Shown here piece after piece: positions 1 through 64,000 of a stretch of 64,000 bases of DNA (positions are counted from its first letter, which is position 1; each line of letters begins with the position of its first letter). The DNA is taken from the NCBI GenBank assembly GCA_041687695.1, contig JAWLBL010000027.1, positions 63,021 to 127,020 of the forward strand. Reading direction: 5' to 3'. Position numbers and translations under genes: made by a program. The notes under the pieces are model-generated. The model did not search any database, was not told the origin of the DNA, and saw only the letters and a program-made list of their open reading frames with translations. Origin of the DNA: Myxococcota bacterium. Lineage in GTDB: Bacteria > Myxococcota_A > UBA9042 > PHBI01 > JAWLBL01.

Positions 1-1
1 G

Positions 2-67
2 AACCGCCAGCGGCTCGTCGTGGCCCAGCGCTTGTGGGGCGAAGACGCGCCCGACCTCAAGGCCTGA
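2..67 (+). CDS. 3' end of a gene entering the window (partial, unknown product)
   Basis: Frame 2 reads NRQRLVVAQRLWGEDAPDLKA-TGA with GC-rich third positions and converges on the kinase stop; too short to identify. Confidence 0.35.
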   Translation, partial: NRQRLVVAQRLWGEDAPDLKA

Positions 68-79
68 GGCGACGCCGGC

Positions 80-1132
80 TCAGCGCGCGAGCAGCGTGAT
101 GTCCGTGCGGTCGGCGCCGTCGACCGCCGGGTCGCGGCCCAGCTCGGCCGCGCGCAGGTCGGCGCGGTAGGCGTCCAGCTCGCTCGCGGCGTCGTCCGGC
201 TCCGGCGCGTCGCCGAAGGCGCGCCGGTACAGGGCCGTGAGGACCTGCGAGGCCTGCTCGGCGGGCGCGGCATGGGGCGACAGGCGACGCCCGAGCGCGC
301 TGGCCGACGGCGGGCGGTCGCCGCGGCCCGACGCGAGGCACGCCTGGATGGCGTCGGCCAACCCCTTGGGCAGCTGGGGCGCCCGCTCGCTCAAGGGCGG
401 CACGGCGGCGGCCGCGACGTTGGCCAGGGTCTCGGCGGGCGTGTCCGCCTTGAACAGGCGCGCGCCGGTGGCCAGCTCCCACAGCACCGTCCCCAGCGCG
501 AACAGGTCGCTGCGCGCGTCGAGCGCCTCGCCGCGGACCTGTTCGGGGCTCATGTAGGCGCGCTTGCCCTCGAGCACGCCCGCGCGCCCGGCGCCGTCGG
601 CGTGGCGCCATGCGATGCCGAAGTCGATGAGCTTGAGCAAACCTGCGCGGCCGAGCATCAGGTTGTGGGGCGACACGTCGCGGTGCACGAGGCCCAGCGG
701 CCGGCCGTCCGCGTCGGTCGCGTCGTGGGCGTAGGCCAGCGCCTCGGCCAGCGCGACGCCGATGGTGGCCACCTCGACGGGCGCGCACGCGGCGCCGGTC
801 ACGGCCAGGGCCGTCTGCAGCGCGGCGAGATCGCGGCCGTCGACGTACTCCCACAGCGAGCAGGGGGACCCGTGGATGAGCGCGAAGCCGAAGCCGCGCA
901 CGAGGCCTGGGTGGTCGAGCTGGCGGCCGAGGTCGGCCTCGGCGCGGAACGAGCGCAGCACGTCGGGGTCGTCGGCCAGCGAAGGCAGCAGCCGCTTGAC
1001 GGCCAGGACGCGCGCGCCGTCGCCCTCGGCGCGCCGGGCCTTGAACACCTCGGCCATGCCGCCGATGGAGACGCGGCGAAGCAGCTGCAGCGGCCCGAAG
1101 TTCGGGCGGATCTCGGCGCCGGAGTCGGTCAC
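80..1132 (-). CDS. Hanks-type serine/threonine protein kinase (cytoplasmic)
   Basis: IGGMAEVF glycine loop, LAVKRL, HRDVSPHN catalytic loop, DFGIA, YMSPEQ, SDLFALG. Start moved to GTG at 1132, which overlaps the stop of the upstream small gene. Confidence 0.92.
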   Translation of the reverse strand: MTDSGAEIRPNFGPLQLLRRVSIGGMAEVFKARRAEGDGARVLAVKRLLPSLADDPDVLRSFRAEADLGRQLDHPGLVRGFGFALIHGSPCSLWEYVDGRDLAALQTALAVTGAACAPVEVATIGVALAEALAYAHDATDADGRPLGLVHRDVSPHNLMLGRAGLLKLIDFGIAWRHADGAGRAGVLEGKRAYMSPEQVRGEALDARSDLFALGTVLWELATGARLFKADTPAETLANVAAAAVPPLSERAPQLPKGLADAIQACLASGRGDRPPSASALGRRLSPHAAPAEQASQVLTALYRRAFGDAPEPDDAASELDAYRADLRAAELGRDPAVDGADRTDITLLAR

Positions 1133-1395
1133 GGCGCGCGCCGCCGCAGCCGCGCCGCGACCAGCAACCCGAGCGCGATCACGAGTAGGCCGCGCCCCGC
1201 CCACGCGACGCCGGGCTGCCAGGGCGGCGTCGGATCGCCCGTCGCCTGCGCGAGCTGACTCAGCGCCAGGAAGGCGAAGCCGGCGGCCACGATGACGGGA
1301 CGCGCCCCCTTGCGCCGCCGCAGGGCCAGATAGGCGAAGGCCGCGGCGTGCACGAAGAAGACGGCGGACAGGGCGGCATGCAGGGCCGGGCTCAT
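1129..1395 (-). CDS. small membrane protein (3 predicted TM helices), hypothetical
   Basis: 88 aa with three hydrophobic stretches; fills the gap between dnaJ and the kinase; 4-bp stop/start overlap with the kinase. Confidence 0.6.
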   Translation of the reverse strand: MSPALHAALSAVFFVHAAAFAYLALRRRKGARPVIVAAGFAFLALSQLAQATGDPTPPWQPGVAWAGRGLLVIALGLLVAARLRRRAP

Positions 1396-1420
1396 GGCCC
1401 CACCCGGTGCACGCCCAGGG

Positions 1421-2467
1421 TCACAGGCCCAGCTCGCGCAGACGGTCGATCGCCTTGCGCTGCTCGCGGCTGAGCTTGTCGGGGACCGCGACGTTCAGGG
1501 TCACGAAGTGGTCGCCCTGGCCGCCGCGGTTGAGGCGCGCGACGCCCTTCTTCTTGAGCCGCACGACCGTGCCGGGCTGCGTGCCGGCAGGGATCTTCAC
1601 GCGCTCGGGGCCGTGCAGCGTCTCGACCTCGAGCTCGTCGCCGAGCGCCGCCTGCGTGAAGGTGATGCTGGCCTCGGAGTGGATGTCGGCGCCGTCGCGC
1701 TGGAAGCGCTCGTGCGGCGTGACGTGGATGAAGACGTACAGGTCTCCGCGGCTGCCGTGCGCGCCGGCGGACTCGCCCTCGCCCGACACGCGCATGCGGA
1801 CGCCGTCGTCGACGCCGGCGGGGATGGAGACCGAGACGTTGCGCTTGACGGTCTGGGTCCCGGCGCCGGCGCAGTCCTCGCACTTGTCCTTGACGACCCG
1901 CCCCGCGCCGCGGCAGACCGGGCAGGGGGTCTGGACCATGAAGAAGCCCTGCTGCCGGGTGACGCGGCCGCTGCCGCTGCAGGTCCCGCAGGCCGCCGGC
2001 GACGTGCCCTTCTTCGCGCCCGAGCCGTGGCAGGTGTCGCAGGCCTCGCGCCGGTGGAACTCGATGTCCTTCTTGGTGCCGAAGGCCGCCTCCTCGAGCG
2101 ACAGCTCGAGGTCGTAGCGGAGATCCGCGCCGCGCGCGCGCGCCCGGGTGGCGGCGCCGCCGCCGAAGAGGTCGCCCAGGATGTCGCCGAAGTGGCTGAA
2201 GACGTCCTCGAAGCCGCCCTGGAACCCCTCGAAGCCCTGCCCCTGCAGGCCGGCGTGGCCGAAGCGGTCGTAGGTCTGCCGCTTGTCGGGGTCGCTCAGC
2301 ACCTCGTAGGCCTCGGCGCACTCCTTGAAGCGGTCCTCGGCGGCCGGGTCGTTCGGGTTGCGGTCCGGGTGGTATTGGACCGCCATCTTGCGATAGGCGC
2401 GACGGATCTCGGCGGCGTCGGCGTCGCGCGCCACGCCCAGTACCTCGTAGTAGTCTTGCTTCGTCAT
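1421..2467 (-). CDS. dnaJ: molecular chaperone DnaJ
   Basis: DYYEVLGV...HPD J-domain, G/F-rich linker, four CxxCxGxG zinc-finger repeats, C-terminal substrate-binding domain. Confidence 0.97.
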
Positions 2468-2599
2468 CGCGAAAGAGCCCTGGACAATCGGTATCCCGTT
2501 TGCGTGGCGGCCCCACGACGTGACGTTGGGGGACCGGAACGTGCCCGGGGCGCCGCCCCGCTCACCCGAGGGGCCACCCTACGCACACGCGAGGGAGCG

Positions 2600-3607
2600 T
2601 CAAGCAGGGCGATAGGCCGACAGCCCCAGGATCTCGGCGCCGCCGCGCAGCATGGTGCGCCCGAAGGTGAACAGGGAGATGCCGAAGGCGAGGCCCGCCC
2701 AGCCGTCGGGTGTCCAGACGCCGAGCGCCGCCGGGACGAGCGGGGCGAGCAGGGTCCAGTGCAGCGGCGAGACGACCGAGGCGTCCTGGCCGCGGTGGCG
2801 CAGCAGGATGAAGCGGGCGACGGCGTCGGCGGCGAAGAGGCAGACCATGATGGAGGGCAGCAGGGCCCCCGCGCCGGCCGAGACGTAGCCGCAGGCGCTG
2901 AAGGCGATGAGCATCAGCGGCGCGAGCTCGCCGATGGGGACCCCCTTGCGCTTGACGCGCACCAGGGGCGTCACGACGGCGACGGTGTAGCCGATGATGA
3001 GCGCCACGAGCAGCGCCATGCAGGTGTTGAAGACACCCGGGGTGAAGAGCAGGGTCGCAGGCTCGTCGGCGGCGAAGATGACGACCTCGAGCAGGACCAC
3101 GAGGCTGAGGCCCTCGATCTGGCTGGCCGCGGGGATGACCAGGAACCCGGTGCGGTACTGCTCCCAGAAGGTCAGCATGAAGCCGATGGCGCCCATGACC
3201 ATGAGCAGCGCCATCCAGATGCCGTCGATGCGCAGGATGAAGGCCGCCGTGAGCAGGATGGCGCCGCTGGCGATGCCGTCGAGGCCGTGGTCGAGGAACT
3301 CGCCGAGCGGGCTGCACTGGCCGGTGCGGCGGGCGTGGGCCCCGTCGACGTTGTCCGCCGTCAGGTAGGCGAGCAGGAGGACGCCGCTGACCAGGTACAG
3401 GGCCGGCATCCCGCCGGTCGCCGCCCACGCGGTGACGGCGGCGAAGATGCCGCAGACCTGGCCGGCCAGGGTGATGGCGTTCGGGGCGACCCAGGCCGGA
3501 ATCACCTCGACGAGGCGGTCCCAGAACAGGCGCTTGTAGAAGTGGAGGAGGAGCTCGCGGTCCTCGACCTTGTAGGCGGCGGGCTTGTTCGTGTTCGGCG
3601 TGCTCAT
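2600..3607 (-). CDS. CDP-alcohol phosphatidyltransferase, resembling eukaryotic choline/ethanolaminephosphotransferases (CPT1/EPT1 type)
   Basis: Signature DNVDGAHARRTGQCSPLGEFLDHGLD; N-terminal FWDRLVEVIPAWVAPNAITLAG; about 9-10 hydrophobic helices; ATG at 3607 with upstream GAGGA. Confidence 0.85.
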   Translation of the reverse strand: MSTPNTNKPAAYKVEDRELLLHFYKRLFWDRLVEVIPAWVAPNAITLAGQVCGIFAAVTAWAATGGMPALYLVSGVLLLAYLTADNVDGAHARRTGQCSPLGEFLDHGLDGIASGAILLTAAFILRIDGIWMALLMVMGAIGFMLTFWEQYRTGFLVIPAASQIEGLSLVVLLEVVIFAADEPATLLFTPGVFNTCMALLVALIIGYTVAVVTPLVRVKRKGVPIGELAPLMLIAFSACGYVSAGAGALLPSIMVCLFAADAVARFILLRHRGQDASVVSPLHWTLLAPLVPAALGVWTPDGWAGLAFGISLFTFGRTMLRGGAEILGLSAYRPA

Positions 3608-3794
3608 GGCGGGTCCTCGTCGGACGGGCCACCGGCGGCCCTCGGCAGGCATCCTTTAGAATGGACGCGCCGCCGTGTCCAGAGGGCCCGGCGCGGCGCG
3701 AGAGACGGGCTGAAGTCGAGTCGGCGTGGGGGCTTGGCCCGAGCGGGGGCCGGCCGCTATAGTGCGCGCCCTTTGGCGGGATGGAGGCCGGTCG

Positions 3795-6707
3795 ATGCGG
3801 AGAGTTGGGCGAGCGTGGCGGACGGGACTCGTGGCGCTCGCGCTGGCGACGTGGCTCGGCGGGTGCGGGGACGGCGCGACCGGGGGCGGTGACGCCGACG
3901 CGGTCGAGGACGTCGAGCAGGACACCAAGGGCGAAGAGGTCGACGCGGGCGACGACACGCAGGACGCGGGAGACGACGCGCAGGACGCGGGCGACGACGC
4001 GCAGGACGCGGGCGACGACGCAGGGCCCGACGCCGACCCCGACTCGGAGGGCGACGCCCAGGACGCCTCGCCCGACGTGGTGGACGTCGACGACGCGACG
4101 GACGTGGACGACGTCGACGACGCCGGACCGGACGGGGACGACGACGCCGAGGTGGTGGACGCCGGGGACGACGTTGACGCCGGCCAGGACGCCGAGGCCG
4201 ACGTCGCGGTGGATGTCGAGCCGCCGCCCGAGTGCGAGGCCGACGCCGACTGCGCCGGGACCCCGGGCACGGGGCCGTGCAGGCCGGCGGTGTGCCTCGA
4301 GGGCGTCTGCGCCGCGGGCGAGGCGCTCGCCGACGGGTCCGAGTGCGACGACGGCAACGCCTGCAGCCTGGGCGACACCTGCAAGGCGGGCAAGTGCGGC
4401 GGGACGTCGGCCCTGACCTGCAACGACGACAACCCGTGCACCGACGACTCGTGCCAGCCGGCCAAGGGCTGCGTCTACAAGAACAACTTCGCCGCCTGCG
4501 ACGACGGCGACGCCTGCACGGTGGGCGACGCGTGCCTGGGGGGCGCGTGCATCAGCGGTCCGCAAGCCTGTGACGACGGCAACCCCTGCACGACCGATCA
4601 GTGCGACCCGCAGACCGGGGCCTGCACGAACCTCGCGGACGACGCCCTGCCCTGCTCGGACGGCAGCGCGTGCACGTTGGGAGACGCGTGCGTGGCCGGC
4701 GCGTGCGTGCCGGGCGCGGCCAACGGCTGCGACGACGGCAACCCGTGCACGGGCGACAGCTGCGTCGGCGGGACGACCTGCCAGAACGCGGACCTGAACA
4801 ACGTGCCCTGCGACGACGGCGAGCCGTGCACCGCGACGGACCTGTGCAAGGCCGGCGTGTGCGCCGGCGGTCCGGCGACCGTCTGCGACGACGGCAACCC
4901 GTGCACGGCCGACGAGTGCGTGGACGGGCAGGGCTGCCAGCACACCGTGCTGGTCGGCGCCGCGTGCGACGACGGCGACGCCTGCACCGAAGGCGACCAG
5001 TGCGCCGCCGACGGCCAGTGCGTGGCGGGCCAGGCCATCGCCTGCGACGACGCGAACCCCTGCACCCAGGACGCCTGCGACCCCGCCGTGGGGTGCGTCT
5101 TCACGCCGGCCGAGGCGGTGTGCGACGACGGCAGCGCGTGCACCGAGGCCGACGCCTGCGTGGACGGCGAGTGCGTCGGCGAGGCCCTGGACTGCGACGA
5201 CGCCAACGCGTGCACGCTGGACACCTGCGACCCGCTGGTCGGCTGCGAGCACCTTCCGACGCCCGGCGTCCCGTGCGAGGACGGCGACGCCTGCACCGAG
5301 GGCGACCTGTGCTCGGCGCAGGGCCAGTGCGTGTCCGGTGAGGCGGTGGCCTGCGAGGACGACAACGCGTGCACCGAGGACGCCTGCGACCCGGCCGTCG
5401 GCTGCACGTTCACGCCGCTGGACGTGGCCTGCGACGACGGGTCCGCGTGCACCGAGGGCGACACCTGCGTCGCCGGCGAGTGCGTCGGCGCGGCCCTGGA
5501 CTGCGACGACGACGACGTCTGCACCCAGGACGCCTGCGACCCGGAGACGGGCTGCGAGCACCTGTCGCTGGTCGACGACTGCGACGACGGCGTCGGCTGC
5601 ACGGTCGACACCTGCGACCCGGTGACGGGCTGCTCGAGCGCGGTGTCGGACGCCGCCTGCGGCGAGGGGGAGCGCTGCGACCCCGAGCTGGACTGCGTCG
5701 ACGCGACCGCGCTGGTGATGGTCTCGCGCGTCCTGCTGCTGCCGGCGGACGGCGGCGACGAGGGCGTCGGCCAGTGGATCGAGCTGGTCAACGTCGGCAC
5801 GACGGCGGTCGATCTGGGCACGCTGGTGCTGACCAACGCCGCGGGCGTCCAGGCGATGGTCCATCCGTTGGGCGACGACCCGCTCGCGCCGATCGTCCTC
5901 GAGCCCGGCGAGCGCCTCGCCGGCTTCGACGCCGGCGGCGCCGACTCCGTCGACCCGGCGGACTTCGGCTTCACCTATGGCGTGGCCGACGACGCGTTCT
6001 GGCTGGATCCGGCGGGCGATCTGCTGCTGGTCGGGCTGCCCGACGAGGCGCCGATGGACCTCCTGCCGCTCGAGCCGACGGTCGGCGACGCGCTCGAGCC
6101 CGGCGCCCTGCCGATGGCGGTCGGCTACCCGACCGCGCTGGACGCGGCGGCCTTGGCGCTGGGCTGGCCGACGGCCAACGACTCGGGCGACGCCTGGTGC
6201 GTCCTGCTGCCCCAGCTCGAGGCGCAGGTCGCGGCCGAGGCGCCCGACTGCGCCCGCGCGGTCTTGAACGAGGTCGCGCTGGCCGGCCCCGACGGCGCCC
6301 GCTGGATCGAGGTCCATCTGCCGGCGGGCGGCTGGGCCGACGGGCTGCGCGTGCGCGTGCTCGACGCCGACGGCGCGTCGCTGGGTGAGCACAAGCTCGA
6401 CGGCCGGGTCAGCCCTGGCGACGCCAAGGCGCTGGTGGACGGCGAGCTGGGCGCGGACCTGCCGACGCTGACCGACGGCGCGGTGCAGCTGTGGCGCGAC
6501 GGCGCGCTGCTGGACGTGGTCGGCTTCGGGACCCTGAACGCCTCGGTGGACGGCCAGGACGGTCAGCCGCTGTTCGAGGGGGCGGCGCTGCCGGCCCTGA
6601 CGCCCGAGGCGGGGCTGGCGCGTGTCGTCGACGGCGTCGACACCGACGACAACGAGGCCGACTGGCAGTCGACGGCTGACGGCACGCCGGGGACGCTGGC
6701 GGACTGA
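3795..6707 (+). CDS. large cysteine-rich repeat lipoprotein with acidic linker and C-terminal lamin-tail-like domains
   Basis: Lipobox WLGGC, Asp-rich low-complexity region, many CDDGN/D-x-CT-x-D-x-C repeats, then QWIELVN and LNEV...RWIEVH motifs typical of lamin-tail domains; GGAGG RBS. Confidence 0.8.
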   Translation: MRRVGRAWRTGLVALALATWLGGCGDGATGGGDADAVEDVEQDTKGEEVDAGDDTQDAGDDAQDAGDDAQDAGDDAGPDADPDSEGDAQDASPDVVDVDDATDVDDVDDAGPDGDDDAEVVDAGDDVDAGQDAEADVAVDVEPPPECEADADCAGTPGTGPCRPAVCLEGVCAAGEALADGSECDDGNACSLGDTCKAGKCGGTSALTCNDDNPCTDDSCQPAKGCVYKNNFAACDDGDACTVGDACLGGACISGPQACDDGNPCTTDQCDPQTGACTNLADDALPCSDGSACTLGDACVAGACVPGAANGCDDGNPCTGDSCVGGTTCQNADLNNVPCDDGEPCTATDLCKAGVCAGGPATVCDDGNPCTADECVDGQGCQHTVLVGAACDDGDACTEGDQCAADGQCVAGQAIACDDANPCTQDACDPAVGCVFTPAEAVCDDGSACTEADACVDGECVGEALDCDDANACTLDTCDPLVGCEHLPTPGVPCEDGDACTEGDLCSAQGQCVSGEAVACEDDNACTEDACDPAVGCTFTPLDVACDDGSACTEGDTCVAGECVGAALDCDDDDVCTQDACDPETGCEHLSLVDDCDDGVGCTVDTCDPVTGCSSAVSDAACGEGERCDPELDCVDATALVMVSRVLLLPADGGDEGVGQWIELVNVGTTAVDLGTLVLTNAAGVQAMVHPLGDDPLAPIVLEPGERLAGFDAGGADSVDPADFGFTYGVADDAFWLDPAGDLLLVGLPDEAPMDLLPLEPTVGDALEPGALPMAVGYPTALDAAALALGWPTANDSGDAWCVLLPQLEAQVAAEAPDCARAVLNEVALAGPDGARWIEVHLPAGGWADGLRVRVLDADGASLGEHKLDGRVSPGDAKALVDGELGADLPTLTDGAVQLWRDGALLDVVGFGTLNASVDGQDGQPLFEGAALPALTPEAGLARVVDGVDTDDNEADWQSTADGTPGTLAD
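3942..4022 (+). repeat. 21-bp coding tandem repeat (DAGDDAQ, about 4 copies)
   Basis: GACGCGGGCGACGACGCGCAG units repeated in frame inside the lipoprotein gene. Confidence 0.75.
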
Positions 6708-6762
6708 GGCGCCGAGACGCGGGCGGGGCCCAGGTGGCCCGCCCGCGGCTCCGCGTCAGCCG

Positions 6763-7662
6763 CTACTCGTCGCCCTTGCTGGTGAACCGGTCCTCGCGGT
6801 TCTTGAACAGCACGTTGAAGGTCGTCAGGCTGCCGTAGCAGCGGCTGATGTACTGCTGCAGCTCGACCTTCTCGCCGTCGGCCAGGCTCGGGTTGGCGTT
6901 GATCTTCTGCTCGAGCACGCGCAGACGGTCACGCAGCATGACGATCTTGTGGAAGAACGTCTTGATGGGCAGCGTGACCTCCTTCAGATCGTCGTCGCCG
7001 GGCTGGAGGATGAGGTTGCCGTCCTCCCACTTGCGGCCGATCTCGACCTCCTCGAGGCCGATGTGCTGCTCGACGAGGTCGACGAGGATGGCTCCCAGGG
7101 TCTGACGATCCAAGCTGGCTCCTGCGGGGGCGCCCGAGGCGCCCGAGGCCGACGAGAAGAGGGTCCGGGTCACCTGATCGGTGCTCTCGGACTCGGTGAC
7201 GACGCGCGCGCCGGTGACCGGGGAGCGCTGCGGCGGCGCGGAGAAGGCCGCGGGGCGCTCGGCCGGCCGGGAAGGCGTCAGCACCGGATCGTCGTCGTCG
7301 TCGTCGTCGTCGACGCGCCGGCGCCGAACGACCGAGGCGTGGGGCGGCGTCACCGGGCCGGGGCGCCCGGGCCGCCGGCCGGGGCTGAAGCCGCCGGACG
7401 GGATGCCGCCCCCGCCCGTCGACGCCGCGACGCGGGGCGACGGCTGCGAGGTCGACTGCGTCAGGGCGGAAAAGCCTGGCAGCGCCCGGTACTCGCCGCA
7501 CGCGTAGTCGGTCGCCTCGCGCGAGCCGTTGCGCGGGTAGATCTTGCAGTGCCCATAGACGTCGGGCGGCTCGCCGAAGTCCGAACGGAAGTGTTCGCAG
7601 GCGCTGCAGCGCCCGTCCTTGCGCCAGTCGGTGGCGATGGCGTCGTCGTGGGTCTCGCTCAT
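6763..7662 (-). CDS. hypothetical protein with N-terminal Cys cluster, disordered linker and helical C-terminal domain
   Basis: CSACEHF...GHC...ACGEY N-terminus; C-terminal KWEDGNLILQPG...FFHKIVMLRDRLRVLEQKIN...YGSLTTFNVLF looks like a folded conserved domain; typical codon usage. Confidence 0.75.
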   Translation of the reverse strand: MSETHDDAIATDWRKDGRCSACEHFRSDFGEPPDVYGHCKIYPRNGSREATDYACGEYRALPGFSALTQSTSQPSPRVAASTGGGGIPSGGFSPGRRPGRPGPVTPPHASVVRRRRVDDDDDDDDPVLTPSRPAERPAAFSAPPQRSPVTGARVVTESESTDQVTRTLFSSASGASGAPAGASLDRQTLGAILVDLVEQHIGLEEVEIGRKWEDGNLILQPGDDDLKEVTLPIKTFFHKIVMLRDRLRVLEQKINANPSLADGEKVELQQYISRCYGSLTTFNVLFKNREDRFTSKGDE

Positions 7663-7835
7663 GGGGCGGCAAACTAATCCCGCCCCCGCGCGCGGGCAAG
7701 CGCGTGGCCGACTATGTGCGCCTGGGGACCGCGTGGGGGGCGGCGCGTGGGCAGCGCGAGGGCCCGCAGGGGCGCGCGGAGCCTTTGAATGCTACAGGTT
7801 GACGCTGTCATGGGCGTATGACATAGGGCCACGCC

Positions 7836-9896
7836 ATGTCACGCCGCATGCAGATCATCCGAAACATCGGCATCATGGCCCACATCGATGCCGGCAAGAC
7901 CACCGTGTCCGAGCGCCTGCTCTTCGTGACCGGCCGAGGCCACAAGATCGGCGAGGTCCACGATGGCGAGGCCACGATGGACTGGATGGTGCAGGAGCGC
8001 GAGCGGGGCATCACCATCACCAGCGCGGTGACCACCTTCGAGTGGAGCGGCCACGAGATCCACCTCATCGACACGCCCGGCCACGTGGACTTCACCATCG
8101 AGGTCTCGCGCTCGCTGCGGGTGCTCGACGGGGCCGTGGCGGTCTTCGACGCGGTGGCCGGCGTCGAGCCGCAGACCGAGACGGTCTGGCGCCAGGCCGA
8201 CCGCTACCGCGTGCCGCGCCTCGGGTTCGTCAACAAGATGGACCGCATCGGCGCGAACTTCGAGCGCTGCCTCAAGATGATGGAGCAGCGCTTCGGCGAG
8301 CACTGCGCGCCGGCCCAGATCCCCATCGGGGCCGAGGGCGACTTCCGCGGCTGCGTCGACCTCGTCAAGCAGGTCGCCTACATCTGGCACGGTCACGACG
8401 ACCCCAAGGGCTTCACCGAGGAGCCCATCCCGGCGGACATGGCCGACGAGGCGGCCCTCGCGCGCGAGACCCTGCTCGAGCGCATCGCGCTGGCCGACGA
8501 GGACTTCGCCATGAAGTACCTCGAGGACTCGGACAGCCTGACGGCCGAGGAGATCGGCGCCGCCATCCGCGGTGCCACCATCGCCGGCAAGCTGGTCCCG
8601 GTCCTGTGCGGCTCCGCCCTGCGCAACAAGGGCATCCCGCCGCTGCTCGACGCCATCGTCGCGTGGCTGCCCTCGCCGCTGGACGTGCCCGAGATCGAGG
8701 GCACCGACACCCGCACGGGCCAGCCGGCGCGTCGCCCGCACGATCCGAAGGCGCCGCTGTCGGGCCTCGCCTACAAGGTCGCGGTCATGGAGGACGGGCG
8801 GCGCATGGTCTTCGTGCGCCTGTACTCGGGCACGCTGAGCGCGGGCGACGACCTCCTCAACCCGGCGCTGGGCATCAAGGAGAAGGTCTCGCGCATCTTC
8901 CTGATGCACGCGAACCACCGCGAGCGGAAGGACCGCATCGAGGCCGGCAACATCTTCGGCGTGCTGGGCCTGAAGAAGACGCGCACGGGCGACACCCTGT
9001 GCGCCCCGGACGCGCCCATCCTGCTCGAGTCCATCGACGCCTACGAGCCTGTCATCAGCCAGGCCATCGAGCCGGCGACGCTGCGCGAGAAGGAGAAGCT
9101 CGAGGAGACGCTGACCAAGCTGGCGGACGAGGATCCGACCTTCCGCTGGCGCGAGGACGAGGGCACGGGCCAGACCATCATCAGCGGCATGGGCGAGCTC
9201 CACCTGGACATCCTGACCGACCGCGTCAAGCGCGAGTTCGGCGTCGAGGTGCGTATCGGCCGTCCGCAGGTCGTCTTCCGCGAGACCATCACCGGCAAGA
9301 GCCAGGTCGAGGAGGTCTTCGAGCGCGCCGAGGGCGCCGAGCACATCTTCGGGGCCGTGCGCCTGTCGGTCGCGCCGAGAGAGCGCGGCGCCGGCAACAC
9401 CATCGTCTGGCGCTTCCCGTCGCCCGAGATGCCGCCCGAGACGGTGGCCTGGCTGAACGACGGCATCCGCAAGGCGGTCGACGAGGGCATCAAGCAGGGC
9501 TTCGCGAGCGGCCCCGTGCAGGGCTACCCGGTCGACGACGTCGAGGTCACGGTGCGCTGGCTCGACCACCGCGAGGGCGTGACGAAGCCGGTGGGCTACA
9601 CGATCGCGGCCTCGACCGCGATGCGGCGCGCCATGCGCGAGGCGACCGCCGTCCTGCTGTCGCCCATCGGCAACGTCGAGGTGGCGACCCCGCCCGAGTA
9701 CACGGGCGAGATCATCGGCAGCATCAACCAGCGGCGCGGCCGGATCGAGAGCATGGAGGAGACCTCTCCGCAGCTGTCGACCATCAAGGCCTCCGTGGCG
9801 ATCGAGCAGATGTTCGGCTACGCGACCGAGCTGCGCTCGCTGTCGCAGGGCCGCGCCTCGTTCACGATGACCTTCAGCCACTACGACAAGCTCTGA
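7836..9896 (+). CDS. fusA: elongation factor G, stand-alone paralog (EF-G2-like)
   Basis: [62 protein letters not shown]; not in an rpsL-rpsG-fusA-tuf operon. Confidence 0.95.
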
Positions 9897-10124
9897 GCGG
9901 GTCACATCGGCCCCGCAGGGCGCGCGTTGCCGGTCAGATGGTTGACCCTCGGCCGCGCGTGTCTCATATCGCATTCGTCGGGCGCGCTCACACGCGCGCT
10001 CGGCCGCCTCGCCCCGCCCGTGCCCCGGACCCGACCGGCGGCCCCGCGCGGCGCCCCCGAGGCCCCGTCTCCCCAGGCTCCTCGCGGTCCGTCGCGAAAG
10101 CGACGCCGGTCAAGCGTTTTCAGT

Positions 10125-10152
10125 TTGACATGCGGAGAGCCCGCTCCATATT
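10125..10152 (+). promoter_or_regulatory. putative sigma70-type promoter
   Basis: Perfect TTGACA followed after 16 nt by CATATT, in a locally AT-richer intergenic stretch upstream of the FYDLN-acid gene. Confidence 0.45.
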
Positions 10153-10265
10153 CAGGCAGAGCGTAGTTGGTCACCGGAGCTGTCCGGGCGCCGCTCACGC
10201 ACGCCGACGTTGCACCAATCTGGGCCCCTGGCCCCTCGTTGAATCGATGCCGTTGGGTGATTGCC

Positions 10266-10634
10266 ATGTCCGGTAGAGTGGTTGCCGTCCGAGACCAGTC
10301 CAAGTTCGGGACCAAGCGCATCTGCGTGTCGTGCACCGCGCGGTTCTACGACTTCAACAAGGCGAGCTTCACGTGCCCCAAGTGCGGCACGGAGCAGACC
10401 GCCACGACCCCCTCGAAGCTCACCATCGACGAACTCATCATCAAGGATGAGGAGGAGAGCCGCCGAAAGCTCGCCACGCGCAGCATCGACAGCGATGACG
10501 GCGAGGAAGAAGCGGACGACGACATCGAGATGGAGGAGCTCGACATCGACGCCGGCGGCGACGAGGACCTCGGCGACGACGAGGAGGTCGAAAGCGGCGG
10601 TGACGAGGAGTACGAGGAGGACGAGCGCGACTAG
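10266..10634 (+). CDS. FYDLN-acid domain protein (TIGR02300-like)
   Basis: FGTKRICVSCTARFYDFNKASFTCPKCG zinc ribbon followed by a long Asp/Glu tail; exact start uncertain. Confidence 0.85.
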   Translation: MSGRVVAVRDQSKFGTKRICVSCTARFYDFNKASFTCPKCGTEQTATTPSKLTIDELIIKDEEESRRKLATRSIDSDDGEEEADDDIEMEELDIDAGGDEDLGDDEEVESGGDEEYEEDERD

Positions 10635-10753
10635 CCTCGCCCTCGATGCGCGACGTCGCTCACCCGCGGTGGGTGACGTCGGGTCGACTCATGGACGCGG
10701 GCGACCTTCGACAGAAGGGGCCCGCGTTCGTCGTTTCGAAGACCCGGCCGGCG

Positions 10754-12430
10754 TCAGCGGCGCAGCCCCGGGATGTCGACGCCGCGATCCCGGGCGATGT
10801 CGATGGCGCGCTCGTAGCCGGCGTCGGCGTGGCGCATGACGCCCAGGGCCGGGTCGCTGGTCAGGACGCGCTGCAGGCGGGCGGCGGCCTCGTCGGAGCC
10901 GTCGGCCACGATGACGACGCCAGCGTGCTCGCTGTAGCCGATGCCGACGCCGCCGCCGCCGTGGACGCTGACCCAGGAGGCCCCGTTCACCGCGTTGGCC
11001 AGCGCGTTCAGGATGGGCCAGTCGGCGATGGCGTCCGAGCCGTCGCGCATCGACTCGGTCTCGCGGTTGGGGCTGGCGACGGAGCCCGAGTCCAGGTGGT
11101 CGCGCCCGATGACGATGGGCGCCTTCACCTCGCCGCGGCGGACCAGCTCGTTGAAGGCGAGGCCGGCGCGGGCGCGCTCGCCGTAGCCCAGCCAGCAGAT
11201 GCGCGCCGGCAGCCCCTGGAAGGCGACGCGCTCGCGGGCCATGTCGAGCCAGTTGACGAGGGCGCGATCCTCGGGGAAGAGCTGCTTGAGCGTCTCGTCG
11301 GTGCGGTAGATGTCCTCGGGGTCGCCCGAGAGCGCGACCCAGCGGAAGGGGCCCTTGCCCTCGCAGAACAGCGGCCGGATGTAGGCCGGGACGAAGCCCG
11401 GGAAGGCGCGATCGGCGCCCAGCAGGCCGCCCGACTCGGCGGCGGCGCGGATGTTGTTGCCGTAGTCGAAGACGTGCGAGCCCTGGTCGCGCAGGCCCAT
11501 CATCGCGCGCACGTGCCGGACGACCGTGGCGTAGGACAGCTCGATGTAGCGGCTCGGCTCTTCGGCGCGCAGGGCCTCGGCCTCGGCCAGGGCCAGCCCG
11601 GCCGGCACATAGCCGCCCAGCATGTCGTGGGCCGAGGTCTGGTCGGTGACCAGCTCGGGGCGCACGTCCTGCTCGAGCACCGCCTCGAACAGATCGGCCG
11701 CGTTGGCGCGCACCGCGATGGACACGGCCTCGCCGTTGCGGCGCGCCTGGACGGCCCGGGCGATGCCCTGGCCCATGTCGTCGTAGGCCTCGTCCAGGTA
11801 GCGCGTGTCGAGCCGCCGCTTGATGCGGCCGGGGTCCACCTCGGCCACCAGGGCCGTGCCGCCGTTCATCGTGACGGCCAGCGGCTGCGCGCCCCCCATG
11901 CCGCCCAGGCCGGCCGTCAGCGTCAGGGTGCCGCGCAAGGTGCCCCGCGCTGGGAAGTGCTGACGCGCCGCCTCGGCGAAGGTCTCGTAGGTGCCCTGCA
12001 GGATCCCCTGGGTGCCGATGTAGATCCACGACCCCGCGGTCATCTGCCCGTACATCGTCAGGCCCTTGGCCTCGAGCTCGCGGAAGTGCGTCCAGTCGGC
12101 CCACTTCGGGACCAGCAGCGAGTTGGCGAGCAGGACGCGGGGCGCGTCGCGGTGGGTCTTGAGGACGCCGACCGCCCGCCCCGACTGCACCAGCATCGTC
12201 TCGTCGTCCTCGAGCCGCTCGAGCGTCGCCACGATGCGGTCGAAGTCGCCCCAGCTGCGCGCCGCCCGCCCCGACCCGCCGTAGACGACCAGGTCCTGCG
12301 GGCGCTCGGCCACCTCGGGGTCGAGGTTGTTCAGGAGCATCCGGAGCGCGGCCTCCTGCACCCAGCCCTTGCAGCGGAGGGTCGTGCCACGCGGGGCGCC
12401 GGTCAGGGCGCGCGTCGAATCACCAGCCAT
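10754..12430 (-). CDS. hutU: urocanate hydratase
   Basis: [74 protein letters not shown] before ATG 12430. Confidence 0.97.
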
Positions 12431-12818
12431 TGCGTTCCTCCCAACGGGCCAGCCCATAGGCGCCGACCCAGGCGCCCAGCGCGTCGGCCGCCAGGTCCAG
12501 CCACTCGGCGCTGCGTCCGGGGATCGCCGCCTGCGCGAGTTCGACCGCTGTACCGTAGGCGACCGATAAGATCCAGGCCGACCGCGCAGGGTGGGCCACG
12601 CTCACGGCCAGGGCGCGGGCGCGCAGGGCCGTCTCGAGCAGCGCCGCCAGCACCAGCCACGACACGAAGTGCCCGACCTTGTCGGCGTGGTCGAAGCCGC
12701 CCAGCGGCACGTGCGGCGGCCGTGGCGTCAGGGTCAGCCACGTCAGCGCCAGCGCCCAGGCGGCGAGCAGCCCCCGCCGCAGGGCCACGCGGCGCGGTGG
12801 ATCGATGCCGCCCGCCAC
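12420..12818 (-). CDS. VanZ family membrane protein
   Basis: DKVGHF and [23 protein letters not shown] motifs; 4 hydrophobic segments. Confidence 0.85.
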
Positions 12819-12820
12819 GC

Positions 12821-13441
12821 CTACATCTTGTACTTGCCGAAGAGATCCGGGTCGAGGTCCTCGAGGCGGACGTCGTCGGACCCGGTCAGGGCCAGCGCCG
12901 GCTCGGGCTCGGGCTCGGCGGCCACTTCGTCGCCGACGAGGGCCGCGTCGTCGTGGGCCGCCAGGGTGTCGTCGTCGACCAGCGCGGCGGCCTCGGCCTC
13001 GGCGTCGGTCTCGTCGGCGAAGCCGCCGGCCTCCTCGAGCACGTCCTGCGCCACGAAGATGGGCGCGCCGGCCCGCAGGGCGAGGGCGACGCTGTCCGAG
13101 GGGCGGGCGTCCAGGTGGCGAAGGCCGCCGGCGCCGTCGGTCAGCGTCACCTCGGCGAAGAAGGTGCCGTCGGCCAGGCGCGTGATGGTGACGCGGCGCA
13201 CCTGCCAGCCCAGCGTCTGCACGACGGTGGCCAGCAGATCGTGGGTCAGCGGGCGCGGCACCTCGACCTGCGCGAGGAAGGTCGCGATGGCGGTCGCCTC
13301 GAGCCCGCCGATGAAGATGGGCAGGTACAGCCGCGGCTCGGCGAGGCCCCGCAGGATGAGGACCGGCGACTGGCTGGCGGGGTCCACGACCACGGCCGCC
13401 ACCCGCATGGGGACCGCTGCTTCCGAACGCTCAGTCATCAC
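12821..13441 (-). CDS. bifunctional nuclease family protein (DUF151)
   Basis: LPIFIGGLEATAIA, PRPLTHDLL, LDARPSDSVALALRAGAPIFV; C-terminal LEDLDPDLFGKYKM. Confidence 0.92.
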   Translation of the reverse strand: MMTERSEAAVPMRVAAVVVDPASQSPVLILRGLAEPRLYLPIFIGGLEATAIATFLAQVEVPRPLTHDLLATVVQTLGWQVRRVTITRLADGTFFAEVTLTDGAGGLRHLDARPSDSVALALRAGAPIFVAQDVLEEAGGFADETDAEAEAAALVDDDTLAAHDDAALVGDEVAAEPEPEPALALTGSDDVRLEDLDPDLFGKYKM

Positions 13442-13466
13442 CCGACCCGGCCGCGCCCCGAACGCT

Positions 13467-14876
13467 TCAGACGATCTGGCCGTAGAGGCTGTGCGGCTTC
13501 ACGTCGGTCACCTTAACGTGCGCCAACTGCCCGATCCAGCGGCGAGTCCAGAAGTCCCCCATCGGCACGGGCACGTTGACGATGACGTTCGTGCGGGTGC
13601 GGCCCATGATCTGCCACTCGGCGGGCTGCCCCTTGCTGGCGCTGCGCGAGGGCCCCTCGAACAGCACCTCGACCGTGCGGTCCTGGTAGCTCGCCATGTG
13701 CTCGGCCGTGATGGCCTGCTGCAGCGCGAGCACCTGGGTCAGCCGCTCGCTCTTGACCGCCTCGGGGACGTCGTCGGGCATCTGGGCCGCCTTCGTGCCC
13801 GGGCGCGGCGAGTACTTGAAGGCGAAGATCGAGTGGTAACGCACCTGCCGCAGCAGCGCGAGGGTCTGCTGGAAGTCCTCGTCGGTCTCGCCGGGGTAGC
13901 CGACGATGATGTCCGTCGTCAGCGCCATGTCGGGGTGCCGGGCCTTCAGGCGCGCGGCCCGCTCGAGGTAGTGGGCGACCGTGTAGTTGCGGCGCATCGA
14001 GGTCAGCAGGCGGTCCGAGCCGCTCTGGACCGGCAGGTGGAACATCTCGCACAGCGTGCGGAGGTCGCCGAAGCAGTCGATGAGCGCGTCGGTGCAGTCC
14101 ATCGGGTGCGAGGTGGTGAAGCGCAGGCGCTCGAGGCCCGGCACGGCGTCGACCGCGCGCAGCAGCTCGGCGAAGTGGACCTCGCGCTGCTTGTCCTTGC
14201 CGTAGCTGTTGACGTTCTGACCGAGCAGCGTCACCTCGCGCACGCCGGAGCCGACCAGCCGCTCGACCTCGCGGACCACCATCTCGGCGGGCTTGGACAC
14301 CTCGCGGCCGCGGGTGAAGGGCACGATGCAGAAGCTGCAGACCTTGTCGCAGCCCTTCATGATGGTGACGAACTCGGTGACCTTGCCGTCTGCCTTGGGC
14401 TCGGCCTCGATGAAGCTGTAGTCCTTGCGCTTGAAGAAGGTGGTCTCCGACACCCGTCCGTCGCTGCCCCGCACGCGCTCGAGCAGCTCGGGCAGCTGCG
14501 CGATGTTGTCGGGCCCGAAGACGAGGTCCAGGTAGGGCACCTTCTCGAGGAGCTTGCGGCCCTCCTGCTGCGCCACGCACCCGGCGACGCCCAGCACGAG
14601 ATCGTCGTTGAACTCCTTGAGCGGCGCGAGGCGCCCGAGCTGGCTCAGGACCTTCTGTTCGGCCTTGTCGCGCACGCTGCAGGTGTTGAGCAGGATGAGG
14701 TTGGCGCGGGCCGGGTCGTCGGTGGCCTCGTAGCCGTGCGGCCCCAGGACCTGCAGGATGCGGTCCGTATCGTTCACGTTCATCTGGCAGCCGAAGGTCT
14801 GCACGTGGACGTACCGCGGGGGGCGGTCGGCGGCGGTCGGGGTCGGCTCGGGGCTGGGCGGGAGCGCGGCGCTCAT
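13467..14876 (-). CDS. miaB: tRNA-2-methylthio-N6-dimethylallyladenosine synthase MiaB
   Basis: TFGCQMN, NTCSVRDKAEQK, GCVAQ, radical-SAM CDKVCSFC, RLRFTTSHP, YSPRPGT, C-terminal TRAM domain. Confidence 0.96.
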   Translation of the reverse strand: MSAALPPSPEPTPTAADRPPRYVHVQTFGCQMNVNDTDRILQVLGPHGYEATDDPARANLILLNTCSVRDKAEQKVLSQLGRLAPLKEFNDDLVLGVAGCVAQQEGRKLLEKVPYLDLVFGPDNIAQLPELLERVRGSDGRVSETTFFKRKDYSFIEAEPKADGKVTEFVTIMKGCDKVCSFCIVPFTRGREVSKPAEMVVREVERLVGSGVREVTLLGQNVNSYGKDKQREVHFAELLRAVDAVPGLERLRFTTSHPMDCTDALIDCFGDLRTLCEMFHLPVQSGSDRLLTSMRRNYTVAHYLERAARLKARHPDMALTTDIIVGYPGETDEDFQQTLALLRQVRYHSIFAFKYSPRPGTKAAQMPDDVPEAVKSERLTQVLALQQAITAEHMASYQDRTVEVLFEGPSRSASKGQPAEWQIMGRTRTNVIVNVPVPMGDFWTRRWIGQLAHVKVTDVKPHSLYGQIV

Positions 14877-14979
14877 GGAGTCCTCCGTGCGCGCGGGGCC
14901 GCGGGCGCGGCCGGCCGGCGCGGGCCGCGGAAGTTAGCCCCGGGGTCGTGGCGAGTCAATCGGGCGTGGCCCGCCCCGG

Positions 14980-16575
14980 TCAGAGCGGCGCGAAGGGCAG
15001 GACGGCCTTGATGTCGGAGTCGGTCCAGTGGGCGCCGAGGCCGATGAAGTAGTCGCGCGAGTCGCCGTTGAGGATGTCGTCGAGGCCGGCCGCCAGGTAG
15101 AGGTTCTTGGCGAAGTCGTAGGCGGCGAGGATGCGGACGCGGGGGAGGCGCTCGATGCCGAACTGGAAGACATCGAGCTTGAAGCGCAGGGCGTCCTCGA
15201 GCAGATCGAGGTCGACGCCCCAGCCGCCGGTGGACTCCATGATGCCGTAGCGGAAGGTGAGGAAGTGCCACCGCTTGGCGAACTGGGCGGTGAACTTGAG
15301 CTCGTCGGAGGTGGTCGTGACGTCCTCGACCAGGACGGGGGGCTTGGTCGGGTCGTTGGTCTGGGTGACGCGCAGCGAGGAGCGGACGCGGCCGCGGGGG
15401 TCGTCGACGAGCTGGAGGAAGTAGTACTTGTCGGGCCGGGGGCGGAGGCGGACGTTGATGTAGTGCTTGAGGGCGTTTTGCCCGAAGAGGTACTCGGAGC
15501 GGAACTCGAGGTCGACCTGCAGCTGCGAGATGCGGGAGGTGATGTCGCCGATGTCCTCGACGACCTGCTCGACGCCCTCGACCAGGCGGTCGTCGTTGAT
15601 GAGGCGGCCCACCGTGCCCTCGCCCGCGTCTATCTTGCGGGTGATGGACTGGACGTTGTCGAGGCTGCCCTGCAGCGTCGCGAGGTTCTGGTCGGCCTTG
15701 TTGAGCACCTCGGCGAGCGTGCCGGGCCGGCGCTCGTCGCCGCTGGCGGTCTGCTCGCCGATGAAGCGCCGGAGGTCGGCCGTCATCGTGTCGACGTTGT
15801 TCAGGATGCGGTCGAGCTTGCGGTCGACCTTGCCCGCGCTGCTGCGCAGCGAGCCGGTGGTGTCGCGGACGTTGTCGACGATGACCTTGATGTCGTCGCC
15901 CCGCGGGTAGATGTCGCTGCGCATGAACTCACGCAGCTCGCCCGAGGCCGTCGCGATGTTGCGGGCCGTCGAGGCGACGTCGTCGCGGATCTGGCGCAGC
16001 GCCGCCGCGCCGGCCTCGTCGCCGATGGCGGTGCGCAGGCTGCCCGTGATGGCGCTGATGTCGTCGGTGATCTTCTCGAGCTTGGGGAAGATGGTCTCCG
16101 ACGACTCCTCGAGCTGGTTCATGATGGCGCCGAGGCCCGACTCGGTCACCGTGTTGCGGATCTGGCCGTTGGGCTGGATGACCTCGCCCGCGACGCCCGG
16201 GGTCAGGGCGATGTAGTAGTCGCCGAGGAGGCTGGCCTGCAGGCGCGAGGCGGTGGCGCCGTTGACCCAGACGCCGGTCGCCGGGTCCAGCACGCCCTCG
16301 TAGAGCTTGACCTTCTTGTCGACGAGCATCCAGACCCGCGCCTTGGTCTGGTCGTCGGGGTCGAGGCGGATCGAGGTGATCTGCCCGACCGGGATGCCGC
16401 TGATCATGATGCGCGAGTTCTCGACGAGGCCGGTCGCGTCGTCGAAGACGGCGTACACCGGGTACGCGTCGTCGCGTCCGATGCCGGTGTCGAGGCGACC
16501 GAAGGCGTAGATGAACGCGAAGGCGCCGATGATGAGGAGGAGCCCCACGAGGAGCGGCGTCCGCTTCTTCATCAT
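14980..16575 (-). CDS. mlaD: long MlaD/MCE family protein with helical stalk and beta-rich C-terminus
   Basis: N-terminal TM, MCE motifs FDDATGLVENSRIMISGIPVGQITSI and ASLLGDYYIALTPG, heptad-like middle with GEGTVGRLIND, amphipathic beta-strand C-terminus; directly downstream of mlaE. Confidence 0.88.
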   Translation of the reverse strand: MMKKRTPLLVGLLLIIGAFAFIYAFGRLDTGIGRDDAYPVYAVFDDATGLVENSRIMISGIPVGQITSIRLDPDDQTKARVWMLVDKKVKLYEGVLDPATGVWVNGATASRLQASLLGDYYIALTPGVAGEVIQPNGQIRNTVTESGLGAIMNQLEESSETIFPKLEKITDDISAITGSLRTAIGDEAGAAALRQIRDDVASTARNIATASGELREFMRSDIYPRGDDIKVIVDNVRDTTGSLRSSAGKVDRKLDRILNNVDTMTADLRRFIGEQTASGDERRPGTLAEVLNKADQNLATLQGSLDNVQSITRKIDAGEGTVGRLINDDRLVEGVEQVVEDIGDITSRISQLQVDLEFRSEYLFGQNALKHYINVRLRPRPDKYYFLQLVDDPRGRVRSSLRVTQTNDPTKPPVLVEDVTTTSDELKFTAQFAKRWHFLTFRYGIMESTGGWGVDLDLLEDALRFKLDVFQFGIERLPRVRILAAYDFAKNLYLAAGLDDILNGDSRDYFIGLGAHWTDSDIKAVLPFAPL

Positions 16576-16630
16576 CGGCGGGCGTGCTCCGGGCTGCGGG
16601 AGGCGGCGGGTGTCAAGGAGGCGAGCCCTT

Positions 16631-17398
16631 CTAGAACATCATGACGGTGAGGAAGTAATCGAGGATGAGGATGGAGACGGAGGAGAAGACCACGGCCTGG
16701 GTCGTCGCGACGCCGACGCCGCGGGCGCCGCCGCTCGCGTGGAAGCCCTTGTAACAGGAGATGGTGGCCATCGCGAAGCCGAATACGGCCGCCTTGATGA
16801 TGCCCGACCAGACGTCCCAGGGCACGACGACGTTGTCGATGCGGTCGAAGAAGACGCCCTCGTCGAGGCCCAGGCCCTTGACGGCGACGAGCCAGGCGCC
16901 GGCGACGCCCACCACGTTGCCGAGCATGGTCAGGACGGGGACGGTGAGCGTGGCCGCGATGATGCGAGGCGTGACGAGGTACTGCACCGGGTCCACGGCC
17001 ATCGTGCGCAGCGCGTCGATCTGCTCGGTGACGTTCATCGTCCCGATCTCGGTGGCGATGGACGACCCGACGCGTCCGGTGACCATCAGCCCGGTCAGCA
17101 CGGGCGACAGCTCGCGGGTGAGGGCGAGGGCGACCGTCGTGCCGACCAGGGACTCGGCGCCGAAGAGGCGAAAGGCGTAGGCGCTCTGGACCGCCATCAC
17201 CATCCCGGTGAAGCCGCCCGTCAGCAGCACGATGAACAGGCTGCCGACGCCGATGAACTCGAACGACTGCAGGAAGATGCGCCACCGGAAGGGCGGCCGC
17301 AGGGCCCACACCATGGCGTCGATCGCGAGCAGGGCCATCTGGCCGACGCCTTCCACGCGGTCGAGGGTCCACTGGCCCAGCTGCTCGATGTGCTTCAC
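16631..17398 (-). CDS. mlaE: MlaE family ABC transporter permease
   Basis: RELSPVLTGLMVTGRVGSSIATEIGTMNVTEQIDALRTMAVDPVQYLVTPR; GGARGVGVATT; GTG start inferred. Confidence 0.93.
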   Translation of the reverse strand: MKHIEQLGQWTLDRVEGVGQMALLAIDAMVWALRPPFRWRIFLQSFEFIGVGSLFIVLLTGGFTGMVMAVQSAYAFRLFGAESLVGTTVALALTRELSPVLTGLMVTGRVGSSIATEIGTMNVTEQIDALRTMAVDPVQYLVTPRIIAATLTVPVLTMLGNVVGVAGAWLVAVKGLGLDEGVFFDRIDNVVVPWDVWSGIIKAAVFGFAMATISCYKGFHASGGARGVGVATTQAVVFSSVSILILDYFLTVMMF

Positions 17399-17512
17399 GC
17401 CGCGCAAGCTAGCCCGCGTCAGGGCTCGGCGCAACGCACAACGCGCCCGGCGCGGCAGGGGCCGCGGGCCGGGGGCTGACAAGGCGGCGCGGCGGTGGTA
17501 GGACGCGGCCGC

Positions 17513-17731
17513 ATGGAGCCGACCCTCTCGCTCGTCGTCAACGGAGAGCCGCGCGCGTTCGCGGCCGAGCGGCTGACCGTGGCCGAGCTGCTCGAGCGCC
17601 TCGGGCAGTCCGGGCGGCGCGTGGCCGTCGAGGTCAACCGTCGGATCGTCCCGAGGGCCCGGCACGGCGAGCATCTGCTCGCGGCCGGTGACGAGGTCGA
17701 GATCGTCCAGTTCGTCGGAGGAGGGGCCTAG
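17513..17731 (+). CDS. thiS: sulfur carrier protein ThiS
   Basis: VNGE...VAVEVNRRIVPR...GDEVEIVQFVGG(GA); adjacent to thiG. Confidence 0.93.
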   Translation: MEPTLSLVVNGEPRAFAAERLTVAELLERLGQSGRRVAVEVNRRIVPRARHGEHLLAAGDEVEIVQFVGGGA

Positions 17732-18583
17732 ATGGAGAGCCAGGCGGCCGTGAGCGCGTCGACGGGGACCGAGGGCGACGACGCCCTGCGCATCGGGGGG
17801 CGTGAGTTCCGCTCGCGCCTTTTCGTCGGGACCGGGAAGTATCCGACGCGGGACATCGCGCGGCGGGCCCTCGAGGCGAGCGGCGCCGAGGTCGTCACCG
17901 TGGCCGTCCGCCGGGTGAATCTGGACCGCGACGCCGAGGACTCGTTCTGGGACAGCATCGACCTCGAGCGCTACACGCTGCTGCCGAACACGGCCGGCTG
18001 CACCACGGCCGAGCAGGCGATCCGCACGGCGATGCTCGCCCGCGAGGTCGGCATGGGTGACCTCGTGAAGCTCGAGGTCATCGGAGACCCGGACAAGACC
18101 CTGTACCCGGACAACCAGGCGACGCTCGAGGCGGCGCGCGTGTTGGTCGCCGAGGGGTTCACCGTCCTGCCGTACGTCTCGGACGACATCGTCGTCTGCA
18201 AGCGCCTCGAGGACGCCGGGTGCGCCGCCATCATGCCGCTGGGGGCGCCGATCGGCACAGGCCTCGGCCTGCGCAACCCGGTGACCCTGCGCCTCATCAT
18301 GGAGGCGGTGTCGGTGCCGGTCATCGTCGACGCTGGCGTGGGCACGGCCTCGGACGCGGCCATCGCGATGGAGCTGGGCTGCGACGCGGTGCTCATGAAC
18401 ACGGCCATCGCGGGCGCCCGGGATCCCGTGCTGATGGCCGGCGCCATGCGCGACGCGACGCGCGCCGGGCGCGCCGCCTACCTGGCCGGCCGCATCCCTC
18501 GCAAGCTCTACGCCACCGCGTCGAGCCCGCTCGAGGGCGTCGTGGGGGCGCCGGCGGGCGCGCTGGTCGGGGACGGCGTTTGA
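17732..18583 (+). CDS. thiG: thiazole synthase ThiG
   Basis: [67 protein letters not shown]. Confidence 0.97.
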
Positions 18584-19251
18584 TCCATCGGGCGCGCCTG
18601 GTCCTGGTGGCGGACGTGCCTTCGCTGGGGGCCGAGCGCGTCTTCGAGGTCCTCGCGCGAGTCCTGCCGATGGCCCGGGCGGGCGAGATCGCGGTCATCG
18701 ATCGCGACCGCGCGGCCGATCGCGGCGGAAGCCCGGATCGGACGCGCCTGTCGCGGCTCGAGCGCTTGCGCGCGCTGACGCGGCGGCACGGGGCGGCCCT
18801 CATCGTCTCGGCGCGCGCCGATCTCGCCGTGGCCGTGGGCGCCGACGGCGTGCAGCTCCCGGAGCGCGGGGTGACGGTGAGCGCGATCCAGGAGGCGTTC
18901 CCGACCCTGCCGGTCGGGCGGTCGTGTCACGATCGGGCGGGGCTCGAGGCGGCGGCGCGGGCCGGGGCCCGCTGGGCGCTGCTCGGGCCCGTGTGGGCGC
19001 CGATTTCGAAAGCCAGCGATGGCCCGCCGATGGGGCCGGAGGGCCTGCGCGAGACGATCGCCGGGCTGCGCCTGCCCGTGTTCGGCGTGGGCGGCGTGGG
19101 GCCCGACAACGCGGCCCGCCTGTGTGCCTGCGGGGCGACCGGGGTCGCCACGATCGGCGCCGTGTTCGGCGCGACCACCCCGGAGGCGGCCGCGAGGGCC
19201 CTGCTCGCGGCCACCCGGACGCCCCCCGAGCGCGCCGCAGAAGTTGGGTGA
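18580..19251 (+). CDS. thiE: thiamine phosphate synthase ThiE/TenI-like TIM barrel
   Basis: [48 protein letters not shown] start overlaps the thiG stop. Motifs are divergent, so TenI is possible. Confidence 0.75.
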
Positions 19252-19256
19252 ACCAT

Positions 19257-19286
19257 TTGACATTCCAGCGCAAAGGTCAGAAGAAT
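19257..19286 (+). promoter_or_regulatory. putative sigma70-type promoter of the FHA gene pair
   Basis: TTGACA-N18-AAGAAT about 95 nt upstream of the ATG at 19382. Confidence 0.4.
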
Positions 19287-19381
19287 TCCGCGGGACGACG
19301 TAGGGGTCGTCCGGCCCCGTCCGAGGCGCTGGACGGGTCTACGTCTCCCCCGATCATCTCTCTGCCGAGGAGCTGGGCGCG

Positions 19382-21064
19382 ATGCTGATCCTGTCCATCC
19401 GTGACAAAAACGGTGAGGAGCGGCGGCTCCAGTTCGACAAGGAAGAGGTCACGATCGGCCGCACGCAGGGTTCGGACATCGTCCTCCCGCGCAACAACAT
19501 CTCCAAGCGGCACGCGCGCCTGGTCGACAAAGACGACAAGATCGTCGTGGTCGATCTGCGATCGACCAACGGCACCTACGTCAACGGCCGCCGCATCACG
19601 GCGCCCGAGATCCTGACCTCCGAGGACAAGGTCTACATCGGCGACTTCGTCCTCAAGGTCATGACCGAGGTCGAGGCGTCGCAGCCGCAGCCGCCCGCCA
19701 GCACGCACCCGGGCCCGCCGCCCGCGCCCGTGTCGACCGGACCGACCGAGCACGTCGGCGCCGCGGCCGCCGCGATGGAGGTCGAGGCGACAGCGGCCAT
19801 CGACCTGTCTCAGGTCCCCGACGACACGGCGGCCGATCTGGACGACTGGGTCGAGGTCGACATCGACTTCGACGGAGGCGGCCGCCCGGCCAAGGCGCCC
19901 GTCAAGACGGTCGCGCAGATGCCGGCCGCCAGCTACCACGCGCCCGAACCGGCGGACCTGGATCTGCTCGACGCCGCCGACGCCTTGGACGACCTCGACG
20001 CGATCGAGCCCTACGTCGCGACGGCGCAGCCGGCCGCGCCCGAGCCGGCTCCGGCTCGGCCCGAGCCCGTGCAGCCGGCCCCCGTGGCGGCGCGTCCGGC
20101 GACGCCGCAGCCCGGCGTCGTCGCGGCGGCGCCCGTCGACACCGCCCCGGTCGGGCTCGGTCGGCTCGACGAGCTGCTCGCCGACGAGGCCGTGCAGGAG
20201 ATCCACGTCAACGGCTACGACCAGGTGCGGGTGATCCGGTCCGGCCGCGCCGAGGAGGCGCCCGGGTTCGCGCAGGCCTCGGACCTCGACGCCGTCGTCG
20301 CGGCGCTGTCCGAGCACCTGGGCCACGTCCCGGGCGACGCGCCGACCATGTTCAACGGCAACCTGCGCTCCGGCGCGTCGGTCGAGGTCATCCGCCCGCC
20401 GGTGGCGCCCGCCGGCCCGGTGGTGGTCATCCGCCGGCCGCGCGCTCAGGTCGTCACGCCCCAGTCGCTCGTCACCTCGGGCGGCCTCACGGAGGCGGCG
20501 CTCGGCTACCTGGCCGACGCCATCGCCAAGCGCCGCAACGTCGTCGTCTCCGGCCGCACCGGCGGCGGCCGCACCACGGTGATGAACGCCCTCGCCTACT
20601 TCGTGCCCAGCCACGAGCGCGTGGCGCTGGTCGAGCACGTGCGCGAGCTGCGGCTGCCTCACGGCAACGTCGTCCGCCTCGACAAGGATCACCTCGACGC
20701 GCACGCCGAGGATCTCGCCGGGCTCCTGCCGCGGCTGAAGGTCGACCGCGCGCTGCTCGACGAGGTGGCCGGGTCGGACGTCTACGGGTTCGTGACGCTC
20801 GCGCTCAGCGGGCACGACGGCCTGTTCGCCGTCATGACCTCCGGGTCGGCCCACAAGCTACTGCAGCGCATGGCGCTGGAACTCGAGCTCGTCTCCGGCG
20901 CGCGGCTCGATGATCGGGCGCGCGCCATGGTCGCCCAGGCGGTCGACGTCATCGTCCATGTCGAGCGAGACGGAAGCGGCGGGCCGCGGGTCGTCGAGAT
21001 CGTCGAGGTCGAGGCCGCGACGCCCGAGGGCTTCCGCACGCGCGAAATCCTGAGCCGGTCATAA
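19382..21064 (+). CDS. FHA domain-CpaF/TadA-like ATPase fusion with degenerate catalytic motifs
   Basis: FHA: IGR...ISKRHA...DLRSTNGTYVNG. CpaF-like: LLADEAVQEIHVNG, NVVVSGRTGGGRTTVMNAL, HERVALVEHVRELRL, DRALLDEV, QAVDVIVHVER. Confidence 0.85.
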   Translation: MLILSIRDKNGEERRLQFDKEEVTIGRTQGSDIVLPRNNISKRHARLVDKDDKIVVVDLRSTNGTYVNGRRITAPEILTSEDKVYIGDFVLKVMTEVEASQPQPPASTHPGPPPAPVSTGPTEHVGAAAAAMEVEATAAIDLSQVPDDTAADLDDWVEVDIDFDGGGRPAKAPVKTVAQMPAASYHAPEPADLDLLDAADALDDLDAIEPYVATAQPAAPEPAPARPEPVQPAPVAARPATPQPGVVAAAPVDTAPVGLGRLDELLADEAVQEIHVNGYDQVRVIRSGRAEEAPGFAQASDLDAVVAALSEHLGHVPGDAPTMFNGNLRSGASVEVIRPPVAPAGPVVVIRRPRAQVVTPQSLVTSGGLTEAALGYLADAIAKRRNVVVSGRTGGGRTTVMNALAYFVPSHERVALVEHVRELRLPHGNVVRLDKDHLDAHAEDLAGLLPRLKVDRALLDEVAGSDVYGFVTLALSGHDGLFAVMTSGSAHKLLQRMALELELVSGARLDDRARAMVAQAVDVIVHVERDGSGGPRVVEIVEVEAATPEGFRTREILSRS

Positions 21065-21074
21065 GCGCTTACCG

Positions 21075-22427
21075 ATGTTCACTCTGGTCATCGAAGACAA
21101 GAACGGCGCCGTCGCCGACGAGTACACGTTCGAGGACGGCGAGTTCCTGATCGGGCGCAGCCAGAGCGCCGACATCGTCCTGCCCTCGGACAACGTGTCG
21201 CGTCGCCACGCGCGGCTGTATACCGTCGACGGCAAGTGCTACATCGAGGACCTCGGCTCGGCCAACGGCGTGTTCGTCAACGGCCGGCGCATCCACGAGG
21301 TCTTCCCGATCGAGGGCTCGGCCCAGATCAAGGTCGGCGACTACTTCCTGCACATCGACAGCGACACGGCCAGCGCCGCGGCGCCCGTCGATCGCGTGCT
21401 GGTCAAGCTGCACGGGCAGAACCTGGCCTTCACCGACCAGGTCTATCGCCTCGAGAAGGCGACGACGTTGGTGGGCCGCGGCAAGGACTGCGGCCTGACG
21501 CTCATCGATCCGAGCATCAGCCGCATCCACGCCAAGCTCACCTTCGAGCGCGGCGGCCGGCTGACCATCGAGGATCTCAAGAGCTCGAACGGCAGCTTCA
21601 TCAACGGCGAGCGCATCACCACCGGGACGGCCGGGCACCGCGATACGGTGCGCTTCGGCAACGCCGACTTCATCGTCGAGATCCCCGAGGCCGCGCCCAC
21701 GTCCTCGCCGACCGCCCGCGGGCGGCAGGCCTCGTCCGCCGACATGGCGGCCTGGGGTGCCCCGCCCAAGAAGTCGCGCACGGGACTGTGGGTCGGGCTG
21801 AGCGTCTTCTTCGTGCTGGTCATCGGCGGCGGCGCGACGTGGTTCTTCTTCGGCGACAAACTGTTCGGCAAGCCGCAGGCCGAGGAGGCCAAGTCGGCGA
21901 CCGTCACGCCCGAGGACGAAAAGGCGCAGAAGGAGGCCGACAAGGCCAAGGAGGAGGCCGAGCTCAAGGCCGAGGAGATCCAGCTCCTGAGCGACCAGGG
22001 CACCGCGGCGGTCAAGGGCCGCGAGTGGGACAAGGCCCTGACCTCGTGGGAGGGCGTGCTCGAGCGCGATCCGCTCAACGAGACGGCCCAGAAGGCCATC
22101 AACCAGATAAAGACCTGGCAGAAGCACCAGGAGACCCTCGAGTCGGCTCGCAAGCTCCGCAAGGACAAGAAGTACGCCGAGGCCGCCAAGGCCCTCCGCG
22201 AGATCGGCGAGGGCAGCGTCTACCACGCCGAGGCGCAAGAGGAGATCGGTCTCCTCGTCGAGATGAAGGGCTCCCTGGTCATGCAAGCCGACGCGATGGT
22301 CAAGTCGCGCGACTGCGACGGCGCCCTCAAGCTCTACAAGGAGGCGGTCGTCCTCGACCCCCGCGACGCGGTCCTCGTCGAGAAGATCAAGGACGTCGAG
22401 AAGCTGCCGGCGCGCAAGTGTAAGTAG
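21075..22427 (+). CDS. tandem-FHA domain membrane protein with C-terminal TPR-like helices
   Basis: Two FHA domains (IGRS..VSRRHA..SANG; VGRG..ISRIHA..SSNG), one TM (LWVGLSVFFVLVIGGGATWFFF), helical TPR-like exported region. Confidence 0.88.
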   Translation: MFTLVIEDKNGAVADEYTFEDGEFLIGRSQSADIVLPSDNVSRRHARLYTVDGKCYIEDLGSANGVFVNGRRIHEVFPIEGSAQIKVGDYFLHIDSDTASAAAPVDRVLVKLHGQNLAFTDQVYRLEKATTLVGRGKDCGLTLIDPSISRIHAKLTFERGGRLTIEDLKSSNGSFINGERITTGTAGHRDTVRFGNADFIVEIPEAAPTSSPTARGRQASSADMAAWGAPPKKSRTGLWVGLSVFFVLVIGGGATWFFFGDKLFGKPQAEEAKSATVTPEDEKAQKEADKAKEEAELKAEEIQLLSDQGTAAVKGREWDKALTSWEGVLERDPLNETAQKAINQIKTWQKHQETLESARKLRKDKKYAEAAKALREIGEGSVYHAEAQEEIGLLVEMKGSLVMQADAMVKSRDCDGALKLYKEAVVLDPRDAVLVEKIKDVEKLPARKCK

Positions 22428-22446
22428 GCGAGTACACGCCCGCCGC

Positions 22447-22483
<37 letters not shown>

Positions 22484-22524
22484 AGGCGGCTGAGTCTGAG
22501 CCTAGAGGCCGGTTTGGAGTGGGG

Positions 22525-23528
22525 GTAGCCTCCGCTCCGGCCGGCCTCGAGCGTTTTAGTCGCCTTGCGGCGACGAAAACGCTTGACCCCGTCCTCCGCT
22601 GCGGCTGGGGGCTGATATGGCCCGGAACGGGGCGTTCCGGGCCGCGGTGCGTCCCGTACGCCTCGGCGACTGGGCGCAGCCCTTACCTCGTCTCCCAGCC
22701 TGGCAACTTCCTCCGGGAATTAAACACCTAGCCAATTAGCCGTTCCGGGACGACGGGCTCGGCGAGGCTTCCGCCCCGGGGCGGGGCCATCGAACGCCCA
22801 GGTCATTGGTCGTCCCTGGACGAACGGCCTGCCTGGGCTTCCGCCCCGGGGCGGAGCAATTGGACGCCCATACAATTTGTCGTCCCGGGACGACGACGGA
22901 CGCCTGAGCTTCCGCCCCGGGGCGGAGCCATGGAACAAGCAGCCAATGAGTCGTCCCGGGACGACGACGGACGCATGGACTTCCGCCCCGGGACGGAGCA
23001 ATTCAACGCCCATACAATTAGTCGTCCCGGGACGACGACAGCTGCCGGGACTTCCGCCCCGGGGCGGAAAGCAGAATCCAGGTTCTCGTACCGGGACGAC
23101 GGTGCCCGCCAGCCGGGACTTCCGCCCCGGGGCGGAGAGCAGAATCCAGGTTCTCGTCCCGGAACGACGACGACCGCCTTTGGCCCTCCGCCCCGGGGCG
23201 GAGAGCAGAACACAGGTTCTCGTACTGGGACGGCGACGACCGCCTGGGCCTCCGCCCCGGGGCGGAGAGCAGAATCCAGGTTCTCGTACCGGGACGACGA
23301 ACCTTCTCCTCCGCCCCGGCACGGAAGCCGTGAACGCGTGAGCGTCGCATCTAGCGCAGGCTCCCAACTCGAGACACCCACGCCGGCCACCGGCCGGGAC
23401 GCCCCGCGGCCCGGAAGGTCCCCTTCCGGGCCGATATCGGCCCTCCAGCCGCAGCGGAGGGCGGGGTCAAGCGTTTTCGGCGCCGTCAGGCGACCAAAAC
23501 GCTTGAGGCCGACCGGAGCGGAGGCTAC
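22525..23528. mobile_element. ~1-kb non-coding element with ~133-bp imperfect terminal inverted repeats (MITE-like, unclassified)
   Basis: 22525-22656 aligns with the reverse complement of 23395-23528 (about 14 differences by eye). No transposase and no clear target duplication, so mobility is inferred only. Confidence 0.55.
22738..23326. repeat. array of nine 59-71-bp units containing two alternating 16-bp palindromes
   Basis: TCCGCCCCGGGGCGGA at 22770, 22840, 22911, 22982, 23053, 23121, 23187, 23251, 23310 (six perfect) alternates with GTCGTCCCGGGACGAC (perfect at 22879, 22950, 23021; degenerate elsewhere). Confidence 0.92.
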
Positions 23529-23578
23529 TCCGACCGACCCCACGACCCAAATCTGCGCCGCCAGCTTCCCAAGCAAGG

Positions 23579-23978
23579 AGCCCGCGCGAGCGCGGGCGTT
23601 CCAGCTTCCCCAACCAAGGAGCCCGCGCGAGCGCGGGCACTCCAGCTTCGCCAACCCATGAGCCCGCGCGAGCGCGGGCACTCCTAGCGGCGGAGAGCTG
23701 CAACCTGGTGGCGCGAAAGCCCGCGCGAGCGCGGGCACTCCAGCTTCGCCAACCCATGAGCCCGCGCGAGCGCGGGCACTCCTAGCGGCGGAGAGCTGCA
23801 ACCTGGTGGCGCGAAAGCCCGCGCGAGCGCGGGCACTCCAGCTTCGCCAACCCATGAGCCCGCGCGAGCGCGGGCGCTCCTAGCGGCGGAGAGCTGCAAC
23901 CTGGTGGCGCGAAAGCCCGCGCGAGCGCGGGCGCTCCAGCTTCGTCACCCCAAGAGCCCGCGCGAGCGCGGGCACTCC
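23579..23978 (-). repeat. REP-like tandem array (9 copies of GGAGTGCCCGCGCTCGCGCGGGCT) with a 41+57-bp higher-order unit
   Basis: AGCCCGCGCGAGCGCGGGC(A/G)CTCC at 23579, 23620, 23661, 23718, 23759, 23816, 23857, 23914, 23955; spacings 41,41,57,41,57,41,57,41. Confidence 0.92.
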
Positions 23979-24132
23979 AACCGGCGGAGAGCCTTGGCCT
24001 CTCACTCCGCGGTCTTCGGTTCGCCACGGCCACGCTCTCGGCATCCTCGTCGCTCCCGAAACGCAAGAGGCCGAGCCCCCAAGTGGGACCCGGCCTCGGT
24101 GCGGACGGACCGTCCAGACGCCGCGCGGCGGC

Positions 24133-24756
24133 CTACTCGGCGTCGGGCTTGTTCACCTGCTTCTCGATGCGCTCGAGGAGGGCGTCGAAGCCGCTCTTCT
24201 TGACGATCTTGGAGAACTGACCGCGCCAGTTGATGGCCATCGAGACGCCGTCGACGACGATGTCGCCGGCGCGCCACTCGAGCTTGCCGCCGACCTTCAC
24301 GGGCTCGAAGAGGTAGTCGACGTCGGCGGCGGCCTTTTCGCCCGCGACGGTCGTCTTCACCTCGGCCTTGGCGCCGTCGTCGGCGAAGACCGTGTCGCCG
24401 CGGTAGGAGACGGTGAACTGGGCCTTGGGCTTGAAGCGCTTGGCGTAGTTCTTGATGACGAGGCGCCGGAAGAGGGCCTTGAACTTCGCCTGCTGCTCGG
24501 GGGTGATCTCGTCCCAGGTGGCGCGCAGGGTCTTCTTGGAGAAGGCGTCGTAGTCGACCAGGGCGTCGAAGTGGCCGGTGATGTCCTCGACGAGCTTGTC
24601 GCGGGTGGTCGCCGCGTCGACCGACTGCTTGATGACCGCGTAGGCGCGGTCGACGTTCGCCTTGGGGTCGCCCGCGGGCTTGTCGGCGGCGGAGGCGACG
24701 CCGGCGAGGCCGAGGACGAACAGGGCGAGGAGGACGGCGGGGAACACCTTGCGCAT
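24133..24756 (-). CDS. mlaC: MlaC/Ttg2D family phospholipid-binding periplasmic protein
   Basis: Signal peptide; VDYDAFSKKTL..TW..ITPEQQAKF; DVDYLF...WRAGDIVVDGVSMAINWRGQFSKIV; GGAG RBS. Confidence 0.85.
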   Translation of the reverse strand: MRKVFPAVLLALFVLGLAGVASAADKPAGDPKANVDRAYAVIKQSVDAATTRDKLVEDITGHFDALVDYDAFSKKTLRATWDEITPEQQAKFKALFRRLVIKNYAKRFKPKAQFTVSYRGDTVFADDGAKAEVKTTVAGEKAAADVDYLFEPVKVGGKLEWRAGDIVVDGVSMAINWRGQFSKIVKKSGFDALLERIEKQVNKPDAE

Positions 24757-24817
24757 GGGGAGGACTCCTTGGGGTCGGGCTCGGACAGCGCGTCGGACGG
24801 CGGCGGGCCGCCGAGAT

Positions 24818-26230
24818 TCAATCCTGCGTGGCCTGCGGGGCCTGCGGGGGCTCGGCGGGCGCGAGCTGAGTGATGTCGGCGCCGACCGCCTGGCTCAGCT
24901 CCCAGACGAGCACGTTGTGTTCGTGCACGTTCTGAAGCCAGGCGACCTTCTTGCTGTAGAACTGCACGAGCGCGTCCATCACGTCTCGAAAGCTGCCGAA
25001 GCCGGCGTCGTAGAGATCCCAGTTCGCGGTCAGCCAGCCCTGGGCGGACCGCTGCGCCTGCGCGTAAACCTCGATGAGGGCGCGTTTGTTCTCGAGCCTC
25101 TGATGAAGCTCGCGGACCTTCAGCTCCTGCAGGTCGCGCGCGACCACCGCCTCTTGCGCGGCCTTGTCGGCCTGGGCCGAGGCCTCGTCGGCGCGGAGCA
25201 GGCGCTGGTGGATGTCGAGGTTCCAGCGCAGGCCGACGATGCCGCCGACCGACCGCGCGTGGTAGGGGTCGTTGGCGAACGAGGTCGGCTGGTCCTCGGC
25301 GACGTTGCTGTCGGCGAGGCGCGCCTCGCCCGCGAGCACGAGGTCCGGCCACAGCTCGGCCCGCTTGTTGTCCGCGAGGGCGCGCCGCGCCCCGGCCGCC
25401 GCGCGCGCCATGCGCTGCTTCGGGTCGTTGCCCTTGGCCACCGCCCAGTACCGGTCGGCCGACAGCAGCGTCACGGCGATGGGCTGGAGGGAGTCGGCCG
25501 CCAGGGCCACCGGGGCGTCGCTGGGGCGCGACAGCAGCAGGCGCAGCCCCTGCCCGGACATCGTGGCGAGCAGGCGGTTGTCGGTCTCGAGCTGGTAGAA
25601 CTCGGCGACGCGCGTCTTCAGGCGCAGGTGCTCGAGCTGGTCGTAGTCGTCCGAGTCCTCGGCGCGCTGCCGCTCCATGCGCTCCTCGGCGCGGGAGATC
25701 CACTTGTTGCCCTCGACCAGGATGGCGTCGAGCTCGCGCGCGAGCAGCGCGCCGTAGTAGGCCTGGGCGGCGCGGACGCGGAGCTCCCAGCGGGCGACGT
25801 CGACCTGCGCGCGGCCGACGGCGACGCCGTGGCGCGCGGCCTCGCGCAGGCTGGAGATCTTGCCGAAGGTCCACAGCGGCTGGACCATCGTCACGTTGAC
25901 GCGCCAGACATAGCCCCAGCGGTCGAAGTTGACCTCGCTCTCGAGGGCGTTGCCCCGCAGCTCGGGCATCGGGGCGGCGCCGGCCTCGAGCCGGAAGGTC
26001 GGCAGGATCGCCCAGCGCGCCTGCGCCATCTTGGCCTGGAAGTCGTCGAGCCCGGCGCGGGCCGCGCGCATCAGCGGGCTGGTGCGCTCGATCTCGGTGA
26101 CGAGCGCGTCCCAGGTGTAGCCGGCTTCGGCCGGCGGCACCTCGACGTAGGTCTCGGCCCGGCTCGCGTGCGGAGCCGCGATGACGGCGAGCGCGGTAGC
26201 GGCGATGGTGACGAACAGGGCGTGCTTCAA
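24818..26230 (-). CDS. TolC family outer-membrane protein
   Basis: Signal peptide, two OEP-like repeats (MVQPLWTFGK; ELWPDLVL...GLRWNL), AYYGALLA, C-terminal WELSQAVG; TTG start at 26230 with GAGG. Confidence 0.85.
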   Translation of the reverse strand: MKHALFVTIAATALAVIAAPHASRAETYVEVPPAEAGYTWDALVTEIERTSPLMRAARAGLDDFQAKMAQARWAILPTFRLEAGAAPMPELRGNALESEVNFDRWGYVWRVNVTMVQPLWTFGKISSLREAARHGVAVGRAQVDVARWELRVRAAQAYYGALLARELDAILVEGNKWISRAEERMERQRAEDSDDYDQLEHLRLKTRVAEFYQLETDNRLLATMSGQGLRLLLSRPSDAPVALAADSLQPIAVTLLSADRYWAVAKGNDPKQRMARAAAGARRALADNKRAELWPDLVLAGEARLADSNVAEDQPTSFANDPYHARSVGGIVGLRWNLDIHQRLLRADEASAQADKAAQEAVVARDLQELKVRELHQRLENKRALIEVYAQAQRSAQGWLTANWDLYDAGFGSFRDVMDALVQFYSKKVAWLQNVHEHNVLVWELSQAVGADITQLAPAEPPQAPQATQD

Positions 26231-26350
26231 CGTGACCTCGAGGTCGCGGACCGGCCGGGTCGGCCCGGCGCCGCCGGAACACAAGCAAGACTCGGGCGGC
26301 GGGTCAACCGCGACGAGGACGGAAAGGCGCGGGAGGCGCCGGCGAGACGC

Positions 26351-27874
26351 TCAGCGCAGGGGCGCCTTGAGGCGCAGCAGCTGGCGCGTGGCGGCCAGGG
26401 TCTGCTCGGCGCCGAAGAACGCGCCCTCGAAGCCGAGGCCGCCGTACAGGGCGTCACCCGCGAGCAGGACGTTGTCGTAGGGGGTGGCCGGCGCGAGGGC
26501 GCTGGCGTCCAGGGTCATCGGGGCCGGCCGCTCGTAGACGGGCGCCAGCTCGTGCGGGTCGAGCATCGGCTGGCCGGAGCCGCGCTCGACGGTGAGGGCC
26601 GGCGTGTCGATGACGCGCAGGTGGTCCGACAGCCAGGGGATGAAGGCCTGCAGGCGCTCGACGACGCGGTCGGTCAGGCGTCGGGCGCCGCCGACCGTGG
26701 GGCCGAGGCCGGTGGTCGCCATCAGGGCCGAGACCTGCAGCGTGCCAGGCCCCGGGCGGCCGTCGCGCTCGCCGAAGCTGCCGTCGGGGGCACGGGTGAC
26801 CCATAGGGCGTTGTCGCCGGTGAGGGGCGCCGCGGGATCGGCGATGAGCACGACGTCACCCGCCATGCCGCGCGGGATGACGCGCGGGTCGACGGCCAGG
26901 TTGACGGTCAGGCGCCAGGCCGAGACCGGCAGCGACGTCAGCGTGGCGTGGAAGCGGCCGATGCGCTTGTCGGTGGGGATGAGCTGGAAGACGCGGCGCG
27001 GGTCGGCGTTGACGACGAGCAGCTCGCAGCCGAGGGTCTCGCCGGTGCCGGCCAGGCGGACCTCTTTCACGCGGCCGCGGCGCAGGACGATCTCGTCGAC
27101 CAGATCGTGGGGGCGGTGGTCGCCGCACTGGTCGACGAGCTTGCGCAGGAACATGGCCTTGAGGCCGTCGAGGCCGTCGCCGAGGCGGTACAGGCCGCCG
27201 CGCAGGTGCGTCCAGAGGCGGGCTGTGGGGAGCGCGCCGAGGCCGAGCGGACGGGAGCCGTCGTGGACGCCGGCGAGGTGCAGGAGCGGGGCGGCCACCA
27301 GGGCGCGCGAGAGCGGGTGCGCGGCGACGCTGGCCACCGGCGCGGGGTCGGGGGCGTCGTCGAGCAGATCGTGGGCGGCCCCGGCGGCGGCGCGGTAGCG
27401 GCCGGCGGCGCGCCAGCCGGTCATCGGGTACAGGTGATCGGCGCGCAGGGCCGGGTCGGCGTCGCGGGCGCGCTCGGCCGCCCAGGCGTCGAAGGAGGTC
27501 AGCCGGTCGGGGTCGAGATCGGCCGCCACCTCGCGGTCCAGCTCGCGGCGCCAGCGCTCGTCGTGGCTGGTGAGGTCGAGGCGGCGGTCGGGCAGGACGA
27601 GCTGCAGCACCGGGTCGGTGGCGCAGGGGCGGCCCTTGAGCTCCATGGCGAGCGACAGCTCGGAGAGGACCTGGCCCACGACCTGAGAGGTGGCGAAGCC
27701 GTAGAAGCGCTCGGGCTGGCGCAGGAAGACGTGGCCCTCGTGGCGGTAGAGGTTCGGGCGGGCGCCCTGCCCGAGCACGGCCACGCGGTAGCCGGCGCGC
27801 GAGGCGAGCGCCGCGTAGACGAGGCCGCCCAGGTCCGTCCCGAGCACGATGATGTGGTACCAGGCGCTGCTCAT
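26351..27874 (-). CDS. FAD-dependent oxidoreductase-like protein (phytoene desaturase superfamily, divergent)
   Basis: N-terminal Rossmann-like IIVLGTDLGGLVYAALASRAGYRVAVL; C-terminal TPYDNVLLAGDALYGGLGFEGAF; ATG overlaps the purN stop. Confidence 0.7.
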   Translation of the reverse strand: MSSAWYHIIVLGTDLGGLVYAALASRAGYRVAVLGQGARPNLYRHEGHVFLRQPERFYGFATSQVVGQVLSELSLAMELKGRPCATDPVLQLVLPDRRLDLTSHDERWRRELDREVAADLDPDRLTSFDAWAAERARDADPALRADHLYPMTGWRAAGRYRAAAGAAHDLLDDAPDPAPVASVAAHPLSRALVAAPLLHLAGVHDGSRPLGLGALPTARLWTHLRGGLYRLGDGLDGLKAMFLRKLVDQCGDHRPHDLVDEIVLRRGRVKEVRLAGTGETLGCELLVVNADPRRVFQLIPTDKRIGRFHATLTSLPVSAWRLTVNLAVDPRVIPRGMAGDVVLIADPAAPLTGDNALWVTRAPDGSFGERDGRPGPGTLQVSALMATTGLGPTVGGARRLTDRVVERLQAFIPWLSDHLRVIDTPALTVERGSGQPMLDPHELAPVYERPAPMTLDASALAPATPYDNVLLAGDALYGGLGFEGAFFGAEQTLAATRQLLRLKAPLR

Positions 27875-28527
27875 GGGGTGGGGGCCTGGGGGAGGGGCGG
27901 CAGGAGGTCGGCGCGCAGGGCCGGGTCGGCGAAGGCGGCGTGATCGCCGTCGAGGCGGACGGCGCCGCGGGCGACGGCGTCGAGGGCGCGCGCGTACAGC
28001 GCGTGCTCGGCCGTCTGGATGCGCTGGCCGAGGCTGTCGGGGGTGTCGGCCCGGTGGACCGGGACGGCGCGGCGGGCGATGGCGGGGCCGGTGTCGACGC
28101 CCTCGTCGACGAAGTGGACGGTGCAGCCGGTGAACGGGGCGCCGGCGGCCAGGGCCTGGCCGATGGCGTCGCGGCCCGGGAAGGCGGGCAGCAGCGAGGG
28201 GTGGACGTTGACCAGGCGGCCGCGCCAGCGGGCGATGAAGGCGCGGGGGAGGATGCGCATGAAGCCGGCGAGGGCGACGAGGTCGACGGCGTGGGCGTCG
28301 AGGGCCGCGAGGAGGGCGGCGCACCAGGCGCGGCGGGAGGGGTGGTCGGCCGGGGCGACGACCTGGGTCGGGACCCGGGCGGCGGCGGCGCGGGCGAGGC
28401 CGGCGGCGCCGGGGACGTCGGAGACGACGAGGGCGGGCTGGGCGGCGAGGCGTCCGGCGGCGTGGGCGTCGAGCAGGGCCTGCAGGTTGGTGCCCCGGCC
28501 GCTGATGAGGACGGCGAGGCGTGGCAT
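27871..28527 (-). CDS. purN: phosphoribosylglycinamide formyltransferase
   Basis: AVLISGRGTNLQAL, LAGFMRIL, NVHPSLLPAFPG, TGCTVHFVDEGVDTGP. Confidence 0.96.
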   Translation of the reverse strand: MPRLAVLISGRGTNLQALLDAHAAGRLAAQPALVVSDVPGAAGLARAAAARVPTQVVAPADHPSRRAWCAALLAALDAHAVDLVALAGFMRILPRAFIARWRGRLVNVHPSLLPAFPGRDAIGQALAAGAPFTGCTVHFVDEGVDTGPAIARRAVPVHRADTPDSLGQRIQTAEHALYARALDAVARGAVRLDGDHAAFADPALRADLLPPLPQAPTP

Positions 28528-29540
28528 CACGGGGCCTGGACGACCTCGCCGATGACGGTGGCGGCCTCGCCGGCCGCGGCGAGCGTGGCCTGCACGTCCG
28601 GGGCGGCGTCGCGCGCGACGATGAGGACGTAGCCGATGCCCAGGTTGAAGGTGCGGCGCATCTCGTCCTCGGCGACGCCGGCCGAGCGGATGAGTCCGAA
28701 CAGGGCCGGCTCGGGCCAGGCGCCGTAGTCGAGGCGGACGGCCAGGCCGTCGGGGACGGCGCGCGGGACGTTGTCGACGAGGCCGCCGCCGGTGATGTGG
28801 GCCATGCCGTGGATGGCGTCCCGGTGGGCGTCGAGGGCGTGGAGGACCGGCCGCACGTAGATGCGGGTCGGGGTGAGCATGGCCTGGCCCAGCGGGGCGT
28901 CCAGACCGGGGAGGCTGGCGTCGAGCGGGTGGCCGAGCTGCTCGAGCAGGGCCTTGCGGGCGAGGCTCAGGCCGTTGGAGTGCAGGCCCGAGGAGGGCAG
29001 GCCGAGCAGGATGTCGCCGGCGGCGACGCGATCGCGGCGCATCTGGCGGTCGCGCTCGACGGCGCCGACGCAGAAGCCGGCGAGATCGTACTCGCCGTCG
29101 GCGTACATGCCGGGCAGCTCGGCCGTCTCGCCGCCGAGCAGGGCGCAGCCGGCCTGGGCGCAGCCGGCGGCGACGCCGCGGATGACGGCCTCGGCGGTGT
29201 CGACGTCGAGGCGGCCGGAGGCGAAGTAGTCGAGGAAGAAGAGGGGCTGCGCGCCGAGGGTGAGCACGTCGTTGACGCACATGGCGACCAGATCGATGCC
29301 GACCGTGTCGTGAATGCCCGTGGCGAAGGCGAGCTTGAGCTTGGTGCCGACGCCGTCGGTGCCGCTGACGAGGACCGGGTCCGAGAAGCCCGCCTCCTTG
29401 AGGCCGAACAGGCCGCCGAAGCCGCCGATCTCGTCGAGGACGCCGGCGCGGCGGGTGGCGGCGGCGAGCGGGCGGATGCGGCGGACGAGCTCGTTGCCCG
29501 CGTCGATGTCGACGCCGGCGTCGCGGTAGGTGAGGCTCAT
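28527..29540 (-). CDS. purM: phosphoribosylformylglycinamidine cyclo-ligase (AIR synthase)
   Basis: [54 protein letters not shown]. Confidence 0.97.
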
Positions 29541-29684
29541 GGGCGCGGGTCTCCGGGTGCGAGGCGGCGGGTGTATAGCATACGGGCCGCGGGCGCCGAA
29601 GGAATCCACCGGAGGGGCCGCGACATGGTAGGCTGGCGTGCGCGGCTGGGGTGCCGCGGGGCCGCGGGGCGGCCGGAGGCGACG

Positions 29685-30623
29685 ATGAGGCAGGCGGGTC
29701 GGTGGCGCTGGGCGAGGATCGTGGGGGTCGGGGCGGCGTGCCTGCTGGCGCCGGTGGTGACGGTGGGCTGTGACGCGGGGAGCGTGGCGGACGGCGCGCG
29801 CGTCGAAGCGCCGGGGGGCGTGCCAGCGCGGGCGACCGACGGGCGGCCGTTCTTCGGGGCGGTGGCGGTGGCGGAGCGCGACGACTCGGTGGCGCCGCCG
29901 ATGGCGGCGGGGCGGGAGATCGACCACGCGCGGGCCGCGTGGGATCTGGTGAACGGGCCGTGGCGCGCCGCGATGGTGGCGCGGGACGCCGAGGCGCTGC
30001 GCAGGCTGCTGCACGATCAGTTCAAGGGGACCCTGCCGGGCGAGGACGAGTCGATGGGGCCCGACCTGTGGGCGCAGCGGCGGACGACCGGCGAGGAGGC
30101 GGTCACGGACGTGAAGGTGCTGGCGCCGCGGCTGGAGCTGAAGGGCGGGCCGCTGAACTTCATCACGATCCACTTCGTCGAGCAGGTCGAGACGGAGGCG
30201 GGGTGCCTGCTGGCCGATCGCATCATGAACACGCGGGCCGACGACGGGGGGCCGACGCGGGTCTGGCACGAGCAGGTGGCGAACGTGAGGCCGTGCCTGA
30301 CGCTGGCGCGGACGGAGCTGGCGGCGTTCCACGAGGGGCTGCGCCGGACGATCGGCGGGCCGAACCCCGAGCAGGCGCGGCTGGACGTGTCGAGCCTGGT
30401 GGTGTGGGACTACGGGGTGAAGGTCGACGAGATGGACGTCGGCAAGCTGCTGGGGGGCGGCGGCGGGTGGGTGCGCGAGCGGCTGCTGGCCAGCGAGGCC
30501 GACGACGACACGACGACGGTGCTGGGCGAGACGGGGCTGGTGGCGCTCGAGGGCGGCGGGGCGCTGCTGTACGAGAAGCGGACGGGGCGGTGGCACCTCG
30601 CGGGGGTCTTGAGAGGGCTGTAG
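29685..30623 (+). CDS. hypothetical lipoprotein (possible NTF2-like domain)
   Basis: GGAGG RBS, signal with VTVGC lipobox, [21 protein letters not shown] segment reminiscent of NTF2-like folds. Confidence 0.6.
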
Positions 30624-30687
30624 GGTCGGGTACAGTGGGGGCCTGCACGACATCATCGGCGACAACGTCCGCGTGACGGAGGCGAGG

Positions 30688-31122
30688 ATGGGATTCTGGG
30701 GCCGCGGCCACGACCACATCGGCAACTTCAACTTCCGCATCGAGATCGAGGGGCTGGCGTCGGCCCGGTTCAAGGCGATGGAGGGCCTCGGATCGGAGAC
30801 GGAGGTCATCGAGTACGGCGGGTCGGTCGATCAGATCGTCCGGAAGCGCCCGGGGCGCCACAAGTTCACCGACATCACGTTCAAGCGCGGCACCACGGAC
30901 AACCAGGAGCTGTGGGAGTGGCGCAAGGCCACCGCCGAGGGGCGGATCGACCGGCGCTCGGGGTCGATCATCATCTGCGCCGACGACGGCAGCGAGATCT
31001 GCCGCTACAACTTCTTCGACGCGTGGCCGACCAAGTGGAAGGGGCTCGTGCTCGACGCCAAGGGCACGGACACGACGGTCGAGGAGCTGACCATCACGGT
31101 CGAGCGCATCGAGCGGGCCTGA
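30688..31122 (+). CDS. phage tail tube protein (T4 gp19 / eCIS Afp1-Afp5-like), orphan
   Basis: [71 protein letters not shown]. Confidence 0.9.
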
Positions 31123-31233
31123 CCGCCCGCAGCGGTCGTCGGCCGACCGACGCTGGCGGTCGTCAGGTAGACGGGCGGGCGGCGTAGCTGCTAAGTGGCC
31201 CGGTACGTCAGTGACGAGGCGAGGAGGCCCGGG

Positions 31234-32874
31234 ATGAGGAACGATCTCCGCGACGCGGCCGTGGTCGAGGTCAGGAGCCGCATCGTGGCGGCCTGCATCC
31301 AGCAGGCGGCGCTGCCCGACGGGCTGCCGCTGGACGTGCTGATCAACGAGACGCTGTACTTCGAGCGAAAGCGCCTCACGGCCGACAAGACCAGCCCGAC
31401 CTGGGCGGCGGATCTGGCGTTCTGGGACGACGTGAAGTCGCGCCTGTCTCGGGCCGGCGAGGCCGAGATGCGGCGGCTGCTCGAGCGCATCGTCGACCGG
31501 TTCGTCGGCGAGATCGTCGGCAACTTCAACCCGTGGGTCTACAGCATGGCGACGCGCGTGCTGCCCAAGGGGCTGCCGATGCTGCTCAACGCCATCAGCC
31601 CCAAGCGCCTGCTGACCGAGGGCGGGCTGCCGGACATCGGCGACACCATCCGGATCCAGGGGCAGGTCGGCGCGCTGCGGCGCAGCCAGGAGCGCGGGAC
31701 CGTCATCCTGACGCCGACCCACGTGTCGAACCTGGACAGCCCGGTCATCGGCTGGATGCTCTACGCGGCCGGGCTGCCGCCGTTCACCTACGGCGCCGGG
31801 CTGAACCTGTTCTCGAACCCGATGATCGCCTTCTTCATGCGCAACCTCGGCGCCTACCGGGTCGACCGGATGAAGCAGGCGCCGCTGTACAAGGACGTGC
31901 TCAAGGAGTACGCGACCGTCTCGATGGAGCTGGGGCAGAGCAACCTGTTCTTCCCGGCGGGCACGCGCGTGAGGTCGGGCGAGGTCGAGCAGCACCTGAA
32001 GCTGGGCCTGATGTCGAGCGGACTGCGCGCCTACATCCAGAACCTGCGCAGCGGGAAGGCCAAGCCGAACGTCTACGTGGTGCCGGTCAACCTCAACTAC
32101 CACCTGGTGCTCGAGGCCGAGACGCTCATCGAGGAGCACCTGCGCAAGCTGGGCAAGTCGCGCTACATCATCACCGACGACGAGAGCTCGCGGCCCCGGA
32201 AGGTCTACGAGTTCCTGCGCGCGCTGGTGAACCTGGACGGCAAGATCACCGTGACGGTGGGCGACCCCATCGACCCGTTCGGCAACGCGGTCGACGAGGA
32301 GGGCGAGAGCCTGGACCCGCGCGGGCGGCGGGTCGACATCCGGCGCTACGTGCAGGACCGGGACGGGACCTACGGGCAGCTGCCGCAACGCGACCGCGTG
32401 TACACGACCGAGTGCGGCGAGGCGGTGGCGCGGGCCTTCCGAAGCAACAACGTGGTGCTGACCACCAACCTGGTGGCGTTCGCGATGTTCCAGCACCTCA
32501 AGGCGGTGAACCCGGAGATGGATCTGTACCGCCTGCTGCGGACGGGCGGCGACGGGGCGGGCGTCGAGATGGGGCTGCTGGCCGACCGGGTGCGGCGCAT
32601 CGCCGAGGCGGCGCGCAAGCTGTCGGACCAGGGGCGCATCCGGATGGACGAGACGGTCGCGGGCGGGCAGCCGACGGCGATCATCGCCGACGCGCTCAAG
32701 CACTTCGGGACCTATCACGCGACGCCGGTGCTGGCGCGGCACGGCGACCGGGTGTTCGCCGAGGACATGAACCTGCTGCTGTATTACCAGAACCGGCTGG
32801 TCGGCTACCGGTTCGAGCAGGTGGTGGCCGAGCCGCGGGGCGGCGCGGCGCGGAGCGAGGAGGAGGCGGCCTGA
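31234..32874 (+). CDS. plsB: glycerol-3-phosphate acyltransferase (PlsB/GPAT-like)
   Basis: HX4D motif PTHVSNLD, GAGLNL, LGAYRVDR, FFPAGTRVRSG, LKLGL; AGGAGG RBS before ATG 31234; coupled to gpsA. Confidence 0.82.
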   Translation: MRNDLRDAAVVEVRSRIVAACIQQAALPDGLPLDVLINETLYFERKRLTADKTSPTWAADLAFWDDVKSRLSRAGEAEMRRLLERIVDRFVGEIVGNFNPWVYSMATRVLPKGLPMLLNAISPKRLLTEGGLPDIGDTIRIQGQVGALRRSQERGTVILTPTHVSNLDSPVIGWMLYAAGLPPFTYGAGLNLFSNPMIAFFMRNLGAYRVDRMKQAPLYKDVLKEYATVSMELGQSNLFFPAGTRVRSGEVEQHLKLGLMSSGLRAYIQNLRSGKAKPNVYVVPVNLNYHLVLEAETLIEEHLRKLGKSRYIITDDESSRPRKVYEFLRALVNLDGKITVTVGDPIDPFGNAVDEEGESLDPRGRRVDIRRYVQDRDGTYGQLPQRDRVYTTECGEAVARAFRSNNVVLTTNLVAFAMFQHLKAVNPEMDLYRLLRTGGDGAGVEMGLLADRVRRIAEAARKLSDQGRIRMDETVAGGQPTAIIADALKHFGTYHATPVLARHGDRVFAEDMNLLLYYQNRLVGYRFEQVVAEPRGGAARSEEEAA

Positions 32875-34016
32875 TGCCCCAGCGCGGCTCGAGTCAGACG
32901 GCGACGGTGCTCGGTGGTGGGTCCTGGGGGACGGCGCTGGCGCACGTCCTGGGGTGCCACGGGTACGACACGATGCTGTGGATGCGCGACGACGAGGTCG
33001 TGCGCGAGATCAACGAGCAACACACCAACCGGACCTATCACGGCGATCGGCACATCCACGAGAAGGTGCGGGCGACGTCGAACCTGGCGCAGGCGGCGGG
33101 GCACGCCGAGGTCATCCTGGTGGTGGTGCCGTCGAAGGCCGTCCGGGAGGTGGCGTTCGAACTGGGCGACCACGTCACGGGCGACCAGATCCTCATCAGC
33201 GCGACCAAGGGGCTCGAGGCGGCGCGGCTGACGCGGATGAGCGAGGTGCTGCGCGAGGAGACGTGCGTCCGCAAGGTCGGGGCGCTGAGCGGGCCGAACC
33301 TGGCGGCCGAGGTGCTGGCCGAGCAGCCGAGCGCGTGCGTGGTGGCGAGCCGCTTCGAGGAGGTCATCGAGAAGGCCGAGCGGATGCTGGCCGGGCCGCG
33401 CTTTCGCATCTACGGCAACTTCGACGTGGTGGGCGTCGAGATCGCCGGGGCGCTCAAGAACATCATCGCCATCGCGGCGGGGGTGTCGCACGGGCTGGGG
33501 TTCGGGGCGAACACGCTGGCGATGTTGATGACGCGCGGGCTGGCCGAGATCTCGCGGTTCGGCGAGGCGCTCGGGGCCGAGCCCATGACGTTCCTGGGGC
33601 TGGCCGGGGTGGGGGACCTCATCGCGACGTGCACGAGCGAGCTGAGCCGCAACCACACGGTCGGGCGGCGTCTGGCGCAGGGGCTGAAGCTGGCGGACAT
33701 CCAGAAGGAGATGCACATGGTGGCCGAGGGCGTCTTCACGACGCAGGCGGCGCACCAGCACGCGCGGCGGCTCGGGGTGGACATGCCCATCTGCGAGGGC
33801 GTCTACAAGGCGCTGTTCGAGGGCGCGGCCATCGAGAGCGTGCTGCAGAACCTGATGGCGCGGGCGAGCCGCTACGAGAACAGCTACTCGCCCATCGGCG
33901 AGCCGGCGACCGTGACCGGGTCCATCCTGGACTACGCGACCGCCATCGCGTCGCGCGAGGGCAACGGGCGCGAGGGCGCGGCGAAGGTCGCGCGCAACGG
34001 GGAAGCCGTCTCGTGA
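32874..34016 (+). CDS. gpsA: NAD(P)H-dependent glycerol-3-phosphate dehydrogenase
   Basis: VLGGGSWGTALA, SATKGLE, LSGPNLA, GALKNIIAIAAG, GLAGVGDLIATCTSELSRN, VAEGV. Confidence 0.96.
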   Translation: MPQRGSSQTATVLGGGSWGTALAHVLGCHGYDTMLWMRDDEVVREINEQHTNRTYHGDRHIHEKVRATSNLAQAAGHAEVILVVVPSKAVREVAFELGDHVTGDQILISATKGLEAARLTRMSEVLREETCVRKVGALSGPNLAAEVLAEQPSACVVASRFEEVIEKAERMLAGPRFRIYGNFDVVGVEIAGALKNIIAIAAGVSHGLGFGANTLAMLMTRGLAEISRFGEALGAEPMTFLGLAGVGDLIATCTSELSRNHTVGRRLAQGLKLADIQKEMHMVAEGVFTTQAAHQHARRLGVDMPICEGVYKALFEGAAIESVLQNLMARASRYENSYSPIGEPATVTGSILDYATAIASREGNGREGAAKVARNGEAVS

Positions 34017-35104
34017 GGTGGCGCGATCGGCTGGGCCTCGGGCGCGGCGAGGGCGCGGCGACCCCGTACAGCTATCCCCTCGAGCGGTCGAGCGAGCGGA
34101 CCTACGCCGAGGACTTTCGGGGCGATCTCTTCATCTGGGACATCGACAAGACGTACCTCGTCAGCGAGTTCGACTCGTTCAAGGGGCTGCTGGCGATCCC
34201 GTTCGAGTTCGCGGTCGACAAGCGCAACATCGCCGGCACGGCGGCCCTGCTGCGCGCCATCCGGCGCGGCCACCGCGACCACGACGGCCTCGCGCGGTCG
34301 AACCCGCTGTACTTCGTGTCGGGCAGCCCGGCGCAGCTGCGGCGCGTCATCGAGCGCAAGATGCTGTACGACGGGGTCGAGTACGACGGCATCACCTTCA
34401 AGGACCACCTGGCCATCCTGCGCTCGCGCAAGGTCGCGCGCGTCCGCGAGCAGATCGGCTACAAGCTCAGCGCGCTGCTGCTCAACCGGCGCGAGCTGCC
34501 CTGGTCGGTGCGCGAGATCCTCTTCGGCGACGACAGCGAGTCCGACGCCCTCATCTACGGGCTGTACGCCGACATCGTCGCGGGGCGGCTGCGCGGCGAG
34601 GCGCTGCACCAGACCCTGCTCAAGAACGGCGTCGACCCCGAGGACGCGACCTACGTCACCGGGCTGACAGCCAACCTGCCGCGCGGCGAGCTGGTCCACC
34701 GGGTCTACATCAACCTGGAAAAGCGCAGCGCACCGGCGCGGTTCGCCGCGTGGAGCGGCCGGGTCGTCCCCTGTTGGGACACCTTCCAGATGGGGCTGCA
34801 CCTGCTCCAGGAGCAGCTCATCGACGCGCAGTCGGTGGTGGATCTGGCGCAGGAGCTGGCCAACCACTTCGATCGCGGCCCGATCAGCCTGCTGCGCAGC
34901 GTCACCGATCTGGCTCATCGCGGGCTCGTCCGCCTGTCGACCCTGGACGCCGTGTGGGAGCCGCTGCGCGCGCGCGGCCTGCTGCCGTCGTACCTGTCGC
35001 TGGAGCGCGCGGCCGTCGAGGCCGAGCCGCCCCCCGCCGCGCCGGCCGCCGCCAGCGGCGAGTTCGTCACGCCGCTGGAGCACCTGGCCCTCGACCGCGC
35101 CTGA
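34013..35104 (+). CDS. HAD-superfamily phosphatase, App1/lipin-like candidate phosphatidate phosphatase
   Basis: Motif I WDIDKTY (DxDxT), motif II YFVSGSP, conserved K (GYKL), motif IV LFGDDSESDALIY; GTG overlaps the gpsA stop. Confidence 0.72.
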   Translation: MRWRDRLGLGRGEGAATPYSYPLERSSERTYAEDFRGDLFIWDIDKTYLVSEFDSFKGLLAIPFEFAVDKRNIAGTAALLRAIRRGHRDHDGLARSNPLYFVSGSPAQLRRVIERKMLYDGVEYDGITFKDHLAILRSRKVARVREQIGYKLSALLLNRRELPWSVREILFGDDSESDALIYGLYADIVAGRLRGEALHQTLLKNGVDPEDATYVTGLTANLPRGELVHRVYINLEKRSAPARFAAWSGRVVPCWDTFQMGLHLLQEQLIDAQSVVDLAQELANHFDRGPISLLRSVTDLAHRGLVRLSTLDAVWEPLRARGLLPSYLSLERAAVEAEPPPAAPAAASGEFVTPLEHLALDRA

Positions 35105-35184
35105 GGCCGGAGCCTGTCGACCGCCACGGCGCGGCGTTATCCTGTGGGTGGACCGACGCACTCCCTGGTGACGCGAGCCCACGC

Positions 35185-35685
35185 ATGAACGCGAACCCGG
35201 GTCGCCCCACGCCCTTCGTCGTCGAGTGGTACCGCCCCAGCCAGCGCCGCGCCATCGTGCGCGTGGTGCTGCTGGCCTCGACGCTGGTGACCGTGGGCGG
35301 CCTCACCCTGTCCCTGTCCTTGCGCGCCACGGCCGGCGAGCCGTCGTTGGCCGCCGTCGCCGCCGTCCTCGGCGGGCTGGCCGTGCTGGCCGGGCCGCTG
35401 GTGGCGACGCTCGGCCTGATGCGCATCCTGGTCGACGACGAGTACCTGCTGCTGCGCAGCGACGGGGTCGTCCTGGTGCGCGGACGCGCGCAGACCTTCG
35501 TCGCCTGGAGCGACCTGTCGGGCGCGATGCCCGCGGCCGAGGTCGGCGGCGTGGCGCTCCAGCGCACCGTCGGCCCGCCGCTCATCGTGCGGGGCCCCTT
35601 CGACGACCTGGACCCGGCCACCCTGGCGCGACGCCTCAACCACGTCCGCCGCAAGGCGCTGATGAACCTGCTGCGCCCCGCCTGA
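35185..35685 (+). CDS. hypothetical membrane protein (2 TM plus small beta domain)
   Basis: Two hydrophobic helices followed by YLLLRSDGVVL...FVAWSDL; typical codon usage. Confidence 0.6.
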   Translation: MNANPGRPTPFVVEWYRPSQRRAIVRVVLLASTLVTVGGLTLSLSLRATAGEPSLAAVAAVLGGLAVLAGPLVATLGLMRILVDDEYLLLRSDGVVLVRGRAQTFVAWSDLSGAMPAAEVGGVALQRTVGPPLIVRGPFDDLDPATLARRLNHVRRKALMNLLRPA

Positions 35686-35701
35686 GGACGCGGCGCGCGC
35701 G

Positions 35702-36982
35702 TCAGGCCGGCGCCTTGGCGCGAGGCGGGGTGCTGTGCACGGCGCGCTCGATGTTGGACAGCCGCTCGGTGAGATCCGCCAGGCGGTCGCCGACGTGGTC
35801 GAGCAGCGGCATCAGCAGACGCGCGCCGATCTCGGGCTTGCCGCGGGCGATCTGCTGGAAGCGCGCGCGCGACAGCCCGAAGGCCCGCGTCTTCTCGAGC
35901 GCCGTGACCGTCGCGCTGCGGGCCGACGGCCGCGCCAGGGCCAGCTCGCCGAAGTGGCCGCCCGGGCCGATGTCGGTCAGGTGGGTGTGGCCACGGGTGA
36001 CGCGCACGCGCCCGGACAGCACGACGTAGAACACGTCGCCCGGCTCGCCCTCGGCGCAGATGGTGTGGCCCGGCTCGAAGAAGAGCTCCTCGAGGTAGGG
36101 GGCGATGACCATGCGGTCGGGCTCGCTGAGATCCTGGAACAGGAAGACCTCGCGCATCAGCGACGCGACGGTGCTGGCGACCCGGCCGGCGTCCCCGCCG
36201 GCGGACTCGACGTCGAGCAGGACCAGGCTGACGTTGTCGGGCGCCCCGGCGTCCTGCGTGGCCTGCATCAGCTCGCGCGAGGCGCGCGCGAGGTCGCCCG
36301 CGGCCAGCGCGTTGGCGATGCGCTCCTCGGTGACCACGCGGGTCAGGCCGTCCGAGCACAGCAGCAGCACGTCGCCCGGCGCGAGCCAGACCTCGGCGAA
36401 CTCGACGTCGAGCTCGGGCGTGGTCCCGAGGGCCTGGGTCAGCGTCTTCTTGAAGGGGCTGGCCTTGTACTCCTCGGCGCTGATGTCGCCGCGACGGTAC
36501 TGGGCCATGGCGACCGTGTGATCGGTCGTCAGACGCCACAGCTGGTGGTTGCGCATGAGGTAGGCGCGCGAGTTGCCCACGTGGGCCACGAACGCGTACT
36601 GGTCGACCACGGTGGCCGCGATCAGCGTCGAGGCCATGCGCCCCTTGCCCAGCCGCTCGGCGCGAGCCTGGATCTCGGCCGAGGCCTCGGCGAAGGCCTC
36701 CTCGAAGAAGCGGCCGATCGCCAGGCGGCTCGAGGAGGCGCGATCGCGGACCACGTGCGCCATGCGCTCGCGGAGCAGCGGTGTGCGCCGCCGCAGCACG
36801 TCCAGCGCGATGTCGGCCGGCTCGGGGCCGCCCGTCCCGTCGGCGACGGCGTACAGCGGCACGTCCGCGGCCTGCAGCACCGCGTCCTCGTTCACCTTCA
36901 TCTTGAGCCCGACGTCGCTGAACGCCAGCGCGCGCTTAATCCGCATCGGGCTCGCCACCTCACCGTCCGAGCGCTGCGTCAT
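35702..36982 (-). CDS. PP2C/PPM Ser/Thr phosphatase fused to a cyclic-nucleotide-binding domain
   Basis: SDVG..NED, VADGTGG, AHVGNSRAY, LTTDHT, LLCSDGL, GAPDNVS; then EGEPGDVFYVVLSGRV, HFGELAL, RSATV. Confidence 0.92.
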   Translation of the reverse strand: MTQRSDGEVASPMRIKRALAFSDVGLKMKVNEDAVLQAADVPLYAVADGTGGPEPADIALDVLRRRTPLLRERMAHVVRDRASSSRLAIGRFFEEAFAEASAEIQARAERLGKGRMASTLIAATVVDQYAFVAHVGNSRAYLMRNHQLWRLTTDHTVAMAQYRRGDISAEEYKASPFKKTLTQALGTTPELDVEFAEVWLAPGDVLLLCSDGLTRVVTEERIANALAAGDLARASRELMQATQDAGAPDNVSLVLLDVESAGGDAGRVASTVASLMREVFLFQDLSEPDRMVIAPYLEELFFEPGHTICAEGEPGDVFYVVLSGRVRVTRGHTHLTDIGPGGHFGELALARPSARSATVTALEKTRAFGLSRARFQQIARGKPEIGARLLMPLLDHVGDRLADLTERLSNIERAVHSTPPRAKAPA

Positions 36983-37176
36983 GCGCCGCTCTCCCCGCGT
37001 CACGAGTCGGCCGGAGCGTAGCCCGGACCCCGCCGAAATGACAAACGTCCCGCGCGCCCGACCGGCGGGCCTCCGCCCGGCCCTCGGCGGCCGGCTTCGG
37101 CCGTTGCCCGGCGGGTCGCGAGCCGCTACCTTGCGGGGCCTCACGCTCACCCTCGCCGCTCCTCCCGAGGACCGCC

Positions 37177-39315
37177 ATGCCCGCGCTCGCCTCGCTCGAC
37201 GCGTTCTTCGCCCCCCGCTCGGTCGCCGTCGTAGGCGCCAGCGCTCGCGAGACCTCGGTCGGCTACGCCCTGCTCGAGAACCTGCTGTTCGGACGCATGG
37301 GCGGCCGCGACCGCGCCGAGGGCTTCCCTGGCCCCGTCTACGCCGTCAACCCCAGGGGCGGCGAGCTGCTCGGCCACCCGGTCCACCGCGCGCTGGGCGA
37401 GATCGGCGCGCCCGTCGATCTGGCGCTCGTCGCCACCCCGCCCGCCACCATCCCCGGCCTCATCCGCGAGGCGGCCGACGCGGGCGCGCGCGGCGTCATC
37501 GTCATCACCGCCGGCTTCGGCGAGCTGGGCGACGAGGGCCAGGCCCTGCAGCGCAAGCTGACCGAGGCCGCCGAGGCCGCCGGCGTGCGCCTCATCGGCC
37601 CCAACTGCCTGGGCGTCCTGCGCCCTGGCGCCGCGCTCAACGCCAGCTTCGCCGCCGCCCCGCCCCCACCCGGCCGCATCGGCCTGCTCAGCCAGTCCGG
37701 CGCCCTGGTCACCGGCCTCATCAGCTACGCCCAGCGCGAGGCGTTCGGCCTGTCCGCCGCCGTCTCGCTGGGCGCCAAGGCCGACGTCGACGACCAGGAC
37801 GTCATCGCCTGGCTCGCCGACGACCCCCAGACCCACGCCATCGCCGTCTACATCGAGGCGGTCCGCGACCCGCGCGCCTTCTTCGACGTCGTCCGGCGCG
37901 TCTCTCCGCTCAAGCCCATCGTCGCCATCAAGGGCGGCGCCACCGAGGCCGGCGCCAAGGCCGCCTCCAGCCACACCGGCAGCCTCGCCGGCTCGGCGCG
38001 CGCCTACGAGGCCGCCTTCACCCAGGCCGGCGTGCTGCAGGCGCCCACCACCCAGGACTTCGCCGTCTGGGCCCGCGCCCTGGCCCACCAGCCCCCCGCC
38101 AAGGGCCGCCGCATCGCCGTCGTCACCAACGCCGGCGGCCCCGGCGTGCTGGCCGCCGACGCCCTGGTCCGCGCCGGGCTCGAGCTGGCCACGCTCTCGG
38201 CCGACACCCTGGCCGCGCTGGACGCCGTGCTGCCGGCCGTCTGGTCGCGCGGCAACCCGGTCGACGTCATCGGCGACGCGACGCCCGAGCGCTACCGCGA
38301 GGCCATCAACGTCATCGGCCGCGCGCCCGAGGTCGACGGCGTCATCGTCATCATGACCGTGCAGGCGATGACCGACCCGATGGCCACCGCCCAGGCCATC
38401 GCCGAGGCCCACGCCGACCCGAGCTGGTCCAAGCCCCTGACGGCCAGCTTCGTCGGCCTCATCGGGACCGAGGTCGGCAGGTACCTGGACGAGCGCGGCG
38501 TGCCCGAGCTGAACATGCCCGAGATGGCCGTCAGCGCCATGCAGGCGCTGGTCCGGCGCGGCCAGTGGCTGTCCCGGCAGCCGGCCCCCGAGGTCGCCCT
38601 GCCGCGCCACCCGGCGCCGGACCACGAGGCCGCGCGGCGGGCGCTGGCCGAGGCGCGGGCCGCCGGGCAGCGCAACCTGGACCTCGAGCGGGCGCGGCGG
38701 GTGCTGGCGGCGGCGGGCGTCCGCTACAACGGCGCGGGGCAGGCGGCGGACGCGGCCGAGGCGGCGCGGGTGGCGGCCGACATAGGCTTCCCGGTGGTCA
38801 TCAAGGCCAACAGCCCGGACATCGTGCACAAGTCCGACGTGGGCGCGGTCGTGCTGAACGTCGCGGACGCGGCGCAGGTCGCGCAGGCCTGCGCGCTCAT
38901 CCGGCGTCGGGTGGGCGAGCGGCAGCCGGGCGCGCGCATCACCGGGTTCACGGTCGAGGAGCAGGTCTCGGGCACCGAGATCATCGTCGGCATGAGCCGC
39001 GACCCGGACTTCGGGCCGCTGCTGATGGTCGGGCTGGGCGGCGTGTTCGTCGAGGTCTTCGGCGACGTGGCCTTCCGGCTGCTGCCGCTGGGGCGGCGCG
39101 ACGCGCTGGACATGATCGGCGAGATCAAGGCGCAGGCGCTGTTCGAGGGGGCGCGCAAGCTGCCGAAGCTGGACCGGGCCGAGCTGGCCGAGGTGCTGGT
39201 GCGCATCTCGGCGCTGGTCGAGGCGTTGCCCGAGATAGGCGAGCTGGATCTCAACCCGCTGGTCCTGACCGCGGAGGGGCTGGTCGCCATCGACGCGCGC
39301 GTGGTCCTGGCGTGA
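37177..39315 (+). CDS. acetate--CoA ligase (ADP-forming) family protein, fused alpha/beta
   Basis: PRSVAVVGAS, IGPNCLG, SQSGAL, SSHTGSLAG, TNAGGPGV, NPVD, HKSDVGAV, RDPDFGP, ELDLNPL, AIDARV. Confidence 0.93.
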   Translation: MPALASLDAFFAPRSVAVVGASARETSVGYALLENLLFGRMGGRDRAEGFPGPVYAVNPRGGELLGHPVHRALGEIGAPVDLALVATPPATIPGLIREAADAGARGVIVITAGFGELGDEGQALQRKLTEAAEAAGVRLIGPNCLGVLRPGAALNASFAAAPPPPGRIGLLSQSGALVTGLISYAQREAFGLSAAVSLGAKADVDDQDVIAWLADDPQTHAIAVYIEAVRDPRAFFDVVRRVSPLKPIVAIKGGATEAGAKAASSHTGSLAGSARAYEAAFTQAGVLQAPTTQDFAVWARALAHQPPAKGRRIAVVTNAGGPGVLAADALVRAGLELATLSADTLAALDAVLPAVWSRGNPVDVIGDATPERYREAINVIGRAPEVDGVIVIMTVQAMTDPMATAQAIAEAHADPSWSKPLTASFVGLIGTEVGRYLDERGVPELNMPEMAVSAMQALVRRGQWLSRQPAPEVALPRHPAPDHEAARRALAEARAAGQRNLDLERARRVLAAAGVRYNGAGQAADAAEAARVAADIGFPVVIKANSPDIVHKSDVGAVVLNVADAAQVAQACALIRRRVGERQPGARITGFTVEEQVSGTEIIVGMSRDPDFGPLLMVGLGGVFVEVFGDVAFRLLPLGRRDALDMIGEIKAQALFEGARKLPKLDRAELAEVLVRISALVEALPEIGELDLNPLVLTAEGLVAIDARVVLA

Positions 39316-39800
39316 ACGCGGCGGTGGCGGTGGCGGTCGCGCTCGCGGTGGCGCCGGCCTGCACGTTCTCGCAGTACCGCCCGCGCCCCGGCCCGTTCAT
39401 CAGCCAGGTGCAGGCGCTGAGCGGGCCCCAGTGGGTGGTCGAGGGGCGGAGCTACCCGGCCTCGCCGCTGGGCAGTGGGCTGGCGCAGGCGGTCGCGGCG
39501 GTGCCCGAGGCGAGGGCCTACGCCGAGGAGTCGCAGAACGACGCCGTCCTGGCCGCCATCACCGTGCCGCTGGGGACGATGCTGCTCGCCGGAGGGCTCA
39601 GCACCTTCCTCATCAGCTCGGCGCTGGACGACGATCCGCTGTCTGGGGGCAAGGGCGCGCTGACGCTGAGCCTGATGGCGGCCGGCCTGTCCGCGAGCGC
39701 GGCCGGCGTGTTCTTCGCGGTCAGCTCCGAAGCCCGGCAGATGGACGCGGTCAACCTGTACAACGACACGATGTGGCTGCGGACGCAGGGGGCGCCGTGA
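39312..39800 (+). CDS. hypothetical membrane lipoprotein (paralog 1 of a tandem pair)
   Basis: GTG overlapping the upstream stop, VAPAC lipobox, two TM helices, DAVNLYNDTMW C-terminus. Confidence 0.7.
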   Translation: MNAAVAVAVALAVAPACTFSQYRPRPGPFISQVQALSGPQWVVEGRSYPASPLGSGLAQAVAAVPEARAYAEESQNDAVLAAITVPLGTMLLAGGLSTFLISSALDDDPLSGGKGALTLSLMAAGLSASAAGVFFAVSSEARQMDAVNLYNDTMWLRTQGAP

Positions 39801-40306
39801 GGGCCGCCGCGTGGACGCTGGTGGCGGCGGCGATCGGCAGCGGCTGCGCGTCGACGCGGTACGCGCCGCGCGACCTGCCTTACCTCAAGCGGGTGCAGCG
39901 CTCGAACGAGATCCTGTGGCAGGCAGGGACGCGGACCGAGCCGTTCAACCCGTTCGGGGACGGGCTGGCGCGCATGGTGGCCGACGTGCCCGAGGCGCGG
40001 GCGCTGGCCGACGAGGCGCGCTCGGACACGTGGACCGGCGTGCTGCTGGCCATCGCCGGGCCGCTGGTGATGAGCGGCGCGCCCGCGCTGGTCTTCGCGA
40101 CCGCGGACGACCCGTCGGATCTGTCGTCCGGCGAGGCCATCCTGCTGACGACGAGCCTGCTCGGGGGCATGCTCATGACCTTCACCGGGTTGGCTCATTC
40201 CGTCTCGGCCCGCAGCCGCGAGCTGGACGCCGTCAACGTCTACAACGACACCGTCTGGGAACGTCACGGGCTGCTGCCCGCGCCCCAGGCGGCCCCGCCC
40301 CCGTGA
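39797..40306 (+). CDS. hypothetical membrane lipoprotein (paralog 2 of a tandem pair)
   Basis: GTG overlapping the upstream stop, IGSGC lipobox, GLARMVADVPEARA, two TM helices, DAVNVYNDTVW. Confidence 0.7.
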   Translation: MRAAAWTLVAAAIGSGCASTRYAPRDLPYLKRVQRSNEILWQAGTRTEPFNPFGDGLARMVADVPEARALADEARSDTWTGVLLAIAGPLVMSGAPALVFATADDPSDLSSGEAILLTTSLLGGMLMTFTGLAHSVSARSRELDAVNVYNDTVWERHGLLPAPQAAPPP

Positions 40307-40331
40307 TCCGCACCTTCAGAGGAACCCCACG

Positions 40332-42425
40332 ATGATGAAGCGCACCTTGCTGTTCCCGCTGGTCCTGGCCGCGCCCGCGATGGGCTGCGGCGGCGCGTCC
40401 GTCCAGGCGCCGGCCGGCGCTCCGCCCGAGGGGCCGCCCCCCGCCGCGGCGACCACCGCGACGGTCGAGCCGGACACCGGCGCGGCCGGGCCGGTGTGGG
40501 TCAGCGCCGACAAGCTGACCGAGGTGTGCGCGGGTGGGCTCGAGCGCGGGCGCGCGCTGGCCGACGAGGTCAGGCAGGTCAAGGCGGACGGCGGCACCAA
40601 CACCGTCGACAACACCTTCGCGCCCTTCCACCAGATGATGCGGGTGACCGACACGGCGGCCGGGTGGGCGTCGCTGATGTTCAACGTACACCCCGACGAG
40701 GCGGTGCGCGGCGCGGCCAAGCAGTGCCAGCAGGATCTCAGCGAGTTCAGCACCAAGGTGTTCCTGGACCGCGCGCTGTACGAGGCGCTGAGCGCGGTGC
40801 AGCCGCCGCCGGGGGACGCCGAGCTGGCGCGGAGCCTGAGCCACATCCTGCGCGACTTCCGGCGGTCGGGCGTCGACAAGGACGAGGCGACGCGGACGCG
40901 GCTCGAGGCCATCAACAAGGAGCTGGTCGAGGCGAGCCAGGCCTTCCGGCAGCTGCTCAACGAGGACGTGCGCTCGGTCGAGGTCGACGGGCCGGCGGGC
41001 CTGGCCGGGCTGCCGCAGGACTTCATCGACGCCAAAAAGCCCAACGAGAACGGCAAGCTGGCGCTGACGACCGACTACACCGACTTCTACCCGGTGCAGA
41101 CCTACGCCAAGGACACGACGCTGCGGAAGAACCTGTACGACGCCTTCATGGGGCGGGGCTTCCCGGCCAACGGCGAGCGTCTCAAGCAGGTCCTGGCGCT
41201 GCGGCACGAGTACGCGACCCTGCTGGGGCACCCCAACTGGGCGTCGTACAATGCCGAAGACAAGATGGCGCGCGACCAGAAGACCATCGACGCGTTCATC
41301 CAGGACGTGGCGAAGATCGCGCGGCCGCGGATGCAGGCGGATCTCGCCGAGCTGCTGGCGGCCAAGAAGAAGGACGACCCCAAGGCCAAGCGCATCGAGG
41401 CCTGGGACCGCTTCTACTACATGGCCAAGGTCCGCGAGGACAAGCACGCCTTCGACGCCAAGGAGGTCCGCCCCTACTTCGGCTACTCGGCGGTCAAGGA
41501 CGGCATCTTCGCCCTGTACGGCGAGCTGTTCGGCCTGTCGTTCGAGCGGCTGCCGGACGAGCCGGTGTGGCACCCGAAGGTCGAGGCCTGGGCCATGAAG
41601 GCCGACGGCAAGCTGGTCGGCAAGTTCTACCTGGACATGCACCCGCGCAAAGACAAGTACAAGCACGCGGCGATGTTCAGCATCCAGACCGGCACGCAGG
41701 GCGGCGACATCCCGATGGGGACGCTGGTCTGCAACTTCCCCGACCCCGGCGAGGGGGACGGCAAGGCCATGATGGAGCACAGCCAGGTCACGACCTTCTT
41801 CCACGAGTTCGGGCACCTCATCCACCACCTGCTGGCCAGCCGCGCGCGGTACGTGAACCTGGCCGGCATCAACGTCGAGTGGGACTTCGTCGAGGCGCCG
41901 TCGCAGCTGCTCGAGGAGTGGGCCTGGGACGCCAAGGTCCTGCAGCGCTTCGCCAAGCACGTCGACACCGGCGAGCCCATCCCGGCCGATCTGGTCCGCC
42001 GCATGCGGCAGGCCGAGGAGTTCGGCAAGGGCGCCGACGTCATGCGCCAGGTCTTCTACGCCGCCTACTCGTTCTACCTCCACACGGCCGACCCCGAGCA
42101 GGTCGACCTCGAGAAGTTCACGAACACCATCTACGGCGACTACAGCCCCTACCCGCGCACGCCCGAAGACAAGATCTACGCCAACTTCGGGCACCTGATG
42201 GGCTACAGCTCGATGTACTACACCTACCAGTGGTCGCTGTCGCTCGCGAAGGACATCTTCACGCGCTTCGAGGCCGAGGGCATCGAGAACGCCGAGGTCG
42301 CCCGCGCCTACCGCGACCTCATCCTGGCCCCCGGCGGCTCGCGCGACGCCCGCGACCTGGTCCGCGACTTCCTGGGCCGCGAGCCCTCGCTCGACGCCTA
42401 CCAGAAGTGGCTGCAGGGCAACTGA
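40332..42425 (+). CDS. M3A family metallopeptidase (thimet oligopeptidase-like), lipoprotein
   Basis: AMGC lipobox; FYLDMHPRKDKYKHAA, FFHEFGHLIH (HEXXH), DFVEAPSQLLEEW, FGHLMGYSSMYYTYQWS, ILAPGGS, FLGREP. Confidence 0.95.
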   Translation: MMKRTLLFPLVLAAPAMGCGGASVQAPAGAPPEGPPPAAATTATVEPDTGAAGPVWVSADKLTEVCAGGLERGRALADEVRQVKADGGTNTVDNTFAPFHQMMRVTDTAAGWASLMFNVHPDEAVRGAAKQCQQDLSEFSTKVFLDRALYEALSAVQPPPGDAELARSLSHILRDFRRSGVDKDEATRTRLEAINKELVEASQAFRQLLNEDVRSVEVDGPAGLAGLPQDFIDAKKPNENGKLALTTDYTDFYPVQTYAKDTTLRKNLYDAFMGRGFPANGERLKQVLALRHEYATLLGHPNWASYNAEDKMARDQKTIDAFIQDVAKIARPRMQADLAELLAAKKKDDPKAKRIEAWDRFYYMAKVREDKHAFDAKEVRPYFGYSAVKDGIFALYGELFGLSFERLPDEPVWHPKVEAWAMKADGKLVGKFYLDMHPRKDKYKHAAMFSIQTGTQGGDIPMGTLVCNFPDPGEGDGKAMMEHSQVTTFFHEFGHLIHHLLASRARYVNLAGINVEWDFVEAPSQLLEEWAWDAKVLQRFAKHVDTGEPIPADLVRRMRQAEEFGKGADVMRQVFYAAYSFYLHTADPEQVDLEKFTNTIYGDYSPYPRTPEDKIYANFGHLMGYSSMYYTYQWSLSLAKDIFTRFEAEGIENAEVARAYRDLILAPGGSRDARDLVRDFLGREPSLDAYQKWLQGN

Positions 42426-42505
42426 CCCGGCGCCGCTGACGGGCCCCCTCGAGGAGACATCGGGCCCCGGCCGCCTCGCCACCGCGAGCGCGTCCGGGGC
42501 CCGCG

Positions 42506-43018
42506 TCATTTGGGAGGGTCCTCCCGTGGCCCCTCGCCCCGCGACCGCAGATCCTTGAGGACCTGGAGGTAGCGAATGTCTTCCTCGTCCTTGGGGCGCG
42601 GGGTCGCGGCCATCTTCTTCAGCGTGATCAAGTCGTCGATGGCCGGGATCCGGATCGCGTAGTCGCCCGCGCGCTGCTCCTCGCCACGCGACCAGGCGTC
42701 CTCGAACGTCAGCTCGGTCCCCTCACGGTTGACGAGCGCGCGCACGAAGAACAGGTCCAGGCGGTCGCCACCGCTGTACACCTTCACGATCGGACGCGGC
42801 TCGTCGGGCGCGGCCGACAGCTCGCAGCCGAGGTCGTCTTGGAGGTGCGACAGCACCGGTCGCCGCGCCTGCGGCGGAAACCAGAGATCGTAGTCGAACG
42901 AAAACACGGGCGCGCCGTACAGGACGACCGCCTGACGCCCGATGAGCAGGAACCGGTGCCCCTGCGTTCGCCAGCGCCTGGCCAGGCTCCCCAGATCCAG
43001 CTCGGGCTCAGGTCCCAT
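42506..43018 (-). CDS. minimal nucleotidyltransferase (Pol-beta superfamily)
   Basis: FLLIGRQAVVLYG...FDYDLW (G-x then DxD), RLDLF, IDDLITLKK, RPKDEEDIRYL. Confidence 0.75.
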   Translation of the reverse strand: MGPEPELDLGSLARRWRTQGHRFLLIGRQAVVLYGAPVFSFDYDLWFPPQARRPVLSHLQDDLGCELSAAPDEPRPIVKVYSGGDRLDLFFVRALVNREGTELTFEDAWSRGEEQRAGDYAIRIPAIDDLITLKKMAATPRPKDEEDIRYLQVLKDLRSRGEGPREDPPK

Positions 43019-43259
43019 CGGCGGTCTCGTCCTTGGGGCTCAGACCTCGCCGGCGGGCGGCGCGGATGTGCTTGGCGATGGTGCGCAGCTTCACGTCGAG
43101 CGGGAGCGGGCCGAACCAGCGGAGGTTGTCGGCGAGCTCGTCGTACTCGCCGCGGCTGAGGCCGGGGACGGGCGAGGGCTCGGCGTCTTCGGGGCAGGCG
43201 CGGAGGACGTCGTCCGCAGCGGGCGTGGGCGGGAGGTCGTCCGAGGGGTCGTGAGGCAT
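43008..43259 (-). CDS. small hypothetical protein coupled to the nucleotidyltransferase
   Basis: 83 aa; stop overlaps the start region of the downstream gene; helical C-terminal half. Confidence 0.55.
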   Translation of the reverse strand: MPHDPSDDLPPTPAADDVLRACPEDAEPSPVPGLSRGEYDELADNLRWFGPLPLDVKLRTIAKHIRAARRRGLSPKDETADGT

Positions 43260-43271
43260 GTCGGCAGCGTA

Positions 43272-44138
43272 TCACGCCCGCGCAGGGCGAGGGGATGGGT
43301 CGGCCGCGCGGTGGCGGGCGCCTTCGAGGGCGAGGAGGGCGGCCTTGCGGGTGGGGTCCCAGCGGTAGTCGCCGAGGGCGCCGCTCTGGTGGATGACGCG
43401 GTGGCAGGGGATGAGGACGGCGACGGGGTTGGCGCCGACGGCGGCGCCGACCGCGCGGGCGGCGCGGGGGTGGCCGAGGGCGCGGGCGAGCTGGCCGTAG
43501 GTGGTGGCGCGGCCCTCGGGGATGCGGAGCAGGGCCTCCCAGACCTTGAGCTGGAAGGGGGTGCCGCGCAGGGCGAGCGGCAGCGGCGCGCCGGCGGCGC
43601 GGGCCAGGCGGGCGTTGAGCGACGCCGCGAGGGGCGCGAGGGCGTCCGGGGCGCGGGACAGCGTGGCCCGGGGCCAGCGGCGGGCGAGGTCGAGCAGGGC
43701 GTCGGCGACGATGGTGTCGTCGAGGAACGCCAGGTGGCACAGGCCGCGCGGGGTGGCGGCCATCAGGGCGCGTCCCAGCGGCGTCTCGACGAGGGTCCAC
43801 GAGACGGTCAGGCCGTCGGCGCCGGCCTTGTACTGGCCGGGGGTCATGGCCTCGTGGGTGACGAAGAGGTCGTGCAGGCGGCCGGTCCCGGACAGGCCGA
43901 GCGCGTGGCTGGTGTCGAGCAGGGTGCGCTGGTCCTGGAGCAGGCCGCGGGCGCGCGCGAGGGTCAGGACCTGCAGGAAGTCCTTGGGCGTCACGCCCGC
44001 CCAGCGCTGGAACAGCCGGTGGCAGTGGGACGTGCTGAGGCCGAGGGCGCGCGCCAGCGCGGGGACGGTCGGCTGCGCGTCGGCGTGGGCGTCGAGGAAG
44101 CGGATGGCGGCGGCGACACGGGCGTAGTCACTGGACAT
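43272..44138 (-). CDS. ogt: AraC-HTH / methylated-DNA--protein-cysteine methyltransferase (Ada/Ogt-like)
   Basis: RLFQRWAGVTPKDF HTH, GTPFQLKVWEALLRIPEG, ARAVGAA...NPVAVLIPCHRV; GGAGG RBS before ATG 44138. Lacks the N-terminal Ada zinc domain. Confidence 0.9.
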   Translation of the reverse strand: MSSDYARVAAAIRFLDAHADAQPTVPALARALGLSTSHCHRLFQRWAGVTPKDFLQVLTLARARGLLQDQRTLLDTSHALGLSGTGRLHDLFVTHEAMTPGQYKAGADGLTVSWTLVETPLGRALMAATPRGLCHLAFLDDTIVADALLDLARRWPRATLSRAPDALAPLAASLNARLARAAGAPLPLALRGTPFQLKVWEALLRIPEGRATTYGQLARALGHPRAARAVGAAVGANPVAVLIPCHRVIHQSGALGDYRWDPTRKAALLALEGARHRAADPSPRPARA

Positions 44139-44341
44139 GGGGCCTCCGGCGGACGCTTGGGCGGCGCCCGGAGCGCCTACAGTGGCGACCGGTGGGCGGC
44201 ACGTCGACCCGATTCCTGCCGCGAGCGCGCCGCGACGAGGGCGTCGAGCTGACCGGTAACGCTTACCGATCCGGCGCGCCTGGTGCCGGCCCATGACGGC
44301 GTGATTGGCCGCGGCGCCGCGTCCGCGCGGCCTCCGTGGGC

Positions 44342-44357
44342 TGGCACGGCGCTTGCG
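44342..44357 (+). promoter_or_regulatory. sigma54 (-24/-12) promoter
   Basis: TGGCACG-GCGC-TTGC matches the TGGCACG-N4-TTGC consensus, about 35 nt upstream of an ATG preceded by AGGAGG. Confidence 0.8.
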
Positions 44358-44391
44358 AACGTGACCTCACGGAGACACAGGAGGTCCCGAC

Positions 44392-46902
44392 ATGAAGCTC
44401 TCGCGAATGCTGTTCGACTCCGCCCGCCGCGGCGCCCTGTTCGGCGCCGGGCTGGCCCTCATGGCCGCCGGCTGCGACGGCGCGGCCACCCCCGCCGACG
44501 CCGAGGCCGGCGGGACCCTCACCGGCGCCCTGACCGCCGAGACGGCCGCCTCGGGCGAGGCGCGCACCGTCACCCTCGACCGCGTGGCCGAGGGCGGCTC
44601 GCTCGTGGTCGTCGCGGAGGCCGAGATCCAGGCCGACGGGCGCTTCACCTTCGAGGGCGTCCCCGCCTTCGACGGGCCCGCGCTGCTGCAGGCCCGCTCG
44701 GACGCCTCGGCCCAGGCCGTGGCGCAGGTCATCGTGCCGGCCGCTCCGGACGCTGGCGAGGCGATCGCGAGCGCCCCGATGAGCGCCGAGACCAGCGCCG
44801 AGGCCCAGGCGCTGCTGACCCTGACCGCCGCCGGCGTCGCGGCCGGCGACGTCGACACCATCGCCCTGATGGCCTTCGTCAGCGCCGAGATGGCCGCCCA
44901 CGCCGACGCTCACGCCCTGGGCCGAGCCGCTCACGCGGCGTCGCGCGCCTATCGTGGCGCCGCGGCGCGGGTCGAAGGCCAGGCCGAGGCCAGCGCCCGC
45001 GCCATGGTCGAGGCCCGCGCCGAGGCCTGGGCCCAGCTGGCCGCCCGGCTGCAGGCCGCCCGCAGCGAGTGGGCCGCGCGCGACGCCTGGGCCGCCTTCC
45101 ACGCCGAGGCCCAGGCCGCCGTCAGCGCCGAGCTGGGCGTCGACGCGGCCGCCCAGGCCACCGCCACCGCCGCCGCCGCCTGGGCCCTGGCCGCCGAGGC
45201 CAAGGGGCAGGCCTTCGCCGAGGCCGCCGCCGCCCACGGCGTCGCGCTGACCGGCCACGCCGAGCTGGCCGCCCAGCTCGAGGCGGCCGCCCAGGCCGGC
45301 GCCGACAGCGAGGCCCGGACCGAGCTGCGCGCCGCCTTCGAGGCGTACTTCGCGGCGCTGGCGACCGCCGGTGAGCTGGAGGCGGTGGCCGAGGCGCGGG
45401 CGCGGCTGAAGGCGCGCTTGACCGGCGAGGTCGAGGGCGAGGCCGGGCTGCTGAGCGAGCTGGTGGGTCAGGCCGCGGGCGCCGTCGAGGTCGCCCTGGA
45501 GGCGGCCGCTCAGGCGCGCGCGGGCTTCGAGGCCAGCCTGGCCGAGGCCGAGGCCAAGGCCGATCGAGCGGCCGCCGCCGCCGAGGCCTGGGCCCAGCTG
45601 GACGCCGAGCTGCGGGCCGCCGTCGCGGGCGCCGGCGAGCTGTCGGCCGGCCAGGTGACGCAGCTGGCGCTGGCCGCGCAGGGGGGCGCCGAGGCGACCC
45701 TGGCCCTGCACGACGTCAGCGTGCCCGACGACCCGCCGGCCGCGCCCACCCAGTCGCTGCATGGCTTCATCGAGGCCACCGTCGATGGCGCGGCCGGGGC
45801 CGAGGCGCTGGTCGCCGAGGCGCGCGCCGACGCCGACGCCCGCCTGCGGAGCGCCGCCAAGGCGCGGATCGTCGTGGTCGACGCGGCCGGCGCGGCCCAG
45901 GTCGTCGCGGCCGGCGCGGTCGACGCCACGACCGGCGTCTTCACGGTGCCGTCGGCGCCCGAGCGGCAGGACGCGCTGACCGTGCTCGAGCTGGTCGACG
46001 CCCAGGGGCAGGTCGTCGGCGCGGCCGTCATCGAGGCGGGCCTGACCGGCGAGGGCGCCGTGGCGCTGCCCCCGGTGACGCTGACCAGCACCGCCGAGGC
46101 GCGCGTGCTGCTCGAGGCGGTGGTGCTGGGCGGCGTCGACCCGGCCAGCGTCGACCGGGCGCTGATCGAGGCGCTGATCGACGGCCCCGCGGCGGTCGCC
46201 ATGGCGGCCGAGGGCAGCTACGAGGCGGCCGCCGAGGCCTTCCTGGCCGCTCAGGGGGCGCGTGACGAGGCCGGGATCGGGGCCGAGGGGCGGGCGACCG
46301 CCATCGCGACGGCGGCCTTCGAGGCGACGCTGGCGGCGCGGGCCGGGGCGGACGCCCTGACGACGCGGGTCGCCGACGCGCGTGGGCAGCTGGTGAACGC
46401 GGCCGCGTTCGCGGCGACGGCGAAGGCCGAGGCCGACGGCGACTTCGCGGCGGGGGTCGAGGCCGCCTACGAGGCGCTCGTGACCGCCACGGCCGAGGCC
46501 GGGTCGCAGGCCGAGGTGCACGCGGCGGGCGCGGCCTGGGTCGCCGCGGTGATGGGCGACGGCGAGCTGACGCTGGACACGACGGCGGCCCTCGAGGCGT
46601 GGGTGACCGCCGCGTTCGGGGCCGACCTGGGGGTGCGGGCGGCGATCGAGCAGGCGATGCAAGGCGCCACGACCGCGAGCGCCGCGTGGGCCGCGCAGGT
46701 CCGGGCGGCCGCCGAGGCGTCGGCGACGGGTGGCGCGGAGGCGTCGGCGCAGGCGATCGCCGCGGCGTGGAGCGCCTTCGAGGCCGCGGCCAGCGCCGAG
46801 GCCAGCCTGATGGCGACGGGGTCCGTCTCGGCCGCCGAAGCGGCCCTGCTCAGCGAGCTGCTGATCCAGATGCAGGGCGGCCTGTACGCCACCGCCCTCT
46901 GA
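44392..46902 (+). CDS. alanine-rich lipoprotein with internal duplication, hypothetical
   Basis: AGGAGG RBS, MAAGC lipobox, two similar beta-module + T(S/L)..AEA..LL helical-module halves, extreme Ala content. Confidence 0.8.
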   Translation: MKLSRMLFDSARRGALFGAGLALMAAGCDGAATPADAEAGGTLTGALTAETAASGEARTVTLDRVAEGGSLVVVAEAEIQADGRFTFEGVPAFDGPALLQARSDASAQAVAQVIVPAAPDAGEAIASAPMSAETSAEAQALLTLTAAGVAAGDVDTIALMAFVSAEMAAHADAHALGRAAHAASRAYRGAAARVEGQAEASARAMVEARAEAWAQLAARLQAARSEWAARDAWAAFHAEAQAAVSAELGVDAAAQATATAAAAWALAAEAKGQAFAEAAAAHGVALTGHAELAAQLEAAAQAGADSEARTELRAAFEAYFAALATAGELEAVAEARARLKARLTGEVEGEAGLLSELVGQAAGAVEVALEAAAQARAGFEASLAEAEAKADRAAAAAEAWAQLDAELRAAVAGAGELSAGQVTQLALAAQGGAEATLALHDVSVPDDPPAAPTQSLHGFIEATVDGAAGAEALVAEARADADARLRSAAKARIVVVDAAGAAQVVAAGAVDATTGVFTVPSAPERQDALTVLELVDAQGQVVGAAVIEAGLTGEGAVALPPVTLTSTAEARVLLEAVVLGGVDPASVDRALIEALIDGPAAVAMAAEGSYEAAAEAFLAAQGARDEAGIGAEGRATAIATAAFEATLAARAGADALTTRVADARGQLVNAAAFAATAKAEADGDFAAGVEAAYEALVTATAEAGSQAEVHAAGAAWVAAVMGDGELTLDTTAALEAWVTAAFGADLGVRAAIEQAMQGATTASAAWAAQVRAAAEASATGGAEASAQAIAAAWSAFEAAASAEASLMATGSVSAAEAALLSELLIQMQGGLYATAL

Positions 46903-47252
46903 CGCGAGCCCGAGCGCCATCCTGGAGCCCCGTCGACCACAAGGCCGGCGGGGCTCCGGCGCAGGGTCATCGCAAAGTCCGTCGAGCGTTGCGCGCAGCG
47001 AGCTGCGCGGGCCCTCGAGCCCCAGCGAGCTGGGGCAGTCCGTCAACACTCGCCGCCACGAATCCACCGCGGAGTCCGACGACCGGACTGCACGAGCTCG
47101 CTCGTGCTCCGGCGTAGCGCGGCTCGCCGCGCTGAATGCGAGGCGTGGCGAGCCCATTGGCGACTTTGCGACCGCCCTGGGCTCCGGCGTTCCCGACGGC
47201 CGCCGGTGGCGTTCGGAATGGACGCGAGCCCGCGCGTCCCCGAGGATGGCGC
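46901..47252. repeat. nested palindromic REPIN-like intergenic element
   Basis: Inverted TCGCAAAGTC/GACTTTGCGA (46970/47162) enclose four hairpins with CGAG/CTCG loops; 12-bp direct repeat GACGCGAGCCCG at 46901 and 47221; inverted GCGCCATCCT/AGGATGGCGC at 46914/47243. Confidence 0.65.
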
Positions 47253-47276
47253 CTCCCTCCGATCTGCAGCGGCGCC

Positions 47277-48602
47277 ATGCTCACCTCCCTGGTCATCATC
47301 TTCTGCCTCATCCTGCTCAACGGCGTCTTCGCCGGCGCCGAGATCGCCATCGTCTCGGTCCGCAAGAGCCGCCTCGACGAGCTCGCCGAGCAGGGCAAGC
47401 GCCGCGCGCACGCCGTCCAGCGCCTGCGCCGCGATCCGGACCGCTTCTTCGCCAGCGTCCAGATCGGCATCACCGTCGTCGGCGCCTCCGCCGCCGCCCT
47501 CGGCGGCTCGGACATCGCCGAGCAGCTCGCGCCCCGGCTCCGTGACCTCGGCCTGGGGGACTCGGCCGAAGGCGTGGCCCTCGGCGTCGTGGTCGCGGGC
47601 ATCTCCTACCTCTCCCTGGTCCTCGGCGAGCTGGTGCCCAAGTCGCTCGGCCTGCGCTACGCCGAAGCCTACGCGATGATCATCGGCCCTCCCCTGCTCG
47701 GCCTCGCCAAGCTGGCCAAGCCGATCGTCTGGCTCCTCACGGCCAGCTCGAACCTGGTCCTGCGCGTCTTCGGCGACAAGACCACCTTCAGCGAGGCCCG
47801 CATGTCCGCCGAGGAGCTGCAGCACCTGGTCGAGAGCGCCGCGCGCCAGGGCTCGGTCGAGGTCCACACGGGCGAGATCGCCTCGCGCGCCCTCGACCTC
47901 GAGGCGGTCCCGGTGGCCGCGGTCATGGTCCCGCGCGGCCGCATGGTGTGCATCGACCGCAACGCCCCCAAGGACGCGACCGTCGCCATCGCCATCGAGG
48001 CCGGCCACTCGCGCCTGCCCGTCAAGGACGGCGGCGTCGAGAACATCGTCGGCTACGTGCTCGCCAAGGACGTCCTGGCGCTGACCTGCGGCCCCGAGCC
48101 GTTCAACGTCGACCCCATCGTGCGCGAGGCCTGGTTCGTCCCCGAGACCATGCGCAGCCTGGACGCCCTGCGCGCCATGCAGCGCCGCCGCCTCAAGCTC
48201 GCCGTCGTCGTCGACGAGCGGGGCTCGGTGGCCGGCCTCGTCACCGCCGAGGATCTGGTCGAGGAGCTGGTCGGCGAGATCGTCAGCGAGCACGAGCTGC
48301 CCCTCGAGCTGGTGCGCAGCGACGACGACGGCGCCTACGTCGTCCCGGGCGGCGCGCCGATCCGCGACATCAACCGCGCGACCCCGCTCGACCTCCCCGA
48401 GGGCGAGGGCTACTCGACCGTGGCCGGGCTCATCCTGGCCCGCATCGGCCACATCCCCGCGGCGGGCGAGGGCGTCGACCTGTCCGACGGCACGCGCCTC
48501 GAGGTGCTCGAGGCGTCGCCGCGTCGCATCGCCTCCGTGCGCATCGTGCCGCCCGACGAGCCGCCCGACCTCGCCCCCGGCGGGGGACACGCCCCCGGCT
48601 GA
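47277..48602 (+). CDS. hemolysin/CNNM family protein (DUF21-CBS-CorC)
   Basis: LNGVFAGAEIAIVS, SVQIGIT, LGELVPKSLG, VMVPR, GHSRLPV, VVDERG..AGLVTAEDLVEELVGEI, YSTVAGLI. Confidence 0.93.
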   Translation: MLTSLVIIFCLILLNGVFAGAEIAIVSVRKSRLDELAEQGKRRAHAVQRLRRDPDRFFASVQIGITVVGASAAALGGSDIAEQLAPRLRDLGLGDSAEGVALGVVVAGISYLSLVLGELVPKSLGLRYAEAYAMIIGPPLLGLAKLAKPIVWLLTASSNLVLRVFGDKTTFSEARMSAEELQHLVESAARQGSVEVHTGEIASRALDLEAVPVAAVMVPRGRMVCIDRNAPKDATVAIAIEAGHSRLPVKDGGVENIVGYVLAKDVLALTCGPEPFNVDPIVREAWFVPETMRSLDALRAMQRRRLKLAVVVDERGSVAGLVTAEDLVEELVGEIVSEHELPLELVRSDDDGAYVVPGGAPIRDINRATPLDLPEGEGYSTVAGLILARIGHIPAAGEGVDLSDGTRLEVLEASPRRIASVRIVPPDEPPDLAPGGGHAPG

Positions 48603-48723
48603 CCCGAAGCCGCGGCCTCCGGGCGCCGTTCGACTCGAGCCGGGCCTCGGTGTAGGCTGGACGTTCTGGCGGTGGGGGCCGCCTGGGCGACGCGAGTAGG
48701 ACGCCGCGAACTCGGGAGGAAGG

Positions 48724-51174
48724 GTGACCTCACCGCGCGATCGCGAGTCGGAGCAGCTCCCGAAGCCTGTTCCCGTCGCACAGCGCCTGCGCGCCGCCGG
48801 CTTCGCGCCCCCCGCGCCCCCCTCTCCCTGGTCGCCGCGCGCCGAGGCGCCCCGGCTGCGCGAGCGCCTGTCACGCGGCGCCCGGCCCGACGTCGTCGCC
48901 GTCGCCGGCCCGACCGGCATCGGCAAGTCGGCGCTCGCCGCCTTCGTCGCCCGCCAGCTCGAGCCCGACTACCCGGACGGCCTCGTCTGGATACAGGCCA
49001 ACCGCCTCGACGACCCCGAGCTGGTCCTGGCCACCCAGCTCCACCTCGCCGACCTGCTCGGCTTCCGCGCCGCCCTGCCCGAGCCCGCGATGGTCGCGCG
49101 CCCCCAGTTCGACCAGGCCTTCCGCCGCGAGCTGTGGCGCCCCGGGCGCTTCGTGGTCCTCGACGACGTGCGCCGCCCCGAGGTCGTCCAGCACTTCGTG
49201 GACGACGACGTCGCCGTCCACGCGCTGGTGACCAGCCACCTGCCCCACCTCGGCGACCGCCTCCGAGCCGAGCCCCTGGCCCTCGGCGGCCTGCCCGAGG
49301 AGGCCGCCCTCGCCATCCTCGAGGGCTGGGTCGGCGGCGCGCGCCTCGCCGGCGACTGGCCCGGCACGCGCCGCCTGCTGGCCGTCCTCGACGGCGTCCC
49401 CCGCCACCTCCACATCGCCGGCCGCGTGCTCTCCCGCGAGCCCGCGACCGCCACGGGCGCCCTCGCCGCCCGCATCACCGCCGACCCCACGCCCCTCGCC
49501 ACCCGCGACGCGCCCGCCGCGCCCCCCGCCCCCCGCGACGCGCCCGCCGCGCCCTCCGACGCCGACCCCGGCGGCTCGCTGCTCCCCTTCCAGCACCTCC
49601 GCTGGGTGATGTCGCCCGCGGCCTGGGACCTCTTCGCCGCCCTCAGCGCCTTCGAGGACCGGCCCTTCTCGCGGTCCTGGGCCGCCGCCGTCTCCAGGCT
49701 GGAGCCCGGCGCGTGCGAGCGCCACCTGCGCGAGCTGGTCGAGCTCTTCCTCGTCACCGACGACGACCCCGCCCGCGACCCCGGCCCCGCCGAGCCGCGC
49801 TTCCACCTCGACGCCGAGGCCGCCCGCGCCGCCCGCTGGGCCGCCGGGGTCGAGCGCCACGCCCGCTTCCAGCAGCGCCTGCTCGACCACGCAGCCGCCG
49901 AGGCCCGCCGCTGGGCGCGGGTCGGACGGGCCGCCAGCCTTCAGGCCTGGCGCCAGCACCGCGATCTCTGGATCTTCTGCCTGGGCCTGCTCTCGGCCGA
50001 GATCCTGCCCCCCGGTCAGGGCCATCACTGTGGCCCTCCCCAGCCCGGCGACGACGCGCCGAGCCCGCCGGACGCCGGCCGGCAGCTGCCCGACCTCTGC
50101 CTCCTGCTGATCGCCGCCGACCTGCCCCGCCGCACGTGGGCGACCGGCCGCTGGCTGAACGCCGGGTACCGGGTCGCCCGGCGCCAGGGTCGCGTCGACG
50201 CCATGGCCGACATCGCCCATGGCCTGGGCTGGCGCGCCGTCGGACGCCTCGTCTTCACCGCCTCGCAGCCGTGGTTCCTGCGCGCCGCCGATCACGACCT
50301 CGGCTGCGGCCGCGCCGAGCAGGCCGTCGCCTCGCTCGCGCTGTCCGCCTTCTCGCTGTACCCGCAGGCGCGCCTCGACGAGGCCCGCGCCCTGCTCGCC
50401 CGGGCGGTCGACGCGGCGCGCGCGGCCGATCTCCGCGGCCCGGCGGTCGCCGCGGTGGTCAACCAGGCGGCGCTGTTCGAGGCCCGCTGCGCGACCGAGC
50501 TGGACGGCTGGCGGTCGGCGCGGGCCTTGCTCGCCGAGGCGCTCGGGCGCTGCCTCGGCGTGACGCGCGCCGCCGCGTTCATGGCGGCGACCTGCCGGGT
50601 CAACGCGGCCTTCTGCGAGCGACGTCTCGACGGACGCCTCGCCGCGCCCGAGCGCACGGCCCGCGATCTGGCCACCTTGGACGAGGCGCTGCCGGAGAGC
50701 GACCTGGACCGGCACCGGCTGGCCGCCATGGCCCGCTGGCTGGGGGTCGCGGCCCCGAGCGCCCGCCCGCTGCCCAGCCCGGGTGAGTGCGTCCGTCAGA
50801 CCCCGGTCACCGAGCGGGTCCGCATGATGATGCGCTTCGACGAGCTGACGCGGATCGGCGCGATGCTGGCCGAGCACGAGGCGACCGGAGCGCCGCTGCC
50901 GCCCAACGCCAGCGGCGAGCTGGGCCTGGCCGAGCTGACGCTCGATCTGCCCATCGAGCGCGAGGTCGGGATGATCGTCGCCGTCCTCTTCCCCATCGGC
51001 GGGCTGCGGTACCTGCTGACCGAGGACTACTTCGCCCTCGCCCTGCCCCGCGCCCGCGTGGCGCTCGGCGAGCAGCACCCCCTTTGCGGCCTCATCGAGG
51101 CCGAGCGAGACCGCCGGTTCGGGGCGCCTGACGGCCCGCTCGCGCCCCCGGCCGAGCCGCCCGGCGGCGGTTGA
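48724..51174 (+). CDS. NB-ARC-like STAND NTPase with winged helix and TPR-like C-terminus
   Basis: Walker A GPTGIGKS, YPDGLVWI, Walker B VVLDDV, LVTSH sensor, LDGVPRHLHIAG (GxP-like), LRELVELFLV winged helix, helical repeats; GGAGGA RBS. Confidence 0.8.
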   Translation: MTSPRDRESEQLPKPVPVAQRLRAAGFAPPAPPSPWSPRAEAPRLRERLSRGARPDVVAVAGPTGIGKSALAAFVARQLEPDYPDGLVWIQANRLDDPELVLATQLHLADLLGFRAALPEPAMVARPQFDQAFRRELWRPGRFVVLDDVRRPEVVQHFVDDDVAVHALVTSHLPHLGDRLRAEPLALGGLPEEAALAILEGWVGGARLAGDWPGTRRLLAVLDGVPRHLHIAGRVLSREPATATGALAARITADPTPLATRDAPAAPPAPRDAPAAPSDADPGGSLLPFQHLRWVMSPAAWDLFAALSAFEDRPFSRSWAAAVSRLEPGACERHLRELVELFLVTDDDPARDPGPAEPRFHLDAEAARAARWAAGVERHARFQQRLLDHAAAEARRWARVGRAASLQAWRQHRDLWIFCLGLLSAEILPPGQGHHCGPPQPGDDAPSPPDAGRQLPDLCLLLIAADLPRRTWATGRWLNAGYRVARRQGRVDAMADIAHGLGWRAVGRLVFTASQPWFLRAADHDLGCGRAEQAVASLALSAFSLYPQARLDEARALLARAVDAARAADLRGPAVAAVVNQAALFEARCATELDGWRSARALLAEALGRCLGVTRAAAFMAATCRVNAAFCERRLDGRLAAPERTARDLATLDEALPESDLDRHRLAAMARWLGVAAPSARPLPSPGECVRQTPVTERVRMMMRFDELTRIGAMLAEHEATGAPLPPNASGELGLAELTLDLPIEREVGMIVAVLFPIGGLRYLLTEDYFALALPRARVALGEQHPLCGLIEAERDRRFGAPDGPLAPPAEPPGGG

Positions 51175-51227
51175 CCTCCGCGCGAGCCGTGCCGGTGTTT
51201 CCTCGTGGACCGGACGAGGAGGCTCCG

Positions 51228-51443
51228 ATGTCGTCCAAGCGGATCAAGAAGAAGATGGAGAAGAAGGTGAACCAGCTGCTCGCCGAGCGCGGCGAGCCGA
51301 CGCTGGACGAGCGCTACACGGCGCGGCGCGTCAACACGGGGCAGCTCAAGCAGGAGCGCACCGTCGAGGGCGGCGGGGGCGGCTCGCACGGCGGCGGCGG
51401 CGGCAAGAAGGGCTCCGAGGACCGCCAGAAGCCCAAGGGCTGA
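51228..51443 (+). CDS. small basic hypothetical protein
   Basis: AGGAGG RBS, MSSKRIKKKMEKK..., Gly-rich tail, host-like codon usage. Confidence 0.65.
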   Translation: MSSKRIKKKMEKKVNQLLAERGEPTLDERYTARRVNTGQLKQERTVEGGGGGSHGGGGGKKGSEDRQKPKG

Positions 51444-51471
51444 GGCGGCGCGTCCCCGCCCGCCCCGAGGG

Positions 51472-53700
51472 TCAGTACCCGGGGTCGGCGGGGACGGGGA
51501 CGTTCAGCGCGACCGGGAACAGGGCGTCGAGCACCTGGCCGCGGACCTTGGCGTCGGGCTCGTACAGGTACAGGTAGCGGAGCAGGTGCTCGGCCACCTT
51601 GCGGCTGTAGTTGCGCGCCTCGGAGTACGAGATCTCCTCGACCACGAAGGCCAGCGGCTGCCCGGGGTTCTCGGCCAGCCACCGCGCGACCGGCGCCGGC
51701 CCGGCGTTGTAGCTGGCCGCGGTCAGGACCAGGTTGCCGCGCCACAGCGCCAGGTGGTTGGCGAGGTACTTGAAGCTGAAGGGGAAGCCCACCGGCGGCC
51801 GCCAGAAGGTGCGCTCGTCGTAGGCGGTCCCCAGCTCGAGCGCCACCCGCTCGGCCGTCGGCGGGATCATCTGCAGCGCGCCGACCGCGTCGGTGTGGCT
51901 GATGGCCGCCGGGTTGTAGCGGCTCTCCTGGCGCATCACGGCGTAGACGAAGCGCGGGTAGACGCCGAAGCGCGCGCCCAGGCGCTCGACGAGCGGCGCG
52001 TACGCCTCGGGGTAGCCCAGCAGCCACCGCACGTCGCCCGCCCGCGGCATGTCGGTCATCGCCGCCAGCTGCCCGTTCGAGACGGTCTGCCAGCCGTGCT
52101 TGAAGTCCTCGACCTGCGCGCCCATGAACAGGATGAAGGCCTCGCGCTCCGCCTTGGGCACCGCCCGCTCGACCGCCGCGCGCACGCCCCGGTACAGCTC
52201 GCGCGCCCGATCCACCTCGCCCAGCTCGACCAACCGCCGCACCCGCGCGAACCGCTCGGCCGTCGCCCCCGCCAGCTTCGGCGCCGTCCACCCCGACGCC
52301 GTCAGCGCCGACCGCACCGCCGGCCGCCCGCCGCCCTTGGGCCACGGCAGCTTCGACGCCCTCGGGTCACGCCCCGCCCACTTCGCCTCCAGCTGCAGCC
52401 CCAGCATCGCGTACCACGTCAGCGGATAGTCCCGCTGCAGCTTGGCCAGCTTCTCCTTCGCCTCGCCCCGCCGCCCGAGCTTGTCCAGCGCATACGCCTG
52501 CCAATACCAGGCCTTCCCGCGCACCAGCGGGTTGCCGTACGGCACCAGCTCCTCGAAGGCCGCCACCGCCCCCCGCCAGTCCTCGGCCCGGATGAAGCAC
52601 CACGCCTTGAACCCGCGCACCAGCGACCGCCGGTTGCCGAACGCCCGGATGTACGCGTCCATCGCCGCCTCGCACCGCCGCTCGTCGAACGGCAGCCACG
52701 CCCGGTAGTAGGCCACCGCCTCGCGGTGCTCGCCCTTCGGGTACAGCCGGTCGTAGCGGTCGGCCACCTCCAGCGCCTCGGCGTAGCGGTCCTCCTTGAT
52801 GTAGGTCCGCATCAGCCGGTACAGCGCGCCCTCCCGGTGCTTGCCCGCCCTCTCGGCCAGCCCGCGAAACATCTCGCGCGGCTCTTCGGCCGCGTCGCGC
52901 AGCTTCTCGAGGCCGATGACCCCGACGCTCCACCGCGCCTCCTCGCCGTACCGCGGGTGGTCCACCAGCCCCCGGAACAGGACCCGCGCCCGCTCGTAGT
53001 CCCAGCGCGCCATCATGTTGCGCGCCCGCGTCATCTTCTCGTCGACCGTCAGGCTGCCCTCGGTCGCCCGCAGCCCCGGCGCCAGCGTCGCCTTCTCGCT
53101 CGGGTAGGCCACCAGCAGCCGCCGCTCGACCTCGTCCGCCCGCGCCGGGTCGCTCGCCCTCAGGAACTCGGCCCGCGTCCGCAGCGCCCGCGCCCGCGCC
53201 CACCGCGGCCCGCCGTCGATCACCTCGGCCAGCGCCGCCAGCGCCGCCTCGTCCTGCCCCGCCGCCCGCAGCAACCGCGCCCGCTCGAGCCGCAGCTCCG
53301 GCGCCTCCTCCGCGGTCGTTCCTGGGGCCTTCGGCGCCACCTTCAGGAACCGCTCGATGGTCGCCAGCGCTTCGCCGCCCCGCCCGGCTAGCACCTGCGC
53401 CCGCGCCAGCCACAGCAAGCGCAGCTCGTCGAAGTCCTCGAACGGCGCCGGCAGCGCCTCCAGGTGCGCCAGCCCCCGCGCGTCCCCGCGCTCCGTCAGC
53501 AGCCGCCCCAGCAGGTACCGCGCCGCCCGCCCGTCCGCCCCGCTCAGCTTGCCCACCGCCGGCGTCAACGCCGCGACGGCCGCCTCGTCGTCCCCGGCCC
53601 GCACCAGCCGCCGCGCCTCCTCCAGCGCCCCCACGCGCGGCGCCGCCTCCGCGGGCGTCAGGACCAGGGCCGTCAGGGCAGCGATGAGGACGAGGCGCAT
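51472..53700 (-). CDS. slt: soluble lytic murein transglycosylase with TPR-like superhelix
   Basis: Signal peptide, TPR-like repeats, AVMRQESRYNP, GALQMIPPTA, ASYNAGP, YSEARNYSRKV. Confidence 0.9.
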   Translation of the reverse strand: MRLVLIAALTALVLTPAEAAPRVGALEEARRLVRAGDDEAAVAALTPAVGKLSGADGRAARYLLGRLLTERGDARGLAHLEALPAPFEDFDELRLLWLARAQVLAGRGGEALATIERFLKVAPKAPGTTAEEAPELRLERARLLRAAGQDEAALAALAEVIDGGPRWARARALRTRAEFLRASDPARADEVERRLLVAYPSEKATLAPGLRATEGSLTVDEKMTRARNMMARWDYERARVLFRGLVDHPRYGEEARWSVGVIGLEKLRDAAEEPREMFRGLAERAGKHREGALYRLMRTYIKEDRYAEALEVADRYDRLYPKGEHREAVAYYRAWLPFDERRCEAAMDAYIRAFGNRRSLVRGFKAWCFIRAEDWRGAVAAFEELVPYGNPLVRGKAWYWQAYALDKLGRRGEAKEKLAKLQRDYPLTWYAMLGLQLEAKWAGRDPRASKLPWPKGGGRPAVRSALTASGWTAPKLAGATAERFARVRRLVELGEVDRARELYRGVRAAVERAVPKAEREAFILFMGAQVEDFKHGWQTVSNGQLAAMTDMPRAGDVRWLLGYPEAYAPLVERLGARFGVYPRFVYAVMRQESRYNPAAISHTDAVGALQMIPPTAERVALELGTAYDERTFWRPPVGFPFSFKYLANHLALWRGNLVLTAASYNAGPAPVARWLAENPGQPLAFVVEEISYSEARNYSRKVAEHLLRYLYLYEPDAKVRGQVLDALFPVALNVPVPADPGY

Positions 53701-53839
53701 GGGACTCCCACCGGCAAAGAGCGCGCCCAGGTTCTATGCCACCCCCAGCCCCCTCGCAAACTACGAGCCACCCCGCCTCCCTCGCTCCTCCCGACCTGGT
53801 CGTTACGGTCCCCCTGCGCCACCCCATTCGGAGGCCACC

Positions 53840-54346
53840 ATGGTCGACGACCCCGCACGCAGCCTGAAGAAGGGCCTCATCTTCGGCCTGTTCGCCGCCA
53901 TGCTCCTGGTCATGGCCCAGATGCTGACCGCGCCGCTCGTGGGCTACCCGCCCTCGGGGCCGCTGCGCCTGTACGCCAGCGTCCTGTTCGGCCAGCAGAT
54001 CCTCCTCGAGGCCAGCGGCGCCCACCTGCTGCTGGGCCTCCTCTTCCACCTGGCCCTGTCCGGCTGCTACGGCATCCTCTACGGCGCCCTGAACCTGCTG
54101 CTGGCGCCCGAGACCCGCGCGCGCCTGTCCTACCAGGCCGCCCTCGGCCTGCTCTGGGGCGCCGCCGTCTGGCTGGTCAACTTCGCCGTCCTCGCGCCCT
54201 GGCTCTACCCCTGGTTCCTCGAGGCCGCGCCCCTGGTGCAGCTGGCCTTGCACGTCCTCGCCTTCGGCCTGCCGCTGGGCCTCATGTTCGCCGCCGCCGA
54301 GCGCCACGGCCCCTTCCGCCGCGCGCCGAATCACGCGCCGTCATGA
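53840..54346 (+). CDS. 4-TM membrane protein with conserved His (paralog of 62398..62916)
   Basis: GGAGG RBS; PLRLYASVLFGQ, HLALSGCYGILYG, GAAVWLVNF, YPWFL, HVLAFGLPLG. Confidence 0.78.
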   Translation: MVDDPARSLKKGLIFGLFAAMLLVMAQMLTAPLVGYPPSGPLRLYASVLFGQQILLEASGAHLLLGLLFHLALSGCYGILYGALNLLLAPETRARLSYQAALGLLWGAAVWLVNFAVLAPWLYPWFLEAAPLVQLALHVLAFGLPLGLMFAAAERHGPFRRAPNHAPS

Positions 54347-56190
54347 GCCCGCCCGCCATCGAAGACCACGCCGCCATCGGCGACGGCCGCTCGGTCGCCC
54401 TCGTCTCGCGCGGCGGCTCCGTCGACTGGCTCTGCTGGCCGCGCTTCGAGAGCCCGGCCCTCTTCGCCGCCCTGCTCGCCGCCGCCGACGGCGGCGTCTT
54501 CCGCGTCGCCCCCGCCGCCCCGGCGCGCCCGACCTGGCGCTACCTACCCGACAGCAACGTCCTCGAGACCCGCTGGCACACCCCCGCCGGCCGCCTGGTC
54601 GTGACGGATCTCATGCCCATCACCGCGGACGCGCGCGAGCCGGCGCCCGAGCACGAGCTGCTGCGGCTCGCCCGCTGCGAGGCCGGCGAGGTCGAGGTCG
54701 AGGTCGTCTTCGCCCCCCGCCCCGGCTTCGGCGCCGACCGCCCGCGCTGGCGCGACGCCGGACCGCTGGGGGTCCGGGTCTCCTTCGGCCGCGCCCTGCT
54801 GACCTTGCGGTCCACCCGCCCGCTGACCCTGCGCGACGGCGGCGCCGTCGGCCGCTTCCGCCTCCGCGCCGGCGACACGCTCGATCTCTCGCTGTCCTAC
54901 AGCCTCGAGGCCCCGGCCGTCCTGCCGCCTCTCGAAGAGCCCGCCCGCGCGCGCCTCGAGGCCACCCTCGCCCACTGGCGCGCCTGGGCCGCCCGGGTCC
55001 GCTACGACGGCCCCTTCCGCGCCGCCGTGGTCCGCAGCGCCCTGACGCTGGCCCTGCTCCGCTACGCCCCCTCCGGCGCCGTCGTCGCCGCCGCCACCAC
55101 CTCGCTGCCCGAGCGCCTCGGCGGCGACCTGAACTGGGACTACCGCTTCTGCTGGCTGCGCGACGCCGCCTTCACCGCCCGCGCCCTGCACCGCCTCGGG
55201 CTCGCGGACGACGCCCGCGGCTTCGTCGGCTGGTGCCTGCACGCCACGCGCCTGACCCGCCCCGAGCTGCGCGTCTTGTATGACGTCCACGGCCGCGCCC
55301 CGCGCCCCGAGCGCCGCCTCGAGCACCTGCCCGGCTACCGCGGCTCGCGCCCGGTGCGCATCGGCAACGCGGCGGCCGACCAGCACCAGCTGGACGTCTA
55401 CGGCGAGCTGGTCGCGGCCGTGCTCGAGCTGGTCGGCCACTCGCGCGAGCACCTCGACGCCGAGACCTGCCGCATGCTGGTCGACTTCGGCACCTTCGTC
55501 TGCCGCCACTGGGACCAGCCCGACGACGGCATCTGGGAGCTGCGCGCCCCGCCGCGGCACTACACCCACTCGAAGCTGCTCGCCTGGAAGGCCCTCGACG
55601 GCCTCATCGCCCTGCACGCCCAGCGCGCCCTGCCCCGCCTGCCGGGCGACCGCTTCGTCAAGAACCGCGATCTCCTGCGCCGCGAGCTGCTCGAGCGGGC
55701 CTGGAGCCCGCGTCAGGGCGCCTACGTCCAGGCCTACGGCGACGAGCGCCTCGACGCCGCGGCCCTGCTCTTCGCCTGGTACGGCTTCCACCCGGCCAGC
55801 CACCCACGCATCCGAGCGACCGTGCGCGCCCTGGTCCGCGGCCTGTCCTGCGGCCCCGGCCTCCTGTACCGCTACGAGCAGAGCCGCGACGCCGGCGAGG
55901 GCGCCTTCGGCATCTGCTCCTTCTGGCTGGCCGACGTCCTCGCCCGCGGCGCCGGCACCCTGGCCCAGGCCCGCGCCGCCTTCACCGACGCGCTCGCCTG
56001 GTCGAACGACCTGGGCCTGTTCTCCGAAGAGGTCGACCCCGCGACCGGCGCCGCGCTGGGCAACTTCCCCCAGGCCTACACCCACGTGGGCCTCATCAAC
56101 GCCGCGCTCTCCCTCGCCGCCCGCGAGCGCGCCCACGTCCGCCACGGCAAGGGGGCGCCGCCGCCCCACCTGCACGGAGGCCCGCCATGA
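54343..56190 (+). CDS. glycoside hydrolase family 15 (glucoamylase/trehalase-like)
   Basis: IEDHAAIGDGRSVALV, VAAATTSLPE..GG..NWDYRFCWLRD, QLDVYGE, PDDGIWE, EGAFGICSFW, LGLFSEE, GNFPQAYTH. Confidence 0.94.
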   Translation: MSPPAIEDHAAIGDGRSVALVSRGGSVDWLCWPRFESPALFAALLAAADGGVFRVAPAAPARPTWRYLPDSNVLETRWHTPAGRLVVTDLMPITADAREPAPEHELLRLARCEAGEVEVEVVFAPRPGFGADRPRWRDAGPLGVRVSFGRALLTLRSTRPLTLRDGGAVGRFRLRAGDTLDLSLSYSLEAPAVLPPLEEPARARLEATLAHWRAWAARVRYDGPFRAAVVRSALTLALLRYAPSGAVVAAATTSLPERLGGDLNWDYRFCWLRDAAFTARALHRLGLADDARGFVGWCLHATRLTRPELRVLYDVHGRAPRPERRLEHLPGYRGSRPVRIGNAAADQHQLDVYGELVAAVLELVGHSREHLDAETCRMLVDFGTFVCRHWDQPDDGIWELRAPPRHYTHSKLLAWKALDGLIALHAQRALPRLPGDRFVKNRDLLRRELLERAWSPRQGAYVQAYGDERLDAAALLFAWYGFHPASHPRIRATVRALVRGLSCGPGLLYRYEQSRDAGEGAFGICSFWLADVLARGAGTLAQARAAFTDALAWSNDLGLFSEEVDPATGAALGNFPQAYTHVGLINAALSLAARERAHVRHGKGAPPPHLHGGPP

Positions 56191-56660
56191 ACGTCGCCAG
56201 CTGGCTCCTGTGGGGCTTCGCGGCCACCGTCGTCCTCACGACCCTGCTCGCCGGCAGCCAGGGCCTGGGCCTGACCCGCATGAACATGCCCTACCTGCTC
56301 GGCACGATGGTCACCGCCGACCGCGACCGCGCCAAGGCCATCGGCATCGCCCTGCACCTCGTCAACGGTTGGCTCTTCTCCCTGGTCTACGTCGCCGCCT
56401 TCGAGGTCACGGGCCTCGCCACCTGGCCCTTCGGCGCGGCCATCGGCCTGGTCCACGGCGCCTTCGTCGCCACCGTCGCCCTGACCTTCCTCCCCGGCCT
56501 CCACCCCCACATGGCCAGCGAGCACCAGACCCCGACCTCCGCCCCCCTCCTCGAGCCCCCTGGCTTCCTCGGCCTCAACTACGGCCCCCAGACCCCCATC
56601 TCCATCCTCCTGTCCCACCTGGTCTTCGGCCTCATCCTCGGCGCCTTCTACACCCCCTGA
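56187..56660 (+). CDS. 4-TM membrane protein, hypothetical
   Basis: ATGA overlap with GH15; TRMNMPYLLG, HLVNGWLF, HPHMASE, LEPPGF, SHLVFGLILG. Confidence 0.8.
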   Translation: MNVASWLLWGFAATVVLTTLLAGSQGLGLTRMNMPYLLGTMVTADRDRAKAIGIALHLVNGWLFSLVYVAAFEVTGLATWPFGAAIGLVHGAFVATVALTFLPGLHPHMASEHQTPTSAPLLEPPGFLGLNYGPQTPISILLSHLVFGLILGAFYTP

Positions 56661-56687
56661 CGACCCGCAGGCCCCACGGACGTCACC

Positions 56688-57360
56688 CCTGGGATCGCCG
56701 GCTTCCAGCCGGCCCTCCACCGCGATCCCCAGCATCGGCCGCCCCTGGGACCGCCGGCTTCCAGCCGGTGTCGCGAGAGCCCAACCGGAGTGCTCCGGCT
56801 TGCCGGAGCCCCGATGCGGCGCAGCTTGCTGCGCCGGGTTGGCGGCCAGATCCCGGCGGCAAGCCGCCGGGTCCGGGGCTCCAGCAAGCTGGAGCACTCC
56901 AAGGCCGCCTTCGGCGGCGTCATCGCGACAGGGCCCTTGCGGCCGGTGTCGCGAGAGCCCCACCGGAGTGCTCCGGCTTGCCGGAGCCCCGATGCGGCGC
57001 AGCTTGCTGCGCCGGGTTGGCGGCCAGATCCCGGCGGCAAGCCGCCGGGTCCGGGGCTCCAGCAAGCTGGAGCACTCCAAGGCCGCCTTCGGCGGCGTCA
57101 TCGCGACAGGGCCCTTGCGGCCGGTGTCGCGAGAGCCCCACCGGAGTGCTCCGGCTTGCCGGAGCCCCGATGCGGCGCAGCTTGCTGCGCCGGGTTGGCG
57201 GCCAGATCCCGGCGGCAAGCCGCCGGGTCCGGGGCTCCAGCAAGCTGGAGCACTCCAAGGCCGCCTTCGGCGGCGTCATCGCGACAGGGCCCTTGCAGCC
57301 GGCCCTCACCGCCATCCCCGGCGCCGGCCGCTCCTGGGTTCGCCGGCTTCCAGCCGGCCC
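56688..57360. repeat. composite REP/REPIN array: three tandem 178-bp units nested in a GGG(A/T)YCGCCGGCTTCCAGCCGG repeat cluster
   Basis: Near-identical units start at 56764, 56942 and 57120. Each carries inverted GGAGTGCTCCGGCTTGCCGGAGC...GCTCCAGCAAGCTGGAGCACTCC plus two inner hairpins. GCCGGCTTCCAGCCGG hairpins lie near 56697, 56753 and 57342. Confidence 0.92.
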
Positions 57361-57367
57361 GCCCTCA

Positions 57368-57534
57368 CCGAAGCCGGCCACGCCGTCCTGCGCGGCCAAG
57401 CCAACCGCCTCGACCTCCTCCCCTTCGACCGCTGGGTCGGCGGCACCCACCTCGACGCCAGCACCGGCCACCTCTGGGTCCGCGAGGCCGACGGCGCGCT
57501 CTGTCGCAGAACGACCGCTCCACCTCAGCACTGA
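57368..57534 (+). pseudogene. possible 3' gene remnant
   Basis: Reads EAGHAVLRGQANRLDLLPFDRWVGGTHLDASTGHLWVREADGAL with strong C-ending codon bias but has no start; begins right at the REP cluster. Confidence 0.3.
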
Positions 57535-57629
57535 CCGCACCAGGACAGGTCCTGGCCCTCCACACGGTTCCATGACAGGGGACCGCGGCGCTCGTATGCT
57601 CCGACAGCCTTCCGACGACAGGTGCGCTC

Positions 57630-58970
57630 GTGGCGAACGACGACTCAGCTTTCCTCAAGGACTTCTACCGCAACTTGCGGGATCGGCCGATCGAACCCGA
57701 CGACCCATGGTACGTGTCGCTCTATGACGATCCGGAGCTCACGCCCGCTGACCCGGTCAGGCGCCTGCGCTTCAACATAGAGACGTCCGACCTCGAGACG
57801 GCGCAGCTGTTCAGCGGCTTTCGCGGGACGGGCAAGAGCACCGAACTGAGGCGGTTGAAGGCCGAGCTGGAGGCCTCCGGGGCCGTCGTCGTGATCTGCG
57901 ACATGCAGGACTACCTCAACCTCCACACACCCGTGGACGTCAGCGACTTCCTCCTTGCCATGGCGGGTGCGTTCGGAGAGAGCCTGAAGGCGGACCCCGA
58001 CATCCTCGGGACCGACCAGCTCAGCGAAGGCTACTTCGAGCGCTTCTGGGCGTTCATGACGCGCACCAAGGTCGACCTGACGGGGCTGGGCGCCTCCGCG
58101 AAGCTCTCAGACGTGGGTGTCGACCTCAAGGCCAACCTCAAGGCCGATCCCACCTTTCGTCAGGTTCTGCAAAAGAGGCTGCAAGGTCATCTCGGCGCCC
58201 TGGTCAGCGATGTCCACGCGTTCTTCCAGGACTGTGTCGAGGCGCTTCAAGCCCGGTATGGCCAGGACGTCCGAGTCGTCCTGCTGCTCGACTCGGTCGA
58301 GAACATCCGTGGAACCGCGCTCAACGCCACCGAGGTCGCAGCTTCCCTCGAGGTGCTGTTCCACCTCCACGCAGAGAAGCTCCGCATCCCCAACCTGCAC
58401 GTCGTCTACACCGTCCCGCCGTGGCTGAAGATCAAGACCCCGGGCCTGGCCGGTCGTTACGACGGCGAGGCTCAGATTCAGTGCGTGAAGGTCCGGCAGC
58501 GTGACGGTTCTCCGTGCCATCAAGGGCTGGCGGTGCTCGAGAGGGTGATCGCTCGAAGGGGGAATTGGCGACGCGTCTTGCCGGACCAAGCCGCACTCGA
58601 TGACATGATCCTGGCCTCGGGTGGCTATCTGCGAGACCTGTTTCGGCTGCTGCAGAGCTTGCTCCGTCTATCGGAGCAATACGGACTCCCGGCGACGCAG
58701 CGCACCATCGAGCTCGCCAAGCACGAGGTCCGAAACAACTACCTGCCCCTGACCCACGCCGATGCGCGCTGGCTCGATCGCATCGAGCGCACCCATTCGG
58801 CCCAGCTCGACGACCACGACCGCCTCCACGATCTCGCTCGCTTCTTCGACAACCACCTGGTGCTCACCTATCGCAACGGGCAGGACTGGTGGTCGGTGCA
58901 CCCGCTGCTGGTCGAGGCCGTGGCTCAACAGATCTCGGACCTGGAGGCCGAGGCGCAGAGGAAGCCTTGA
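57630..58970 (+). CDS. P-loop NTPase (AAA+/STAND-like)
   Basis: Walker A FSGFRGTGKSTEL, Walker B LLLDSVEN, SGGYLRDL, C-terminal LVLTYRNGQDWWSVHPLL. Confidence 0.85.
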   Translation: MANDDSAFLKDFYRNLRDRPIEPDDPWYVSLYDDPELTPADPVRRLRFNIETSDLETAQLFSGFRGTGKSTELRRLKAELEASGAVVVICDMQDYLNLHTPVDVSDFLLAMAGAFGESLKADPDILGTDQLSEGYFERFWAFMTRTKVDLTGLGASAKLSDVGVDLKANLKADPTFRQVLQKRLQGHLGALVSDVHAFFQDCVEALQARYGQDVRVVLLLDSVENIRGTALNATEVAASLEVLFHLHAEKLRIPNLHVVYTVPPWLKIKTPGLAGRYDGEAQIQCVKVRQRDGSPCHQGLAVLERVIARRGNWRRVLPDQAALDDMILASGGYLRDLFRLLQSLLRLSEQYGLPATQRTIELAKHEVRNNYLPLTHADARWLDRIERTHSAQLDDHDRLHDLARFFDNHLVLTYRNGQDWWSVHPLLVEAVAQQISDLEAEAQRKP

Positions 58971-60829
58971 CCTTCGACGCCCCCACTCCCGAGGTCGAGG
59001 CCGTTTGGCGGACGCTTCGGCAGCACGTCGAGTGGGCCGAAGGCTTCTGGCTGGCTTGGATCTTCACGAACTCTCCTACGGTAGCCGGCGAGCTGCAGAC
59101 GCGGCTGGCCGACCTCCTCGCGCACCGCGGCAAGCGCCTTCAGAGCCTCCCCGTCCACGGCGCCGAGTCGGTCGACGAAATCCTCGAGGCGCTACTCACC
59201 GGTGATCCCACGGACGATGGCGCCTGGATCGCGATCGATCGGCAGGACGACGCCTCCAAGGCCGCCTGGGACCGACTGATGATGCGCTTGAACGAGCGAC
59301 GCGAGCGCCTGCGCCGCCACCGCGACGGCGGCGTCATCTTCGTCGCGCCCGTCGCCTTCAAGCCGCGCAGCCGCGACGCGGCCCCCGACATGTGGTCGAT
59401 GCGAGCCTTGGCTCTGGAGGCAGAGGGCGAGCAAGTCTTGCTTCGGCCTGGCACGCTCATGTTGCCCTTCGAACGCAGCGCACCGGACGCCTCGAGCACG
59501 AATCTGGTGCTCGCCGAGCGGGCCCTCGCGCGTTCCCGCGCGCACGGCAACGTAGCGGCCGAGGCGGAAGCTCACTGTCGCATCGCCGAAGCGTATCTCG
59601 AGCGCGGTGAAGCCGGCATCGCCCGGGACCACGCCCTGCAAGCGACCACCCTCGCGCCACCTGGCATGCCCCTCGGCCGGGCCTGTTGGGTACTCGGCCG
59701 GGCCGAGGCCGCGCAAGGCGACTTCATCGCCGCGGAACGCCATCTGGCGGCTGCGATCGTGCAAAGCGATGGCCAGTGCCCGGGCCCATGGTGGCTCGAG
59801 CTGGCGAGGGTCCAAGAGGCGCTCAGGAAGTTCCCTGAAGCGTTCGATTCCGCTGAGCGCGCCGTCACGTCCTCGCGCGACGGCTCCCCGGAACACCTCC
59901 CGGCCGCCCTCGCGCTGCTTGGGAAGATCGCGCAGGCGAACGACAGGTTGGAAGTGGCCGAAGCATCGTACGAGGAGTTGCTGACATTGGAGTCGGCGAA
60001 ACACGAGCTCGCACCCGCAAACGTCCAGTTCACGGGTGATCTCGTCGAAACGATGCTGCACCTGGCGCACACCCGATTGGCCTTGGGCCAGTCGGGAGCC
60101 ACCCTCGACCTCGCCCATCGCGCCCTCGATCGGCTCGCGGCGGCGAGGCCCGGTGCGGCTGCGGACGATGAGAGAATCCAAGGTCTCACCGTCTCGGCCC
60201 GCGCGACCATCGGCGATGCCCTGTTCGACCAGAGCCGAACGACCGAGGCGGTCGAGGCGTATGCCGAAGCCGTTCGATTGGGGTCGACGCTCGAAGCGGC
60301 GAACGCGGCGGTGCCACCTCGCGCCTTGTTCTTCGCCTCGCTCCACAACAACCTCGGCGTTGCCCAGGCGACGCTCGATGAGGTCGAGAGGGCGGAGGAG
60401 CAGTTTCGCTTGGCGGCGACGCTGCTCGAGCCGGTCGCCAGCGAGCACGCTCACGATGCAGAGGCTCAGATCAGGCTCAGTGCGTCGCTCGCAAACCTCG
60501 GGCATGCTCTCGCACAGCAGGGAAAGGCCGACGAGGCGTCCAGAGCGTTCCACCGAGCGCTCGAAGCGAACCGCCGACTGGAGTCGTCACGGCCAAGTGA
60601 TCCCGAGAACTTACGCGACCTGGCCTACACGTCGTATCGGGCCGCGCAGCTCCTGCGAGATCACCAGCCCGCCTCAGACGCCATCGGTCTGCTCGACCAG
60701 GCACAACAGGCGCTGGAGAAGCTCGGTGGCATCAGCGGCCTCACCGAGCGAGACGAGCTGATCCGGCGGCGCATCGACGAGCTGCGCACGGCCCTGTCGC
60801 CTTCGGAGCCCGGCGAGCATCGGGATTGA
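58967..60829 (+). CDS. TPR protein with N-terminal inactive-NTPase-like domain
   Basis: TTG start overlaps the ATPase stop (TTGA); N-terminal alpha/beta region with RLNERRERL and APDMWS but no Walker A; many TPR-like repeats (ASLHNNLG, ASLANLGHAL). Confidence 0.8.
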   Translation: MTFDAPTPEVEAVWRTLRQHVEWAEGFWLAWIFTNSPTVAGELQTRLADLLAHRGKRLQSLPVHGAESVDEILEALLTGDPTDDGAWIAIDRQDDASKAAWDRLMMRLNERRERLRRHRDGGVIFVAPVAFKPRSRDAAPDMWSMRALALEAEGEQVLLRPGTLMLPFERSAPDASSTNLVLAERALARSRAHGNVAAEAEAHCRIAEAYLERGEAGIARDHALQATTLAPPGMPLGRACWVLGRAEAAQGDFIAAERHLAAAIVQSDGQCPGPWWLELARVQEALRKFPEAFDSAERAVTSSRDGSPEHLPAALALLGKIAQANDRLEVAEASYEELLTLESAKHELAPANVQFTGDLVETMLHLAHTRLALGQSGATLDLAHRALDRLAAARPGAAADDERIQGLTVSARATIGDALFDQSRTTEAVEAYAEAVRLGSTLEAANAAVPPRALFFASLHNNLGVAQATLDEVERAEEQFRLAATLLEPVASEHAHDAEAQIRLSASLANLGHALAQQGKADEASRAFHRALEANRRLESSRPSDPENLRDLAYTSYRAAQLLRDHQPASDAIGLLDQAQQALEKLGGISGLTERDELIRRRIDELRTALSPSEPGEHRD

Positions 60830-60955
60830 CCTCCATGCAGGCCGACAGTCGCGTCGCGGGTCGCCTTGCAGACCTCATCCGGCTGTGCAACGGTCGTCGG
60901 CGGTGCCCACGCGCCGTCTCCCCGACAACCTGCACGCCTTCATGAGGTAGAGACC

Positions 60956-61768
60956 ATGAAGAAGATCACGGCGGACGACCTGCGTCCCGGCGTTCTCCCC
61001 GACGTTCCCCTCGCGATGCCCACGGCCGAGTCCCTGCTGGCCGAGGCCGCGTCGATGAGCTCTTTCTCCGAGGTGACCATCCACCCGGCCGATCTGGTCG
61101 CCGACGCCGAGGAGATGCTCGGCGGCGAGGAGGATCTCCCGGACCTGCTCTCGCGCGGCTACCGGGTCAGCGAGGGCGTCTTCGAGCGCATCCGGCTGCT
61201 GATGGGTCTGGTCGCCCCGGCCCAGGCCGAGCTCGGGCGCGTCGACGCCGCGTCGGCCCTCAAGACCAGGCAAGCCGAAGACGCGCGGGTCCGGTTGCTC
61301 GAGATTCGCGGCCAGTTCGCCGCGCTCGGCAAGGCGGCCTCGCTGCCGTCGAGCCTGTTCTCGCGCGAGACCCACCGCTCCAATCGGCTCAACGTCGTGA
61401 TGATGCGGATGGAGGTGGTGCTCGAGAACGTCGGTGTGGTCCGCGACCACCTGCCCGACCAGCAACGCGTCGACGCCCTGGTCATCGAGGCGCGCAAGCT
61501 CATCGACGCCCAGAAGGAGGCCCGCCGCGAAGCGCGTCTCATGCGCGCCACCCGCACCCTGGGCACCCTGGAGCGCGAGCGCATCGAGCGCCTCCTGTTC
61601 GACACCCTCCTCTACGTCTCGGCCCAGGGCCTGGCCGCCTACGCCGACGACCCGACCCGCCACAAGCGCTACAGCCTCGACCACTGCTACGGGAACCGGC
61701 CCAGCCGCGTCGGGGACCCGGGCGGCGGCGGGCCCGCCCCGACCCCTCCGGTCGCCGAGCCCGCGTGA
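60956..61768 (+). CDS. hypothetical alpha-helical protein
   Basis: GAGG RBS, ATG 60956, coding-like codon bias, mostly helical/coiled character, Pro/Gly tail. Confidence 0.7.
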   Translation: MKKITADDLRPGVLPDVPLAMPTAESLLAEAASMSSFSEVTIHPADLVADAEEMLGGEEDLPDLLSRGYRVSEGVFERIRLLMGLVAPAQAELGRVDAASALKTRQAEDARVRLLEIRGQFAALGKAASLPSSLFSRETHRSNRLNVVMMRMEVVLENVGVVRDHLPDQQRVDALVIEARKLIDAQKEARREARLMRATRTLGTLERERIERLLFDTLLYVSAQGLAAYADDPTRHKRYSLDHCYGNRPSRVGDPGGGGPAPTPPVAEPA

Positions 61769-61774
61769 CGCTCC

Positions 61775-61812
61775 CTCCACGGCGCCGCCCCGACGCGGGC
61801 GTCGCCGTGGAG
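61775..61812 (+). terminator. GC-rich hairpin after the hypothetical gene (possible terminator)
   Basis: CTCCACGGCG...CGCCGTGGAG stem a few nt after the stop; no U-tract. Confidence 0.35.
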
Positions 61813-61877
61813 CCCTGCTCGCCGCCCACACCGCCAAGGCCGCAGGTGGGGAAAATTTGGCCACCAGCCCCGCTTTC

Positions 61878-61995
61878 CGGGTCACCACCCCCTGCTGACG
61901 GGGTCACCATCCCCTGCTAACGGGGTCACCACCCACCCCGGCGGGGTCACCACCCATCCCTGACCGGGTCACCATCCCCTCCGGCGGGCTCACCG
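61878..61995. repeat. six 21-22-bp direct repeats with core GGGTCACCA
   Basis: Cores at 61879, 61901, 61923, 61944, 61966 and (degenerate) 61987. Confidence 0.85.
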
Positions 61996-62010
61996 ACGCG
62001 GCTGAGGGGC

Positions 62011-62253
62011 TCGCCGGCTTCCAGAGGTGTCGCGAGAGCCCTCCCGGAGTGCTCCGGCTTGCCGGAGCCCCGATGCGGCGCAGCTTGCTGCGCCGGGTTG
62101 GGCCGCCAGATCCCCAGCGGCAAGCCGCCGGCTCCCGGGCTCCAGCAAGCTGGAGCACTCCAAGGTCGCCTGCGGCGGCGTCATCGCTACAGGGCCCTTG
62201 CAGCCGGCCCTCACCGCCATCCCCGGCGCCGGCCGCTCCTGGGTTCGCCGGCT
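62011..62253. repeat. single diverged copy of the 178-bp REPIN-like unit with the same flank as the 57.1-57.35-kb copy
   Basis: 62026-62253 is a direct repeat of 57123-57348, including the downstream CAGCCGGCCCTCACCGCCATCCCCGGCGCCGGCCGCTCCTGGGTTCGCCGGCT. Confidence 0.92.
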
Positions 62254-62397
62254 CTCAGAGGCTGTCGCGATGGGTCGATTCGCGCCGGGGCGCGGCCGAT
62301 TCACCGCGGCGCTCGCTCGACCGGCGGGTGCCTACCTTCCCGGTGTCACTCCCGAGGCCTGTCGCGCACCCGCTCGACCCGACAGGAGGACCGTCCG

Positions 62398-62916
62398 ATG
62401 GCTCACCACACGCATCGCTCCCCAAACTGGAAGCTCGGCGCCGGCCTCGGCGTCGTCGCCGGCGTCATCTTCGCCGTGATGGAGATCGCTGGCGCGGCCC
62501 TGATGGGCGACCCGCCCCTGATGCCCTTGCGCATGTTCGCCAGCATCGTCCTGGGCCAGGAGGCCCTGATGGGGACCTCGGCCGGGGTCGCCTTCGTGGT
62601 GGGCCTCATCATCCACCTCATCCTCTCGGCCAGCTTCGGACTCATCTACGGCGCCATCGCCGCGCGGCTCGATCCCGACACCCAGGCCAGCTACGGCAAG
62701 CAGGCGGGGCTCGGGCTCGTCTTCGGCGCGGCCCTGTGGCTGGTGAACTTCCAGATCATCGCGCGCGTGATCTACCCCTGGTTTTTGGGCGCCCCGCAGA
62801 TGGTGCAGCTGGTGATGCACGCGCTGTTCTTCGGCCTGCCCCTGGGCCTGATGTTCGCGGCCGCCGCGCACCGCGCCGGTGAACCGATGGGCGTCCGGCG
62901 CCCCACGACGGCTTGA
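62398..62916 (+). CDS. 4-TM membrane protein with conserved His (paralog of 53840..54346)
   Basis: AGGAGG RBS; PLRMFASIVLGQ, HLILSASFGLIYG, GAALWLVNF, YPWFL, HALFFGLPLG. Confidence 0.82.
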   Translation: MAHHTHRSPNWKLGAGLGVVAGVIFAVMEIAGAALMGDPPLMPLRMFASIVLGQEALMGTSAGVAFVVGLIIHLILSASFGLIYGAIAARLDPDTQASYGKQAGLGLVFGAALWLVNFQIIARVIYPWFLGAPQMVQLVMHALFFGLPLGLMFAAAAHRAGEPMGVRRPTTA

Positions 62917-63143
62917 GCCCCGCCGGGCCCGCCTCGGGGACCCCAGGCTCCCCCGAGGCGGCCCGCGCCCCGAACGCTACTCGGCGGCCGGCGGGGCCCT
63001 CCTCCCCTCCCCCCGCGGCCGGCCCACCGGTCAGCCCCCACGCCACCGCACCTCGTCGTGGACGAGGGGTTCGACCCGAGCGAGCGCGGAGCAGTGCGCC
63101 CGTTCGCCTGGCCACCCCACACCTCCAGCTCACCGAGGACCGG

Positions 63144-63803
63144 TCACCCGCTGGCTCCTGGGGAGTGGATCAGCAGCCGGCCGGGCCACGGACGGGTGAA
63201 GTCGAGCGCGTCGCGGAGGTAGCTGGCCGGCGGGCGAAAGTCATGCAGATGGGGCGCGCACAGCAGCAGCCGATCGCCGGGCTCGGTCGACCAGCGCTCG
63301 ACCTCGGCGCGATGATCCGGCCCGCCCAGGATGCGCACGACCACGCGCTCGGCCGCGCCCCCAGCCCCTGGTACGACGCCGAGCGCACGCCCGAGCGTGT
63401 GTTCGCGGGTGTGGGCCAGCGGCTGATCACCGCGCAGCAGGTGGCCGCGGACGTCACCGACCCAGGCGATGACCAGCTGGTTCGCTCGCCAGCGGATGGC
63501 GGCCGCCGCGAGCAATCGCTCCTCGACCGCCACGTCGTGGATCAGCGCGAGCGCGGACTCGGGCTCCCCGAGCCTGTGGCCCGCGAGCGCGGCGTCGAGC
63601 CACGCGGCGGTCGCGCTCATGCCCGGCGGCACCGGACCGGACGCGAACACGAGCCCGAGTCCGTCGTCGTCCAGGTGCTCGAGCCGGACGCCATCCTCCT
63701 CGCGCAGCTGCTCGCGCAGCAGGAACACCATCAGCTCCCCCTCCGAGCGGCTCACGCCGGCGCCGGTCGCCTCGGCCTCGCTGTCCACACCGACGACCTC
63801 CAT
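63144..63803 (-). CDS. degenerate PP2C/PPM-like protein
   Basis: IAWVGDVRGHLLRG, HTREHTL and EPGDRLLLC resemble PPM motifs, but the DG metal-binding motifs are missing; start uncertain. Confidence 0.45.
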   Translation of the reverse strand: MEVVGVDSEAEATGAGVSRSEGELMVFLLREQLREEDGVRLEHLDDDGLGLVFASGPVPPGMSATAAWLDAALAGHRLGEPESALALIHDVAVEERLLAAAAIRWRANQLVIAWVGDVRGHLLRGDQPLAHTREHTLGRALGVVPGAGGAAERVVVRILGGPDHRAEVERWSTEPGDRLLLCAPHLHDFRPPASYLRDALDFTRPWPGRLLIHSPGASG

Positions 63804-64000
63804 GGCGGCGTCGACGGCAACCCCGTCACCCACAGCGACTTCGACTGCGTGCCCACATGCTGGGACCGTATCGTGGCCCTCGAGTAGCGACAACCAGGTC
63901 GGACTAGGAGCCTGTAGCGAATAGATTTCGCAGTCGATCCGGGCGATTAGCGATCGACGTGCCGACCGTACCGTGATCTACTCGGGGGCATGGGTGCAAG

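Follow-up and report, generated by a model that had tools for sequence, protein, structure and literature searches.

The REP, REPIN, and BIME repeats, which occur with the RAYT proteins, are dispersed hairpins that start with GTAG, form inverted doublets between genes, and undergo compensatory changes in their stems. In the IscB/omega RNA systems, it is the gene of an HNH nuclease that has a conserved structured noncoding module upstream of it, in the same orientation. Centromere-like arrays, such as sopC of plasmid F, parS, and the KorB operators, are bound by proteins of the ParB family, and the DNA-binding domains of ParB and KorB bind palindromes as dimers. A further relevant case is REP13E12, one of the repetitive elements of the mycobacteria, which the excerpted account describes as a multi-copy chromosomal HNH gene encoding ~400 aa with a helical N-terminal domain (PMC10589994). 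In the literature searched, no explanation was found for the persistence or spread of multi-copy chromosomal HNH genes.

Here, we analyze an element of 1004 bp, located at positions 22525-23528 of a 64,000-nucleotide stretch (the window) of the genome of a Myxococcota bacterium, between an FHA-TPR gene and an MlaC gene. It is best read as belonging, either as a non-autonomous member or as a relic, to a selfish family of HNH cassettes. More specifically, and with a probability that we place at roughly 0.45, it would be a gene-less and likely non-autonomous cassette that is bound and cut by the nucleases of the full copies and is copied or homogenized by the repair of the breaks.

The original prediction for this locus had described a noncoding element bounded by structured inverted repeats of ~133 bp, and this description was borne out. 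The arms at 22525-22656 and 23395-23528 (85545-85676 and 86415-86548 of contig C27) are 89% complementary, with ~14 mismatches and a small indel; the inverted repeats extend over two stretches, 22519-22611/23442-23534 (93 nt) and 22619-22656/23395-23432 (38 nt), each 89% complementary. An nhmmer model made from the other copies placed the arms at exactly these positions, the left one on the + strand (76.8 bits, E 6.5e-21) and the right one on the - strand (87.3 bits, E 3.9e-24). The left arm is a divergent copy of a 162-nt end module, from which 30 nt have been deleted, and the identical deletion is found in the right arm, an inverted copy of the same module. The outer end of the left arm is GTAGCC, a sharp outer boundary that is common to all copies of the module. 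The two hairpins claimed for each arm also proved real: they lie at 22547-22586 (+; 11 + 6 base pairs) and 22619-22643 (+; an 11-bp stem with a GGG loop) in the left arm and at 23467-23506 (-) and 23407-23433 (-; a 12-bp stem) in the right arm, and all four fold with Z-scores of -3.8 to -6.4, a stability that none of 200 shuffles attained.

Immediately outside the left arm there is a (GCG)n microsatellite (22447-22490; 14.7 copies by TRF), which is the local form of a G-rich tandem tract adjoining many arms. On the inner side, an AT box read from the sequence, AATTAAAC-N8-CAATTAG (22718-22739, +), adjoins the first dyad of an array (22740-23329; TRF and repeat search) made up of ~5 units of 71 bp and then ~4 of 64-68 bp. 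Each unit bears the palindrome TCCGCCCCGGGGCGGA (q) and GTCGTCCCGGGACGAC or a variant of it (p), and over the whole array the perfect 12-mers number 7 for q and 3 for p. A CRISPR array was ruled out, the units being tandem copies of each other with no unique spacers. The right spacer (23330-23394) is unlike the left one and contains no AT box, this motif being confined in the window element to the left side. The interior has the noncoding character that had been claimed for it: the GC3 of its open reading frames is 0.65-0.77 versus 0.94-0.99 in the four neighboring genes. A search of the element for remnants of an HNH gene, a leader, or a promoter gave nothing beyond weak palindrome-driven matches, and no HNH match was found on the contig of the window; on these grounds, together with the absence of coding bias, we take the element to be a gene-less member of the family.

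The arms are by no means peculiar to this locus: they belong to the 162-nt module, of which the genome contains 43 copies (>70 bits). There are 22 HNH loci in the genome, and in all 19 that could be assessed the module lies 356-1206 nt upstream of the gene and in its orientation; an inverted arm is also present downstream of 7 HNH genes. Among the 37 arms that are not cut by a contig end, 26 have an HNH gene next to them, always in the same relative orientation, and 11 do not (8 in gene-less pairs, 2 on contig C47, and 1 on C26). The order of a full cassette is an outer G-rich tract, the 162-nt hairpin arm, a spacer, the AT box, an array of 12-16-bp dyads, a leader of ~250 nt, and then the gene, with a mirrored array and arm downstream in one third of the copies. 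At least 55% G is found in the 80 nt beyond the outer end of 17 of 42 arms, compared with 1.5% of random genomic 80-mers, and the AT box lies ~110-140 nt inside most of the 40 aligned arms (not a scripted count). The window copy is without the gene and its leader but retains its two arms, an array in which p and q dyads both occur, and, on the left, the AT box. The expectation that the arms would always occur as inverted pairs held only in part, since outward-facing pairs are present at 8 places but 14 assessable HNH copies have the upstream arm only. As for the cargo, about which the original prediction had asked, five of the eight pairs enclose the gene of an HNH nuclease whose N-terminal domain appears ParB/KorB-like in fold. 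In 10 of the 14 one-armed copies the similarity to other copies ends ~50-100 nt from the stop codon; thus, two ends are not needed to keep a gene-bearing copy.

The product of the HNH gene is 378-431 aa long, and its C-terminal HNH domain is matched by Pfam PF01844 in 19 of 19 proteins. Nineteen of the 20 genes fetched are intact, and their median dN/dS is 0.36 (below 0.5 in 143 of 171 pairs); there are no recent duplicates among them, the smallest dS being 0.16. No transposase family figures among the 11 Pfam families that these proteins match, and domain searches found no RuvC. The N-terminal domain matches in fold ParB-parS (Z 7.9; 6s6h_B, 122 residues aligned), Spo0J (7.8; 1vz0_A), KorB-operator (7.2; 1r71_A), and 8qa8_A (6.2), the ParB and KorB scores being below the tool's safe level for helical domains, so that a chance arrangement of helices is possible. 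For the HNH domain, the fold matches are the GVE2 HNH, McrA, and the HNH domain of IscB (Z 7.1-7.8). The sole NCBIfam match of the protein is to the HNH part of guided_IscB, at 30.9 bits versus a cut-off of 175; the PHROGs collection yielded generic HNH endonuclease families only, and the PDB, searched by sequence, the colicin E7 HNH only (E 0.57). With Foldseek nothing matched at E up to 0.001, PADLOC matched no defence family, and plasmids had no match to either the protein or the element. Pfam PF02720 matches none of the 19 proteins at E up to 10; by the language-model features of the ESM Atlas, the N-terminal 145 aa neighbors clusters of which 42% of the members bear PF02720, with 22 of 30 hits falling there. 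The idea of a ribbon-helix-helix at residues 178-246 was set aside: Pfam RHH_5 matched weakly, in 4 of the 19 proteins, and the prediction of a two-copy complex scored 0.40, short of a mark of 0.42.

The interval between arm and gene holds arrays of two palindromes that are almost absent elsewhere in the genome: of the genomic 16-mers, 32 of 33 for p and 15 of 15 for q have an arm or an HNH gene no more than 2.5 kb away. A p dyad also occurs inside the gene, at +493 to +520, in 6 of the 7 genes of the p subfamily, and a q dyad at +442 to +448 in 7 of the 15 of the q subfamily, and the type of dyad in the array agrees with the in-frame dyad of the same protein subfamily. Given this agreement and the ParB/KorB-like N-terminal domain, the dyads are predicted to be binding sites of the HNH nuclease. 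Nucleases made by gene-bearing copies elsewhere in the genome could then bind these predicted sites in the gene-less element and cut it, and the repair of such breaks would copy or homogenize the element, with the arms perhaps acting as structure-forming end modules in the form of folded DNA or RNA.

The structure of the arms has been kept despite sequence change, as had been proposed. Both partners have changed in 13 of 50 stem pairs, compared with 4.9 +/- 1.3 in shuffles (none of 500 reached 13) and 0-4 in slid controls. Within the window, the left arm has 6 compensated pairs, 1 wobble, and 2 broken pairs, and the right arm 4 compensated and 4 broken; stem pairs 28/87, 30/85, 35/80, and 36/79 of hairpin 1 in the left arm differ on both sides from the family majority. 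The particular exchange to which the original prediction had drawn attention, C-G in the left arm for G-C in the right, is genuine and corresponds to the tenth pair of hairpin 2 (alignment columns 137/143). Since both strands fold equally well, RNA and single-stranded DNA are indistinguishable here. The arms also diverge little: their median distance is 0.099 versus 0.514 at the fourfold sites of the adjacent genes, that is, about five times less, and it is the smaller in 136 of 136 pairs, with a weak correlation with gene distance (rho 0.21). Arm lineage does not track protein subfamily, and in most pairs the two arms are not each other's nearest relatives. Such closeness fits arms that are constrained or homogenized, and they are probably kept uniform by exchange between copies. 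In the window, the nearest relative of each arm among the 40 is the other arm (clade support 100/98).

There are two further gene-less pairs, on contigs C3 and C7; the two sizes are 909 and 1008 bp. These have an array unit and one arm lineage in common with the window element, both arms of which cluster with one arm of each of the two other pairs (support 86/90); its interior is similar only to C7, to a piece of C11 at the end of that contig, and, less strongly, to C3. The gene-less form could have had a single origin by gene loss followed by multiplication, or else the window copy may have exchanged parts with the two others. According to crude ORF calls, the genes on either side converge on the element in all three cases, and in 5 of the 6 flanks the nearer stop codon is 98-169 nt away. 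In 7 of 11 relatives of the same order, none of the same family, the gap within the FHA-TPR/MlaC convergent pair is 17, 30, 86, 117, 388, 569, and 624 nt, whereas the gap here is 1705 nt. Such a comparison suggests that DNA was gained at this site, which we count in favor of the best explanation. One sequencing run (6% of the sampled words) yielded short contigs on the flanking genes and on 77 nt of the right arm, at less than 90% likeness and with no joints, too little to bear on presence, absence, inversion, or expression. The suggestion of a non-autonomous mobile element stands insofar as this is a noncoding derivative of a larger repeated element, but none of the 8 pairs, the window copy included, shows a target-site duplication; we regard the element as putatively mobile.

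It is unlikely, though the possibility must be taken seriously, that the window copy is simply a dead relic, a decayed two-armed cassette, now inactive, from which the gene has gone. Its arms would then convert each other and its hairpins self-correct, their complementarity being maintained solely through intrastrand templating of quasi-palindromes; such hairpin-templated correction (quasipalindrome mutagenesis) needs no selection to produce compensatory changes in DNA hairpins. The window arms are the most divergent of the family (distances of at least 0.18 to every other arm and of 0.097 between the two), and both have lost a 30-nt inner hairpin, including CCAATTCCTCGCGGACGA, a stretch that hardly varies among the remaining arms, so the copy may indeed be dead. 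The 4 broken pairs of the right arm, the missing right AT box, and the loss of gene, leader, and promoter alike point in the same direction. The left arm, however, still has 6 compensated pairs against 2 broken ones, and the array unit and arm lineage common to the elements of 1004, 909, and 1008 bp are easier to reconcile with a gene-less form that multiplied than with decay on three separate occasions. A quite different and improbable explanation is that of a REP-like host element, whose arms are tolerated or used between convergent genes as bidirectional terminators or mRNA-stabilizing hairpins, with the HNH genes as incidental neighbors. Arms that begin with GTAG and continue with a hairpin, that fold strongly on both strands, and whose gene-less pairs all lie between convergent genes would be expected of such an element; but 26 of the 37 uncut arms adjoin an HNH gene and do so in one set orientation, their length is 162 nt rather than 20-40, MlaC has a terminator-like hairpin of its own (24097-24067), and no U-tract follows the arm hairpins. 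Moreover, the 10 Y1_Tnp matches above cut-off in the genome are none of them beside an arm, and blastn of the arms against their loci gave 0 hits. With these genes away from the arms and sharing no sequence with them, a RAYT/REPtron system was ruled out.

We consider it decidedly improbable that the arm is a structured RNA module, transcribed as a leader, a small RNA, or a guide-like scaffold for the HNH protein, which would make the gene-less pair two orphan RNAs. The position of the arm upstream of the gene and in its orientation in 19 of 19 copies, the variable sequence up against its sharp 5' boundary, the strong covariation, in which the GTAGCC strand shows 12 G-U cells against 6 A-C cells, and the guided_IscB match as the only one in NCBIfam are all consistent with this idea. 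It is weakened by the equal folding of both strands, by the 356-1206 nt, array included, that separate arm and gene, by the low IscB score and the missing RuvC, by the independence of arm lineage and protein subfamily, and by a search that found no promoter-like site in or before the window arms. Rfam likewise gave no match beyond chance at E up to 1 for the window region or up to 0.1 for two full cassettes; the chance matches were microRNA-like hairpins and a weak Pxr-like hit, and Rfam would lack a new RNA. The invertible element that the original prediction had also entertained, in which the interior flips between the 130-nt arms, is extremely improbable. Inverted repeats of such length, here 89% complementary, can recombine, but there was no sign of inversion, no recombinase gene is adjacent (the neighbors being FHA-TPR and MlaC), no promoter-like site lies inside, and the interior is itself built of dyad-symmetric units; an element between two gene ends would, in addition, have an orientation with no obvious readout.

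Outside this genome, HNH genes of the multi-copy type are widespread: a sample of 300 other genomes of the phylum includes 36 that carry them. The homologues at 29 loci of other genomes are without long flanking inverted repeats, and hence the HNH gene family does not in general require the arms. The arm itself was not found by BLAST in 40 relatives, nor by its covariance model in the 29 homologue loci; the model also gave 0 hits in 5 whole genomes, where, according to the tool, an empty answer carries no weight. A 26-nt arm pattern had 0 matches in genome contigs and 0 in metagenome contigs, and a profile search of genome contigs with the HNH protein alignment revealed no relative. An 18-nt core motif occurred at 67 metagenome loci, which we attribute to chance, there being no HNH homologue and a similarity of only 23-38 nt; one of these loci gave a covariance-model hit (22 bits, E 0.073).

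What this genome contributes is a legible anatomy for the HNH family: a sharp structured end module, dyad arrays and in-gene dyads, and gene-less copies. If the nuclease does act in trans on the gene-less copies, these would constitute a simple test system for binding, cutting, and copying; should they be mere relics, what has been gained is the annotation of a lineage-private repeat. A more ambitious proposal, and one that we regard as doubtful, is that of a new kind of prokaryotic mobile element, whose sole enzyme is an HNH nuclease fused to a ParB/KorB-like domain that binds palindromes, whose ends are 160-nt folded modules adjoined by G-rich tandem tracts, and which gives rise to MITE-like derivatives, including the window copy. 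An HNH nuclease is, to our knowledge, not a known transposase. To be set against a mobile reading are HNH copies that include no recent duplicates, gene-bearing copies that are mostly one-armed, and pairs that have no target-site duplications.

The comparison with described systems is one of partial likenesses. As in MITEs and other non-autonomous derivatives that DNA transposons leave by deletion, the two inverted ends of a longer element with a gene are preserved in a short copy without one, and several copies of similar size (909-1008 bp) lie at unrelated intergenic sites; unlike MITEs, they have no target-site duplication and no recent copies, their ends are 130-162 nt long and highly structured, most of the gene-bearing copies are single-ended, and the parent element encodes an HNH nuclease in place of a known transposase. 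The dispersed, intergenic, GTAG-led hairpin arms, with their inverted doublets and compensatory stem changes, recall the REP, REPIN, and BIME repeats, but the arm is about five times longer and is tied to HNH genes rather than to a Y1 transposase. With the DUF222-HNH genes (REP13E12), the family shares a multi-copy gene of ~400 aa, a helical N-terminal domain, and a C-terminal HNH domain (PF01844, 19/19); Pfam detects PF02720 in 0/19 at E up to 10, the Atlas neighbors being DUF222-bearing clusters, and the family differs by its structured arms and dyad arrays, neither of which is described in the excerpted account of REP13E12 (PMC10589994). The array resembles sopC, parS, and the KorB operators in its tandem units of tens of bp, each with a 12-16-bp palindrome, and in adjoining a gene whose predicted DNA-binding domain resembles ParB/KorB, a fold match that is moderate (Z 7.2-7.9); unlike the proteins of the ParB systems, however, this one ends in an HNH nuclease. 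Finally, the cassette is like IscB and its omega RNA (OMEGA) in combining an HNH gene with an upstream, same-orientation structured module of variable 5' boundary; but its protein has no RuvC or PLMP domain and remains far below the guided_IscB cut-off (30.9 vs 175), and its module lies at a distance from the gene, has a mirrored downstream counterpart in one copy out of three, and folds on both strands.

The structure foreseen in the original prediction is real. The left arm (22525-22656) and the right arm (23395-23528), inverted relative to each other, were recovered by a repeat search of the window as two inverted repeats, 22519-22611/23442-23534 (93 nt) and 22619-22656/23395-23432 (38 nt), each 89% complementary. 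Each arm folds into two hairpins that can form on either strand (z-scores -3.8 to -6.4), and none of 200 shuffles folded as well; at the tenth pair of hairpin 2 the left arm has C-G and the right arm G-C, as had been reported. The interior holds an AT-rich box (22718-22739) and an array of about nine tandem units (some five of 71 bp and four of 64-68 bp), each with two palindromes, or dyads: q, TCCGCCCCGGGGCGGA, and p, GTCGTCCCGGGACGAC or a variant. Seven perfect q and three perfect p 12-mers establish that both dyad types are present. The interior had been called non-coding, and the GC3 of its ORFs (0.65-0.77 vs 0.94-0.99 in four neighbouring genes) agrees with this.

Comparison of the arm with its own genome (7.97 Mb, 63 contigs), which the original prediction had proposed, revealed a dispersed family. 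A profile built from the copies found 43 above 70 bits; the remaining 41 of its 84 matches are short 5' fragments or weak matches that the palindromic arms produce on the opposite strand. All arm copies have the same sharp outer end, GTAGCC, and are usually 162 nt long. Outward-facing inverted pairs occur at eight places, and in five of these the cargo is an ORF (about 390 aa) whose product has an HNH domain at its C-terminus. Arms without a gene comprise the window pair, a 909-bp pair in contig C7, a group of four in C3 (the first pair spanning 1008 bp), two tandem arms near the end of C47, one divergent single arm in C26 and six arms truncated by contig ends. Same-orientation modules, each with its own spacer, AT box and one or two dyad units, are found at C3:293018-295045 (three minus-strand arms, 420-500 bp apart) and C47:29732-30290 (two plus-strand arms, 397 bp apart).

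The DNA just outside the arms is also distinctive. The 80 nt beyond the outer end contain at least 55% G in 17 of 42 arms, compared with 1.5% of random 80-mers. G-rich short tandem repeats adjoin the GTAGCC end on the arm's own strand, (GCG)n at the window (22447-22490) and (GGGGTGGGGAT)n, (GGGGCGCG)n or (AGAGGGGCAGGGG)n elsewhere; such tracts could form G-quadruplexes. Tandem pieces of the arm's first 42-53 nt lie immediately outside full arms at C33:12342-12383, C3:293018-293069, C13:398-449 and C9:2216-2259, and near C2:186862 the arm's first 24 nt are included in the outside repeat unit, which suggests stuttered copying at the arm end.

The association of the arm with the HNH gene is close. 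By tblastn the genome has 22 such genes, besides two short stretches that match the HNH domain alone. Of the 22, 19 have an arm in the gene's orientation 356-1206 nt upstream; the other three lie 309-464 nt or less from a contig end and are not assessable for an upstream arm. A second, inverted arm follows seven of the genes at 187-600 nt downstream, and for fourteen assessable genes there is no downstream arm within 3 kb; in ten of these single-arm copies the likeness to other copies ends within about 50-100 nt of the stop codon. The order of the cassette, read from the C33 copy and an alignment of the sequence inside the arms, is a G-rich tandem tract, the arm, a spacer of about 110 nt, an AT box (AATTAAAC, 9-10 nt, AATTAG), the dyad array, a conserved leader of about 250 nt and the HNH gene, followed in some copies by a mirror image of the array, AT box, spacer and arm. 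Outside the cassettes the dyads hardly occur: no more than 2.5 kb separates 32 of the 33 p 16-mers genome-wide, and all 15 q 16-mers, from an arm or HNH gene. The proteins form two subfamilies, with about 55% identity between them. Arrays of the p-subfamily contain p dyads, and six of its seven genes have a p dyad within the reading frame at +493 to +520; in the q-subfamily a q dyad occurs at +442 to +448 in 7 of 15 genes, and the arrays (e.g., at loci L034, L035 and L048) contain many hybrid dyads, GTCGTCCC|GGGGCGGA, made of a p half and a q half. Such hybrids fit a dimeric binder with two half-site preferences.

Among the 20 loci fetched (two further genes, at contig ends, were left out), 19 genes are intact and encode 378-431 aa, and the remaining one is short at its N-terminus. 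The median dN/dS is 0.36 over 171 gene pairs, with 143 pairs below 0.5. Pfam matched HNH in 19 of 19 proteins and DUF222 (PF02720) in none of them at E up to 10; the sole NCBIfam match was to the HNH part of guided_IscB (30.9 bits vs a cut-off of 175). An AlphaFold model (mean pLDDT 65.9; about 90 for residues 11-130 and 300-360) was searched against 48,161 PDB representatives. Its C-terminal domain resembles the HNH domains of phage GVE2 and IscB, and McrA (Z 7.1-7.8). The predicted N-terminal domain resembles ParB bound to parS (Z 7.9, 122 aligned, rmsd 5.0), Spo0J (Z 7.8) and KorB with its operator (Z 7.2 and 6.2); since Z values below 8 can reflect a common helical arrangement, this modelled ParB/KorB likeness is a lead. 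By ESM Atlas features the N-terminal 145 residues adjoin Myxococcota clusters, one of them 42% DUF222-bearing, and 22 of 30 matches fall in that set.

The fold of the arm has been maintained while its sequence changed. In 30 aligned arms 98.3% of cells pair, and 13 of 50 stem pairs have changed on both sides, vs 4.9 +/- 1.3 in 500 shuffles, none of which reached 13; with partners slid by 1-3 columns as a control, 0-4 pairs did so. Both strands fold equally well, and variable G-U cells on the GTAGCC strand outnumber A-C cells by just 12 to 6, so the folded form may be either strand, as DNA or as RNA. For the arm the median distance between cassettes is 0.099, whereas four-fold degenerate sites in the neighbouring genes give 0.514; the gene sites are the more diverged in all 136 pairs, and the correlation between the two distances is only weak (rho 0.21). 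This uniformity implies either strong constraint or exchange between copies. In most pairs an arm's nearest relative is not its partner, and we favour exchange plus constraint.

The window arms are the most divergent of the family, at least 0.18 from every other arm and 0.097 from each other, and they are mutual nearest relatives (clade support 100/98). Both lack 30 nt comprising the inner hairpin and part of CCAATTCCTCGCGGACGA, a sequence nearly invariant in the other 28 aligned arms; hence the two arms either descend from a single, already deleted arm or result from copying of one onto the other. Relative to the family majority the left arm has six compensated, one wobble and two broken pairs, and the right arm four compensated and four broken pairs, with compensated changes at 28/87, 30/85 and 35/80 common to both. 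One arm of the C3 gene-less pair and one of the C7 pair group with the window arms (support 86/90). The 64-68-bp array unit, not found in the gene-bearing copies, recurs only in C7, in a C11 contig-end piece beside an arm and, more weakly, in C3, and by crude ORF calls all three gene-less elements sit between convergent genes. Their common arm lineage, array unit and setting make these copies look related rather than the products of three separate decays.

The window element is flanked by an FHA-TPR gene on the plus strand, which ends at 22427, and by an MlaC gene on the minus strand, which ends at 24133. Of 11 same-order relatives examined, 7 retain this convergent pair, with stop-to-stop gaps of 17, 30, 86, 117, 388, 569 and 624 nt vs 1705 nt in the window; the other four have no FHA gene within 1.5 kb. 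Besides the 1004-bp element, the extra DNA comprises the (GCG)n tract and a separate tandem array of 41- and 98-bp units; since the relatives are distant (protein identity 34-52%) it indicates a gain in the window's lineage, not a recent insertion. The separate array (23561-23992; units of 41 bp followed by 3.8 units of 98 bp that match at 97%) is another repeat family in the same gap; it bears an 18-bp palindrome, GCCCGCGCGAGCGCGGGC, which clusters away from arms at C9:60.5 kb (five copies), C21:151 kb (three), C29 (two) and C12 (two). Rfam weakly matches 24059-24150 (-) to the Pxr sRNA of myxobacteria (30.1 bits, gathering score 80, E 0.018); this stretch overlaps a terminator-like hairpin (24097-24067) directly after MlaC, and the match is probably just that terminator.

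How the family spreads bears on the suggestion in the original prediction of a non-autonomous element. The interrelatedness of the gene-less copies is the best support for it; no transposase was found, and no target-site duplication at the eight inverted pairs examined, whose flanks instead carry on the inverted symmetry as G-rich tracts. Gene-bearing copies are mostly one-armed; the smallest dS, 0.16, indicates no recent HNH gene duplicates; the arm was not found outside its own genome in any collection searched; and an HNH nuclease is not, to our knowledge, a known transposase. Of 300 other genomes sampled across the phylum, 36 have HNH homologues, but no long flanking inverted repeats were seen at the 29 loci examined there. 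We therefore prefer break-and-repair copying to cut-and-paste as the proposed mechanism. The parts would then spread and stay alike by homing-like gene conversion between copies. Several of the other genomes (e.g., G294, G224 and G069) have multiple homologues without arms, up to 12 matched pieces per genome with several per gene, and at locus L063 a gene is bracketed by a perfect 23-nt inverted repeat.

The window element thus belongs, without a gene of its own, to a structured and lineage-private version of a selfish HNH cassette that is widespread. Its best reading, to which we give a probability of roughly 45%, is a living non-autonomous element; a relic is the less probable alternative.

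Arms, arrays or gene-less derivatives of this kind were not described in any paper returned by our literature search. Like a MITE, the window element is a gene-less, two-ended derivative, but neither the target duplication nor the transposase-encoding parent expected of a MITE was found. The window element resembles REPINs, which are GTAG-led hairpin doublets between genes, though the unit of its family is 162 nt long; however, the arms are tied to HNH genes, not to the genome's ten Y1 transposase genes. The latter (Y1_Tnp, IS200/RAYT-like, above the Pfam cut-off, L081-L090), several of which share 520-bp segments 95-97% identical, form an unrelated mobile family that is apparently younger. 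The binding-site clusters sopC and parS offer an analogue of the cassette array, which lies next to the gene of a putatively ParB/KorB-like protein. Although the Pfam domain itself is unmatched in the cassette proteins, the nearest to their gene family are the DUF222-HNH genes, which are listed as REP13E12 repeats in mycobacteria (PMC10589994).
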